Assembly: GCA_001179505.1 (NCBI GenBank)
Contig: CDMY01000304.1
Location: forward strand, 62,001-126,000
Direction: 5' to 3'
Source: Vitrella brassicaformis CCMP3155
Taxonomy: Eukaryota > Protista > Chromerida
DNA: 64,000 bases
Part shown: piece by piece, positions 1-64,000 of the stretch
How the letters are laid out: the number at the start of each line of letters is the position of its first letter
How positions within the stretch are numbered: position 1 is the first letter of the stretch
Position numbers and translations under genes: made by a program
The notes under the pieces: generated by a model
What the model was told of the DNA's origin: nothing
The model's input: the letters and a program-made list of their open reading frames with translations, nothing else
Database searches by the model: none

Positions 1-4556
<4,556 letters not shown>

Positions 4557-4799
4557 ACAGGGGAAAGAGAGGGCTACTGTGAGTGAGTTAGTCTTACTGT
4601 GAGTGATGAAGTGGGGCGATTGTTAGTGAATGCATTAGATGGGGGCGGGACTCTGGGGGGAGGAGGGGGGGCCAATTCATCATTCTCCATTCTGCGTTTT
4701 TGAGCTTCTGGTCCAGCGGCTTCCGACACACTAGCCCTTGCTTAGCTTGTTGCTGTTGGTGGTGGTGGCTGCGTATCGCTCTGATGAGTAGCCTCACGT

Positions 4800-5312
4800 C
4801 AGTCTTCGCAGTTTGACGCAAGCGGACTGTCCTCGAGGTTGCTCAGCTCAACTCGTGCCGGCCGTGATTCACACACAAATGAACCGAGGTGGACACCACA
4901 TCGATTCCCAGCTGTGTCTGCTGAATGCAATGCGTGACTCCTTCCTTGCCTGATCGCAGGTATCGTAACCCTTTGCCTTGCCGCAATCATCAACCAACAC
5001 GCGCTTGCTTGATTGTCTGTCTGTCTGGAACGTGCAGCAAGATGTTCTGTTCCACACCTCAAAAACGCACCTCAGGAAAAGAGGGGGAAAAAAAGAGGAA
5101 AAAAAAGAAAGAAAAGGAAAAAAAAAGAAGAAAACACACACACAAACACATCCGACCCTCAGTGTGCCTTCCTTTTCTTGTGCTTGTCCTCGGTTGCTCG
5201 CTCCTCGTTGTTGCCCTTGTAGACGAAATCCTGTAGCAAGTGGCAGCATAGAGAGACATGAGAATAGAGAGTGTCGCTGCTATCATGCTCGAAAAATTGG
5301 TGTGGTAGGCGA
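4800..5312. repeat. Dispersed duplicated module, copy 1 (blocks 4800-4990 and ~5232-5312)
   Basis: The block AGTCTTCGCAGTTTGACGCAAGCGG...CCTTGCCGCA recurs at ~7389-7580, and TAGCAAGTGGCAGCATAGAGAGACATGAG...GTGGTAGGCGA recurs at ~7682-7763, with few mismatches. Confidence 0.85.
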
Positions 5313-7388
5313 GAGCCACAGGTATGTATCTTCAGCAGCAGCTGATGGATGGATGGATGCCGTGATGTGATGCCGTCTCCCTCATTCCCTCGTTGTCCAT
5401 CTCGAATAGCTGACATAGCCATCGGCACGAGGAGGATCTTCAGTCAGCAGCTGATGGATGCATGAATGGATGATGCCGTCCGTGATGTGATGATGCCGTC
5501 TCCCTCCCTCGTTGTCCATCTCGAATAGCTGACAGGTTCACCTAGTCCTGCGAGCTCAGGATGCATGCGTGCAGGCGAGATGAGACGTCTCGCTTGCCGC
5601 CCCCAGCCTTTCAGCTTCTTTCAGCCCTTTTTCCGAAAGAGCCCATCGCTGATGCTTCTCCACATCCCTTTCCACACCCCTACGGCGTCCTTTTCGCATC
5701 CGGCGCTGACCATTCCCATCAGCTTCAACGCCGCAGGAGGCACCGCAGGAGGGATTCCGAGGGCAGGAGGTGCAGACAGGAGGATGGGCAGCCGAGGGCT
5801 GCAGCCCCCGAGACCAAGAAGGGTGAGATATGAAGGAGGAGGCACGGAGAGCCAAGGGGAGGGCGGGGGAGGGCGGGGGGAGGCTGAAGGCATTTTGTGG
5901 TGGATGCTTGTGTTGGATGGATAGATGGATGGGTGGGCTGGTGGGTGGACGGATGCATCTGCATGGGATGTGCGTGTATGCAGATGCATCGTGTATGCAG
6001 ATGCTGCATGGATTGGATGCGTCCGAAGATGCACGATATGGACGCATTCTCGGTGTGTATGTGCCCTGTGGACACTCCATGTATGCATTTGCAATGAAAT
6101 CTTCGAAAAATGACCATCAGACAGAAAATGAATTCCTTGCACATTTCGGGCGGTTTCTGTGCGGCCCTTTAATCAGCGAATGTCGGCGCACAGAAATCAC
6201 GGTTTCTGTGCGCGTGCCAGAGGGGTGAGAGTGACGCTCGCCGCCATGGATTCTCCATTGGACAGATTCATCGTACATTTGGAGTCGCTGCATGTTGATT
6301 TCACGACTTCCCATGTATCCTGTCATCCATCCATGCGCCTCGGCTGGCAAAAGAGCAAAGATACACAAGTCAACAAGGCACCAGCGGTCGTCCATGCATC
6401 AGCCGCCGGCTACAGAAAGAAGCTATTCAATCGAATCCCCCACGCCTAAGACGGCCAAAGACAGTGCAGACATAGAAAGACAGTCCGACAGACAGGTAGG
6501 CAATGACAAAGAAGCAGCTACAGAGAAGAAAGACAGAGCTGCCGCTGCAGCCCGCTGCAGCCCGCCTTCGTTGTCATTTGGCTGCAGCCAAAGAGCTGCA
6601 GCCAAAGAGCTTCGGTTTTCCTGGCCAACCAAAGAGCTGCAACTCTCCTGCTGCCGAGAAAGAATACGCAGCTGCTGCCGAGCAAGAGTGAGAGTACGCC
6701 CTCCATGCAGTCCCAGCCAAACGCCTACTGCATGGAGGACAGAAAGACAGAGAGACGGACAGAAAGACAGAGAAGTACGAAGACGTCTTGAAAGGCCTCT
6801 CACCCGCTTGCCTTCGGAACCCACCCATCGACGAAACGAATCGATGTATCCAACCTTCGTCGGTCACCTTGACCTTTCGCTTGAGGATAATCATGTGAAA
6901 GTCGACTTCGGCTACCCCTGGTGGGCGTGCATATGACCGCGGGATCCGGGTGAGGGAGTATTAAGAGTAGCACAGGACCTGGGGAGAGGCCAACGGGGTT
7001 TCGGTGAGGGCTGTGTTGCGTGTGTTTTTTGAGAGTGAGTGAGGGGGGAGGGGGGTCGGTGTCTGTGTGTGGGTGTGTCGTGTGTTTGGGTGGGTGGTAC
7101 CTGCATACGTGTTGGTTGTGGTTTCAGGAGCAGGCCGCCTGGATGGACGTCTGCTGCAAGGAAGCTGCATGAATGAGAAAGGGAGAGAGGCGACGAAATG
7201 AAGCGCTTCCTTCGCCAGTGGATCTGCGTGTTACCTGCCGGGCGAGGCGTGTGGTTTTGGGGCGGAGATCTGTCTTCTGCAGCGACCTCTGCAAGCTAAG
7301 CTCGCGATCCGCTGAGATCTTCCCCAAGCAGACCGACAGAGAGATCCACAGGCTTCCCTCTTTTCTCTGTTCGTGTGTCTGTGTCCTT

Positions 7389-7763
7389 CAGTCTTCGCAG
7401 TTTGACGCAAGCGGACTGTCCTCGAGGTTGCTCAGCTCAAACTCGTGCCGGCCGTGATGCACACACAAATAGACCGAGGTGGACACCACATCCATTCCCA
7501 GCTGTGTCTGCTTAATGCAATGCGTGACTCCTTCCTTGCCTGATCGCAGGTATCGTAATCCTTTGCCTTGCCGCAGTCATATCATGATTCTCTTTTTTCT
7601 CCCTTACTTACGTACCTGTGGGGCCGTCGGGAAATGCGATCCATGCACAGCAGCAGGACGACGAGAGCTTCATCGATATACTTGTAGCAAGTGGCAGCAT
7701 AGAGAGACATGAGCATAGACAGTGTTGCTGCTATCATGCTCGAAAAATTGGTGTGGTAGGCGA
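7389..7763. repeat. Dispersed duplicated module, copy 2
   Basis: Same two blocks as 4800-5312 in the same order, separated by a different and shorter spacer. Confidence 0.85.
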
Positions 7764-8373
7764 AAGGTGAGTCTGTCGAATATAAAATGAAGACAACAGT
7801 TCCTGACAGACTCACCTGACACCATACAATGGAAGGCGATAGATATCGGCCAAGATATAAAATCTACGCAGCGATACTCCCTGCACACAACAAGTGGAAG
7901 AAAGAAGAATGCGCACATCCCTCATGCTGAGATGCCGCCTGCCGCAACGAGCTCGAGGAGGCTGTCCACTACCTCAAAATGGGATGTAGGGCTAACCAAC
8001 ACACACACACACACACCGATGGAAAGGACAAATCGGTCCATCATATGGCTCTTTGCTCCGGCGTACAAGACAAACCTGTGCAGCTCATCATGTGGTTGAT
8101 TCGTTTGGACCGCACCCCCTAGCACTCACACACACAACACAAACAGGTATGTGGGCAGGTCATCGACTAAAAGACATCAACAGAGCGGCGTAGCCCAAAG
8201 CATGGATCCATCTCCACCCACTAAGCAGGATCACTCACTCACCTGACAGGTACTTGACCTCGTCATCAGGGTGCTCCTCTAACGCCGCTGAAGGCATCCC
8301 ACACTAACCACGGTGTACAGTACACGGTGGTGGCGGCCGTGATGTGTCGGCGATGAACTTGAGTGTGATGGAC

Positions 8374-8904
8374 CTACTGAAAAGCAAAGGAGAGGGCCAC
8401 ACCATGGAATGCCGTGCGGATGCTATTCGTCAGTGTGGCAGCATTGGTGGCAGCCAACTGTGAGGCGTACTTGAGCTCTTGGGTTGACCTGCCTAGTGGC
8501 TGAAGGTGCAATCCTGACAACACTTGAAGCTTGTCCAGCAGGTTCTTGTTGTCGTCATTTACGGCCGTCAGCTCCTGCGCACACACCACACGGCATCCAG
8601 ATTGGCATGTTTTTAGGTCGATGATCTTACCTTGTTGATCTCAGACTTTTCCCGGCACACACGCAACAGCTCCTGAAAGACAGGGCAGCAGAGGTTGTTG
8701 GCAGCCATTAGCCCGCCTTCCCTCTCCCCTACCTGCTCAAGTATCTTCTCCTTTCTGGCCCACTCGTCCCGCTCGGCGCGCAACTTGTCCTTAAGGAGAC
8801 GAATCATCTCCTGAGAGTCGAAGCAAAGATGGGAACACACAGATGCTTACCCACATCCTGTCAGGCAGGCGTACCTTATCGCTGCCTCCATCTGGCAGCG
8901 TCAT
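8374..8904 (-). CDS. Small coiled-coil protein of unknown function (putative 4 exons)
   Basis: Phase-0 GT-AG splicing joins MTLPDGGSDK|EMIRLLKDKLRAERDEWARKEKILEQ|ELLRVCREKSEINK|ELTAVNDDNKNLLDKLQV...; heptad-like L/E/K/R composition. Ends uncertain. Confidence 0.5.
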
Positions 8905-9039
8905 CAACGCTGTGAGTGGAGGCCGTGGGCTGGCCAGTGGGGTAGCGGGTCAGATTGAGGAGGCGTCTCTCGGGGGCTTCAGACGAAAGAGAAGAGACAT
9001 GAGCAAATCTTGATTATCACCTCTTTTGTGTCTCCCTCA

Positions 9040-12000
9040 CTTACGTACCTGTGGGGCCGCCGGGGGCAGGCGTGGATGATTTAGTAGGCAGGCGCATCGG
9101 AGATGTAAGATGGACACGGCGATCCATCTGCACACAGACACGAGACACGTACACACGACTTGATGAGCATAGTATACTTCGACAGCTCACTTTTGATGTG
9201 CGTGGCGGGACAATGCAGTGCGGTGGAATGGGTTGTCATCGGCCGATCGAATATAAAATGTAGCCAGCGATCTGCGCACCACCCGTTCACAGAGAGAAGA
9301 GAACAGAAGACAAGTCTTTTCGTGGTTGTGCCACTTCTCCTGGGACGGCACAGGTCAACACAAGAGACACGTGTCTACCGATGGATCGGCGTCCTTTGGC
9401 GGCGTACACACATGATGCGAAGCGGCGAAGGGGAAAATACGCCGATCGAATATAAAATGTAAGCAGCGATGGACCGCCTGTAGACAAACAGGCCGGTGGG
9501 CATACAGACGAACTCGTCGGCCTGCTTTGCTCACCTACTGCGTGGCGTTGGCGGCGTCACACAGCGTGAAAGCACACGAGTGAATGAGTGGATGTGTGTG
9601 TCCATCTGCCTACTTTCTTCGGTGCCTTCTTGGTGGGCTTCGTCGGCTCCAACTTGGCTGTCAGCAGGGGGGCCGTGACATTGGGGGCCTCGATGATTCA
9701 GAAGGGATTCTGCACACACACAGACATCCATGTCGGGCATTTAAGGGTGTGCGTGTATGTGCGGGTATCTTTGTGTGGGTGTCTGGTCTTTGCGTACGGG
9801 GTTCGGCTTGGCTGCGGCAAGTTTCGCGAGGAAATCAGGGCACTGCAGATACCCATGGCCGGCGCACCCGCACCAGAAACACACCTGCTGCATACACATT
9901 GATATGCGCACACAGAGAGATACGCAGACAATGTGGTGGCTGGATGGATGCGTACGTGTGTGCTGCCTGCGCACCTTGAAGTTGAACTTGACCCTGGTCG
10001 TGGGTACACTTCTGCACACACACGCAGAGGCGTGCATACGTCGATGCTTCACAGTAGCGAATCATCAGGCTTGTGTGTGTGTGAACTTTACGTCCGTCGT
10101 GGACGGACGCACATCCTCCTTGGACCCCAGCTCAACCTCAACGCCCTGGAATCATGAGACACACACGCACACACACACACACACACATTGATGGGCAGCC
10201 ATGGAAGCATCTGTGTACGTGTTGCTCGTCTTGGTGCCGGTGGGGGTGCCGGGCTCCTTAACCTTCTTGGAGAGGTTGTCCCACACTGTCTTGCCCTTGT
10301 TCGGCATCGTGGAGCAGGGGACTCCGAAGTCCTGTGAGCAGCTCACACGCACACAGATAATTACAGGCCTGCAGGCACGTGTTGATCAGTAAACAGCTCA
10401 CCTTCGATGTGCAAACGGCCAGCAAGGCAGTGCGGTCCAAAGTCGTCATGAGTCCATCGAAAATGAAATGTAGCCAGCGATCTGCACACCACCCACACAA
10501 AGCGAAGAGAAAACAAAGTGTTTCTTTACGTATTGTACAATCATCCACCCAACCACCCCCTCACCAGCAGCACCGCCACAGTTGGTCAGTCAGTCTGGGT
10601 GCACGTGGTGGCCGCGGAAAGTGCCAGATCCCCCGGCAGTTGATACAGCGGTTGCACCAGTGCACGGGATCCTCCTCCTCAGCTGGTGTCTCGTAATGGT
10701 AGCTGAAACGCATGCCTGCAGACAGACAAACAAACACGGAGACATCACGCATTAGCGCATGCGATGCATCTGTCTGGACTGCTCGACTGCCTGCACCCTA
10801 CCTGTGTCGCCGAGTGGAATCCGAAAGAAATTGCGACGGCCGTGGTCGTGCTTGCGGAGGTGCTGGTGGTAGTTGCGGCCCAGCACCAGCAGGGACCGAA
10901 TCGACCTGCACACACGACACACCCACACACAGACGCTGGCCATGTTGTGAGTGGGTGAGTGGATGTGTGTGGAAGGATACCGTTTGCGTCGCAGTCGTCT
11001 GAAACACAAATCCACAGACACAAATGCATGATTGAAGCCGTCATTCCTCTCATGCTTACCTTGACTGTTGGCTTCTTCAAGTTGGCAGCTGATTGTTGTC
11101 TTCCCTGGCAGCCGTCAACTCCGATTCCGGAGTTCTCGCGGCATGAGTGAATGAGTGGATGTGTGTGCCCGTCTGCGTACCTTCTTCCGTGCCTTGAGCT
11201 TGAGGTTGACGATGCCCTTCGCGGTAATGATTCAGAAGGGATTCTGCACACACAGACAGATAGCCATGTCCGGCATTTAAGGGTGTGTGCGTCGGTGTGT
11301 GTATGTGTGGATGCCCGATCTTTGCGCACCTCGCCTTCGGCTGCGGCGAGGTCCTTCATCATGGCATCGTGGTGGTTGTTGGTGCACACCTGCACACACA
11401 GGGATAGACGTACGTCGATGTATCACAGCAGCAAATCATCAGACTTCTCTGTGTGAGCTTTACCTTGGTCGACTCAACGCGCTGGAATCATCAGAGACAA
11501 ACACACATACACACAGAACCACATACACACATTGATGGGCAGCCATGCAGGCATCTATGCTGGCGAGTGTTGCTGTGCGTACCTTGGTGGTGGCGGTTGT
11601 CTTTGAAGGCTTGCTCTTGGGGGGGCCGTTAGTCCACTTCCCCTTGTCTGTTGGTCTCGGGTGTGTCACTTCTGCAGACCTCGTCGGCCGGCGTGAAGTC
11701 CTTCAGGCTGTCCTGGGAGCCTGGCTGGAGAGGGTACTCCCGTCAGACACACACAGCCACAATTCATCAGACATCCATTCGTCAATTGTCTGTGTGTCGT
11801 ACTCACATTCTTATCGAACTGAGAAACCTGTGATCAGAGCACACACACACACAGACACACACAGACAGACAGACAGACAGACAGACAGGGACAGGCATCT
11901 GTATGCGCGTGACTGCAAGTGTGTGTCACTCTGCGCACCGTGTCGTTGGTGTCAGTGCTGGTGGTGGTGCTGCCCGTCGGCGTGCGAGGCTCCTCGCTGA

Positions 12001-12200
12001 CAACCTGCGAAAGATCAAGACCGCAGGAACGGCTCTCGACATGGCTCCTCCTTCCCTGTTCTTCCCTCATCACCCTCCCTCGCTTTGCATACCTTCACGA
12101 CTTCACGCCACTCCTGCTTAGGTGGTGGCTGCTGGCGACCACGAGCACGACTACGAGCACGACCACGACCACGAGGACGACCACGAGGACGACCACCCAT
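9040..12200 (-). pseudogene. Internally duplicated, partly decayed multi-exon gene(s) with AT-hook-like and CCHC zinc-knuckle motifs
   Basis: Splice-bounded minus-strand segments: MGGRPRGRPRGRGR...EWREVVK|gtatgc (~12093-12200), VCFWCGCAGHGYLQC (CX2CX4HX4C, ~9820-9872), repeated (D/H)R(W/C)LHFIFD exons (~9255, ~9455, ~10470), and paralogous blocks 9575-9760 vs 11140-11290. Exon phases do not join consistently. Confidence 0.4.
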
Positions 12201-12707
12201 CGCGGACGGAGAGCTGCAGGATCCAGCCAGGAACCGACAAGGGTCTCCACATGAATGAATGGATGTCATATTCGGGGGTTATCAGTCCGCCGAAGCGGCC
12301 AAATGTGCGAAAGCAAATAGAGGAGACATGAGCGAATATGTCTTCTTACTTATACGTACCTGAGTGGCCTTCCACATAATGCTTGAGCAACGCTGCCATA
12401 AGACTTCTAAGGCAAAAGGGACAGATGTCAAGTGTTCGTCACGACTGGCGGCTGGCCTACTCAGAAGCTCCGCTTCTGTCTGAAGACACAGCTCGGTTTT
12501 CTGGTGAAGAAATCGGTGAGCGTTTCTGAATACGCGACTACCTTTATGGCTCCCATACGCATGCTTTCTTGTTGGTCAGGAGGCTGTCGTCGCTGGGAAA
12601 ACTTCTCCGCCGGCTGCAAGACACAAATATGATTAGGGGAATCTCTAAAATTGTCTCTTTTTCTCGCTTTTTTTCGTCGGACCGAAGGATCGCCCATCTG
12701 AAAAGCA

Positions 12708-14025
12708 GCAGACAGGGAAGCTGACGTGCGCGTCAACACCAGACTCAATGAGGCAGTCACCCACCTCACCAACCTTCAGAGAAATGCGTCGAGAAAATGA
12801 GACAGGAATGAGAAGAATAAACCACCAGCCCATCTGCACACACAGACATGACAAGGGGAGGCATCTGAGCACACGCATGGCAACAAAATGCACCATGCAT
12901 TCATCCCTACACATCATCCACACACCACACCATCACCACACCCAACAAACATAACACACGAGGCCACACTCACATGTACTCACCTGTTGGAGGTCGGTTT
13001 GGGCAAAACGAAGGCGCGTGCGCACTCTGCAGGCGCCAGGGAGTCGCCAGCCGCTCAGCAGAAGGCAGGGCGCCATCAAACAAGGCCTCGTCCGGGGCAC
13101 GGCGGTGGAGGAAAAAAGTGGCGGATGACATCCGGACGAGTTGGAAGGAGTAGAGGGAGATGCGGCGGATAACACAAGCTAACAACCAGACGAAAAGAAC
13201 AACAAACGGAGGAGATGTGGCGAAACAAGGCTGCAAAGCCGAACTGGGACGGAAAATGTGAAGAATGTGGCCCGCAGTCTCGTAAATCATTCGTCTCCGT
13301 CTCACCTCACGAAAATCTCGCCGCGCTTGGATTTCGTTTTCTGCGGACGACAGAAGGCCATAGAGGCAGACAGGGAATCTCACGTGCACGTGAACATCAG
13401 ACTGAGTGAGAAACTCAGCCACCTCACCAATCTTCAGAGAAATGTGTCGAGAACAAGAGACGGGAACAAGAAAAAAGCCACCCGTTCATCTGCACGCACA
13501 AACACGGCAACAGGAGGCATCTGAGCACACGCATGGCAACGGAATGTACCATGCATTCATCCCTACACATCATCCACACACCACACCATCACCGCACCCA
13601 ACAAAGATAACACACGAGGCCACACTCATATGTACTCACCTGTTAGAGATCGGTTTGGGCGAAAAAAGGCGCGTGCGCACTCTGCAGGCGCCAGGGAGTC
13701 GCCAGCCGCTCCGCAGAAGGCAGGGCGCCAGCAAACGAGGCCTCGCCCTTGGCACGACGGTGAGGAAAAAAGTGGCGGATGACGTCCGGACGAGTTGGGA
13801 CGGGTAGAGGGAGAGGCGGCGGACAACACAAGCCAACAACCACCCAAAAAGAAAGAGAAACGGAGGAGATGTGGCCGAAACAAGGCTGCAAAGCCGAACT
13901 GGGACAAAAATGTGAAAAACGGCCCGCAGTCTCGTAAATCATTCGTCTCCGTCTCAGCTCGCAAAAATCTCGCCGCGCTTGGATTTCGTTTTCTGCGGAC
14001 GACAGGAGGCCATTAGAGGCAGAGA
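12708..14025. repeat. Tandem direct duplication, ~660-bp unit x2 (approx. 12708-13366 and 13367-14025)
   Basis: Colinear matches throughout, e.g. CCACCTCACCAA(C/T)CTTCAGAGAAATG, CATTCATCCCTACACATCATCCACACACCACACCATCACC, GCGTGCGCACTCTGCAGGCGCCAGGGAGTCGCCAGCCGCTC, CCCGCAGTCTCGTAAATCATTCGTCTCCGTCTCA; moderately diverged. Confidence 0.9.
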
Positions 14026-14851
14026 GAGGGAGAGAGGATTGCTGCTGCCGCAGATGAGGTCAGATCGCGTGAAAGCCGCTCACTTTGATGGAATTTTTTT
14101 CACTTTTCGGCTGGCCGGATGGCGGTCTGACGCCGAGATGCGCCTGTCTGGGTGCGGAGGTTCTTCAATTGCCCTCTAGTGGATCCTCAGCAAGGCTCAA
14201 AGCACTTGACCAGCCAGCCATTGTGGACCGGAACAGCTCGATTTCTTGTTGACCTTTGCAGAGCGATGAGTTCACGTCATGGTTTGCGTGAGTGTGTGTA
14301 TGGTGAGATGACCTTCACCTTCATCGGCACTGAGTGGATGCCTTCAAGCTTCATGGAATGACCTCGAAAATGGGATCGCCTCACTGACATCAACAGCCCA
14401 GACACACATGCACCGATCCTGCCTCCTCACCACCTGGCACACAGCGATGGCATGGCCGGCACCAGGCAGATAGATTAGCCACCAAAGCCACGACAAAAGA
14501 GCAGTGAGAGCAGTGACATCCACGCCCTTCTCTCCCTCATGTGACCACCCATATGCCCTGCACGAAAGATGACATGTAAGTCAGTGAAGACTGGCTGCCG
14601 AGCCCCAGTTGTGTCTGTACCCATTGTCGTGAGGCTACAGTGGCTCAATCGATTGGGTAACATCGATCACAAGGCGCCAGGAAGAAGCCACACGGACCGA
14701 CAGGCGCTCCCCATATTCGATAACAGATCACTCCCTCTTCACAAGGACTCCTGACACTCAGACAAGAGACAAAGCGGCCCCTGGCTATTCGACGAACGGG
14801 TCACGTGCGTGTTATGTTGCTTACGGGAGAGCAGCGACATCGGTGGCTTTC

Positions 14852-15151
14852 NNNNNNNNNNNNNNNNNNNNNNNNNNNNNNNNNNNNNNNNNNNNNNNNN
14901 NNNNNNNNNNNNNNNNNNNNNNNNNNNNNNNNNNNNNNNNNNNNNNNNNNNNNNNNNNNNNNNNNNNNNNNNNNNNNNNNNNNNNNNNNNNNNNNNNNNN
15001 NNNNNNNNNNNNNNNNNNNNNNNNNNNNNNNNNNNNNNNNNNNNNNNNNNNNNNNNNNNNNNNNNNNNNNNNNNNNNNNNNNNNNNNNNNNNNNNNNNNN
15101 NNNNNNNNNNNNNNNNNNNNNNNNNNNNNNNNNNNNNNNNNNNNNNNNNNN
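14852..15151. other. Assembly gap (300 N)
   Basis: Run of N. Confidence 1.
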
Positions 15152-16420
15152 TGTACCCATGTGCCCTGCACTGAAAAGATGGAAAATGGAATGAAGCGAA
15201 TACTGGCTGGCAAGTGTCACATGTATCCATGCGTTTGTGCCCACGTTGGCGCAGTCGATAGGGTCACACCGACCAAAAGCCACATTGGGGCGATGACGAC
15301 TGTCTTGTGAACACCACTCGCATGGGCCGCACCTCTCCTGACACAGACAAAGAGAGAGAGGTAGGTGTCTGTATGTTCGGCTTGTGTGTGTCATGCTTGG
15401 TTACTCGTCCATTGTGCCTCTTGTGTGTTGACTTGTTGACATCGGCCGACACGGGACAGAACCATCAGTCCTCACGCACTGCCTGCCGGCCACCCTGCAA
15501 AGGGTAGCGGATACACATGCGATCACAGAAGTCATCACATGACGTGCACGGCTGTCCTGAGCGTACCATGACGGATGCCGTTAGATCGAATGCATTTGTC
15601 TCATCCTGGTGAGGCCTTTCGTCGTCTTCATCAACGTTGATCAACCTGTAGATGTGACATCCATATGGAAGCCATCCCAATGACTGAATGACAGCCCCAA
15701 CTCATTATGCGCACTCACTCCCGACCTGTATGAGCCCATCGATGCATCCATCGCTGCGCCTGATGTGTGGGCCCGTCAAGGGGTAGGAAGCGAGTCATGC
15801 ACCGCCCGCATGAACTCGCGTATGAACGTATCTGGCCTCGGGGGAGGCGTCTATCACATGCTCGTTCTCTTCATTCTTCTCAAGACGACCTGCATGACAG
15901 AGTAAAGAAGAAGGAACAGCCACGGTGAATGCATTGTCGTTGCCTGTCCTCCCCCCTTCTCTCCCTCTCCGACTGCTTCGCCTGCGAGCTTAGCCGGCAG
16001 CAGCTGCGGCGGTTTCAGGAAGCACCCTAGGCCCCTGGTGTCTGTTCTATCAGGCCGCAAACCGACTCGTCCGGTCCCATTCCCGCCCCCTCCTTTTGTT
16101 TTTTGTTCTGTCCATTGAAACAGTCATGCCAGCCACGTTTCGCAGACACCACAGCAAGGACGCAACAGCCACAATTGGCCAGAGGGCGGCGCTTTGGCCT
16201 CGAAGGCAACTGCATTCTCGTTCTCTGTCTTCACGTGTTCGTGATTCTGTCTCGTTTTGTCGCCACTAGTACTTCATTTGCCAGACAAGCAAAGAGGCCG
16301 GCAATCAACAGTATGCAGACAAGGAGAGACGCAGAGGTGGGACTACGATCAGTACCACTGCTGTGCAACGGGGTCCCTGCACACACACAGACGCACACAC
16401 ACACTCTCACATGAAGGCAT

Positions 16421-18189
16421 TCATGGTCCGAATCTCTTCGCCTTACTGCCTACTGACCAGAAGATGTGCTGTCTGCGGGGATCGGGAGGCACTAGCGGCG
16501 TTGGCAGATGGTCCATCGGGCACATGGGTCGCCGGGCGATCTCATACTGCTTGAAGGACGTTTGATACGTTGACCTGCACTCAGCAGATGATGGCATGCA
16601 TGGCATGCAGCCACAATCGATAGAGGAACATGGATGCTGCACGCTCATTATACCCGAAGTCACGGTTGTCGGGCTGTGCGACCCTTGCGCCTCGCGGCAT
16701 CGGCGCCTGACGCTCCAGCTCCCACTGTTTGTACGTCTCGCCATAGGTGGATGTGCCCTCAAATGGCAGAGGAGGCGCTGCACACACACACATGCCAAGC
16801 CATCCTATTCCCCCACCCACCAGCGCATCGACATGTGTCTGTCTCTGTTGTTAGTTGTCACTTACGGGCCTGCACGACGGGCTTGACGGACTGCGCCTTG
16901 CAGACGGGCTTCTCGTCGTGAGCCTCGCGGTAGCTCGACACGGCTTCGAACTTTGCCGGACTGCACAACACACAGACGGAGGGAGAGGGAGAGGGAGAGA
17001 CAACAGTCGCCGTGGCTGCCTCGATGGATGCTATGCTCGTCGTCTCACTTGGGTGTCCACTGCATCTTCTCGGCGCGGCGTTTCTCGGGCAGCGCCTTGT
17101 GGTCGAAGTCATTCTGACACGACAGACGGACACCATCACAGAGTGACGGCAATGCAGCTGGCTCCTCTGTGTGTGTGTGACCCTGTATGTGGAGGCGCCC
17201 TGGAAGGGCAGAGACACGGGCTCGTTGACTGCCTGAGGGCGCCTGGGAGGGGGCAGCTCCCACTGCTGATAGTCAGATCTACACACATACACGCGCACAC
17301 ACGCCACGATTGACCAAGGATGCAGGCAGCGCATCAGACAACAAACTTCCCTAGGCAGGCATACTAACTTGTGTGTGGAGGTGCCCTCGAACTTGAGCGG
17401 CGCGTAAGGCCTGGGCGGCTGCACGACTGCCTGTGTCCTCGGCACCTCCTTGTGTGTGTACTCCTGCTTGTACGTTGACGCCCCTGTACCCAGGCTTCGG
17501 CTATCGGGAGGCACTAGCGGCGTTGGCAGATGGTCCATCGGGCACATGGGTCGCCGGGCGATCTCATGCTGCTTGAAGGACGTTTGATACGTTGACCTGC
17601 AGTCAGCAGATGATGGCATGCATGGCATGCAGCCACAATCGATAGAGGCACATGGATGCTGCACGCTCATTATACCCGAAGTCACGGTTGTCGGGCTGTG
17701 CGACCCTTGCGCCTCGCGGCATCGGCGCCTGACGCTCCAGCTCCCACTGCTTGTACGTCTCGCCATAGGTGGATGTGCCCTCAAATGGCAGAGGAGGCGC
17801 TGCACACACACATGCCAATCCATCCTATCTATCGACATGTGTGTGTCTCTGTTGTTAGTTGTCACTTACGGGCCTGCACGGCGGGCTTGACGGACTGCGC
17901 CTTGCAGACGGGCTTCTCGTCGTGAGCCTCGCGGTAGCTCGACACGGCTTCGAACTTTGCCGGACTGCACAACACACAGACGGAGGGAGAGGGAGAGGGA
18001 GAGACAACAGTCGCCGTGGCTGCCTCGATGGATGCTATGCTCGTCGTCTCACTTGGGTGTCCACTGCATCTTCTCGGCGCGGCGTTTCTCCGGCAGCGCC
18101 TCGTGATCGAAGTCATTCTGACACGACAGACACCATCACACACACACCAATGCAGGTGGCCCCATGGTATGGTGATATCTCTGCTCTGA

Positions 18190-18225
<36 letters not shown>

Positions 18226-18600
18226 CCCTGTATGTGGAGGCGCCCTGGAAGGGCAGAGACACGGGCTCGTTGACCGCCTGAGGGCGCCTGGGAGGGGGCA
18301 GCTCCCACTGCTGATAGTCAGATCTACACACATACACGCGCACACACGCCACGATTGACCAAGGATGCAGGCAGCGCATCAGACAACAAACTTCCCTAGG
18401 CATACTAACTTGTGTGTGGAGGTGCCCTCGAACTTGAGCGGCGCGTAAGGCCTGGGCGGCTGCACGACGGCCTGTGTCCTCGGCACCTCCTTGTGTGTGT
18501 ACTCCTGCTTGTACTCTGACGTCCCGACAGAGGGGCCAGGCACGCCGCTCACCGACTCGGGCAGCCGCAGTCGGCGAGGCGACACTGATGTGCCTACATC

Positions 18601-18632
<32 letters not shown>

Positions 18633-18778
18633 CAGAGAGAGAGAGAGAGACCCTTATGCATCACGACGTACGTCGGTTGACTGACCGATGCTCAGCCGGA
18701 ACTGGCCCGTCGTGGTGAAGTCTTGGTTCTGGGGCATGGCCCCCTGGGGCAGCTCGGCAGCCGTAGTCTGACTCACCA
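16421..18778 (-). CDS. SAXO/STOP-repeat (FAM154/SPM1-like) microtubule-stabilising protein
   Basis: Exons encode repeated motifs typical of the SAXO family: PFEGTSTYGETYKQW, LKFEGTSTHK|SDYQQW, LPFQGASTYR, KFEAVSSYREAH, TSEYKQEY, STYQTSFKQ. 5' exon(s) uncertain. Confidence 0.75.
16481..18514. repeat. Intragenic tandem duplication, ~1.02-kb unit x2 (16481-17473 and 17503-18514)
   Basis: ATCGGGAGGCACTAGCGGCGTTGGCAGATGG occurs at 16481 and 17503; exons and introns are near-identical through CTCCTGCTTGTAC (17473 / 18514). Confidence 0.95.
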
Positions 18779-19144
18779 TTGTCGCCCAGCCACCTCAGCA
18801 AACAGCAGAGAACCTCAAGATGCCTCGCATGGGATTGGTTTGCAAGATGGCCCAGTGGCTAGAATGTTTCACCACAAAAAACAACAAAACAAACCACCAC
18901 AACAAACAACAAAACAGCCACAAAAAACAACGAAAGTTCCCGATGCGAGCTTCTGAGCTCGCAGGGTTTGCGGGGTTAGGCGCGTTGCAGGAAAAGCCGT
19001 CTGCCTCGCTCCAGAAGCAGCAACCATTTCCTGAGTGCCATTCAGCGGGCAATCGCTCGCGCGAGAGAGAGGCGGTCGTTGCCCCTTTGCTGTCTGTCAG
19101 TGTGATTGCCGAGTCGCGAAGGCAGAACGCCTCCCTCCCCAGCG

Positions 19145-22100
19145 ATGGACGTGACTCATGCGATAGACCGTTTGCGGAGTCAGGTCGAGGAGAAGGACCT
19201 GGAGATAGCCCAGCTGCGGAGCCAGCTGCAGCCGTACCTCAACTACAGAGGGGCATACAAACACCCCGGTACAGACACACGAGATGCGGAAGGGACTGTG
19301 GGGAGGTCGGGGGGGTGGGGGTGAGCGCGCGAGTGAGACAGTCTGGTCTGCCTGTCTTGCTTGTTTGTTTGTCGTGTGTTGGGTCGTCTTGTCTATCGTC
19401 GGTTGTCTGTCTGTTGTCCAATGCAGGAGTGGGTCAGGCGCTGCACACGCTGCTGGACATCTACCCGCCGCTGCTGTACGAGCTGTCACAGGACCCCAAG
19501 GCTGATGTCAAGGACGTGCAGCAGTTCGTCGACGCGCAGCTCAACGTGCGTACGCCCAACACAAGAGGCGCATCGCACCCACACGTTTCCCATCTCTCTG
19601 CCCATCCCATCAGAGTTTGGTGGCGGAGCTGCCGTCGAACGAGGCGGACTGCGCGTCGGTGCGTGTGCCGCTGACCGAGCAGGACTGCCTGCCCTACCTC
19701 AACATCAAAAAGCAGCTCGAAAAACTCCAGCAGGCGAACCCCTCGTGGTGAGTGAGTGGGCACGGACCCGGCCACACACACTCGTCGATGTCTGTCTGTC
19801 TGTCTGTCTTGCAGGTATGAGAAGTGGGGCATTGGCAGCCATGGCGGCGATGCGGAGGGCAGTGAGGCGTCGGCGGCGGCCACCACCACTACTACTACTG
19901 CTCATGGAGTGCTCGACTCGCTCCACCCCATTGGTATGTTTGCAGACATTGCCGGGACAATCTGACGAACAAGTGTAGAGGCCCGGATGTGATGTGTGTG
20001 TGTAGGTGAGGAGCTCAAGTACAGCCCTCGGAAGGAGGAGAGCGAGTTTCTCACCAAGCTGTGGACGCAGCTGCTCGTCAACGTCCTCAAACACGCCGAG
20101 GGCGCCGAAGGTGCGCTCACCCATTTTTCTAGACAGACAGACATAGAGAGTGTGTGTATGCCTTCTTGTCTGTCGTCTGCACACGTTCTGTGCAGCCTCT
20201 GCGCTGCTGAGCCCGTCCGCGGATCGCATCAAGCAGTTGTGTGACCGAACTGGTACGTACGCCCACACCGCAGACACACATCTCTGTTGTGTGTCTAGTC
20301 AAATGTCCCCACGTACTTCACGCACAGGCGAGCAATCTGCCCAGCTGGATGGCGTCAAGGAGCCGAGACAGAGAGAGACGCTGCTCAGGTACACTGCACA
20401 CCCACACACCCACACAACCACACACACCGTGCCGTGTGCACACACCTGGGGCTCTGATCCATTGGCTCGTAGGGACCGGATTGACGTCATGAGTGAGCTG
20501 CTCACGGCCTACTCGGAGAAGTTTCACACCATCCTGGCGCAGCTGCAAGTACACTACAGCATCTCCTCTCTCACACACACACACAGAAAGGCATACACAC
20601 GTCTGCAGTGCACTTGTGTGTATCTGGTGTCTGTGTGGTCTACTCGTGTCGTCCGTCCTTTGTTAGGGTGACGACCTGAGTCGGGTGCAGCAGGCCATCC
20701 ATGACGTGCAGCACACGACAGCGGTGGGGGAATAATGAGTGCTGTCCTCAGACACAACACACACACACACACTCGCCCATGCCTGTGTGTGTGTGTGTGT
20801 GTGTAGGAGGAGCGCAAGAAGATCGTGTCGTGGAAGATGCAGCAGGACGACCTCGTCAACAAGTACCAAGACAAGATTCAGCAGATGCAGGGTGCGGACA
20901 ACCACCCCTCCCACCCCTCCCACCCCCTCCACACGCACAGGTGCACTGTACGTGTGTGTGTGTGTGTGCAGCGTATTGCCAGGAGAAGGCGGACAAACTC
21001 GACGAGGCACAGAACAACTACCAGGCCAAGAAGGTGAGGGCCCTTCCGTCCACACACATACACACACACACACCACCGCCTCTCTGCCGATGCATCTGTG
21101 TGTGTCTGCGATGGATGGATGGATCGATGGCTGTGTGTCTGTCATCACATCAGTCGGGTTATGAGGCCGAGCGCGAGGAGTGCCTCAAGCAGCTCGAGAG
21201 AGTCCTCTCGCGCATCGAGACCATTCAAGTACACACACACACACCCAATACCAACCAACACACACTCGTGAATGCAATGCATCCCTCTCCCTGTGTGTGT
21301 GTGTGTGTGTGTGCAGGAGAAGGAGCGTGAGGACCTGCTGGCCATCGACACGGCAGCGTGTGAGCTCACCGAGGCCACCGCCCGCGTCGAGGAGCGCACC
21401 GAGGCCCTCAACAAGATCAAGTACGTGTCTGAGTGGATCGGATGGCAATACGCCCACATAAGTGTGTGTGTGTCCGTGTCTGCGCAGGTTGCTGCACTCG
21501 CAGGCCGTGAATCGCTGGTGTGAGGGGGCCTCCTGCGTCGACCGCATCGGTATGCCCACCCGCACAGCACAGCGGCCCGGTGTGTGTGTGGTCCTTACCA
21601 TCATCGTGTGTGTGTATGTTTATGCAGGTGTGTGGAGCACCGATCTGTGCGAGGCGTTGCAGAAGGACATGCACCGATCCACACAGACACTCGTGCAGGG
21701 TATGTGTGTGTGTGTGTGTGGCTCTCTGTGTGGCTGACACAATCTGTGTGTGTGTGTGTGGGCAGAGTTGGCCCCCGATGGTCTGCGCTTCGACGCGTTG
21801 AAGGAGGCTGCCTTTGAGAACCTCAATGTGGGCGTGCATCGCCGTGGACACATCCATCCATCCATCGAGACATCCATCCGTCCAGCCATCCATCCCATGT
21901 GTGTGTGTGTGTGCAGATGCTGATCAACAGCAAGCAGCGCGCCTACATCGAGACGTGCAACAAACTCGCAAAGAAATACAACAAACTGGTATGCTGGCCC
22001 CCCCCCCACCACACACACAGTCGTGTCTCTCTGCCTGTGTCGCCGCAGCAATATTTGCTGAATGCGGGCGACCCTGAGGAGCTCGCCGCGGTGCCTGAGG

Positions 22101-24052
22101 TACACAGCACCCTCAGCACACGACCCTTTGTATGTGTGTGTGTGTGTGTGTGTGGTTCGACGACAGGAGGAAGAGTGCGACATGGTGCTGCTGCCCGAGC
22201 ACTCCCCCTCAGAGCCCGCCATACCCACCACTGCTCAAGCCGCATCGGCATCGGCATCAGCAGCAGCGGCCAACGACTCCGAGACGTATGCCCCCATGCA
22301 CCTGCACATCGGCGCCACGCAGACACTGATGTGTGTGTGTGTGTGTGTGTGTGCAGCGAGTTGCCGGCGAGTGTGACTGTGGGTGTGGGCGTGGGCGCGC
22401 CTCGCCGTTCTGCGTACGCCATCGAGCTGGCCAAGTTCAACAAATACAACACGTGAGCCACACACGCATCTATCCGTCCATCCGTCCATCCATCCATCCA
22501 TGTGTGTGTGTAAATGCCCCCACACAGGTTGGAGAAGAAGCAGAAGGCGGAGCTCGAGGCGCTCAACGAGAAGAAGAGCCAGCTCGAGAAGTCAGCCACA
22601 CCACCCACACAGCCCACCCACACAGAGAGAGAGAGACACCCACGTGGCCACTGTGCTGTGCAGGTTGACCACGGAGTATTTCCGATCGCTGGATTACTTC
22701 TCCAAGCACCAGGGCGCCTCCCCCACCCACATGGGCGAGTCCGACCAGACCAACATCAAGCTGCTCATCAAACAGAAACTCGTCCAGGCCACACAGGAGG
22801 TCAGAAGCCAGCCGAAGAAGCCATCCCTCCATCCCTCCCGATGTGCGACCTGTGTGTGTATGTGTGTGTGTGTGATGGTGATGTTACAGGGGAGCGAGAC
22901 GATCGACAGTGCCGCTGCGCGCCAGTGGGTCAACAGCTTCTTCTACACCACTGCGTAAGTACTCGTGCGCACGGACCCCACACAACTACAACTACAGCTA
23001 CACACCTGCCGGATGTCGGCCGTGTGTGTCTGTGTGTGTCTGTGTGCGCAGGTCGCTGCCCAAGCTGCCGGCGATGCCCGGATGGTTCAGCAGCTCCTCC
23101 ACCAGCAACCCTCTCGTACACACACACACACACACACATACACCCTTCACACACGCACACACAGCGGCCTCCATCTGCACACACGTGTGTGTGTGTGTCC
23201 ATCTCTTACTAATGTGCAGCCGCTGCTGCCGATGACCGGCTCGATGAACTCGTATATGCGCGTCAACAGCCTGCACCGGCCGGGGGGGGTGGACGCCAGC
23301 CCCTCGCAGGCTCAGCACTGGGAAGTGGTACGTACGTCCACACACACACACACACTCACACACAAATGAAGGTTCGAACACGTGTGTGGGTGCAGTTCAC
23401 TGAGATGAGCGAGACGGTGGGCACGAGCGACGTGGACGGATATCAGGCGCTCGACAATAAAGGTATATATGCACTGAGCCATACCACCGCCGTCGCCACA
23501 CACACACACACGTGTTCACCTGTGTCTGGGCCCCATGCACAGAGACGCTCGAGGCGCTGGCCAACGCCCGTGTGCTGCCCCCACGGCCGCCCTCTCCGCC
23601 ACCATTCGTGCCAGCTGCCTGTGGGCCGAACGTGTAAGCATCCACACACACACACAGAGAGAGAGAGGGAGAGAGAGAGAGAGACCCGTGAAAGCATCCA
23701 TATGTGTGTCTGTCTGCCTGCGTTCAGTGAGGGCCCGTGTGTGGGGCCGGTGGTGCAGCAGCTGGCTGCTGCTGGGGCCGGTGGTGGGCAGACAGACGCC
23801 GCAGCGGCAGCAGCAGTTCAAGACGAGAAGACGCCACCCAATGGCGTCGACGGTAGGCATACACACAAATGCACTCACTGTATTTGACGCTCTCCTGCGC
23901 ACATCGCATGGCGTGTGTGGTGGGGTGTGTGTGAAGGTTCGTATCTGGTGCTGAACGAGCCGAAGATGCTGACGATCGACCAGCAGCAGCAGCAGCAGCA
24001 GCAGGGTGTGGGCAGAAAGAGGGAGAGAGAGGAGGAGGAGGAAGCGGTGTGA
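19145..24052 (+). CDS. Large multi-exon coiled-coil protein of unknown function (>20 exons)
   Basis: Many GT-AG bounded short exons with coiled-coil character: MDVTHAIDRLRSQVEEKDLEIAQLRSQLQ, EERKKIVSWKMQQDDLVNKYQDKIQQMQ, EKEREDLLAIDTAACELTEATARVEERTEALNKIK, LEKKQKAELEALNEKKSQLEK. Final exon ...QQQQQQQQGVGRKREREEEEEAV* ends at 24052. Confidence 0.7.
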
Positions 24053-25585
24053 TTGCGATTGATTCGGCTGGGCTGAGTGAGTTTGTGTGTGAGGCAGTGG
24101 GGGCTTGGTATGTTTGTATGTTTGTATGTCTGCTTGTACCATTGAAGCGTTCGTGTGCAACCACGGCCGTCACGACACCGCACACACAACACAGTGGGTG
24201 GTTGATTGCTCCCCCGTCCAGCTGTGGGTGTGTCTGCGGTGCGGTGCGGCCCGTCGTGTGCACCCACAGCACACGAGAGTTTTTTCTCGACTTTTCTCGT
24301 TTCGCTCTCTCTCTCTCTGTGTGTGTATGTACCATAAGCACATCTATCGGCCACGACCACAAACAAACTTTGAATGCGTCCGTCCGTCCGTCCGTCCGTC
24401 CATGTGTGTCTGAGTGAGTGCATCCATCATGCCTGCCTGTGAGCGCGTGTGTGTATGTGTGTATGTATCATATTCATCAGACAGAGCGAACGAGGCTCCA
24501 TCCATCCATCCATCCAGCCGTAACATCGATCGCACATCTCATTTTTGGAAGGAATGGGTGGGCGTGTACACGTCCGTCATGGTCACCGAATGTATCGTAC
24601 CCCCATCTGTCACGAGTGCGGGGATTTTTGCCAGCCAGCCAGGGAGGGAGGGAGGGGAGGGGAGAGGGGGCATCACAGTTTCTGCTTCTTGCTGCCTACC
24701 TCTGTGTTTTCACCCCATCGACCGACCGTATGTATGGTATGCACACCCACACACACACACACTCACATCGATGTGATCTTCGTGTCACACGCACCTTAAA
24801 CAGAGCAGTGGGCGGGCGCGCGGGGCGTCTTCATGTGCGCGTGGTGCCATGGGGGATGTGATGTGTGGCCGGGAGGGGAGAGGGGGTCGGCCTGACTAAG
24901 TGCGTTCGTGTGGAAGTCTGTCTGCGTGTGTCCACTATTATTGGCCAGGTTGATTTGTCATGCGCGGAACGTCTTCTCGTGTGTGCGTGTGGGGTGGGTG
25001 GGTGTCTCTGGGTCTGTTTGGTGCGCAGTGGATGGATGGATGGATGGTAGAGGGAGGGAGGGAGGCGACATAAGGACAGAGTGACCTGTATGTGTGTGCA
25101 TTTGCGAGAAGACTTGGACAGACGAAGGAGACGACTAAACGAGTGTGTCGTCTGGCGTTCACCTTCCTCCCCGTCCCTCCCTCTGTGTTACCCCTCTCAT
25201 AGACAGGCACGACGAACGGGGCCAATCTCACTCCCAATTGGCATCGTCCGTGCACCGTTCTTCAACAGCACCGACACACAAAAAAGCCGCGGATGTTTCC
25301 AACTACACCCGGCGCATCTCTGTCTTCTTGCCATCTCTCTGTGTTGTTCCTTTCTCGAAGAACAGACCGCCGACGGGGCCACACCGGCAGCCAGAACTTT
25401 CCGGCTGCCTCCACAACACTCATGCATACGACGACCCCTCCAGTGGACAATCGGCACGCCCTCACTATCTCCATTCCTCTCTCATTCCTATCTACACAGC
25501 ACGACCCGCAGCTCCCGTCCCCATCATCAATTCACTCCAGCACTCAAAACAGCGCCAACGCATCACATCATCCATCCCCCGTCAT

Positions 25586-26493
25586 TCAGGCCTCTGTCCG
25601 CCTGTATCTGTCCACCTGAGCCTCCTCCCCAAGATCTACGTAGTCGCCCTTGATGCGGTCCGCCCGGAACTCGCCCCACCTGAAGGGCCGGTACCGCGGC
25701 TGCTGGCCAGCGGGGAGCGGGGCGATGATGGCGTCGTATTGGGGGGAGAAGAAGAAGGGGATGGAGTAGCGCTCGCGAGAGGGATTGGCCTGCACGCGGT
25801 GGAGGGCGGCGGGATACCTGTCGTTGGACCAGATCTGCATCACGTCGCCCACATTGACCTGGGAAGCAAACCACACACACATGGGGGTGGAGAGGTCACG
25901 ATCGATCTGCCTCTTCCGCCATATCTGCCTACCGTGAGCGCGTCTTTGACGGGCTGCACGTCCACCCACTGCTGCTTGTCTCGCAGCCACACCTGCAGGG
26001 GCCATTAACACGTCACACAGACAGACAATCACTTTCGTCCGTTGTGTTGATGGAAGCACATCCAGTACAGACAACGGCCACGCACCTGCAAGCCGGGGAC
26101 CTCCTGCAGCAGCAGCGTGATGGCACAGCCGTCCGTGTGGTGCGATACGCCCAGGTACTCATCGCAATCTGGGCAGGGAGGGAAGTAGTTGAGACGCAGG
26201 AGGGATGAGTGCTTGGCAAAAAGGGGGGCGAGGGATGAGGGGTCGGCGACGCCCATGTGGGTGGCGAGCGCCTCAATAAGCTTGCTGGCGATGCGCTCCA
26301 TCTGCAGGTAGGTATTACGTGTAACACGCACGCAGTGCGTCTACATGTGCTGCTCGGGGGGATGTCACTCACCTGTCCGTAGTAGGCCTTGAGCAGGTCG
26401 TTGAACCTCTCGCTCTCCGTGAACTGATTGTACCCATCCAACGTGCTGCCTGGAGAAGCCAAACACACACAACGCTGCTCTCTCTCTCTCTGT

Positions 26494-26531
<38 letters not shown>

Positions 26532-27275
26532 GTGTGCGCATTCGTGTGTGTGTGTGTGTGTGTTCACCTTCCCATCGTCCGTTGCTTTTGCCGAGGTCGA
26601 GCCCCTCTTTCCAGTCCATCTTCTGCTTGGTCAGCTCATCGTCGAACCAGCCGCGCGACGTCTCACTGTTTCGCTTGATCCTCATCTGCACACACGCACA
26701 CACAGACAACGTGTGGAGCTGCGGACCCACCATGCGACGGATGCGTCCTCCCTCACTCCCTCCGTCACTCACCTTGATGTGTTTCGGCTGTGCAAAAAAG
26801 GCCACCATCTCCTCTTTCAGGGCCGCCATGAGCTCACGGTCGATGGGATGGTTGACCATGTTGAAGAAACCAAACCGCTCACACGCCCTGAATGAATGAA
26901 CATCAGACAGAGGAACGAACGCATCAATCACACCAAGAAACAAACACGCAAAACAGGACAACTGCATCTGTATGTATGGTCGTCTGCGCTGCGTGCATCT
27001 GGCTGGGCTGACCTGCCGATGGCATCGACGCATTCTCTTCTCTCCTCGGCTGCCGCATCTTCATTGAACAGAGGGGCCACATCAATGGTCGGAACTTGGT
27101 CATCAGGCGAGAGGGTTGCCGACAGCGGTGCTGCAGGTGACAGCTGGCCTGCCCCGCCACGACGGAAAAAGAAGCCACCACCGCGTCTGTAACTTGATGC
27201 TGCACTGACGAGAGAGATCAGAGCAGCGAAGATGGACGTCGTCAGTGGTGGGTAAAAAGGGAAGATCCGCTTCAT
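25586..27275 (-). CDS. 2-oxoglutarate/Fe(II)-dependent dioxygenase (IPNS/DIOX_N + 2OG-FeII_Oxy) with signal-peptide-like N-terminus
   Basis: [42 protein letters not shown] (HxD), second His in ALHRV and RYS (RxS) co-substrate motif followed by IPFF. N-terminus [28 protein letters not shown] is hydrophobic. Confidence 0.93.
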
Positions 27276-27370
27276 CCGTGGCACTGGCAGTGGAATCCTA
27301 TCCCGATCGTCGTGTTTTCTGACAGCTCCGGTCTGCAAGCTTAGACCGCAGAGAGGAAGAGCTCAAGGAG

Positions 27371-28610
27371 ATGAGTGAAGATCATGAGCACCAGTTGACG
27401 CGGCGTCCATGGTCGTGGAAGCCCTACCAGTATCGAATTGGGAGGATGTTTGTCCTCTCGGAATGGAAGGTCATGGATGAGCAATGAACAATGTGTGCAA
27501 AGGATTGACCGCATGATGCGCTTGGTGTGTGTTGTGACGGTTGCAGGACGGCACGCTAATTGTCATCGGACCGGACTGTAAGCCAGCCAGTGGGCGCACA
27601 CATCTGTTCGAATCGAATGACCCGGTCTTCTCACCATCTCATATTATCCATTGGCTGCCACAGGGCCTTACACAGTCGGTCTGCTTGCCTTCATTCTGCT
27701 CGTCGGCGGAGGTACACAGACAGACACCAAAGGGAAAGTGCACTGCCTGTCTGCCTGCCTGCCTCTCTGGATGCAGCCTTTTGCTTCCACGTAGCGCCTC
27801 AGCTGTCGTCTCTCTGGTTCCGCATGGGCTCCTACGCCTGTGTGCTGTCGACCCTCGTGTCGTTCGCCTGCGTCTCGCTGAAAGACCCAGGCATCATCAG
27901 GTTTGTACACATGAAACACGCTCACACGAAGGCGTGTGTGTGTCTGATTGTGTCTGATTGTTGATCTGTCAGGCCGTCGCACAGCGACTGGAGTGATGTG
28001 TCGTCGACAGACGATGTGCAGCTGACGGTGGGCGTGCAGGAGGACTGCGATAGCGACAGCAACACACCGTCCACTCGGCGGTCGACCGAGGCTGCGGCAG
28101 ACGAGAGAGAGCTGCCTGACCTTGAGCAGCGATATCGGGAGGCGGGGCCGTCGGTGATCGGCAGGGCCACCGGCAGCGATACCCCGCCATCCCCTCCGAG
28201 AAGACGGCACGTCCAGGCGCATCTGTGAGACAGAGGGTGGATCAAATCAGACGACATGGTGTCCACAGGGGATGTTCTCTCGTGTCTGTCTGTCTGTCTG
28301 CAGGATGTGTGAGGTGTGTGGAGTGCTGGTGCCTCCCGAGGCCCTCCACTGCGTCGACTGCCAAGTCTGTATCGACAAATTCGATCACGTGAGTGAGTGG
28401 CGATCTGACGATTTACGGACCCATGCAGTGTGTGTGTGTGTATAACTGTTGTCTGTATGGGTGCAGCACTGTCCGTGGACGAGCAAGTGCATTGGGCGGA
28501 AGAACATCACTGATTTCTACGTCTTTCTGGTGTGCGCCTTCGGGACAGTAATCTACCTCACCATCTGTATGGGCGTGTACATTCGAAACACTTCCGTCAT
28601 ACACACATAG
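27371..28610 (+). CDS. DHHC-type protein S-palmitoyltransferase
   Basis: Spliced: IVIGPD|WPYTVGLLAFILLVGG, LKDPGII, CEVCGVLVPPEALHCVDCQVCIDKFDH|HCPWTSKCIGRKN (DHHC-CRD), then a TM segment; stop TAG ends at 28610. Confidence 0.93.
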
Positions 28611-28884
28611 ATGCCATTGGGTCGAATGGATGGATGGATGGATGGCTCGCCGTGTCTCACTGCGTCGGTGTATAGTGAGTGAGACGCAAAGAGACGTGGC
28701 CGGACGTTTGTGGTGTGTACAGTCGAACACGCAAAGCGTCTATGCGTGACTCTGAGAGAGAAACTGAGGCAGATCTCCTTTGTCCTTGTCTTGAGCGGTG
28801 CGCCAGCTCTGCACGCGTGCAAGCTTAATGCTTCCAGTCTCGAGGCCCCCGAAGCCCCCACAGTGAGCCCCGTCATAGAGCCCG

Positions 28885-31800
28885 ATGGAGCCACTGGCAG
28901 AACAGCCGCCGGCCTTCAGGTCACTAGACCTGCAGACCAGCACACGCAGATCGGGCGGGACAGATCCCTCACACGCGAACCCAGATGTGCTGCGGCGGGC
29001 CGACTTGCTGCTCGAGGGGATGAAGCGGCCACAAAGAATGACCCGGGAGGAGATCACCAGGTCGTGGGCGACGCATGCAATCCTCCTTCCTTCATGATTT
29101 GTCGGTCGTCCGTCTGTTTATGCAGGTGGAGAGATATCAGGGACAAGGAAGGGGAGGAGGCAGAAGACCCCGGCGGCGCACTGCACGACTTTGCCATCAG
29201 CCAGGTAGAAAACACTGGCTATTTAACTCTGTTCAGGCTTCTGTGAGTGCATGGACTGCTCGTTTCTTTGCAGCTTGGGGCGCTTCGTTCATGCCTGGAG
29301 ACGGAGATTGACCTTACGTACCAGGCGACACGCATCAAGTCGGCAGAGGCACAAGCGCCTGCACCAGCTGCCAAGGCACCTTCCCAGCAGCAGCAGCAGC
29401 AGCAGTCGGTGTCAATTCTCGAGCAGACATGTCCACAGATGCAGATCACTGTGGTGCCGACGAGCTACGCCTCGAGCAAGAGAAAGGCCGGCCATCTCCC
29501 GATCTCCATCCTCACCTCAATGCCCGCGGTCGCCTCCCCATCGGCACAGCAAGTATGCCAGCCACCTTTCGTTTCATTGTATTGTTTGCCTTGCTTGCTT
29601 TATTCATGGGAATGAACACCGTTTCGGTCAGGCAGTCACACTGCGGTCTCGGCCAATACGGCAGAGAATTCGTGTCAAGGGGGGCGACATGATCGAGACC
29701 TACATCTACGCCCTGCAGCTCGACGCCAAGATGGGTGAGCCCATGCAGGTCACTCTAGAACCGCCAGTCGACGCACGAGACACATCCGTCTCGCCGAGAC
29801 ATGAAGAGCCGCCAACAGCCCCCGCTCCCTCTTCCCTCCCACCTGCTGCCCCCTCCCCCGCCCCCTGCTTCGCCCCACCGCCTCCTTTGGCCGGCCCCAG
29901 TGTTGCGACGGATGTGCCCATCACGCCCTCCATGCTGCGATCAACGTCCGGGAAAGAAAGGGACGAGCATGACAGGGAGAGAGACACGCGGTCGCCCGTG
30001 CCAACGCTCACCGGCTTCCAGTCGTCTGTCGATATGGCCAGCCGGCCGCTGACGCGATTGACGACGCGGCCGCACACAAGGCTGGACAAGCCAATGGGTG
30101 TGCCTGGGGCCGTGCCTGAGGATGTGCCTGAGGAGCGGGCGCATCAAGTGCCGGTGGCAGCTGAGCCCTCTCTGCGGAGCGATTCGCCGCACTTCTACGC
30201 CTTCCATGACCGGAGCAGCAGGGCGCCTTCTCCCGGCTGTGGCCCCGAAATCGCCTACACGGCCGCATTCCACTACCTCGCTCACCATCTCCAGTCGAGA
30301 GCCACCAAGAGGGAGATTCGCGCCTTTCCATGCAGCCCATTCGTGTTGCCAATCAAGGCAATCCTGCCTCCGGAGATGGCCGTGCCTGTGGAGAAGTCGA
30401 TCATGGATGCGATTGATGTGGCGAGGCGGGCGTCGGTCACAGTGCCGAAGAGCGCCGGTGTGGGAATGGCCGCGAGGAAGAGCGTGGTGATGCCGACGAC
30501 AGGAGTGCTGGGCGAAGAGCTGACATTGGAGGAGGAGAGGGAGGCCGACGATCCTGCGGCGAAGGCACTGACGCCACCGAGCCTCTGGCACTCCAAGTCG
30601 CTGTTCAAGTGAGTGAGAAACAGTGCACAAACAAAGATGCCCACACAAGCTTACAGCGCCTACAAGCATTTCTCTGTCTCTTTCTCCATTCAGGCCTCTC
30701 CTGATCCCCAGCGACCAGGCCATCAGACGCTATCTCTCCCAGCTGACACCGAGACCAGTGCCAGCAGCATTTGCGGACCCCCATGCGGTTGTGAAGCAGT
30801 ACGAGTACCATCATGGCCGACACAAGCAGCAGAGAGAGTCCCTTTCCCCTGAGAGGGGCGGCGATGGGGATGCCGAAGACGCCGCGGAGGACGCGCTGCC
30901 GACTGTGAGTGCGATCGAGGTCATGGAGCAGGATGTGGGCTTCGAGGCACGCGCCAAGGAACAATTCAGGTGCGATACAAACGAGATGGACAAACGAGTG
31001 CCTTTCGGAGTGTCCCTCAATGTGTGTGTGCGTGTGTGTGTCTGCAGGTGGTTCCGCTCTCTCCTCCGCACCTTGGCCACCTCCCCAAGTGGTGGTCTTG
31101 CGATGGCCCAGAGCCTCGAGCTGGTCGTCAAGTCGCTCGTGCTCACGATCGACGGCGAGCTCAGTGCCCACCAGGAGTACATTTCTCAGCTTGAGAGGAT
31201 CATCGATCGCGTCAAGGACCACCACGTGCATGCCACGGCATACAAGACCAAGCTCGATGAAATGACGGCTGCGCACGACGCGCTGCGGTGAGCGAAGGGC
31301 TTCCTCCGGGTGTCTGTCTGTCTGTCTGCACACAATCCGTGCTTGTGTGCATCAGACGTGAGCTTGATGAGACGGTCAAGCGCGCCAAGGAGACCGAGAT
31401 GGCACTTGAGGAAAAAGTGGAGGACCTCACAAAAGACCTCGAGGCGCTCTCGCCCAGCACGGGTGGCGGCCTGCAGGGCCTGGCGAAGCTCATGGCCGAC
31501 TACTCCACACTCATGAACGAAATGGAGGTCAGATACGATACCGCATACATCCCTTCCCTCCCACCACACACAAACACTTTCTGTCTATATCTCTCAGGAG
31601 GAGTCTCTGACCCAGCAGCGGCTGTTCAACCAAGTGGGCGTCTGCACCACATCCATGGTTACGACCAGGCAGGGCGACCCGCAGAGCCTGAGACAGAGGG
31701 GCAGAGTGATCGAGCTGAGAACCGGCGAGATGGAACTCAGGTCAGGGATGTGGTGCGTCATTACAAGGGAAATTTCCTTTCTATGTCTCGTTCATAGGCC

Positions 31801-34491
31801 GTATGACATCCGCGATTGCGCGTTGGACGTCACAGAGGCAGACATAGGCCAGGCCGCCACCGACACATCGAGGCCAATACGCACCATCCACCCGTCCATT
31901 CGAAGACTTGTCGCTGCGCACGACCCGAAAACTTTCGTAAGCGCCATTTTAGACGTGCATCCTCGCCACAAAGTGTTCCTGGGCACTTGCGCCGTGCGTG
32001 CAGGTGGACGTGTCGTCGGACGAGCTGCTGATGGAGGCAGAGCGCATCTACGCGCACAAGACGGAGATGGAGGCCAACCAGCCCACCCGGCCGCGCAGCT
32101 CCCTCTACGACTTCTGCCTTTACCACTACACACAGCAAATGGGCCTCATCTCACTGGCAGAAAAACGGGTGCCGATCCGTCTACACATATAAGGGGCGAG
32201 ACACATAGCCACTGCGCTGTGTGGGCAGGTGTACGCCTTGCTGGCAGCCCTCGACCGCAAGATGACTCGGGCGGGGGGATCTGCTGCGAAAATGTCGATA
32301 CCTCTGAGGCTCTTCGCTGGGTGACTCACCCCTCCCACCCAAACACCCACACACGGTTGCACATATGCGCAAACGGCTCCCTTCACTCCATGTCTCGCTA
32401 TCGACAGCTTCTTGGAGTTCGCCGACACGTCCTTCGTCTACCCCTTGCCAGTGCTCAACATCTTTCTCCACTTGAAGCGCCAAATCCACAGCCTCGTCGA
32501 CTCCCCGCCCGTCGGCGGCCCTCTCGTCCTCACCCCACACACAGCCGCGGCTAATGTGGGGCTCATCGACGCCGTGCAGGCCTACAAAATGGCCTGCTTC
32601 TCACTGCAGGTAACTAAATGAAAGGGCAACGGAAATCACAAGCCTCCTTTTCGTGTGTGCTGTCCGTTTGTGTACGTGTATGGGTGTGGGGAATAAATAG
32701 GGCATTTCGGCGCCAGGATTTGAGCGGCTGGTCACCGCAATTGCTGCCGGGTGCACTGTGGAGGTGCCCGCCAAAAACGGATCGTCGGGCTTCACAAAAG
32801 TGGACATCTCACTTGCGAGACGTAAGGTGATCATGCTGGCCAAGCTGGTGCGCACCACACTGACCTCTGGGCTGCCCGCCAACCCCAATGCTTCCGGCAA
32901 CGGCACGCTCATGCGGACGATCCTGACGCGGCTGGAGATGTACCGTGATCAGGGCGGGGAGGCGTCGGGACCAAAAATCGACCACCAGCAATTCAAAGAG
33001 GCAAGTAAAGTCAGAGAGCCGCTTTTCTCTTCTGACGTGTGTGTGTATGTGTGTGTGTGCAGGGTTTGCTATCATGTGGCGTCATGGCCGAGGAGCCGAC
33101 GTGGGCAGATGAGCTGGATCAGCAGCAGAGGGGCTTCATCGACCCCACCACCACACTGCAGTACTTCACCGCACAGCCGCACCAGCATCCGACAAGAATC
33201 GATGCGGTGCGGCTGTCCGTCGACGAGTATTCCCTCCTAGATGCCGCCGTGTCGGCCTTCATGACCGACTTCCGGTATGTGAGAAAACTACCNNNNNNNN
33301 NNNNNNNNNNNNNNNNNNNNNNNNNNNNNNNNNNNNNNNNNNNNNNNNNNNNNNNNNNNNNNNNNNNNNNNNNNNNNNNNNNNNNNNNNNNNNNNNNNNN
33401 NNNNNNNNNNNNNNNNNNNNNNNNNNNNNNNNNNNNNNNNNNNNNNNNNNNNNNNNNNNNNNNNNNNNNNNNNNNNNNNNNNNNNNNNNNNNNNNNNNNN
33501 NNNNNNNNNNNNNNNNNNNNNNNNNNNNNNNNNNNNNNNNNNNNNNNNNNNNNNNNNNNNNNNNNNNNNNNNNNNNNNNNNNNNNNNNNNNNCCCCCCCC
33601 CACACACACGACACACATCATTCTCTTTGCGTGTGGGTATGTATGGGGCTGCGCGAACAGTGCCGCCATGACCTCAGCCTTGACCATCTTCCGTCAGCTG
33701 CGGGAGGCACCCCCAGAACCACCACCGGCTGCCACCGATGGCCAGCAGAAGCAAGCCAAAGCGACAAAGGATGAAGACTCAGAAAGCTCCGAAGAAGAGC
33801 AGCCAGTACCGGCTGTGGAACAGCCGCAGAATAAGCTTCCCGCGCGGCAGCCTTCTGCCTTTATGCTTCGGGATGGGGAGGATGTGTGGAAATGGGAGGA
33901 CATGAGGAGGCTCATACACTCGGTGGCGCCACAGGCAAACCCAAATAGATAGACAAACAGACAGACGTGAGCCACCGGTACTTGAGTGTCCGTCTCGGTG
34001 TGCCCCACTGTGTGTGATGTGAAGGTGAGTGAGTCTGAGTCGTGGCGGTTCTACCGCGCCTGCGTCGACCTCTCACACGCATGCACCAAGGTAAGCTGTA
34101 GTAGGCCGATGGACGCACACAGGCATCCCCCCTGTGTCTGTGTCTTGCCCATATCGGTGACTCAGCGTCCTCTGTCAATGTGCCATTTCGAGCCTCACGT
34201 CGACGAGTTGCCCTCACACGGAGGCGACAGCATCCCAGAGCACGTCTTCATGCTGGCGTCTCTCCGCGAAATGCTCTTCTACGGCACCGAGACGGCCGCA
34301 GAGGGAACGCCACAGGCGGGCAGATGGACACAGCCTTCACCGCCGAACACCGCACCTTCCGGACGGGTAAGCTCAGATGATGCATGGGAGCAGACAGCGC
34401 CCGCCCAAGACTTAATTTTCTTTGTTTGGCTGTCTGCGTGCAGAGTGAGGTGCGGAGAGCGGCGGCCAAGAAGGGCGACAAGAAAAAGTGA
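28885..34491 (+). CDS. Large multi-exon protein, Pro-rich N-terminus and central coiled coil; weak resemblance to TSNAXIP1-like ciliary proteins; spans the gap at 33293-33592
   Basis: Splice-consistent exons, e.g. QEYISQLERIIDRVKDHH...LDEMTAAHDALR|RELDETVKRAKETEMALEEKVEDL and SLYDFCLYHYTQQMGLISLAEK|VYALLAALD; last exon SEVRRAAAKKGDKKK* ends at 34491. Continuity across the gap is assumed; the family call is from memory only. Confidence 0.6.
33293..33592. other. Assembly gap (300 N)
   Basis: Run of N. Confidence 1.
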
Positions 34492-34806
34492 ATGCCGGGG
34501 GCATCGATGGATGAATGGGCAGATACTTTTGGGTGGCCGGTTGGCTTGGCATGCCTGTGTTAGTACTTACGTGCGACGGAATCGAATCGCAGCAGTTGTT
34601 AAGGACGCAGACAGCCAGCTGGGTGGAGGGAGTGTGAAAGTGAAGGCAGCTCTCAAGAGACCGACCGACACAAAGGAGTGAGTTCAATCGCTCAGCCTGC
34701 TATTCAGACCACCTCTCTGCATCATCTGCTTGCCGCTTGCGCCGCTGCGTCATTCGTTCAATCCTCTTGCACAAACCGAACTTAGCTCGCAAATGAATGC
34801 GCCGCA

Positions 34807-36293
34807 ATGGCTGCATCTGGTGACGATGATAGTCTCTCGTGCAGCATCTGTAGCAGCGGATTCACGAGCACAGGGGAGCACGAGCCGCGGCAACTTAGAT
34901 GCGGTAAGGACGTGTGCCCACCACGAATGACTGGCGGAGGGAAGGAGCGCCGAGGGCGCTCTAGCTCTGTGTGTGACACTGTGCTGTTGTTTGTCTGTCA
35001 GGCCACTCGTATTGCGCACATGTGAGAATCTCAACAAAGAGGCAGCTGTGAATTATGTACTGAAGCCTGGGGGCACGTGTGTGGTGTGTGGTGTCCAGTG
35101 TGTTGGAGACCTCCGTCGCAATGCCCAAAACAACATCATCAGATGCCCTCTCAGGTGCCGGTAAGGCACAGGAATTGACACAGGACGACTCTCCATGCTC
35201 ACTTTCTTCGCTTCGTGTGCCGTCTTCGCTGCCGTATCGTTCAGGGTGACCACGCCAGCCGCCAAGGATATTCCGAAGAATTACCTGGCAGCGGCAGCAA
35301 TCGAGCGTCATGAGCAGCAAGGTATGCGAATGCATGCACATGAGTGCACCGGAGGCTCTGTGTGGCAATGTTCGTCTCGTTCTGCTGGTGTGTGTAGAGC
35401 GTGCTCGCATGGCTGCGTTGTACAAGTGCGTCACGGCTGCCCATTTGCTGACTCGTGATGAGACCCATATGGTCATCAAAACGTGTCACCTGGAGCATGA
35501 GGTGGACATGGAGGCGGGGCTGTCATCGATGCGCTCGCGGCTCCACACACTGATGACAGTATGTCATGGCTGGAGAGATCACACGTGGCCATGTCACGAT
35601 GTCATCCTATGCTATTCTATGTAGTCACCGATTGAGGGCAGCGTTGTGAGCAGGTTTCAGGCCAAGTTGCTCACTAAGTGGATCGAGGGCAACAAGTCGT
35701 TGCGGTCCATCTACCGGTGAACAAACGCAAAACAAACTGAGACAGAGGGCTAGACTTACCTTTTCTGTCTATGTGTGTGTGTGTGCTGCTCATTCAGGGC
35801 GACTCGTGACGGACCATCGTACACGGACTTCCTGCGGTGTGTAGGAGATGCAAAGGGCCTGGTGTTCTTCATCTCCAAGGACACCTACCTGTTCGGCGCC
35901 TACATCAGAGACGGCATCAAGCCACCCGATGACCTAAGAGGCCAGAACGACTACAAGTGTGATGGGTGGCAATTCTCGCTGTCAGGCCACTTCCACAACC
36001 CGACAAGACTGACGGAGGGGAGGTGGGATGTGTCGGTTGCCGGGCGGGAGAGGCCACCGTCACGTTACCCACCCTCGCTCATCGTGTTTTGGGCTGTAGT
36101 AGCTGGGAGTGGGGCGCTATGCCTGGGTCATGGGCATGTAGGTTTTTCATCCATGCGCGAATGCGGTCAGTGCCTGTGGGGCCATGATGTGCCTGAGGGC
36201 TATCTCGGGGTGAGAAATGAGTATGGCGGTGCTGTGTTCGGTGGCAGCGACCGGTTCATGGCTGATGATGTGGAGGTGCTGAGAGTCACGTGA
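34807..36293 (+). CDS. RING-finger + TLDc domain protein
   Basis: N-terminal CSICSSGF...EPRQLRCG|HSYC...IIRCPLRCR (RING-like), and C-terminal SIY|RATRDGPSYTDFLRCVGDAKGLVFFI...LFGAY...WQFSL...FGGSDRFMADDVEVLRV* (TLDc-like). Confidence 0.75.
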
Positions 36294-36439
36294 GGCGCGC
36301 GTGAGTGAGAGGTTAATTAGATCACGGGACAGATCAGGTGTGGGCACACGCACGCCAGCGTCGATCTAATGAATATCTACGGTTGCACATGCAGCCGTTG
36401 TGATCTACAAATGCCGCTGACGATTGACGACAGCCACCA

Positions 36440-38910
36440 ATGCTGACGGCATTGCTCCCCTCCTGTCTGCTGCTTCTCGGCACGGCAGCCAGCGCGCATG
36501 CTGCTCACAGCCACACGGCGCTTTGTGGAGGACGCCCAGCGTGTCCCCTGTCAGAGGCACACGCGGCGGTCGGCAGCGCTGTCAGCAATGCCCTCAAGCC
36601 AATCGCTGTCGATTCTCTCTTCGACAACCAGGCCGTTCTGAACACGACTGATGAGCGAGTGACGGACGCCATCTTCTGTCAGCTGAAGGCTACCGATGTC
36701 GCCGTCGGCGAAACAGCGCCGAAGACCATTGAGCTGATCGGCCCGAGGATTGTCTTTGAAGGTCCCAATGCCACCCTCTGGAGGATCGGCACGGCCATCA
36801 CTCTCGAGAATGGCCTTGTGAGCATCAGCTTGAGCAGCAACACAGACATCGAGGGCGAGGACACTTTTGAGGTCAACATCGACGCCTCCGCGGCTGCCAG
36901 CAACAGGAGCAGCCCCGGCATAGACGCCATGTGCGATGTCTTGGTGGCCGCAATGGACACCGAGCATCCTCGGCTGGCTGTGAGCCAGGACGGCTCTCAC
37001 GTCAGGGTCTCCCCCCTAAGGCGCAAAGCCTCCAGCACGATAGGAGGCCCACACAAACCGAGGACGGACGAGCCGGGCATGCTCAGCCTGCTGCAGGCTT
37101 ACCAACACGCCGTCAGCGAACCAGACAAGGAGCTCTTGGCGGTCGCGAAAAGGGAACTCCAGCGCCGCAACGATCGGCTTGTGGGCGAAGGGTTTCTGGC
37201 CAACGACAAGCTGATCAAGGACGCGGGCAAGCTCCTGAAAGAGCCCATCACCGAGGCGCCCACTGAGGAGAAGGTGCCGAACCTGGTCGTGCCGACAGTG
37301 GTGCCTGGGCAGGACGGCGTGTTCCCGCGATTCGACGAGCTGATCGACGCCGTGCCGTCGACCAACCTGGGTGACGCGTTGCGCGCCATCGGCATCCCTA
37401 TCACGGAGAGATACGTCAACAGCACTGTCGGTCAAGTGCAAAACGCCATCGGCGACCTCGTCAATTCAATCGAGGTCAGGTCACGCACATATACACAGAT
37501 ACACAGAACGAAGATCGGTGCTTGCATGTGTGTGTCGACGCATCCTCGTTCAGCGATTTGTAACGGCGTACATCACGCCGGAGAACCTCGATCGCCTGGA
37601 GCTGGAGCCGCTTGTGAGTGCTATCGAGCAGGCAGCGTTGGGGCTCTCGCCGCTCTACCAAGTCAATGCCACCGACCCCATCTACACAGTAAGTACGCCA
37701 CACACCCGCATCCGTGCGCCCTTCGCTTCCTCGATGTGTCCTTTTTCTCCTTTGCAGTTCGCCCGCGGGGTCACGGAGAACGTCTGGTCGGCGTCCCAGC
37801 TCGTGGACCGGCCGGAGGCTCAGCGAGTTGTCGACGATCTGGTGCAGGACCGTCTTGCAGATGCCATTGCGTAAGCGGCAGACGATACGCAGAAAGGGAG
37901 TAATTGTGGGGTGTGTGTGTGAATGCAGGTGTGCTATTATTGGCAACAGCAACAGTGAGAAGTGCCCTGTGGACTCTATCCTTCCCGCATCGCCGTTGCT
38001 GGTCCCGACTACCCCAACACCCGGGGGAGTCATCAACTCATTCGGCTTTCCGCGTACGTAGGCTCGCTCTCACACAGCTAGAAAATTCATGTTTTACTGG
38101 TGTGTAATGTGTGGATGATGTGTGCCCCGCCATGTCATGGAACTGACATCAGAGTGCATCGAGGTGAGCGGCTACCAACCACTTTGCGAGCCGATCAACT
38201 TCGCCGGCGGCCTTGCGTGCATCGCTGGCCGATCCCTCGAGCCCCAGAACTTCGACGGTATCAAAAGACAGACAGACCGCACAGACACCACACACGCATC
38301 CATTCACCTGGGCTCTGGTGTCTGTCTGTCTGTTCCCCAGGTGTCTACACGTTTGACATTCTAGACCGGTTCGGCTTCCCCATCTACGGGAAGGGAGCGC
38401 GCCTCACGGGGGAGGTCGTCGATTTCCCCTTCTCCCAGGCGACAAGAGAACTCTTTCTCTCGCGGACGCCCGGCGAAGTGGGCACCAACACCTTCCTCCC
38501 ACAAGTGGGCACCTTCGGGACCATCACGCCCAACGAGCCGAACTTTAACGTAGGCAGAACAAACGCTCACATACATCAGATCAGACGACGTGTTGTGATA
38601 TGATATGTGCTGGGTGCAGGAGGTGGGCCTGGGCACCCGTCCGCCATTCGCCACTACGGCAGCGGGCGAGGGCGAGAGCATCGCGCCCATCGGCTGTGAT
38701 GCGATCGATCCATTTGGCGGTGAGGGGTTTCCTCAGTGTCTCTCGGGTGGCACGTGGATCTTGGGCCGTGCCGGCAGTGGCACCTGCACGGGGGTGGTCA
38801 TCCAGGGTGGTGCCAGCTGCATTTTTGGCCTGCCCTCCCCGCAGATCGAGGAGATCACCATCACGCCAGTCGACTGCCCGTTCCTCCCGCCACCCTTCCC
38901 GAGGCCATAG
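36440..38910 (+). CDS. Secreted protein of unknown function (signal peptide, ~7 exons, Cys/Gly-rich C-terminus)
   Basis: MLTALLPSCLLLLGTAASAHA signal-like start, a ~345-codon first exon, then splice-bounded exons ending ...CIFGLPSPQIEEITITPVDCPFLPPPFPRP* at 38910. Confidence 0.7.
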
Positions 38911-39534
38911 ATGACTAGACGGGCAGCCAGACAGACGGGGAGACCTTGATTGATTGTGTCGTGTGGCCTGTTGCCCATTAGGTCGGTCCTATCCTATGCG
39001 GTCGAATATTCTATATGTACATGTACGTGTGTGTGCGTCTTATCTCTGAGTCTCGCTTGTCTGCCTGAATAGATGGGATGGAGATCCTGTCGGTCGATTT
39101 GCATGTTATGTTGGTGCGGTGCGTGCCTCCGCTGTCCGCGCTGTTACATATTTGTCTTGTTGGTCGGTCGCTACGTACCTGTTTATTCGTACGTCTGTGG
39201 CTGCATTTCATCGCCGAGAGTGAAAATGCTCTCATACAAACACTTTCATGTGGCTGTGTGCCTGCCCTCTGTGTGTGTGTGTGTTCCCTGTCGGGGTGGG
39301 GGTTCGTGTGTGGATGGAATTCAAACCAGGTTCAAAACACCGTCTTGCGTGTGCCAATTATTTGATCGGGGGGATAAGGAGATGATTGACGATGGGATGC
39401 ATGTGCGTGTGTTGTGGGCATCGGCGACTGAGGGACACGCCCAGACGAACAACCGAACGACGAACAGTAGTTAGCAACAAGCAACTAAATGTCTTCCACA
39501 CATGCACCCCTTCAGCCACCAGCCGTCACTCCCA

Positions 39535-40443
39535 TCACACGATAGATAATCCGTGCAGCGGCTGCATGCCGCACCAACACAGCAACAGTTGAGCCACAAA
39601 CCGACCCCCCAATGCGCAACACACGACAGCCACACTCACCCCCCACTCGCCCCCTTTCTTCTCGGCTGACCCTTTCTTGGCCGTCACCACGAGCGTGTTG
39701 AGAGCGATGGTGTTAGCCAAGGCCACGAAGCCCTGCAGCGGCACCGCCATGTGGGCCAGATGGCGCCCATCGCCCCACACCATCAGTAGCAGCACCCCCA
39801 GCTTCCCATGCATCGACAGCAGTGCCGCCGACAGCACGCTCAGGGCACTCGGAGTCTGTGACGGCAGCAGCCGCCTCGTCAGGACGCACAACAGCCACAG
39901 ATAAACCGCCAACTCTCCCGCCGCGCTGACCAGCATTCGCCACTCGGCGTGATGAATGTTGCTGACGCAGCGGTGGTATGTTGTGGCAGATACGAGGCCG
40001 AAACGCGACGATAACCAGCCGACCCACCCGTGGGAATGATCGTCGCACGAGCCACTGCGCGTGAGGGCCCACATGACGTAGGTGTCGAAGAAGAGCACCG
40101 CGATGGCCACCTTGAGCAGAAGTCGCACAAGAGGCCCCGCCCAACCGTCATGCCGCTGCCCCTGCTGTTGGCTTGCGGGAAGGCGGTTGAATAGCACGTG
40201 CCGATAGGCAGCCTGCACACATGGCAGGTACATATGCATCCATTTGATTGTGTCACTCATACGCACCCACCTGACCTGTCTGTGCAGAAGAATGTCGATG
40301 CAGACGAGGAGCGTCTGGTACTCGACGTATCGGTCGGCCGGCGCACCGCACTCGTCGCAGCGCTGCAGAGAGATGTTGCCCCTGCTGTACACGCGATAGA
40401 TGAGAGCAACTGGGGCGCCACACTCCACACAGACGTACGCCAT
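39535..40443 (-). CDS. ARV1: ARV1-like sterol/lipid homeostasis membrane protein
   Basis: MAYVCVECGAPV...YSRGNISLQRCDECGAPADRYVEYQTLLVCIDILLHRQ|AAYRHVLFNR matches the Arv1 homology domain (two CxxC pairs; D-K/R-Y-x-E and YRHxLFN motifs), followed by several TM segments. One intron. Confidence 0.92.
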   Translation of the reverse strand: MAYVCVECGAPVALIYRVYSRGNISLQRCDECGAPADRYVEYQTLLVCIDILLHRQVRWVRMSDTIKWMHMYLPCVQAAYRHVLFNRLPASQQQGQRHDGWAGPLVRLLLKVAIAVLFFDTYVMWALTRSGSCDDHSHGWVGWLSSRFGLVSATTYHRCVSNIHHAEWRMLVSAAGELAVYLWLLCVLTRRLLPSQTPSALSVLSAALLSMHGKLGVLLLMVWGDGRHLAHMAVPLQGFVALANTIALNTLVVTAKKGSAEKKGGEWGVSVAVVCCALGGRFVAQLLLCWCGMQPLHGLSIV

Positions 40444-40691
40444 CCCCCTCAGCTGGCTGCAATTCGCAGATCCATGATAAACGGCAGGTGTCGGAGCCCC
40501 GGGAGCATACAAAGCACCCACGCGCGTCGCGAGCTTGAGCTCGCGACGCCGAGCCAATCGGCCAACTTCAAAACCCACTTTCAACACACTTCCTGATGCC
40601 TCTCAGCCGTAGCATCAGCTAAACACACACGAAGACAGAGCCCTTCCGCTCGTCCATCACAGCCGCCTTCCCTTCTCTCCCCACCCTCGCT

Positions 40692-43600
40692 ATGATGGAC
40701 CAAGCAAATGACACTTTGGACCACTCGATGTTCATGCGGAGCGAGCTGCTCAACGTGCTTAGCGACGTCAAAACCAAAGTCCAGGACAAACTCGGTCAGC
40801 AACTGAACGAGCACCACCGTGACGGCGGGCGGCCCCATGGATTGTGTCTGTTCGTTTGGATGATACACGCTGCAGGTATTGTTGATTTTCCCATCCCTCA
40901 GTTCATCATCATTGGCAAGCAGTCGGTGGGCAAGTCGAGACTCATTGAGGCGCTGGCCGGCGAACAGTTCACTTTCGTCTCGGGCACATTGGGTCTTTCC
41001 ACGCAAGAGTTTATGGCCGGAGGATTGATCAACATGTCCGTGTGTTGTGTGTCCAGGCTCCCGGCGGCCCACCATTATCGAGTTCCGCAACGTCATCGCC
41101 AACAGGACGTCCAAATGGCAGGTGGGTTGCATACATACACGACAGGAGCATGGCTGCAGAGCAGGTCTGTGTGTATGTGTGAGGAGCTGTCTACAGGTGA
41201 TGGACAAGAAGACCAACAAGTGGGAGGAGATGCCCGTCAAGAAAGTCATGAGCCTCCTCTCAGAAGCGCACGAGTCTCTCGGTATCTAGCACGCACGCAC
41301 CATTCTCGGAGCATTTGTCCGCACGGTTTGTGCCTGTGTGTACCTGAAGGTGCGTCTGTGACGGCCGAGCCCGTCTACGTGCGCATCGAGTCGGCACACT
41401 GTGTCGACATGCAGGTCGTCGATCTGCCAGGCTTTCGCGAATTCGCCATCGACAAGGGCAAAGAGGACCTCGCGAGGCAGATTGATACACTCGTATACAC
41501 AGACAGCAACACGCACTAGTGGATGGAAGGAATGCACAGCCGTCCATGACTTGGGCATGTCCGCTTGCAGAACATGAGTTTCATGAGCGATTCCCGAAAC
41601 GTGATGGTCTGTGTCGAGGAGGCAGGTACACACATAGATAGACACGGAGACATGAAGGAAAGATCCGTCTATCTCTCTATGTGCAGGCGACGCTGCCAAT
41701 ATGTCTACCCTTGCCCGGTGTAAGACCATCGACCCGAGATTCCAAAGGACGGTGCTGGTGCGGAATAAGCTGGATAAGTATTACCGGGATCTCACCAACG
41801 AGAACGTCAACGCTTGGCTGGTCGGTCCGTCGCTGCACACACACACACACACATACGCCATCCATGAAGCATACCTCAATGTCCGGGTGGCTGTAGGACG
41901 GCTATGGCGACCTGCCGGTTGACCTGATGAAATTCTGCCTCACATTACCACACTGGAACGAAAAAGAGGCAAGCAAGCATTTTCCCCCGTGCGCGCACCT
42001 GTCTCTCTATATCATGTGGATTTGCCGTCATGTCTCGTTCATGCAGCCGGCCCCCGCGCCCTTTGTCGAGCTGCGCCAACGCATGGACGCACAGGACGTG
42101 CTCGAACTCAAGACCAGGGGGGCCTCAGAAAAGTCCGTCAGCGACACGCACCGTGAATGTGTTTATGTATGGCTGCATGCGTCGATCAATGCGGTGGGTG
42201 TGCAGGTACATGAACACAATTGGCTTCAGGAACTTTTCGTGCTACATGGAACAAAGGATAGAAAGGATGTTCGTCGACGCCATCGGACCGGTGATTCGAA
42301 AGACATACACAGATGCGCGTGTGTCTCGATGGAGACAAATGAGTACTTCTCTCTTTCCCCCTTTACGTGTGTGCAGGTGGTGAAGAAGCTGCGAGAATTG
42401 AAGGAACAGGAGGCGGAACAAGTGGCCTTTCTCAAAGACGAGCTCAAAGACACCAGTACACACATCATTGTGGCATCAGTGGTGCACGTGCGAAACGCAT
42501 TTGGGGCCTTTGTATTGCTGCGTGCGTGTTGTGTGCCTGTGTGTAGACCCCGAGACGATCGTGACGACAATGCGGGATTGTGGCATGTCGTTTGCGCATG
42601 CACTCAACCACGTCATGGAGGGATACGTCAACTCCAACGTACACACCCATTTGCACACACCCCTTGGGCGGAGTATCATTGTGTGCTGTTTTCAGGTGGG
42701 CAGAGTGACTTTGGAGGAAGAGCTCAGGGACTTTCATGGTACACACACAAATAGACACATATTACCTTTGGACGGGCGTGTGCGTGCCCACGCGGACACT
42801 CCCTCACAGCATTTTACAACGCGCAAGGCGTCGATTGGCCGATGCTGCCGTCAGAGGACTTTGCGGGACTCGGTCGGTACACACAAGCACCAGCTATGCA
42901 CAGATATGCATGCGTGATCTGAATGCATGTGTCCGTCTCCTGTCTCCTTGCGTGTGGGGTGCAGATGACTACATCGAGTACTTGAAGAGTGACCTGCAGA
43001 TCGCTGCCTTCGACATAGAGGTCAATGGCGGCGCGCAGTTCAGGCGACTCATGTACGAGACAGAGGTACGTAACGTGCGCATAGCATACAATACATGCAC
43101 ATGTGTCTCTCTGTGTATGTGATGTGCATGCAGGTGTTCCTGCGCTTTGCCGAGATCGGGGTGCAAACCTCCAAGCGTGATGTGGTGCAGGCGAGAGGTC
43201 CGTCTCGTCGGCAAACAGACAGAAAGGAACAACTTAGGCATGCGCTCGTGTGCATGGTTGTGTATCCACGCAGGTGTGTCGATGGGCCAGGTGTCATGGC
43301 GAGACGTCATCGTGAAGCTGCTTTCCAACGAGGCACACCTGCCCATGAAGCAGAGAGTCCAGTGAGACACACACACAATGTGATGTATACACATACAACA
43401 CACGTGTCCATGTTTCCCTGTGTGTGTGTGTACGTGTGTGTGCAGGTATGTGGCCCACAGAATGCGGCGGTTTTTTGAGCTGCAAAAGGATGTGGTCATC
43501 GATTTCATGAGCGGGCTCAAGGTTGGCATGGCACACACGAGTGCAATAACGTACATGCGCGGTGCGGATGTCTCTCTCTGTGCAGGGGTCGGCTGACGAG

Positions 43601-44879
43601 CACATGTATTCGGCTCTGTACACAAAGCACGTCAAGCTCATGATGCACAATGAGATGATCAAAGTGAGCCAGCTCAAAGGCGCGACGAGAACACGCGACA
43701 GATCTGTACACATGTGTGTCCTATTGCGGGACAGAATCTGGTTTTCTCGACATTTGACACGGTGGTTGAGCGTCAGATGCATCAGTTCCTGGACCTTTTC
43801 TCCAACACAATGACATCCACATTCAGGTATGCACACCCATCGAGACAGACAGGGACACATATGTATTCATTCATTCTCTGCGTTCGGTCGTTCAGCAATC
43901 CCTGGGTGTTCCTCAAGAAGAACAGCACCGTCCTGGAGGTGTGTGTGAAGGAGCAAGGACATGCATTCGTCGCATCCGTTGCATTGCATTCGTGTGCCGA
44001 GTGTAGGACTCGGATGGCTTTGAGGAGGCGTTGCCGAGTTTTGAGGACACCAAGGCGAGAATACCAATGGTACACATGCATTCATGTCATACGCCCGCCC
44101 GCCCGCCCCTGTCCATCAACACACACACACGTCTGCGCGCAGGAGATCGGTACACGCAGCGGGATTGACAGCATACTGGCGCGGTGGATCGGCGACATTC
44201 CTGTCGAGGCCACGCAGGCAAGAATGAATTGCGCATTGCTTGTGGGTTCGTGTGCATCGGTCCATGAGTACAGATGGACGAGGCCGTCGAGAAGGTGCAG
44301 TCGCTCGTCAACAAGGCAAGTAGACACACATAAGCACACCAAGCGAGATACGGTGACGGTATGTCTCCCGCTGCCTCCTTGCAGACTTTTGCTTTCATCA
44401 GGTCGCAGATCAGCGACCAGGTCTGCATGCTCGCAACACCCTCACACAAAAGAGCATAGCTGGTCAGCGATGTTGTGCGTATGTGTGCATGTGTGTGTGT
44501 CATTGCAGGTAGAGTTGTTTGCTGAGTCGTTCTTCAAGCTGCCGCTGATGAGGAAAATGGAGGAAGACATGAAGAGCATCGAACTCAACGACGTACGCAC
44601 CAGGAACACGCGCACACTGTTCGCATATCGATGTGCGTGTCTCAGGTCGACAAGGAGACATACGAGGTGCGTCGGCAGTTTTTGGAGCAGACGCTCAAGA
44701 GGCACCAGGACGGCCTCAACGGGGTGCAGGAGTGCCTCAACAAACTCACCGCTTTTTCTATGTATGTGTCCAATGCATGGCTGCCATTCATGTCTATTCG
44801 CGCGTCTGTTTGTGACTGCAGGAAGTTCAAGAGCCGCTCGCCACACACAATTGCCTTCACACACGACAGGAGGCAATGA
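40692..44879 (+). CDS. Divergent dynamin-related GTPase (DRP5/ARC5/apicomplexan DrpC-like class)
   Basis: G1 IIIGKQSVGKSRLIEAL, G2 SRRPT, G3 VVDLPGF, G4 VRNKLD; GGAQFRRL motif in the middle region; ~25 short exons ending KFKSRSPHTIAFTHDRRQ* at 44879. Subfamily is inferred. Confidence 0.88.
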
Positions 44880-44994
44880 GTGTGAGTGTGTCCTCGTGCG
44901 TGTCTCTCCCGTCCGTGTGTTGTCCATTCGCGTCTTGGCCTCTGTATATTTATGAGACATCGTTGTGTGTGTTCACTTAACGGATTCATGCGAA
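44490..44994 (+). repeat. Direct repeat copy 1 (~505 bp; dynamin last exons and 3' flank)
   Basis: Near-identical to 50189-50694, with only a handful of substitutions seen by eye. Confidence 0.95.
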
Positions 44995-45461
44995 CGGACG
45001 GTGAATACACTCTTACGTACCACAGCAGAGGTACGTAGCAGTTCCTATATTATGTGACGCGGCGCGGACTCAGCAAGTAGTCGCCGTCAGCTTCAAGTTG
45101 CTCTCGGAAGAGTTTGACCCCCCCGTTGCCCCGTCGCCGTCATCGGCAGGCTCGTCCGTCTGGTGTGGAGCCTTGCAAGCGGGCACCTCGGACCAGTGCA
45201 GCAGGCGCTTGGAACCTGACTGCTCAGTACTGGTCCGAGCTGACCTCTGGGGGCTGGGGGGGGTCTGGCCGTCTCCGAGTACTGAGTACTGCTAGTAGTA
45301 CTACCATCGCAACTGTACTGCTACTAGTAGTAGGTCCCTGCGCTCTAGAATGTGGGACTGCTTGCACGCGCAGCGCACCCCACGTCTACAAGGCCAAGAA
45401 AGTGGCCATTTTGAAAGTGGCAGCTACATCCAGCTGCCGACGTCGGAACTTGCCGCACAGG

Positions 45462-48400
45462 ATGCCACCCATCATGGACGAACAGGCCATCCCAAGGTCG
45501 GTTTGCAATGCTCTCAATGACTCTGAATTACATGTCTGCATTTGTCTGCATGCGTCGTGATACAGTCAATGACATCGGGCTCGAGCGACCGTGCCCCTCT
45601 GCTAGCGGATGACGAGGGGCTGATAGAGGAGCTCCAGCTGGCTGACGTCACAACAGATGAGCCCTCTCATGCACCCAGACGGCTCGAGCAGGTACGACAC
45701 GCTGTGAGCGTAATCCTGACAGCCGGGAGCACACTTGCAGGTGCCATTGGTGGGTGCCCCGGCCGCCGACGGTTGGGAACGACTGATGCCCTGAGAGACA
45801 GCATCATCAAAGCCATCGATGAATCAGACCCGGAGGGTTTGAGAAAGGCCCTTGCCGATTTGTCGCCTGATCAAGCGGAGAAAGTGCTGACGACTGGACA
45901 ATGGGGCGACAAGGAGAATGACTCTGCCATCCACTATGCCGCACGTATACGCCCACATCACATGCATGAGGCAGCCGTGCATAACAGCCTCAGTGACGTG
46001 TGTGCTTCTCAGGACACTGCATCGATGTGGAGCTGTTTGAGGTACTGCTCCAAGACCGACGTCACCTGCTCAACCTGAGAAAAAAAAGCGGTCCATGTTC
46101 GAGATTCGCTTTTGCTCTGCCACTACCAACCAAGGCTGTCTCTCTCTCCTGTGTGTGCAGTATGGCACCATGCCTCTTCATTGTGCAGCAGGAGAGAGTG
46201 GTGCAGCTCCTGTCGTGGAGAAGTTCGTCGAGTGGGGCGGCGACGGTCTGTTGGAAGCTCAGGAATTCACGGTACAGCTCGATCAGAACGTGAAAGAGAG
46301 ACCGCCCTTTTACTCTCTAAGTCAGGCAAAGCGCACTCCTCTTTACTACGCAGCAGGTCAACCACTTATATAGATGGACTATTTCACAAATCCTTCTTTG
46401 TTGTCCTTCAGCAAATGACCATCTTGAAGTGGTGGAGTGGATATTGAAGAGGAACCCAGACCTGCTGAAGATCGGGGGTGTAGTAAGCTGCACTGCACTG
46501 ACCAATGCGTGTCGAAACCGTCTCTGCTCATAACTCTGACAGGACGGAAAGACGCCGCTGAACATTGCCAAGCCAAAAGCCGTTGCTGTAATGGTCGCTG
46601 TGGCTGGAACCACGGTCATGGAGCTCCTTACAAGTGGTAAATCGCCAGAGCCTCATGGACTTTCGGGAGTGGTACCGGGCGTGAAACGATTCCTGAAGGA
46701 CGGCAGTGAGTCGCCGGGCCTGGACACCCTTCGGTGGTGTTCCGTGTTTCGCCAACTGATGCAGTCGCGGCCAAAGGATTCTCTCGCAGAGTAAGAGAAG
46801 TCTCGCAGCCAGAGCCTCTGTATCCGTTCTGCTTGATGGGCCTGCAGTGATCTTATGAACATAGCAGACTGGCAGGAGGTAAAGAAGAAAACAGAGCATC
46901 CATCACTTCTGAGGCGTCGAATTAGCTCAGGCGTTCACGGCATTCTGCGCCGATACAGATGAAGCGCAGTTCCAATACTTACTTGGGGGCAAAGAGAAAG
47001 AGTGGTTTGCGCTGCTGGAATCTGCAGAGCCCCTGCAAGTGGTCATACAAGGTGAGCCTCATAAGAGCCTGACTCCGTCGCCCGCTGCATGTCTCCTTCT
47101 CCGTGCTCTGGATCCCTGCGACAGCCAACTCCGTCGCATTCGTGACATGCTTTTGGCGAAACAGATATACTCTCTCGGACGACGAGCTGTCGCAAATGCT
47201 GTCGCCCCGCATAGTTTTCTTCACCCGAGCGCTATCCATGCTTCTGATGTGGCTAGCATATCAATGAAGCAACTAGTCACATGGCATGGCATCCCTTTGT
47301 GTGTGTCAGGGTGGCCTTCGTGCTGCTCCACATCCAGTCGATCAAAGAGGACAGCGGTGTGATGTTGACGTGGCTATGGGGTACAGTGCTCACAGGTGCG
47401 GACAGAGTGACACACATGTTGATCAGGCATGTATCGTCACATGTTGATCAGGTGTGGGATTCATCCTGCTGGAGACGTTCCAAGTGCAGAGACATGCTTG
47501 ATCAACATGTGTGTCACTCGGTGCGTGTGTACTTGCAGGCCATCCGCTTGAAGGCTTCGTACTGGGCAGACTCATGGTGTGCGTCAGGCGTGCAATGCCA
47601 ACTGTGCTGGCCTTCATCTGTGCATCTGCGTGCTGTTGGTGTGGGCTTCAGGAACATCATCGACTTCGCGTGCTCCCTGTCAATCGCAGGCTTCATTGCC
47701 ATTCACTTCGCTGGCTGGTCGTCGTCGGCGGAAATGAGCTCAGGGATAGTGATCGCGCTCGGCTTTGCCTTGCGCCTCCTGCAAACTGCCTCTCTGCACC
47801 CCGCCGTCGGGCCACTCATCCTGTGAGGCGGCTAAGGCAACCAGGATTGTGTCTATCATTGTGCTGTTGTCAACCATTTGATGTATTCTCAAATGGATCA
47901 GGGCCATTCTGAGGATGCTGTCGGACATCAGCATCTTCCTGTTTGTATATCTTTACATCCTGATGGTATTCGCCGGGATGTTCACTCTTCTCTCATCCGA
48001 TGGAGACAGCGAATACTTCGGCAACTACGGCAAAGCCATGCTCACACTGTACGTATATGTGTGTGTGGATGAAAAGAAGACTGCGCCACTCACATGGCTG
48101 CAGTTTCTACGCCGGCCTTGGAGACTTTAATGCCGCCTTGGACAAAGCCATCGAGAGCCACGACACCGTGCGCACCGTCCTGCTGTTCATCTACGTCGTC
48201 CTGTCATCCATCATACTCTGAGCCCCACACGCGCAGCACCACACGCATCGATGGACACGGAATGCCCTCTTTGCTGTCTCACCATGGTTGCCCTCCAAAA
48301 CAGCTGAACCTGCTGATCGCCATAATGGTGAGACATACACAGACGAGGAGGATGGAGTGTCCCAAAGCTGATTAATGTTCCTGTGTGTGTCAGGCATCTA

Positions 48401-49579
48401 CGTTTGCGGCAATCGAGCAGACACAGACCGCGCAATACCAGTATCATGCGCTGACAAAGCGCATGACAGCGGTATGTCATGAGAGGGTCTGTCCGCTCAT
48501 GTATGAATGCAGGCTGCTGCGCATTCGCGTCTTGAACGAATTTCTCACTATGCCAATGCACGAACGATTTCCGCCACCATTCAACCTCATCGGTCGGTGC
48601 CCTCAAACTCCGGCATGAGAGATGCATTGTGCGTCCATCATGTGTGGGCATCTGTGTCTGCAGCTGTGACTGTGTCGGTGCCCTTGCGGTATCTCGCCTC
48701 CTTCATAAGCGAAGAGCGGCGACAGCAGTCGGCACTCTATCGCATTGCCTTCTGGTTGATCAAGGCTCTGTACACTACCATCGACGCCATCCTGTACGCC
48801 ATCGCCTTCACGCCCGCACAAATTTATACTCAACTGGAGAGGATTCCATCATACATACAGCAAGGGCGCTACTGCTGGGCACTCCAAGCGGTGTGTTCCG
48901 TCTTCTTGATGCCCCTGCCTCTTCTGTACCAATTACTGGCACCTTCCTCACTCACAGTGAGTGAGGAAAGCAGATCGATCCGTCATTTTCCACTTCTGTC
49001 GTGCGCTGCCACAGGAGTTTTCTGGGCCCATAGGGGGATTGAGAGCCAAGTGGGATGAAATGACTGACGATGAGAAAGCTGAAATGAGACGATTTGCACG
49101 GTATGGACCCACCGAGGAATGGTATGCCCAAATGAGGCGCTACGAGTACAACAATATCAAAGGCAGCATCGACAAGTCGATTGCGGCCGCAGATCACCAC
49201 GACTCCAACTTCCCTGACGTCATGACAGGTGAACCACACACAGCTACATCGACAGTAGCAGGCAGTCGAGCAGGAGGAGCAAGTTGTGTCTCTTTTGATG
49301 CCCTAAAGCGCTGAACATCTTCCAAGAGTACGTCAAAGATGAGGTCCAGCCAGGTGAGAAAGACAATCTAACTACCCAGGCTTTCTGCATTTGTTTTCAT
49401 TTCCAGTCTTGCAAGACGTGCAAACACGAATGACGGACATGGAGACGCACATCAAGACAAAGATGGGAATCAGGCTGACGAGGATGGAGAGGAATATGGA
49501 GCGATTGATAACGATGAAGACGGAGATGGAGACAGACATCAAGGTCATCAAGGCAAAGCTCGAGGAGAAAATGGGATAG
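45462..49579 (+). CDS. Ankyrin-repeat TRP-like cation channel
   Basis: Ankyrin repeats (DSAIHYAA, GTMPLHCAA, RTPLYYAA, GKTPLNIA), TM segments NIIDFAC...ALRLLQ...VGPLIL|AILRMLSDISIFLFVY, a pore-like region, S6 LNLLIAIM|ASTF, PPPFNLI motif and a C-terminal coiled coil ending EEKMG* at 49579. Start could alternatively be 45569. Confidence 0.85.
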
Positions 49580-50188
49580 GAGTGGGACACCGACTGTATG
49601 CTCGATGGACATGATAAGATGGTCACCGCACACATACCGACGGCTAATACCATCTTAGCCACCCGGTCTGAATACTAACTTGCCCGTTCACACTGGCATC
49701 AACTATCTAAAGCAGTTGCACGTTCACATTGGCACCCCATTCAAGGAGTCGCTCGTGCCGACTCGTGCCAATGTGTGCATTATCTCGAAGGCAGCTCAAA
49801 GCGCACAGTTTGTTGTGTGGGACAAGTGGCGAGAAAATTTATCAAATATCCCGAGACACAATGGGTAACCTGAGGGGGGAAGACGAAAGACAGTCCACCT
49901 ATCTTGCGCGCATATTTTGCAGATCCTCTCCACCTATTCTGACATCTTTGGCATCGTTCAAATTTTCGTCAGCCCTTTGTGACCAGAGACCGTCACAATC
50001 GTCACCCGCAGCCGGTAGAGGGACACGGAGGCAGACAGCCGAGTGGACGTGTGGCACACAGCTGATGATGCACTGCAGGCAAGAGAGTGGATAGAGAGAG
50101 ACAAAAACGGTGACTGACACGCTCACAAACGTATACATGCACCGTGCATACACAGACGACCTCTCTTCGTCCGCCATGAACCCGGCCA

Positions 50189-50694
50189 TATGTGTGTGTC
50201 ATTGCAGGTAGAGTTGTTTGCTGAGTCGTTCTTCAAGCTGCCGCTGATGAGGAAAATGGAGGAAGACATGAAGAGCATCGAACTCAACGACGTACGCACC
50301 AGGAACACGCGCACACTGTTCGCATATCGATGTGCGTGTCTCAAGTCGACAGGGAGACATACGAGGTGCGTCGGCAGTTTTTGGAGCAGACGCTCAAGAG
50401 GCACCAGGACGGCCTCAACGGGGTGCAGGAGTGCCTCAACAAACTCACCGCTTTTTCTATGTATGTGTCCAATGCATGGCTGCCATTCATGTCTATTCGC
50501 GCGTCTGTTTGTGACTGCAGGAAGTTCAAGAGCCGCTCGCCACACACAATTGCCTTCACACACGACAGGAGGCAATGAGTGTGAGTGTGTCCTCGTGCGT
50601 GTCTCTCCCGTCCGTGTGTTGTCCATTCGCGTCTTGGCCCTCTGCACATTTATGAGACATCGTTGTGTGTGTTCACTTAACGAATTCATGCGAA
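50189..50694 (+). pseudogene. Direct repeat copy 2: orphan duplicate of the dynamin last three exons
   Basis: VELFAESFFKLPLMRKMEEDMKSIELND and following exons are duplicated with no upstream dynamin exons; the acceptor CTCAG|G of copy 1 is changed to CTCAAG here. Confidence 0.85.
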
Positions 50695-50950
50695 TTTCCC
50701 GCAGCACCACAAGGGGCATGTATACTAGTAGAGGAGATGAGCGGCCGGCCGATGCTGCTGAACGTGTGTATGTGATGGTTGGTGTGCCGGTGGAGTCAGG
50801 CTTGCCGTGAAATGCGAGCTCGGAAATCTCAGGAATTGAATTGTCGCGCCACGCGAGGCCAATGGGGCGAAATGTGCGCTGTTTGACGTTCGTAGGATGT
50901 AACCATACTGCAAGCAGTCATCGGTCGGTTGCTTGACCGCGGCGCGTAGG

Positions 50951-53769
50951 ATGGCGGCGAGCAGTGCTGCTGGTAATGACGGCCCGGAGGAGAAGACGAA
51001 AGAGGACTTCCACCACCTCTTCACCTTCACAAGCAGTCATAAAGCCGGTACGGTGTGTGAATGCATGCAAGATCCGCCTCACTGCAATTGCTGCTGTGTG
51101 CGTGGGATCCATCAGGGATGGACAAGGTGGACCGGGAGAAGGCCAACCAGATCATCTATGAGATGTCCAAGGACAGCAGCTACTTCAAGAATGAGCAGCG
51201 CAAGGCCGCAGAAGTGGACAAGCAGATCACAGAGATGCTGGCGAAAGCAGACGCATATCGGTCGGTATCAGGGCAGACAGACAGGGGAGGGGAGGGGAGG
51301 GGAGGCTGGTATGCAATCTGTGCACGTGTGTACGCTGCGCGTGTGTGCTGGATGGTCAGGAACTCGCCGCCCGAGATGCGCCTGAAGGCCGAGCAGTCGG
51401 TGCGTGGGGTGCTGCAGCGTCTGGAGAAGGAGAGGGAGAGCAAGAGGGGCTCATGGTGGTGCCACGTAGACATGGACATGTTCTACTGCGCCGGTACGTA
51501 CGTCAAAACACACAGCACGACACACACATCACATCGTCACCTCTGTGTGTCGTCCTGGTTCCCTCAGTCGAGATCCGCGACAACCCATCTCTCAAGGACA
51601 AGCCCGTGGCTGTGGGCGCCGGACCCCGCTGCACTCTCTGCACCGCCAACTACATCGCGCGCTCGTACGGTGTGCGCAATGCCATGCCCGGCTTCATCGC
51701 GCAGAAGCTCTGCTCAGATAAGGGCGCTACTCTCGTCTTCGTCCCGTAAGGAGTACACACAACGACACACACACACACACACACACACAGGCAGGCAGGC
51801 AGGCAGTGTGCTTGCATTTCATTCGTTTCCCTGCTTGTGGCTGTGTTGTTCAGGCCTAGAATGAACAAATACGCCGAGGAGTCGAAGGTTGTGCGTGAGG
51901 TATGGATGTTGACACACACATGGTGGTAGTCTGTGTGTGTGTGTATGTATTGTTCTCGTGTGTGCAGGTGTTGTCAGAGTTTGATCCTCACCTGAAGATG
52001 GGCTCGCTCGACGAGGCCGTCCTCAACCTCACTGACTACCTCAAGTAACCCATCGCCCTCATACGGAGATGGATGCTCGTTTTTCTGTGCTGATTGGTCG
52101 TCTCTGCAGGAAGAATGGTCTGGACAGTCACGAGGGCAGAGTGCAGATCGCCACACAGATACGTCAGAGGTAGGTGACGCTCCGCCCACCAAATCGTGCG
52201 GACTGCCGTCGATGAATGTGTGTGTGTGTGTGTGTGTCGTCTGTAATCATCAGGATAGCTGAGCGCACTGGAGGTCTGACGGCGAGCGCAGGCATCGCTC
52301 CCGGCCGCATGATTGCGAAGATCGCATCCGACATGAACAAACCCAATGGTACGCACCACAATACACCGAGTGGGTCCCCAATGGGCTGCTGCTGGCACTC
52401 CCTTTGTCACGTGCTCACCGATTAGGTCAGACGATCGTCGAGGAGCGTGATGCAGTGGGCTTCACGGACAACCTGAGCGTGCGCAAGATACCCGGGGTGG
52501 GCAAGGTAAGTACGTCAGCCGTCCGCTGTCTGCCCCGCCAAACACTGGGTGGATCCATCCGAGCGTCCTTTTGTTTCTGTGTGTGTGTTGTGCTTGCAGG
52601 TGGGTGAGCGCAAGCTGGAGGCGCTCAACATCAAGACCTGCCGCGACATCCTCGACAACGCCGTTCTCATCACACAGGTGTGTAGGCGAATCGTGGATGC
52701 GTCCATCTGTCCATCTTTTCCACGTGTGCGGTGTGGTGGGTGTCAGCTGTTCACCGACCCCTTCAGGCATCTGCTGCTGCGTGCGGCCATGGGTGTCGAC
52801 GGCGAGCTCAAGGAGCAGGAGCGTAAGTCGTTCTGCTGCGAGCACACCTTTGACGCGACCGACGACCGCACGAAGCTCGAGAAAGTGCTCAGGAACATCG
52901 CTGCGGCACTCGCAAGTAGGCGACCCATCACCACTATTTGTTGTCACGGATGGACTCGTTGCTGTCGTGTCCTTGCATGCGTCAGAGGATCTGAAGTCGG
53001 ATCGCATGAAGAGCAGACACGTCACCATCAAAGTCAAGACGGCCGACTTCAAGGTTCGCAGAATCGACAACACACCAGAACCTGTCATCAGCAACACTCC
53101 GTTCCTGTCCCTCTCCATGCGGCTGTATGTCAGGAGCGGAGTGTCGCGATGCAGCTCTCGCGCAACACCGACGAGACCGACGACATCGCCGCTGGCGCGC
53201 GCAAGGCCCTCAACAAATACATCGACACACACGGCCTCCCCCGCATCCCGCAGCTGGGCATCAAGTGTGCCGGTCTGAGCCGCGTCATTGGTGCACACGG
53301 AGAGGCAGCGCCTAAGGGCACCATCGACTACCTCCTGCAGCAGCACAAGCACAAGAGGGGCAAGGGCAATGACAAAGAGGGAACGGTCGCCGAGATCGAG
53401 GATGAGCAGATGCAGCCGGAGGACGAACAGATGGACATCGAGATAGCCCACTGTGAGCGACACGCGGACCCGCTGCCCGATGTCATCGACTTAGACGAGT
53501 ACGAGGAGCACCCCCACAGCAACCCGCTGCCGCCGTCATCCTCGTTCAGCAGCCGCCCTGCCGCCCCTCTCCCCCAGAAGCGATCGCGGCCCTCAACCGC
53601 TGCACAGCCCAAACCATCGGTCAAGAAGGGCAAGAGGAACAGCGTGCAGCCGGTGTCGGGGCCGATGGACGCGCTGCTCAAGAGGATGGCTGACAAGAAG
53701 GCGGGCGGGGGCGATGGGGGTGGTGGGAGCAGCGCGGCGGGTAAGGGCGATTGGATTGAGCTGGACTGA
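50951..53769 (+). CDS. POLK: DNA polymerase kappa (Y-family, DinB/IMS)
   Basis: Pol-kappa N-clasp (KA|[30 protein letters not shown]), [10 protein letters not shown]|[37 protein letters not shown], catalytic [28 protein letters not shown]|[10 protein letters not shown] and little-finger [12 protein letters not shown]. Stop ends at 53769. Confidence 0.95.
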
Positions 53770-54453
53770 CTAGCTTGACCGGAGATGGGGAGGGAGGGTT
53801 CACAGCTACACCATCATGCGGGCGATGTGCATACCATCTGTATGTGTACCCTCTATTCTGCATGTATCCTCTATTCTGCATGTATATAGATCAAGTCAAT
53901 GAATGATTGGGGCGTGGCCTGTGTGCTTGGGTGCCATGTGTGTGCCTGTATATACTCGGGATTGCAATGATCGTATCAATGTGGTGTCTCGTCCTTCGCG
54001 AAACGACCAAGAAAGAATGGATCGCCTGTTGATACGTTACATAGGATTCGACGTGAACTCAACAGCTGGATTGAAAACGTGTTTCACTGCATCGACAAGA
54101 AGGTCTTGAGTCTGTCCATGCATCCGTGCATCCATGCAGCCATAGCAACGCACATCACCAGAGAGACAGTTTTCGAAAGCCACCAGTAAGGCAGGCAGGC
54201 ACCATGCAGAGAAGCCGAAGAGCGTCCATTGCGTCAGAGGATATACAGACAGACTCGCATCCATCCATCCGTCCAGCCATCCAGCCTATTGAGCAGCAAT
54301 GCGTTGCAAACCGTTGTGTTGTGTGTCTCTCAGAGTCTCTGTCTGGTATTTGTCTGTTGCACCTCTGGGAAGTGTGTATCACCCGTGCCAGAATATCCCT
54401 CATGCATACGTGCGCATCCATTCATCCCTCCCTTGCTGTGTCTTGCGGATTGA

Positions 54454-54850
54454 TCAGATAAGAGGTCGGGGGCTCTTGTCGTTGTTGTCGATGCCGTTGT
54501 CGTCCACGGGCGGCTTGATGAGTGCCAGCAGGTTGGCCGCCATCCTGCGACGCCGCTGCTCCCGAAGCACGAAGGCCGGCATCGGCACGTTCTCCCTGCA
54601 TGCGCACATCATTGCAAATGACATTGTCCGCTCCGTCTCCCTCCTCAGTTGCGTACGGGTGTGGCGAGCGCTTAAATTCTGGGCGGTACCAGCGCTTCGG
54701 GCGGCGCTCGTCGGGTATCGGGGGCTCGCCATAATCCATCACGTTGACGTTGAATGGCTCCCGGGCCTCCTCGTCGTTGAGGAGGCGGACGCCGGGAACC
54801 CACAGGGCCAGGCGGCTGCCGACGACACGAGTCGACATGCGAACGATGCT
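54454..54850 (-). CDS. Small basic protein of unknown function (at least 2 exons; 5' end uncertain)
   Basis: MSTRVVGSRLALWVPGVRLLNDEEAREPFNVNVMDYGEPPIPDERRPKRWYRPEFKRSPHPY|...ENVPMPAFVLREQRRRRMAANLLALIKPP...*; coding-like composition with GT-AG boundaries. Confidence 0.5.
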
Positions 54851-55433
54851 GTGCGAGTTGATTTGCACTGAGAAGGGGCGAGATTGCTGTTGTTGTGGCG
54901 GGGGGCAACTTTGCCATCAGAAGCTCGCAGTCGAGAGAAGGAGAAGAAAGAAGAGCCCGTTTCTCATTCGGCACGTATGCAGATTAGCGTGCTTGAGTGA
55001 GTTCGATTGCAGAAGGATGCTCGGCAAGAAGCGGAAGGTTGATGTTTGTAGGAAGTCAAAGACACGACCGGCCTGGGATGGACGGACGGATGGATGGATG
55101 AGGAAGGAAACAATTAAGCTTTGCAACGTGAACAGCAGCGGCAGAGTGGCCTTGTACACACACACGACAGACCGATGATATAACGTCATTCGACAAACCT
55201 TCGTGTGTGTCTCTGTCTCCATGTTGATTGATTGACAAACACTCCGTACCTACCAACACACAGACGGTCAAAATCGCCGTCTCACTCACGCACACGTGCA
55301 GAGATCAGCCGCTCTTGATCACCCCACACACCCCACACCCCGCTGCCCATTAAAACACACACGAGTCAGCTTACAAAAATGCCGGTGTCATCAGACATGA
55401 CCTTATCTGATACCGACACACATACCATACCCC

Positions 55434-55733
55434 NNNNNNNNNNNNNNNNNNNNNNNNNNNNNNNNNNNNNNNNNNNNNNNNNNNNNNNNNNNNNNNNNNN
55501 NNNNNNNNNNNNNNNNNNNNNNNNNNNNNNNNNNNNNNNNNNNNNNNNNNNNNNNNNNNNNNNNNNNNNNNNNNNNNNNNNNNNNNNNNNNNNNNNNNNN
55601 NNNNNNNNNNNNNNNNNNNNNNNNNNNNNNNNNNNNNNNNNNNNNNNNNNNNNNNNNNNNNNNNNNNNNNNNNNNNNNNNNNNNNNNNNNNNNNNNNNNN
55701 NNNNNNNNNNNNNNNNNNNNNNNNNNNNNNNNN
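55434..55733. other. Assembly gap (300 N)
   Basis: Run of N. Confidence 1.
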
Positions 55734-57016
55734 CCCCCCCCCCCCCCCCCCGCAACACATACACACACGCGTGACTTTTCCGTGCTTACGTTCATCAGAC
55801 ATGCAATCAAAAAGCTGCGCATGGATCGGACTGCACGCGTGTATCTTAAAAACTGCTGATGACTGACTGTAGTCAGCAGGAGATCAATGTACGACAGCCC
55901 CCAAGTGACCTCTGACCTCATCACTTGCGTCGAGTCACACACTCTTGCAAGTCAGAGTCACATAGCGACGCGCGTGGATGCGATGATACCGACATGAGCA
56001 CTCAAACATCACCGATCACTGACTGTGTACACACACGCTCACACATACAAACAGAAAGTTAAAAAGATGCCCGTGTGTATCGTGCACGCACGTGCGTGTT
56101 GGTGTGAACGGACCGGTCAATCAGGCCAAGCAGTTGTCGGCCGTAGGTACGTATGAACATCGATCGACGCGCCACATACATATACACATAACGCGGACGT
56201 ACTCGTACACGGGCAAAACGACGCAACGCGCACACGCACATACCCTCTCTCTGTGACTAACAGGCATACCACCTAGCTAGCCAATTGCCAAAAGGAAATG
56301 GATGACGACATTCACAAAACCACAGCACGACTGCCAACGGGCGCTTGCGAGTCAGTGATGGGCAACAAGCGGCCTTCGTTGAGCCCCTTCCGGCCGTACG
56401 TATCACTACTGTTACATGCCACGCATATACATTTTCACACACACGGAACCAGCCCGCCGACCCACAGCCAGCGCTCATACACACACTCACAAACCCACAC
56501 ACCCTTCCCCCCCACCCCCTACACGTGCACACACACACACAGCCTCACGACCACTCACTCACACACGACGGCATTATCACGGCACACACGGTCGAATTGC
56601 AGGGAAACCTCCCCGGCCCTCTCATTGGCATGCCTACGTACGCCAACTGCAGCTAGGGACGCACTTGCGCACCCCAGCTTTCGCTCGGCAGCCAGTCACA
56701 CTATCAATCCAACGAGCCAGTAATACGAATAACGCACATACTTCCCTCCACGGCAGAACACACACGCTAGTAGATGCACTCACTCAGACAGACGGATAAA
56801 GAGACAGACAGACAGACAGATGGACGGACAGACAGACAGACAGACGGAGAGACAGACAGACACGCTGCCGGCCGGCCGTGTTGCATGCGAAGCCCAGCCC
56901 TAGCTGGGGCCGGCAATCGACAGTCTCAAAGTAGACGAAGAAAAAGAAAAGGATCCGAGCGCTTGGTTGTCTAAGCCAGAGCGATGATTGGCCGATACAT
57001 GCATCAAGTGGGCGGC

Positions 57017-60000
57017 TCATAGGACCTCGATCCCCGCAGAAAGGGGTGCGCACTTCGGGTACCCCGCAAGTACCTGAAAGGTGCAGGACACATGTGCATT
57101 CCACTCTTGTTCACAGCCACGTGTGTCATGCGCGTGTTGGCTGACCCATTGACATTTCAATTCGCCCACGCACGACCACTGCATACAAACAAGGCAGCAC
57201 GGGAGATGGCACACCGACCGACGTGGATGGATGGAGGCATCTAGTGACGGTACCTTGACTCTGTAGCGTGCGATTGATCTGGAGGACACCCCTACAATGG
57301 CCCTGGTCCCGTTGGCGCGGTCATTCCCCTCCACGCACTTGTCCGTCTGTCCAGTGCTGCATGTACACACCAACAGACACACAGAAACGTAGACACAGAC
57401 GCACACAACCACAAGGGCTACGTGTATATCCATGAGCAAAGCAGTGTGCATCAGCAAGCCATTTCTATGTCACTCACGAGGTCACGTTGCATGCTTCAAG
57501 AGTCATCCTCTGTGGTGACTGCAGGCGCCACACGCTTCCGTTGCTCTCGCGCGTGTTGGTCCACATATCCATCTCATAGCCGCTGCCAGGCGCCAACTCC
57601 TCATCCCTAATGATGTCCGAGAAGAATGCTGCATCCACCCAAACAACATACAACATTACAAATGTACACACGGGCGTCTGTTGTGGCTCGAGTACGTACC
57701 AGGACATCCAGTCTTGTTGAAGTCTGCAGCCGTGTCATTCGTAGCCGTGTCGTTTCCCCATGAGATCCAGGAGAGATCGCGGGTCACGCCAGCCACCACA
57801 CTGCCCTTGAAATCGAACTTCTTCAGCACAGACAGCAAGGCGTAAGAGCGATTCTCGCGCTCGGGGCCTTGTGGGGGCGTGCCGTTGAAAGTGGCGTTGG
57901 CCGTCCTGTTACTCGACCGGCCTGCATGCCACGCGCAAAACAAGGCAGCCACACACACCATACAGGCACCAGGGAATGAATGAGACACACGGATCTCGTC
58001 AGTGTGACCTGTCATTTTCATTACCTGACGGGCGGGCAGAGCCGCGAAGATTCCCCTCGCCCGACAGGGTTGGGGTGCGGGGAGGAATGGGCCCGCACTT
58101 GGCGAAGCCGGTCACTCTCTGAATGCCCCACACACACATGTTACATACATTACGTGGATGTGTAGAGCCTCTCTTCTCCGGTGCCACGTGTGAATCCGTC
58201 CACTCACCCAATCGCAGTCGATATCGCCCGGCATACACAACCACTGCAAATGTGTGTGTGTATGTGTGTTTTTTTAAGACAAAGCATGCATACATTCCGT
58301 GGCCGATGGATGGGCGGGGTGGGGTTGGGTAGCGTCTGGCTATACCTGGATTCTGTATTGCGGCATTGCTCTGGGCGACACGGCGATAAATACGTTCGTA
58401 CCAAGTTGCAAGGTATCGGTTCCATTGACGACAGTATCACTGGCACCTGCCGCAATGCCAGAAGCCTTCACACATTTGCCGTTCGTTCCATTGCTGCCAC
58501 AGACACATGTCCAGATGTAGACAAAGCGCTTGCGTAAGAGTTCATTTGTGCGTCCACATCCCTCGCTGGCTAAGGCATTGCTTACGAAAGCACTGGACAC
58601 GCTCGAAAGGTCATGTTCTGCTCAGACTGCAGGTTCCAGATGGTGCCGTTGCCATTGGCGATGCTGCTGTTGGCCCACACGTCCACCTCATAGCCGTCGC
58701 CGTTGAGTGCCAGCCCTCTGTTGTAGCTGACGTCAGAGAAGACGGCTGCACTCATTCATTCAGCCAAGAAAGACACACAAGGACACAAGAGATTCTATCA
58801 GCGGCAACACATGCAGACACGTGTGTGGTGTCCTTCCTGTTGCGCCGTGTATACGTACTGGGGCACCCGAGTTGCTGGCGCTGTCCGCTTGGTCTAGTTT
58901 CCCATCGGATCCACGCATTACCTCGGGCAACCCCTGGTGATGGCAGGACAGCAGGCATAGAAATCACTCACATACCCCCTCAGGCACAAGCATACCTGCC
59001 TCCAGGCCTTCAGACCCCTGTGCCTCCAGTGCGGAAACCAGCAAGGCTGAGCTATTCTGTCGCAAGGGGCCCTCTCGTGGCATTCCAGTCCTGTTCGTCC
59101 GCGCAGTCCTGTTCGTGGGGCCCTCTCGTGGCATTCCAGTCCTGTTCGTCTGCGCAGTCCTGTTCGTCCGCGAACCTACCACATGCAACACAAATCGAAC
59201 GAACACACACCACATCAGAAAAGTGCATCCAGCAGGAGTTTATGTTTGTCCCATCACTTATACACACCTGGCGGGGGGCGTCTCCGTGGCGGGGGTCGTC
59301 TCCCTGGCGGACAGCTTGCGGCTGACACGCAGCACGTCACACAGCCTCCAGTTTGCGGGAAGAATCCACCTTGCGGGAAATAGCATTTGGGGGGGTAATA
59401 GCCGGTTCTCTTGCAGCTTCCACGCGACCCACCACAATACCCAGATGGCGGGAAGTATGGATTCACTGGGTACGGGCGCCCCGGCCTCCAACGACCTGAA
59501 CCCAAGCCGCCTACAGGGAATCCGCTCGCCTGCAGGTTGATGTAGTTGTTTCTCTCGATGCTGATGAACTGCTGGATGAGCTGGATCGCTGCCTGGACAA
59601 GCGTCGGTGTCCCCGCCGGCGAGTCATTGTCGTCAGCACTGCCCTCGCCGTCATCACTGTTGTCCTCTGCTTCAGCGGTGGGCGTAGGCGTCTCACTGCC
59701 CTCGCCGTCATCACTGTTGTCCTCTGCTTCAGCGGTGGGCGTAGGCGTCCCACTGCCCTCGCCGTCAGCACTGCTGCCCTCGCCCTCAGCGGGTGTGGGC
59801 GTCCCACTGCCCTCGCCGTCATCACTGCTGCCCTCGCCCTCAGCGGGCGTGGGCGTCCCACTGCCCTCGCCGTCAGGAACGGCCGGCTGGTCAGGACTGC
59901 CCTCGCCATCAGCGGCGCATACGGCGTTTGTGTTGCAGACCAATCCCTCGCAGCAACCAGAACCCTGGCTGCATGGAGCCCCCACACCAGCACAATCAGA

Positions 60001-61881
60001 TGGCGACTGAGCGCCGTCTCCACCGCCCGTCCCCCCTGTGGTCGTGGAGGCAGAATCGTCACCGCCGTCAGCATCGTCCTGCTGCTCGCTCGATGTACTG
60101 CTCTCCTCAGACTGCTCCCCCTGCTGCCCGCTCTCGGCAGGTTGCTCCTCAGACGAGCCATCTTCCGTTGCCGTTTCCGCTGACGTTGAGTCTGGCTGTT
60201 CGGCTACGTCTGGGTCTTCTTCGTTTGGCCCTGTCAGATAAGCGCCCGACGGCTCCTCCTCTTCATTGGGCGGGGTCTCGGGCTCCCCGTCAGGACTGAC
60301 CGCTTGGTCAGCACTGCCCTCGCCCGCAGGGTCGGGTTCTGCTGGGCCTGGCTGTCCCACTTGGTACTGATCCCAGCCAACCTCGCCCGATGCCTCGCTA
60401 TCAGCTGGCTGGTTCTGCTCCTCAGGCGAGCCGTCATCTTGCGGTGATGTGTCTGCAGGGGGCTGTCCCTCTGGCGGCCCACCAACCCAGCCGGCGTCAC
60501 TGGGTGGCTCTTCAGGCTCGACAGGGGATGGCTGGTCTGCGGGAGGCGCGACCTCCGGTTGCTGTGTGTCTTGGGGCTGGTCTGCGGGAGGCGCCTCAGC
60601 CCAGCCATCACTGCCATCGTCAGGCACGGTCTCTGGCGGCTGCTCTGGGTCTTCTGGCGGGCCTTCGGGAGGCGCGTCTGGTGGCGCGTCTGGTGGCAGG
60701 CCTTCGGGAGGCGCGTCTTGTGGCGGGGCTTCAGGAGGCGCCTCTGGCGACTGCTCTGGGTCTTGTGGCGGGCCTTCGGGAGGCGCGTCTGGTGGCGCGT
60801 CTGGTGGCAGGCCTTCGGGAGGCGCGTCTTGTGGCGGGCCTTCAGGAGGCGCCTCAGCCCAGCCATCATTGCCGTCGTCAGGCACGGTCTCTGGCGGCTG
60901 CTCTGGGTCTTGTGGCGGGCCTTCGGGAGGCGCGTCTGGTGGCGCGTCTGGTGGCAGGCCTTCGGGAGGCGCGTCTTGTGGCGGGCCTTCAGGAGGCGCC
61001 TCAGCCCAGCCATCATTGCCGTCGTCAGGCACGGTCTCTGGCGGCTGCTCTGGGTCTTGTGGCGGGCCTTCGGGAGGCGCGTCTGGTGGCGCGTCTGGTG
61101 GCAGGCCTTCGGGAGGCGCGTCTTGTGGCGGGCCTTCAGGAGGCGCCTCAGCCCAGCCATCATTGCCGTCGTCAGGCACGGTCTCTGGCGGCNNNNNNNN
61201 NNNNNNNNNNNNNNNNNNNNNNNNNNNNNNNNNNNNNNNNNNNNNNNNNNNNNNNNNNNNNNNNNNNNNNNNNNNNNNNNNNNNNNNNNNNNNNNNNNNN
61301 NNNNNNNNNNNNNNNNNNNNNNNNNNNNNNNNNNNNNNNNNNNNNNNNNNNNNNNNNNNNNNNNNNNNNNNNNNNNNNNNNNNNNNNNNNNNNNNNNNNN
61401 NNNNNNNNNNNNNNNNNNNNNNNNNNNNNNNNNNNNNNNNNNNNNNNNNNNNNNNNNNNNNNNNNNNNNNNNNNNNNNNNNNNNNNNNNNNNACGGGTGG
61501 CGGCTCTTGAGGCATCGGCTCCACGGGTGGCGGCTCTTGAGGCATCGGCTCGACGGGTGCCGGCTCTTGAGGCATTGGTTCGGGATACGGATCCATCGGA
61601 GCCGGCTGCGGTTCCGGCAGATACGTTGGATAAAGAAATTGCTCAGGGGCAGGTCCCTGCGGGCCGTAAGCATCCGGGGGAGGTCCCTGAGGGAAGTCAC
61701 CACCCGGACTTCCCATGGAGTCCTGGATAACGCACAACACAACACAATACATGCAGGTGTGTCGACTGGCGCCCATCATTCATTCCGATCTTACCTCGGA
61801 GAACGACTCCCCAAGCTGCGCTGCCGCCATGGGGAGCAGGGCAGCGCAGACTGACGCGACAGTCAGCCATAGCTTCCTCAT
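57017..61881 (-). CDS. Large modular secreted glycoprotein (signal peptide, Pro/acidic repeats, knottin-like motif, NxT-rich repeats, duplicated Cys/Trp domain); candidate cell/cyst-wall protein
   Basis: MRKLWLTVASVCAALLPMAAAQLGESFSE|gtaag joins the long 59.26-61.72 kb exon. The apparent stop at 59254 lies in a phase-1 intron (CCA G|gtgtgt...gtggtag|GT TCG). About ten further exons splice with consistent phases down to ...CAPLSAGIEVL* at 57017. Confidence 0.78.
60590..61192 (-). repeat. Coding tandem repeat, 147-bp (49-aa) unit, three near-identical copies plus variant copies, running into a gap
   Basis: TTCAGGAGGCGCCTCAGCCCAGCCATCATTGCCGTCGTCAGGCACGG at 60841, 60988 and 61135 (period 147); unit PPETVPDDGNDGWAEAPPEGPPQDAPPEGLPPDAPPDAPPEGPPQDPEQ. 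Confidence 0.95.
61193..61492. other. Assembly gap (300 N) within the coding repeat array
   Basis: Run of N flanked by different repeat types on each side. Confidence 1.
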
Positions 61882-62480
61882 GGCTGACGGACAATAGGTC
61901 GACCTTCCTGACGGTTCTACGTAGGGCTGCAGTGACTGAGCAATAGATCTGATGGCACGCAGACGACATGAGTGCAGGCAGGCCCGTGTTGTTGCGCTGT
62001 ACGTGTCTTCAGATACCGTTGGCTCTGCTATCGAGGGAGTGTACACCGCAAAACCTCCACCCGAGGTGCAACTACACACCTTCCACGCACGGATGCATCC
62101 ACATGTGTGGCTTGACGCAGCGGCAGTCCTCGCTCTCTCTGCTCTCTCTCCTCTGGTTTCCCTTCCCTCAGTCTCTCTGCCAGGCGGCTCGCGGGGAGGG
62201 GAAGGGAAGGAACGATCTCACAGATGCGAGCTTGAAAAGGAGAGGTGCCCGTTGAGATCTCTCCATATGTCCCGTGATGAAGAGGCGAGAAAGGACAGAC
62301 ACGCATGGCATGCATTCAATGTGTATTGTTTTCCCATTGATGGCATGGATGCATGTGTCCAGGTGTTGACAGCAGCGAGGCCGTTAGTTCGCAGCAGCAC
62401 ACGTAAGGGAGACAGGAAGACCTCCACACAAGTCCATCGTCGGCATGCCATTGTGTGTTGTTCATTCAGACCAGTTATCT

Positions 62481-63346
62481 ATGGCGTCCGAGTCAGTGCC
62501 CTCCCTGCGGCACCTCGAAGCGGCCTCCACTTCTGGCGCAGCTGCACAAGCAGCCACCTACAGAGATCTCCGCAGGCGTCACACTGGCGAACGTGCCGGT
62601 CCAACACGTCATAGAGATCCCGACAGAGCTTCATGACGTTTTGGCCTTCGAGATTGCTGACGTGGAGGGTACTTTGAAGGTCATTTCTGTGCTGGAGAGG
62701 GGGAGGGGCCACTCCGTCTGGCGGCCATCTATCGGCTCACCCGCGCCGGCACGACACTGCCCCTGGTGCTGTCGGCCGATTCGATGGCCACCGCAATGGC
62801 TTCCCCCGAGCTGCCCTTCACCATGTCCTTCTACAAGGCCATCGGACATCTATTCTCATACAGCGGGCGCAGCCTGGCCCTGCAGCCAGCCAACAACGGG
62901 GCGTATCAGATCGGCAATCGACTATTCGTGTGGGGTCATCGGCTCGGGTGAAGTGGACCGATCCCGTCATCCGCCACTGCGTGTGTGTTTACCCCTCCTT
63001 CACGGAATTCTTGCTGCACTGCCTCTTGAGCGCCTGGGCTGGCCAGGAGGTGGGCATCAGAGAGGTGCTCTCCGCATCCATGGACAGCGCCGTCAGCCCC
63101 TATCAGTCGCTGCTGCTCAGGGGTGAAGCGAAAATCACCAAGGAAGACGGCCTAATCGTCGACTTGAGCTACGACAATCGCGACCTGAACCGGGGATGCA
63201 CGAGATGCGACGGCTGCCGTCTCGTGGTAGTGAGCGGCTTCCGGACCAATGACACGGTCGCCGCCTACCTGTGGGTGGAGAGCGGCTCCGTCTATCTGTG
63301 GAAGACCGAGCTGTCTGCTGCTGGCGCATCGCAGCCCTGGACATGA
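62481..63346 (+). pseudogene. Apparently intronless, frameshifted gene of an unknown family
   Basis: Protein-like sequence switches frame three times with no splice signals: ...TYRDLRR / VTLANVPVQHVIEIP...VWRP / YRLTRAGTTLPLV...NRLFV / RVKWTDPVIRHC...QPWT*. Confidence 0.55.
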
Positions 63347-63768
63347 GATTCCCAGTGTCAATGCCGTTGTGGCGCCGGGTGCTCCGGCCATTTAGCCTCG
63401 AGAGTGCCGTCATCGATGGAGGTACAGTGGCCGTGTGATGTGACTGTTGCTCTGCGGCTGGGCAAGGGAGCCGGCTGGTTGATTGGAGTCATTCATTCAT
63501 GCAGTGTGCTCGTGGGGCTGACTGCACGAGTGAGCACCTAAGCTCTCTGTGGCCTGGCCGGATGCACGCGTTTCTGGTGGCGCGTGTGCGGCTTGCCAGC
63601 GGTGTTTGTTCAAGCTGGTTCTTTGTCGATGACCTATGGATAGATGGATGGATGGAATCGGATACGGATGTTATAAAGGCCTTCAATATCGCACGCAGCT
63701 GTCCATGCGATAAAAATGCACTACACGACCGAGGTGTTCGGTCTACTGCCCATTGCCCACTTGGGCAA

Positions 63769-63961
63769 TCACTTGTAATACTCCTTCATCTCCCGTTCGT
63801 AACGCTCCTGATGTGATCCCCTAGTGCACGTGTGACATCAGGTTTTGGTGTGCGCGTGTGAGTGAGTGTCTGACCTTGTCTCTCTTGGCCTGGGTCTCGT
63901 ACGGCTTCTTCTGCCTGGCCGACATGCTCTTCCACTCGGCGCCCAATATCTTGGACACCTC
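63769..63961 (-). CDS. HMG-box protein, last two exons (5' part beyond the window)
   Basis: Exon 63875-63961 EVSKILGAEWKSMSARQKKPYETQAKRDK and exon 63769-63807 ERYEREMKEYYK* form HMG-box helices 2-3; GT-AG boundaries in phase 0. Confidence 0.9.
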
Positions 63962-64000
63962 CTGATTGATAAATGAGTGCATCGAGTGATTCGTTCAGTG

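Follow-up and report, generated by a model that had tools for sequence, protein, structure and literature searches.

Two copies of an orphan Cys- and Trp-containing domain at the C-terminal end of a predicted secreted protein of the chromerid Vitrella brassicaformis

The window analyzed here is the whole stretch of 64,000 nucleotides at positions 62,001 to 126,000 of contig CDMY01000304.1 of Vitrella brassicaformis CCMP3155. It is GC-rich eukaryotic DNA, and an Rfam search of the window gave no match. Between positions 61881 and 57017, on the minus strand, lies a gene that carries two copies of a domain at its 3′ end; with an assembly gap included, it comes to about 1,266 codons. The exon borders were set from the sequence, and the lengths and phases were then checked; the reading frame is open across 12 exons, and the phases add up. 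An earlier note, made from the letters of the window, had described the domain as a Cys/Trp extracellular module present twice, and the peptide strings that it quoted are all found, on the minus strand.

The gene begins with exon 1 (61795..61881, minus strand), which was read from the sequence as a signal-peptide exon of 29 codons with the start codon and with GTAAGA as its donor. This is the sole stretch of the gene with KD(19) above 1.6. Exon 1 is probably spliced to the giant exon E0 (59268..61722, minus strand), which is about 2.45 kb of open frame ending in phase 1. E0 encodes Pro/acidic repeats, a knottin-like six-Cys motif, acidic Thr/Pro repeats, and a stretch rich in Gly, Pro, Tyr and Cys. 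Tandem repeats are present, and Pro makes up 23% of its residues. An assembly gap of 300 N, at 61193-61492 within E0, interrupts the Pro-rich/acidic repeats. The six-Cys motif has the spacing C-x6-C-x5-CC-x4-C-x5-C and scores 19.6 bits against the knottin family Toxin_12, below the cut-off of 21.

The two copies together span 59175-57017 on the minus strand. Copy A has six exons and 231 aa. It opens with A0 (59175-58996), a sequon-rich N-terminal part with a 51-bp tandem duplication, which matches the first half of exon B1 of the second copy. A1 (58933-58859) encodes W-I-R-W ... G-C-P and ends in phase 1, and A2 (58745-58586) encodes F-S-D ... G-Y-E-V-D-V-W-A-N ... W-N-L-Q-S ... A-C and ends in phase 2. 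These are followed by A3 (58493-58346; K-C-V ... N-G-T ... Y-R-I-Q; ending in phase 0), by the micro-exon A4 (58243-58208), whose 12 codons read W-x-C ... C-x-W, and by A5 (58118-58025), which encodes G-F-x-K-C-G-P and a Pro-rich linker and ends in phase 1. Copy B has five exons and 188 aa. B1 (57921-57700) corresponds to A0 plus A1 without the intron; it encodes seven sequons and W-I-S-W ... G-C-P and ends in phase 1. B2 (57628-57478) encodes F-S-D ... G-Y-E-M-D-M-W-T-N ... W-R-L-Q-S ... A-C and ends in phase 2, and B3 (57356-57254) encodes K-C-V ... N-G-T ... Y-R-V-K and ends in phase 0. The 11 codons of the micro-exon B4 (57178-57146) again read W-x-C ... C-x-W, and the last exon, B5 (57073-57020), encodes G-Y-x-K-C-A-P ... 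before a TGA stop at 57019-57017. The exons of both copies lie on the minus strand, and their introns, of 62-121 nt, are all of the GT..AG type.

Five intron positions are common to A and B, with identical phase. The first lies before the domain (phase 1), the second after G-C-P (phase 1), and the third after A-C-x-x-x-S (phase 2), while the fourth and fifth flank the W-x-C...C-x-W micro-exon, each in phase 0. The earlier note had counted three shared positions and phases; those are indeed conserved, and the actual number is five. It had also placed the two copies within 57017-58945. The start of copy A moves to 59175, since A0 aligns with the first half of B1. Copy A has three features of its own, namely the A0–A1 intron, the 51-bp tandem duplication, which adds sequons, and an insertion of about 15 aa in A3. 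For the K-C-V exon, the alignment given in the earlier note, with this insertion in A, is better than that produced by MAFFT because the Cys then lies equally far from the intron in both copies.

Support for the junctions comes from transcripts. Contigs of four public runs, from three studies, were compared with the genome over 56900-59560. The RNA label of these runs is a guess only; they were taken as cDNA because contigs without every intron are what cDNA gives. The evidence did not depend on the runs that contain 100% of the words (X3, X4). The earlier note had named a lack of RNA-seq support for the predicted junctions as a refutation, and the contigs do not refute it: ten of the eleven are found as joints in intron-less contigs of the four runs, the skipped introns being exactly those predicted. 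The ten joints are 59268/59175, 58996/58933, 58859/58745, 58586/58493, 58208/58118, 58025/57921, 57700/57628, 57478/57356, 57254/57178 and 57146/57073. They include the 3′ junction of E0 (59268/59175, in contigs of X7 and X8), the joints on both sides of A0, and both joints of micro-exon B4, which are present in all four runs. The ends of the skipped segments are CT..AC on the plus strand, that is, GT..AG on the minus strand. The eleventh joint, A3–A4 (58346/58243), is not listed as a joint, and its position is a simple repeat. However, 58118 and 58346 are separated by exactly 36 letters in contig record 2 of X1, the same length as micro-exon A4, so this joint is supported as well. No base differences between the contigs of the four runs and the genome were seen. 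The gene is expressed and spliced.

How closely do the two copies resemble each other? Local alignments of A against B were made exon by exon, each against 2000 shuffles. The most conserved exon is A2, with B2 (z = 21; 49% identity over 52 columns), followed by A0/B1 (z = 9.2) and A3/B3 (z = 8.7). The micro-exons A4/B4, whose length of 11-12 codons and W-x-C...C-x-W pattern had been pointed out in the earlier note, align with z = 5.1; A5/B5 and A1/B1 give z = 4.7 and z = 3.3. In both copies, 6 Cys and 6 Trp occupy corresponding positions, in agreement with the conservation of these residues claimed earlier. Together with the exon borders and the contig joints, these shuffle-tested alignments establish that there are two copies of the domain and that their exon structures correspond.

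In DNA sequence, A resembles B in no part but the core of exon 2 (71% over 73 nt). Their introns show no relationship, and we conclude that the duplication happened long ago. Each unit is flanked by phase-1 introns (E0–A0 and A5–B1), and phase-1 introns at both ends mean that the whole unit duplicates in frame. The pair is thus an old intragenic duplication of a multi-exon block between phase-1 introns. Both copies have kept the frame, the five intron positions, the 6 Cys and 6 Trp, and the motifs F-S-D, G-Y-E-x-D-x-W-x-N and W-x-L-Q-S; both are therefore under purifying selection. According to Patthy's rule, extracellular modules of the phase 1-1 class, as in metazoan matrix proteins, have spread by exon shuffling and duplication. 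The Vitrella unit is like these modules in being bounded by phase-1 introns on both sides. It is unlike them in having four to five introns inside the module and in showing duplication within one gene only; no shuffled copy was found in any other gene of the genome.

Might the pattern be an artefact, be it a chance arrangement of open reading frames, a pseudogene, or a mis-assembly? Two observations point that way: the protein searches described below did not return the gene's own product, and the assembly gap falls in the upstream exon E0. Against this stand the junctions, which spliced contigs of four runs support without departing from the genome sequence, the frame open through 12 exons, the per-exon similarity of A and B far above that of shuffles, and the conservation of Cys, Trp and splice sites in both copies. 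A chance or decaying gene is, accordingly, extremely improbable.

The earlier note had considered the domain extracellular, and the architecture of the product agrees with this. Downstream of exon 1, no piece shows transmembrane-like hydropathy; there is no GPI-like tail, and the C-terminus does not have the length that a GPI signal requires. Since exon 1 alone is strongly hydrophobic and nothing resembling a transmembrane segment follows it, the product is predicted to be secreted without an anchor. It would thus be a modular protein of about 1,266 residues, in which the signal peptide is followed by a long Pro-rich/acidic repeat rod, small Cys-rich motifs, and then the two domains of about 190 aa at the C-terminus. 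The two copies contain 20 N-x-S/T sequons, against 5.0 ± 2.0 expected in shuffles. This is a fourfold enrichment that none of 5000 shuffles reached, so the abundance of sequons noted earlier is genuine. In the two copies together, His is absent.

The searches for relatives were done exon by exon, with pieces of 24-73 aa. Pieces of this size would reveal a typical Pfam member but would miss a very divergent one that scores about 30-40 bits across the entire domain. Eight exon pieces run against Pfam at E ≤ 10 hit no family, and neither did the exon pieces run against NCBIfam. Against PDB sequences, the A2/B2 profile, B1 and A3 gave chance-level rows or nothing, and in the ESM Atlas A2 and B1 had low recognition (about 1540) with no family named. 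The A2/B2 profile was also run exhaustively with HMMER through 1.84 billion representative proteins, which returned two matches, P0001 and P0002, in EGF_CA/Flg_new_2 and CARDB/Kelch proteins. We reject both as relatives, as they are sums of short strand matches resembling G-D-G-x-x-D-V-W-x-N in repeat proteins. This search needed about 36 bits, as estimated from the E-value scale of the PDB search, and therefore only relatives about as close as A is to B could appear in it. Collections of viral sequences, prokaryotic genomes and metagenome contigs yielded pattern matches, none of which was confirmed as a relative. The published assembly of V. brassicaformis CCMP3155 comprises 72,700,666 bp in 1064 scaffolds (PMC4501334). 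Genome-wide searches, covering 72,700,666 bases in 1064 contigs, found no further copy in Vitrella; the A2 and B1 exons and the A2/B2 profile match this locus only.

The product of the locus itself was also missing from the protein results. Word searches of the protein collection with regions 540-818 and 703-806 of E0 found nothing, own product included, the first being swamped by low-complexity words, and the exhaustive HMMER search likewise did not return it. As a control, the same collection does contain the annotated Vitrella product of the neighboring Arv1 gene (NCBI/UniRef). Because the annotated Vitrella proteome is in the collection and this product was nevertheless not returned, its public gene model must be absent, different or withheld. 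A similarly unannotated gene in a relative would escape protein searches as well.

The earlier note's statement that the family is not recognizable therefore holds exon by exon for Pfam, NCBIfam, PDB, the ESM Atlas and HMMER, and the Pfam match that it named as a possible refutation was not found with any of the eight exon pieces at E ≤ 10. We use "new lineage-restricted family" as a working label for two divergent copies that share Cys, Trp and exon structure and have no relatives detectable at exon level. The domain appears to represent a lineage-restricted family outside Pfam, in the sense of being unrecognizable exon by exon.

Some named families deserve closer comparison. In both copies, F-S-D is followed after about 15 residues by G-Y-E-x-D-x-W, an arrangement that resembles the E-x-D-x-(x)-E strand of GH16 and GH7 and the Y-E-L-M-I-W strand of GH12. 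The two copies read Y-E-x-D-x-W-[AT]-N. The acid/base Glu, the second catalytic residue, is missing, and in its place is a Trp followed by Ala or Thr, whereas Vitrella's own GH16 genes have E-I-D-x-E. In a six-frame search, the GH16 family PF00722 matches 28 places in the genome, none of them at this locus even at E ≤ 10. Alignment of the A2/B2 profile with eight Vitrella GH16 domains by hhalign gave a probability of 0.1%, and Smith-Waterman comparison of five exons with the same eight domains gave z ≤ 2.6. For the GH12 family, PF01670 at E ≤ 10 gave matches in control genomes and none in the Vitrella genome. By the tests run, then, the domain would belong to neither GH16 nor GH12, and a remote, fold-level relation is possible.

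With the jelly-rolls of clans GH-B and GH-C (GH16, GH7, GH12) and their non-catalytic glucan-recognition relatives, the domain shares a secreted context and a size of about 200 aa. It also shares a hydrophobic strand ending in Asp and, about 15 residues on, an E-x-D-x-aromatic strand, a likeness that was compared with Vitrella GH16 sequences. It differs in having no HMM, profile-profile or pairwise similarity to these families at exon level, and its six conserved Cys and multi-exon structure set it apart from the GH16 matches in Vitrella, which are single-exon. Ricin-type beta-trefoil lectins (PF00652 and PF14200) gave no per-exon Pfam match at E ≤ 10; each copy shows one C-[QD]-W, and the threefold repeat of Q-x-W that marks a beta-trefoil is not seen. 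The apicomplexan 6-Cys s48/45 domain (PF07422) likewise had no per-exon match at E ≤ 10, a comparison of low power with such short pieces. These 6-Cys domains are about 120-150 aa long and occur as tandem pairs. The Vitrella domain resembles them in its phylogenetic neighborhood, in its six Cys, and in forming a tandem pair on an extracellular protein; it is unlike them in being larger (about 190 aa) and in its Cys spacing and Trp-rich motifs, which differ from those of s48/45.

The main alternative as regards classification is that the domain belongs to a known extracellular fold and has diverged so far that exon-sized queries would fail to detect it. The candidates would be a beta-jelly-roll (ConA-like, of the GH16/GH12/GH7 type), a beta-trefoil or another lectin. 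A secreted, Trp-containing domain of about 190 aa would suit a carbohydrate-binding jelly roll, the motif resembles GH16/GH7/GH12 strands, and exon-wise searches are low-powered. On the other hand, PF01670, PF00722, hhalign (0.1%), Smith-Waterman (z ≤ 2.6) and the PDB sequences all failed to connect the domain with such folds. On balance, we regard a hidden known fold as possible and somewhat doubtful. If it were one, Y-E-x-D-x-W-x-N might be a degenerate E-x-D-x(x)-E strand that has lost the acid/base Glu, as in the non-catalytic glucan-recognition proteins, a proposal that we make with similar reserve.

The main alternative as regards function is a catalytic role for three acidic residues, namely the Asp of F-S-D and the Glu and Asp of Y-E-x-D. 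The protein would then be an active wall-modifying enzyme of a new family, a glycoside hydrolase or transglycosylase. These three residues are invariant between copies that are otherwise only about 40-50% identical, and the protein is secreted. However, similarity to glycosidase families is absent in the exon-level tests, a tandem pair at the tip of a repeat rod is what one typically sees with binding modules, and the copies have no His and few other shared polar invariants. An enzyme is, in our view, unlikely. It is the architecture by itself that suggests binding rather than catalysis, and the acidic residues of F-S-D and Y-E-x-D could still form an active site.

What, then, might the domain do? 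The earlier note had suggested a disulfide-bonded, beta-rich module, possibly lectin- or adhesin-like; the six Cys conserved in each copy agree with the disulfides, and a beta-rich fold and a lectin or adhesin role are conceivable. We propose that it folds in the ER/secretory pathway with three disulfides and that it would be heavily N-glycosylated. It may be a binding module and not an enzyme, its likeliest ligand being a glycan of the wall or matrix or else another protein of the matrix. A pair of such modules at the tip of an extended Pro-rich rod could then act as a bivalent cross-linker or anchor in the wall or extracellular matrix of this alga, which is walled. The volvocine pherophorins offer a parallel, being hydroxyproline-rich wall glycoproteins of algae with globular end domains. 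The Vitrella protein shares with them a signal peptide, a long Pro-rich rod, and Cys-containing globular domains that are likely to cross-link in the extracellular matrix. It differs in that no exon matches Pfam, the pherophorin domain included, in that both globular copies are at the C-terminus, and in that the lineage is alveolate. Taken as a whole, the explanation that we favor is an expressed, secreted gene whose product would carry a duplicated, lineage-restricted binding domain at the rod's end in the wall or matrix, to which we assign a probability of about 0.5. It is tempting to go further and propose that the pair represents a chromerid-restricted family, absent from public protein sets despite good expression of the gene, with an undescribed fold or glycan specificity, which would form the bivalent wall-binding end of an extracellular scaffold protein of Vitrella. 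This extension is speculative, and we consider it rather improbable as it stands.

Chromerids are free-living relatives of the apicomplexan parasites, and their extracellular proteins serve to trace the origins of parasite surface proteins (PMC4501334). The present analysis adds a transcript-supported model of a large, apparently secreted protein, and our searches of public protein collections did not turn up its C-terminal domains. It also provides, in an alveolate, a clean example of a phase 1-1 module of several exons, with its micro-exon, that was duplicated within a gene. The finding does not touch a question that has long been open, and genomes of this kind commonly have orphan secreted domains. 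Judged from its sequence, this is an orphan domain in what seems to be a lineage-specific secreted protein, useful for annotation and unsurprising to the specialist. As a candidate new binding module, it lends itself to expression and testing. Predicting its structure and assaying its binding would be reasonable. If the family does prove to be restricted to chromerids, it would be a candidate new family of carbohydrate-binding modules from the free-living sister group of Apicomplexa.

The gene for the secreted protein (minus strand, 61881-57017), which carries two C-terminal domain copies, A then B, has its coding repeats in the giant exon E0 (61722-59268). A 300-N assembly gap lies within the E0 coding repeats at 61193-61492, so that the actual number of repeats and the length of the protein may differ from those in the assembly. 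Protein searches with regions of E0 and with the A2/B2 profile found no public protein for this locus, and the gap may be the cause. Several long plus-strand "ORFs" over 60390-61854 are not genes; they merely mirror, on the opposite strand, the reading frame of these GC-rich repeats.

Further downstream in E0, at 59985-60070 on the minus strand, is a six-Cys motif, C-x6-C-x5-CC-x4-C-x5-C. Its spacing is knottin-like, and Pfam Toxin_12 matches it with 19.6 bits, slightly below the cut-off of 21. A further cluster, of seven Cys residues, is found at about 59310-59435, in a Gly/Pro/Tyr-rich part of the exon.

Exon A0, the first of copy A, contains a 51-bp tandem duplication at 59066-59167 (2.0 copies, 98% alike), the repeated unit being 17 residues long and bearing a sequon. 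This is a small, recent expansion within the old copy A. In copy B, the final two introns (75 and 72 nt) are both divisible by three and without in-frame stops; therefore, the last three exons, B3, B4, and B5, read as a single ORF of 150 aa that spans two introns (57020-57469, minus strand), and retention of these introns would add residues instead of truncating the protein. Both the B3/B4 and the B4/B5 introns are removed in contigs from four public runs. Shortly downstream of the stop codon is a (GACA)n microsatellite (56780-56860), probably in the 3′ UTR.

Elsewhere in the window, a minus-strand Arv1-like ORF at 39538-40587 (PF04161, E = 3e-28) matches an annotated Vitrella protein with only 84% identity across 86% of the ORF, values limited by the non-coding read-through parts that the ORF includes. 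The plus-strand ORF at 52549-53766 matches IMS_C, the C-terminal region of Y-family DNA polymerases, weakly (26.4 bits against a cut-off of 20.7).

A six-frame search of the Vitrella genome with PF00722 (GH16) gave 28 matches, the majority above the cut-off, and many lie in single open frames carrying an E-I-D-x-E motif; examples are loci L004-L011, on contigs C491, C299, C347, C736, C270, C466, C418, and C788. By these matches, Vitrella possesses a large set of GH16 genes.

Follow-up and report, generated by a model that had tools for sequence, protein, structure and literature searches.

The locus at 57017-61881 of the window (the whole 64-kb stretch of DNA analysed here), in the nuclear genome of the coral-reef alga Vitrella brassicaformis CCMP3155, probably encodes a single secreted protein of more than 1,160 residues (Table 1). 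The gene model comprises 13 exons, corresponding to 14 coding pieces, as exon 2 is split by an assembly gap; it adds up to 1,166 codons, the content of the gap being extra. The exons and introns fit together: the frame is kept across every junction, the phases close and the reading ends at a stop codon, while AG and GT flank every internal exon and all 12 of the 12 splice-site pairs are intact. The introns are of the GT..AG type and 62-121 nt long (65-108 nt in the annotated neighbouring gene PolK). Regarding base composition, GC3 amounts to 0.69 in the domain exons, 0.76-0.79 in the core exons and 0.79 in exon 1, versus 0.80 in the PolK coding sequence; the introns lie at 0.43-0.57. A preliminary description of the locus had listed a series of sequence features, all of which were found on the minus strand: (i) a signal peptide, PEPMPQEPPP repeats, Trp-bearing 49-aa repeats and an acidic Ser/Gln linker; (ii) a six-Cys motif; (iii) GEGSGTPTPA repeats, an amphipathic helix and a Gly/Tyr/Pro/Cys block; and (iv) TNRT sequon repeats and two copies of a novel domain.

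Table 1. Features of the Vitrella brassicaformis locus, in window positions and in the order of reading.
Feature	Position	Strand	Basis or detail
Gene (V. brassicaformis CCMP3155, nuclear)	57017-61881	-	
Exon 1, start codon and predicted signal peptide, 29 codons	61795..61881	-	Sequence reading
Intron 1, 72 nt, GTAAGA..CCAG	61723..61794	-	GT donor at 61794
Exon 2, pre-gap part, Pro-rich	61493..61722	-	29 Pro in 76 residues
Assembly gap, 300-N placeholder	61193..61492	.	True length, frame and content not given by the assembly
Exon 2, 49-aa acidic Pro/Asp/Glu repeats	60580..61192	-	TRF, composition
Exon 2, non-repetitive acidic Pro/Ser/Gln/Glu linker	60007..60579	-	Composition; pI ~4
Exon 2, six-Cys knottin-like module	59896..60006	-	C-6-C-5-CC-4-C-5-C
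Exon 2, GEGSGTPTPA-type acidic Thr/Pro repeats	59637..59875	-	TRF 57 nt x4.3, 92% identity
Exon 2, predicted amphipathic helix	59542..59631	-	AlphaFold2
Exon 2, basic Gly/Tyr/Pro/Cys block	59268..59541	-	pI 10.1, 7 Cys, 6 Tyr, no acidic residue
Candidate intron 2, 92 nt, GC 0.43	59176..59267	-	Holds ORF stop TGA 59254-59256; splice sites inferred
Exon 3, TNRT sequon repeats (5 N-x-S/T) and start of copy 1	58996..59175	-	TRF 51 nt x2.0
Exon 4, copy 1, W-I-R-W motif, Cys 1	58859..58933	-	Exon comparison, splice flanks, phase
Exon 5, copy 1 core exon, two Trp, Cys 2	58586..58745	-	GC3 0.79
Exon 6, copy 1, Cys 3	58346..58493	-	z = 8.7 vs exon 11
Exon 7, 12-codon mini-exon W-x-C-x6-C-x-W, Cys 4 and 5	58208..58243	-	AG/GT flanks
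Exon 8, copy 1 end, Cys 6, followed by linker to copy 2	58025..58118	-	Ends phase 1
Exon 9, copy 2 start, 7 sequons, W-I-S-W, Cys 1	57700..57921	-	Phase-1 acceptor, homologous to 59176
Exon 10, copy 2 core exon	57478..57628	-	Exon comparison
Exon 11, copy 2, Cys 3	57254..57356	-	Exon comparison
Exon 12, 11-codon mini-exon W-x-C-x5-C-x-W	57146..57178	-	Exon comparison, AG/GT flanks
Exon 13 (14th piece), copy 2 end, Cys 6	57017..57073	-	Stop TGA 57017-57019

The peptide encoded by exon 1 shows a basic n-region, a hydrophobic core of 13 residues and A-A-A preceding Q; the exon is in phase 0 and is spliced in frame to 61722. It is by means of this signal peptide that the gene product would be secreted. 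In the Pro-rich beginning of exon 2, a 10-aa PMPQEPPPVE-type repeat (30 nt x2.8, 96% identity, 61493-61575; TRF) abuts the gap. The post-gap part of the exon contains 641 stop-free codons (counted as non-repetitive over 60579-59269) and starts with the 49-aa repeat (147 nt x3.1, 99% identity, 60742-61192; TRF), which likewise abuts the gap and is accompanied by two degenerate units. Three units are near-identical, one lacks the Trp segment and one is a variant; otherwise, there is one Trp per 49-aa unit (residues 13, 62, 111 and 197 of the post-gap piece). The segment consists of 37% Pro and 27% Asp+Glu. AlphaFold2 predicts the Pro-rich parts to be disordered, and the stretch of 10-aa and 49-aa acidic repeats would probably be extended and unfolded.

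Concerning the gap itself, the four gaps within the window all measure exactly 300 N, and the genome totals (931,689 N over 4177-1064 joins) give approximately 299 N per gap (PMC4501334). Since the length of this placeholder is divisible by 3, an in-frame reading across the gap is an artefact and carries no meaning. It could be argued that one gene ends and another begins within the gap, or that it conceals an intron or an error of scaffolding, in which case exon 1 and the 10-aa repeats would be separate from the 49-aa repeats onward: the gap length is a placeholder only, either flank has two open frames out of three, and no contig elsewhere in the assembly bridges the gap or carries its flanking repeats. 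Such a break is nevertheless quite improbable. Both sides share the strand and a Pro/Glu/Gln-rich composition; both edges are coding tandem repeats that enter the gap, which accounts for the assembly failure at this point; and the post-gap piece lacks any start codon, its 641 residues including not a single Met. Continuity of the coding sequence across the gap is likely.

Downstream of the acidic linker, the six-Cys module (Cys at residues 400, 407, 413, 414, 419 and 425 of the post-gap piece) has the knottin spacing C-x(3-7)-C-x(3-8)-CC-x(2-6)-C-x(n)-C. No significant Pfam match was obtained for it (Toxin_12, E 0.004, 18.2 bits, with a cut-off of 21), while its sequence matches in the PDB are all cystine-knot peptides (E 0.45-6). 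The AlphaFold2 single-sequence model of the isolated module reaches a pLDDT of 77, and the top 50 Foldseek hits of this model are nearly all knottins (TM 0.6-0.75, probability <=0.99), with E values >=0.1 due to the very short length of the module. The module may thus far be called knottin-like. It shares the Cys spacing of inhibitor cystine knot peptides, a fold characterised by disulfides I-IV, II-V and III-VI, the third of which threads the ring, and the predicted model can be superposed on knottins of the spider, squash and cyclotide types; but while those are released peptides of ~35 residues, the Vitrella module is embedded in a protein of more than 1,100 residues and is sub-threshold in Pfam. 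The resemblance concerns the fold and has no bearing on toxicity.

The remainder of exon 2 combines three elements: (i) the GEGSGTPTPA-type repeats, predicted by AlphaFold2 to be disordered, whose Thr/Pro content offers possible sites for mucin-type O-glycosylation; (ii) the amphipathic helix, modelled at residues 137-160 of a 247-aa piece with a pLDDT of 66-73; and (iii) the basic Gly/Tyr/Pro/Cys block of 91 residues, again predicted to be disordered (AlphaFold2, pLDDT <40), which ends in an RRPPP repeat followed by the candidate donor G/GTGTGT (the slash marks the junction). There is no paralogue of the basic block in the genome, and no R-x-L proteolytic processing site in exon 2.

The C-terminal part of the protein contains two copies of a Cys/Trp domain of ~160-190 residues each, with six conserved Cys and conserved Trp. 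Every exon pair of the two copies is alike (z 3.3-21 vs shuffles), with identical intron positions and phases: exon 3 matches the start of exon 9 (z = 9.2), mini-exon 7 matches mini-exon 12 (z = 5.1), and the core exons 5 and 10 are 49% identical (z = 21). The module is split over five or six exons and conserves a W-x-x-W motif; since phase-1 introns bound each copy, the copies are shufflable modules. When the core exons were searched against their own genome, these two copies alone were retrieved. Searched exon by exon, the domain has no relatives in Pfam, the PDB, the Atlas, 1.84 billion protein representatives, the JGI metagenomes or the rest of the genome; for Pfam, no family appeared in the seven domain exons at E up to 1, in a search whose exon-by-exon design lowers sensitivity. 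A ricin-B-type beta-trefoil lectin was considered for the G-x-x-x-D-x-W ... W-x-L-Q pattern of the core exon and was rejected: such lectins have a threefold internal repeat with Q-x-W motifs, whereas the exons within a domain copy show no significant similarity to each other (z at most 2.7), and the domain exons gave no Pfam or PDB match.

These domains belong to the same protein as exon 2 only if the stop at 59254 is removed by splicing. The preliminary description had placed this stop within an intron; the candidate intron does fit well, both in its ends and in the position of its AG, and it stands as a model, not as an observed fact. Its ends are intron-like (ccag/GTGTGTAT .. GTGGTAG/gt); the annotated neighbour PolK has a donor, acag/GTGTGTAG, nearly identical to ccag/GTGTGTAT, and also has a TAG acceptor. 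With a GC of 0.43, it is the stretch of lowest GC in the locus. The AG of 59176 occupies exactly the homologous position of the phase-1 acceptor of copy 2, for which the expectation would be 1 in 16 if unconstrained. Furthermore, the part downstream of 59254 has 20 N-glycosylation sequons in 412 residues and six conserved Cys per domain copy, so it needs a signal peptide, and a good one is supplied by exon 1 only. The alternative is that of two genes on the same strand, one ending at TGA 59254-59256 and another starting at ATG 59215 and containing the sequon repeats and the Cys/Trp domains only. The long ORF does indeed terminate at this stop, and ATG 59215 opens a reading in the frame of exon 3 whose next ~13 residues are mostly hydrophobic. 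No weight can be given to the phase fit at 59268/59175, as GGTGTGT offers GT donors in all three phases, and no homology was seen between candidate intron 2 and the homologous intron 8 (the score was equalled in 426 of 2000 shuffles). Nevertheless, two genes appear unlikely: from the stop to exon 3 there are only 78 nt, which would leave ~40 nt for the 3' end of one gene plus the promoter and 5' end of the next, and the hydrophobic stretch is broken by Arg and His, a poor signal peptide for a product so rich in sequons and conserved Cys. That exon 2 joins exon 3 over the stop is plausible and, on the evidence of the sequence, fairly probable.

None of the protein collections searched, the Vitrella proteome included, holds a protein that contains the exons of this gene. 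That proteome was predicted with RNA-seq hints (PMC4501334), so the omission could be a sign of weak expression in culture, or of none. In the extreme, the locus would be a silent or decaying pseudogene, left unannotated because it is unexpressed; this is very improbable, given that every exon is open, no splice-site pair is damaged, GC3 is elevated in frame, and the six Cys and the Trp have been kept between copies that are merely 49% identical. The gap and the low-complexity repeats are, in any case, a sufficient explanation for the failure of gene prediction, and the locus shows that genes lying at gaps caused by repeats are missing from the public Vitrella gene set. Of the interpretation in the preliminary description, the part that is supported is that of an undescribed, secreted, modular and heavily glycosylatable protein.

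From the N- to the C-terminus, the protein would consist of an acidic Pro-rich stretch, the knottin-like module, acidic Thr/Pro repeats, the amphipathic helix, the basic Gly/Tyr/Pro/Cys block with its odd number of Cys, an N-glycan-rich linker and two tandem domains. The charged extended part might serve as a spacer and as a charge-patterned assembly element (acidic rod versus basic Tyr/Cys block), and the two folded C-terminal domains might anchor the protein to a wall polymer or to other proteins. Judging by this architecture, a role as an extracellular matrix or wall glycoprotein is the most likely one. The complete reading, that is, one minus-strand nuclear gene for a secreted modular matrix or wall glycoprotein with two C-terminal domain copies, has about an even chance of being correct. 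A single gene could also encode an adhesin or a lectin-like glycoprotein, either soluble or exposed at the cell surface, whose Pro-rich stalk presents two binding domains for cell-cell, cell-substrate or cell-bacteria contact instead of forming a load-bearing wall scaffold. The placing of two folded Cys/Trp domains where a long unfolded stalk ends, the missing extensin cross-link motifs and the single-copy state of the gene, unlike the family-type sets of known wall proteins, speak for such a function; by contrast, no lectin or adhesin family was recognised in Pfam, the PDB or the Atlas, the domain shows no threefold internal repeat, and the last exon, read directly, encodes no membrane anchor. 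This second function is less probable than that of a matrix or wall glycoprotein. Rather unlikely is the boldest proposal, according to which the Cys/Trp module is a new, Vitrella-only extracellular fold and the protein is a main scaffold of the laminated wall, vegetative or sporangial.

The walls and sporangia of chromerids correspond, in free-living organisms, to the cyst and oocyst walls of apicomplexans; we know of no protein components described for them. A single-copy secreted protein outside the gene set, with its unfolded stretch of patterned charge, its knottin-like module and its pair of lineage-specific domains, would be a concrete candidate for wall proteomics and localisation. The value of the finding is limited by the lack of detectable relatives and by a role deduced only from architecture; if a wall scaffold with a new fold were true, it would provide a first molecular handle on how walls are built in the closest free-living relatives of apicomplexans.

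As far as known systems are concerned, the protein shares with plant extensins and proline-rich wall proteins a signal peptide, repetitive Pro-rich sequence and potentially cross-linkable Tyr segments. But extensins are basic, whereas the Vitrella protein is strongly acidic apart from the 91 residues that close exon 2, and in the 641-residue post-gap piece there are neither Ser-Pro(3-5) glycomodules (SPP, SPPP and SPPPP counts of 0) nor YxY cross-link motifs (count of 0). Due to the absence of these hallmarks, "wall scaffold" denotes an analogy of architecture, not family membership. Extensins are, in addition, characterised by prolyl hydroxylation and by O-glycosylation of Hyp. The hydroxyproline-rich glycoproteins of volvocine algae, pherophorins above all, resemble the Vitrella protein in being secreted and in joining globular domains to a long Pro-rich rod whose number of repeats varies; those of Volvox form an insoluble extracellular matrix through self-assembly and cross-linking (PMC9818292). 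Nonetheless, pherophorins are dumbbells (globular-rod-globular) (PMC9818292), while both folded copies of the Vitrella protein lie C-terminal of the Pro-rich part; the Vitrella rod, of acidic Pro-Glu/Asp composition, lacks Ser-Pro runs; the seven domain exons, tested singly, gave no Pfam match to the pherophorin domain; and pherophorins come from a green alga, a lineage unrelated to the alveolate Vitrella.

Closer in lineage is CST1 of Toxoplasma gondii, another alveolate secreted wall protein, which is reported to join Cys-containing folded domains with a large Thr/Pro mucin-like region whose glycosylation rigidifies the cyst wall (PMC3873430, PMC5225312). CST1 has SRS domains and a large Thr-rich mucin domain, whereas the Vitrella protein, in which neither SRS domains nor sequence similarity to CST1 were found, has ~4 short Thr/Pro units, and its low-complexity part is mostly Pro/Asp/Glu instead of Thr-rich. 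Finally, the precursors of the coccidian oocyst wall are Tyr-rich (Eimeria GAM56/GAM82 and the Tyr-rich proteins of Toxoplasma). Compared to them, the Vitrella protein has just 6 Tyr in one 91-residue block, and no homology was found; in common with these secreted precursors, whose Tyr can be oxidatively cross-linked, its Tyr block could possibly undergo the same type of cross-linking.

The minus-strand locus at 57017-61881 is real, codes for a secreted protein and seems to have escaped annotation, and all the sequence features attributed to it in the preliminary description, from a signal peptide to two copies of a Cys/Trp domain, were found in the sequence. It lies in eukaryotic nuclear DNA, and its introns are short. 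Exons were placed individually by peptide and their flanking bases were then read. All internal exons are preceded by AG and followed by GT, phases close at every junction, and the end is a TGA (57017-57019); the model comprises 1,167 codons, including the stop and excluding the assembly gap, with introns of 62-121 nt that have a GC content of 0.43-0.57. As a yardstick for these introns, the annotated protein P0003 of the neighbouring DNA polymerase kappa (PolK) gene was mapped onto the window; its donors include acag/GTGTGTAG, and TAG stands at one acceptor. The same 127,974-nt scaffold is on record for another PolK-like protein, P0004, which has 679 aa and 40% identity with the query; its locus is outside the window. 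With their in-frame blocks pooled for base composition, the domain exons have a GC3 of 0.69 (core exons 5 and 10: 0.76-0.79); it is 0.79 in exon 1, compared with 0.80 in the PolK coding sequence and about 0.5 in introns.

The real leader is exon 1. The start of the mechanical ORF (two ATG, 61779-61774, minus strand) falls inside intron 1, and its Cys/Val-rich "leader" is a translated TG-rich intron tract (61723-61779, minus strand). Downstream of the gene, the segment 56000-56900 is an AC/GT-rich low-complexity tract with several open frames (Thr-His runs), followed by another 300-N gap; this tract looks non-coding.

Features at and around the locus, with positions counted within the window
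Feature	Position	Strand	Remarks
PolK (DNA polymerase kappa, P0003, 620 aa)	50951-53769	+	13 exons; its 12 introns are GT..AG, 65-108 nt long
N gaps	14852-15151, 33293-33592, 55434-55733, 61193-61492		each exactly 300 N (4 of 4)
147-nt repeat	60742-61192		3.1 copies, 99% identity; low-coordinate gap edge begins within array
30-nt repeat	61493-61575		2.8 copies; high-coordinate gap edge ends within array
W-x-x-W motif	58902-58913 (W-I-R-W), 57758-57769 (W-I-S-W)	-	kept in both domain copies
HMG-box-like ORF fragment	63821-63982	-	part of upstream gene

Exon 2 is broken by the last of the four gaps. Gap lengths across the Vitrella assembly are placeholders, since the gaps in the window are of identical length and the assembly as a whole contains 931,689 N in 4177 contigs joined into 1064 scaffolds, that is, about 299 N per join (PMC4501334). 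Any gap-spanning ORF in this assembly is therefore in frame by construction: the 841-codon ORF runs in frame across the gap because 300 is divisible by three. On either side of the gap, only one minus-strand frame of the three is closed. Both tandem arrays run into the gap, which is why the short-read assembly broke there; the two repeats are absent from all other contigs of the assembly. Coding continuity over the gap is likely, given that both pieces share strand and a Pro/Glu/Gln-rich composition and that the post-gap piece, with no Met among its 641 residues, lacks a start of its own.

The gene appears, from sequence searches, to be absent from the public protein set, because neither the end of exon 2 nor the core exon occurs in any protein searched, in collections that include the Vitrella proteome. 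Word-index searches in which the last third of exon 2 served as query, and whose candidate lists (452-1438 and 138-439 aa) were filled by low-complexity words, gave no protein of 138-1438 residues containing the exon 2 end, nor even one from Vitrella; the core exon is in none of 1.84 billion protein representatives, whatever their length. The earlier view of an undescribed modular secreted protein is supported. The absence is likely due to the gap and the repeats, and to there being no in-frame Met past the gap; less probably, the gene was flagged as a pseudogene or is not expressed.

Past the gap, exon 2 consists of 641 codons without a stop, with a pI of about 4, 138 Pro and 138 Asp plus Glu, while its final 91 residues have a pI of 10.1, no acidic residue, seven Cys and six Tyr. 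The charge switch is abrupt on the minus strand: about 550 residues of pI about 4 (59542-61192), then the 91 basic residues (59268-59541). Such a pattern of acidic and basic blocks could drive self-association. No R-x-L site occurs in exon 2. In its 247-residue C-terminal piece, structure is predicted with some confidence only for the knottin-like module and for a single helix (residues 137-160); for the GEGSGTPTPA-type repeats and the Tyr/Cys block, the prediction is an unfolded state.

The six-Cys motif of exon 2 likely adopts a knottin-like fold, with scores under formal thresholds. Its Cys spacing is of the knottin type, Pfam Toxin_12 matches it at 18.2 bits (cut-off 21), and the PDB sequence search yielded cystine-knot peptides only (E 0.45-6). 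Folded alone, the module reached a pLDDT of 77, and Foldseek matches to this model were almost all knottins (TM 0.6-0.75, E 0.1 or more). These results give no reason for a toxin reading. The one weak match of the knottin-region query on another contig of the assembly (C353, locus L007, 50776-53910, E 0.012) proved to be Gly-rich low-complexity sequence in a 373-codon open frame and was rejected as a paralogue.

The Cys/Trp domain is present in two copies, encoded by exons 3-8 and 9-13. Compared exon by exon against shuffles, they give z = 9.2, 3.3, 21, 8.7, 5.1 and 4.7, with 49% identity between the core exons. Copy 1 has an additional intron; otherwise the positions and phases of the introns are alike. 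The following are conserved between copies: (i) six Cys; (ii) W-x-x-W; (iii) two more Trp; and (iv) a mini-exon, W-x-C-x(5-6)-C-x-W. Phase 1 is found at the start of both domain units and at the end of unit 1; extracellular domains that spread by shuffling are typically symmetric 1-1 modules. Sequons of the N-x-S/T type number 20 in the 412 downstream residues versus one in 717 of exon 2. W-x-x-W is the consensus for tryptophan C-mannosylation, known from the thrombospondin repeats of apicomplexan adhesins; the Cys/Trp domain has this motif in common with the thrombospondin repeat but otherwise does not resemble it.

Relatives of the domain were sought exon by exon and, as the queries were single exons of 34-73 residues, only close relatives are excluded. 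The domain exons gave no Pfam family at E up to 1 and nothing usable among PDB sequences or in the ESM Atlas. Against the 1.84 billion representatives, the core-exon profile retrieved only two bacterial proteins, rejected as motif coincidence: both matches rest on a short repeated strand motif (G-D-G-x-x-x-D-V-W), in one case within repeats after Kelch-like units. None of 163 pattern matches to this profile in JGI metagenomes was confirmed, and searches of the Vitrella genome itself revealed no paralogue of any gene part and no third copy of the domain. A beta-trefoil reading found no support, the internal repeat being absent. As far as sequence comparison reaches, the domain is unrecognised at exon-level sensitivity.

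Whether exon 2 and the domains belong to one gene or two depends on the ORF stop at 59254-59256, which had been considered intronic. The candidate intron 2 (59267-59176, 92 nt) resembles Vitrella introns at its ends, and nowhere else in the locus is GC as low. Its AG lies exactly at the position corresponding to the phase-1 acceptor of copy 2, with homology beginning at the first codon past it, and the distance from the stop to exon 3 is only 78 nt. Furthermore, domains so rich in glycan sites and disulfides require a signal peptide, and a canonical one is offered only by exon 1. A separate downstream gene could start at the in-frame ATG at 59215, after which comes a brief run of hydrophobic residues broken by Arg and His; this is against the intronic stop or neutral. 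Phase compatibility was rejected as support for the join: the GGTGTGT donor region offers a GT in each of the three phases, which makes the frame fit of intron 2 worthless as evidence. Homology between intron 2 and intron 8, its counterpart before copy 2, would have marked intron 2 as derived from an intron; it was suggestive in a MAFFT alignment and was also rejected, as the local score is GT-repeat background, reached by 426 of 2000 shuffles. One gene joined over the stop is the rather more probable arrangement, and the single-gene model for the whole locus is probable, though unproven.

By its layout, the product would be a secreted matrix or wall glycoprotein: a leader, an extended stretch that is acidic, rich in Pro and unfolded, Thr/Pro repeats open to O-glycosylation, and a basic Tyr/Cys block in which the number of Cys is odd would be followed by two domains, putatively N-glycosylated and disulfide-bonded. 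An adhesin or a lectin on a stalk fits the same anatomy. The wall scaffold first proposed is a reasonable analogy only. Membership of the pherophorin/hydroxyproline-rich or CST1 families fails, as Ser-Pro runs and YxY are absent and neither a Pherophorin nor an SRS domain was recognised at exon level. In terms of layout, the nearest analogues of such a matrix or wall glycoprotein would be the hydroxyproline-rich glycoproteins of algae, pherophorins among them (PMC9818292), and the Toxoplasma cyst-wall mucin CST1 (PMC3873430, PMC5225312).
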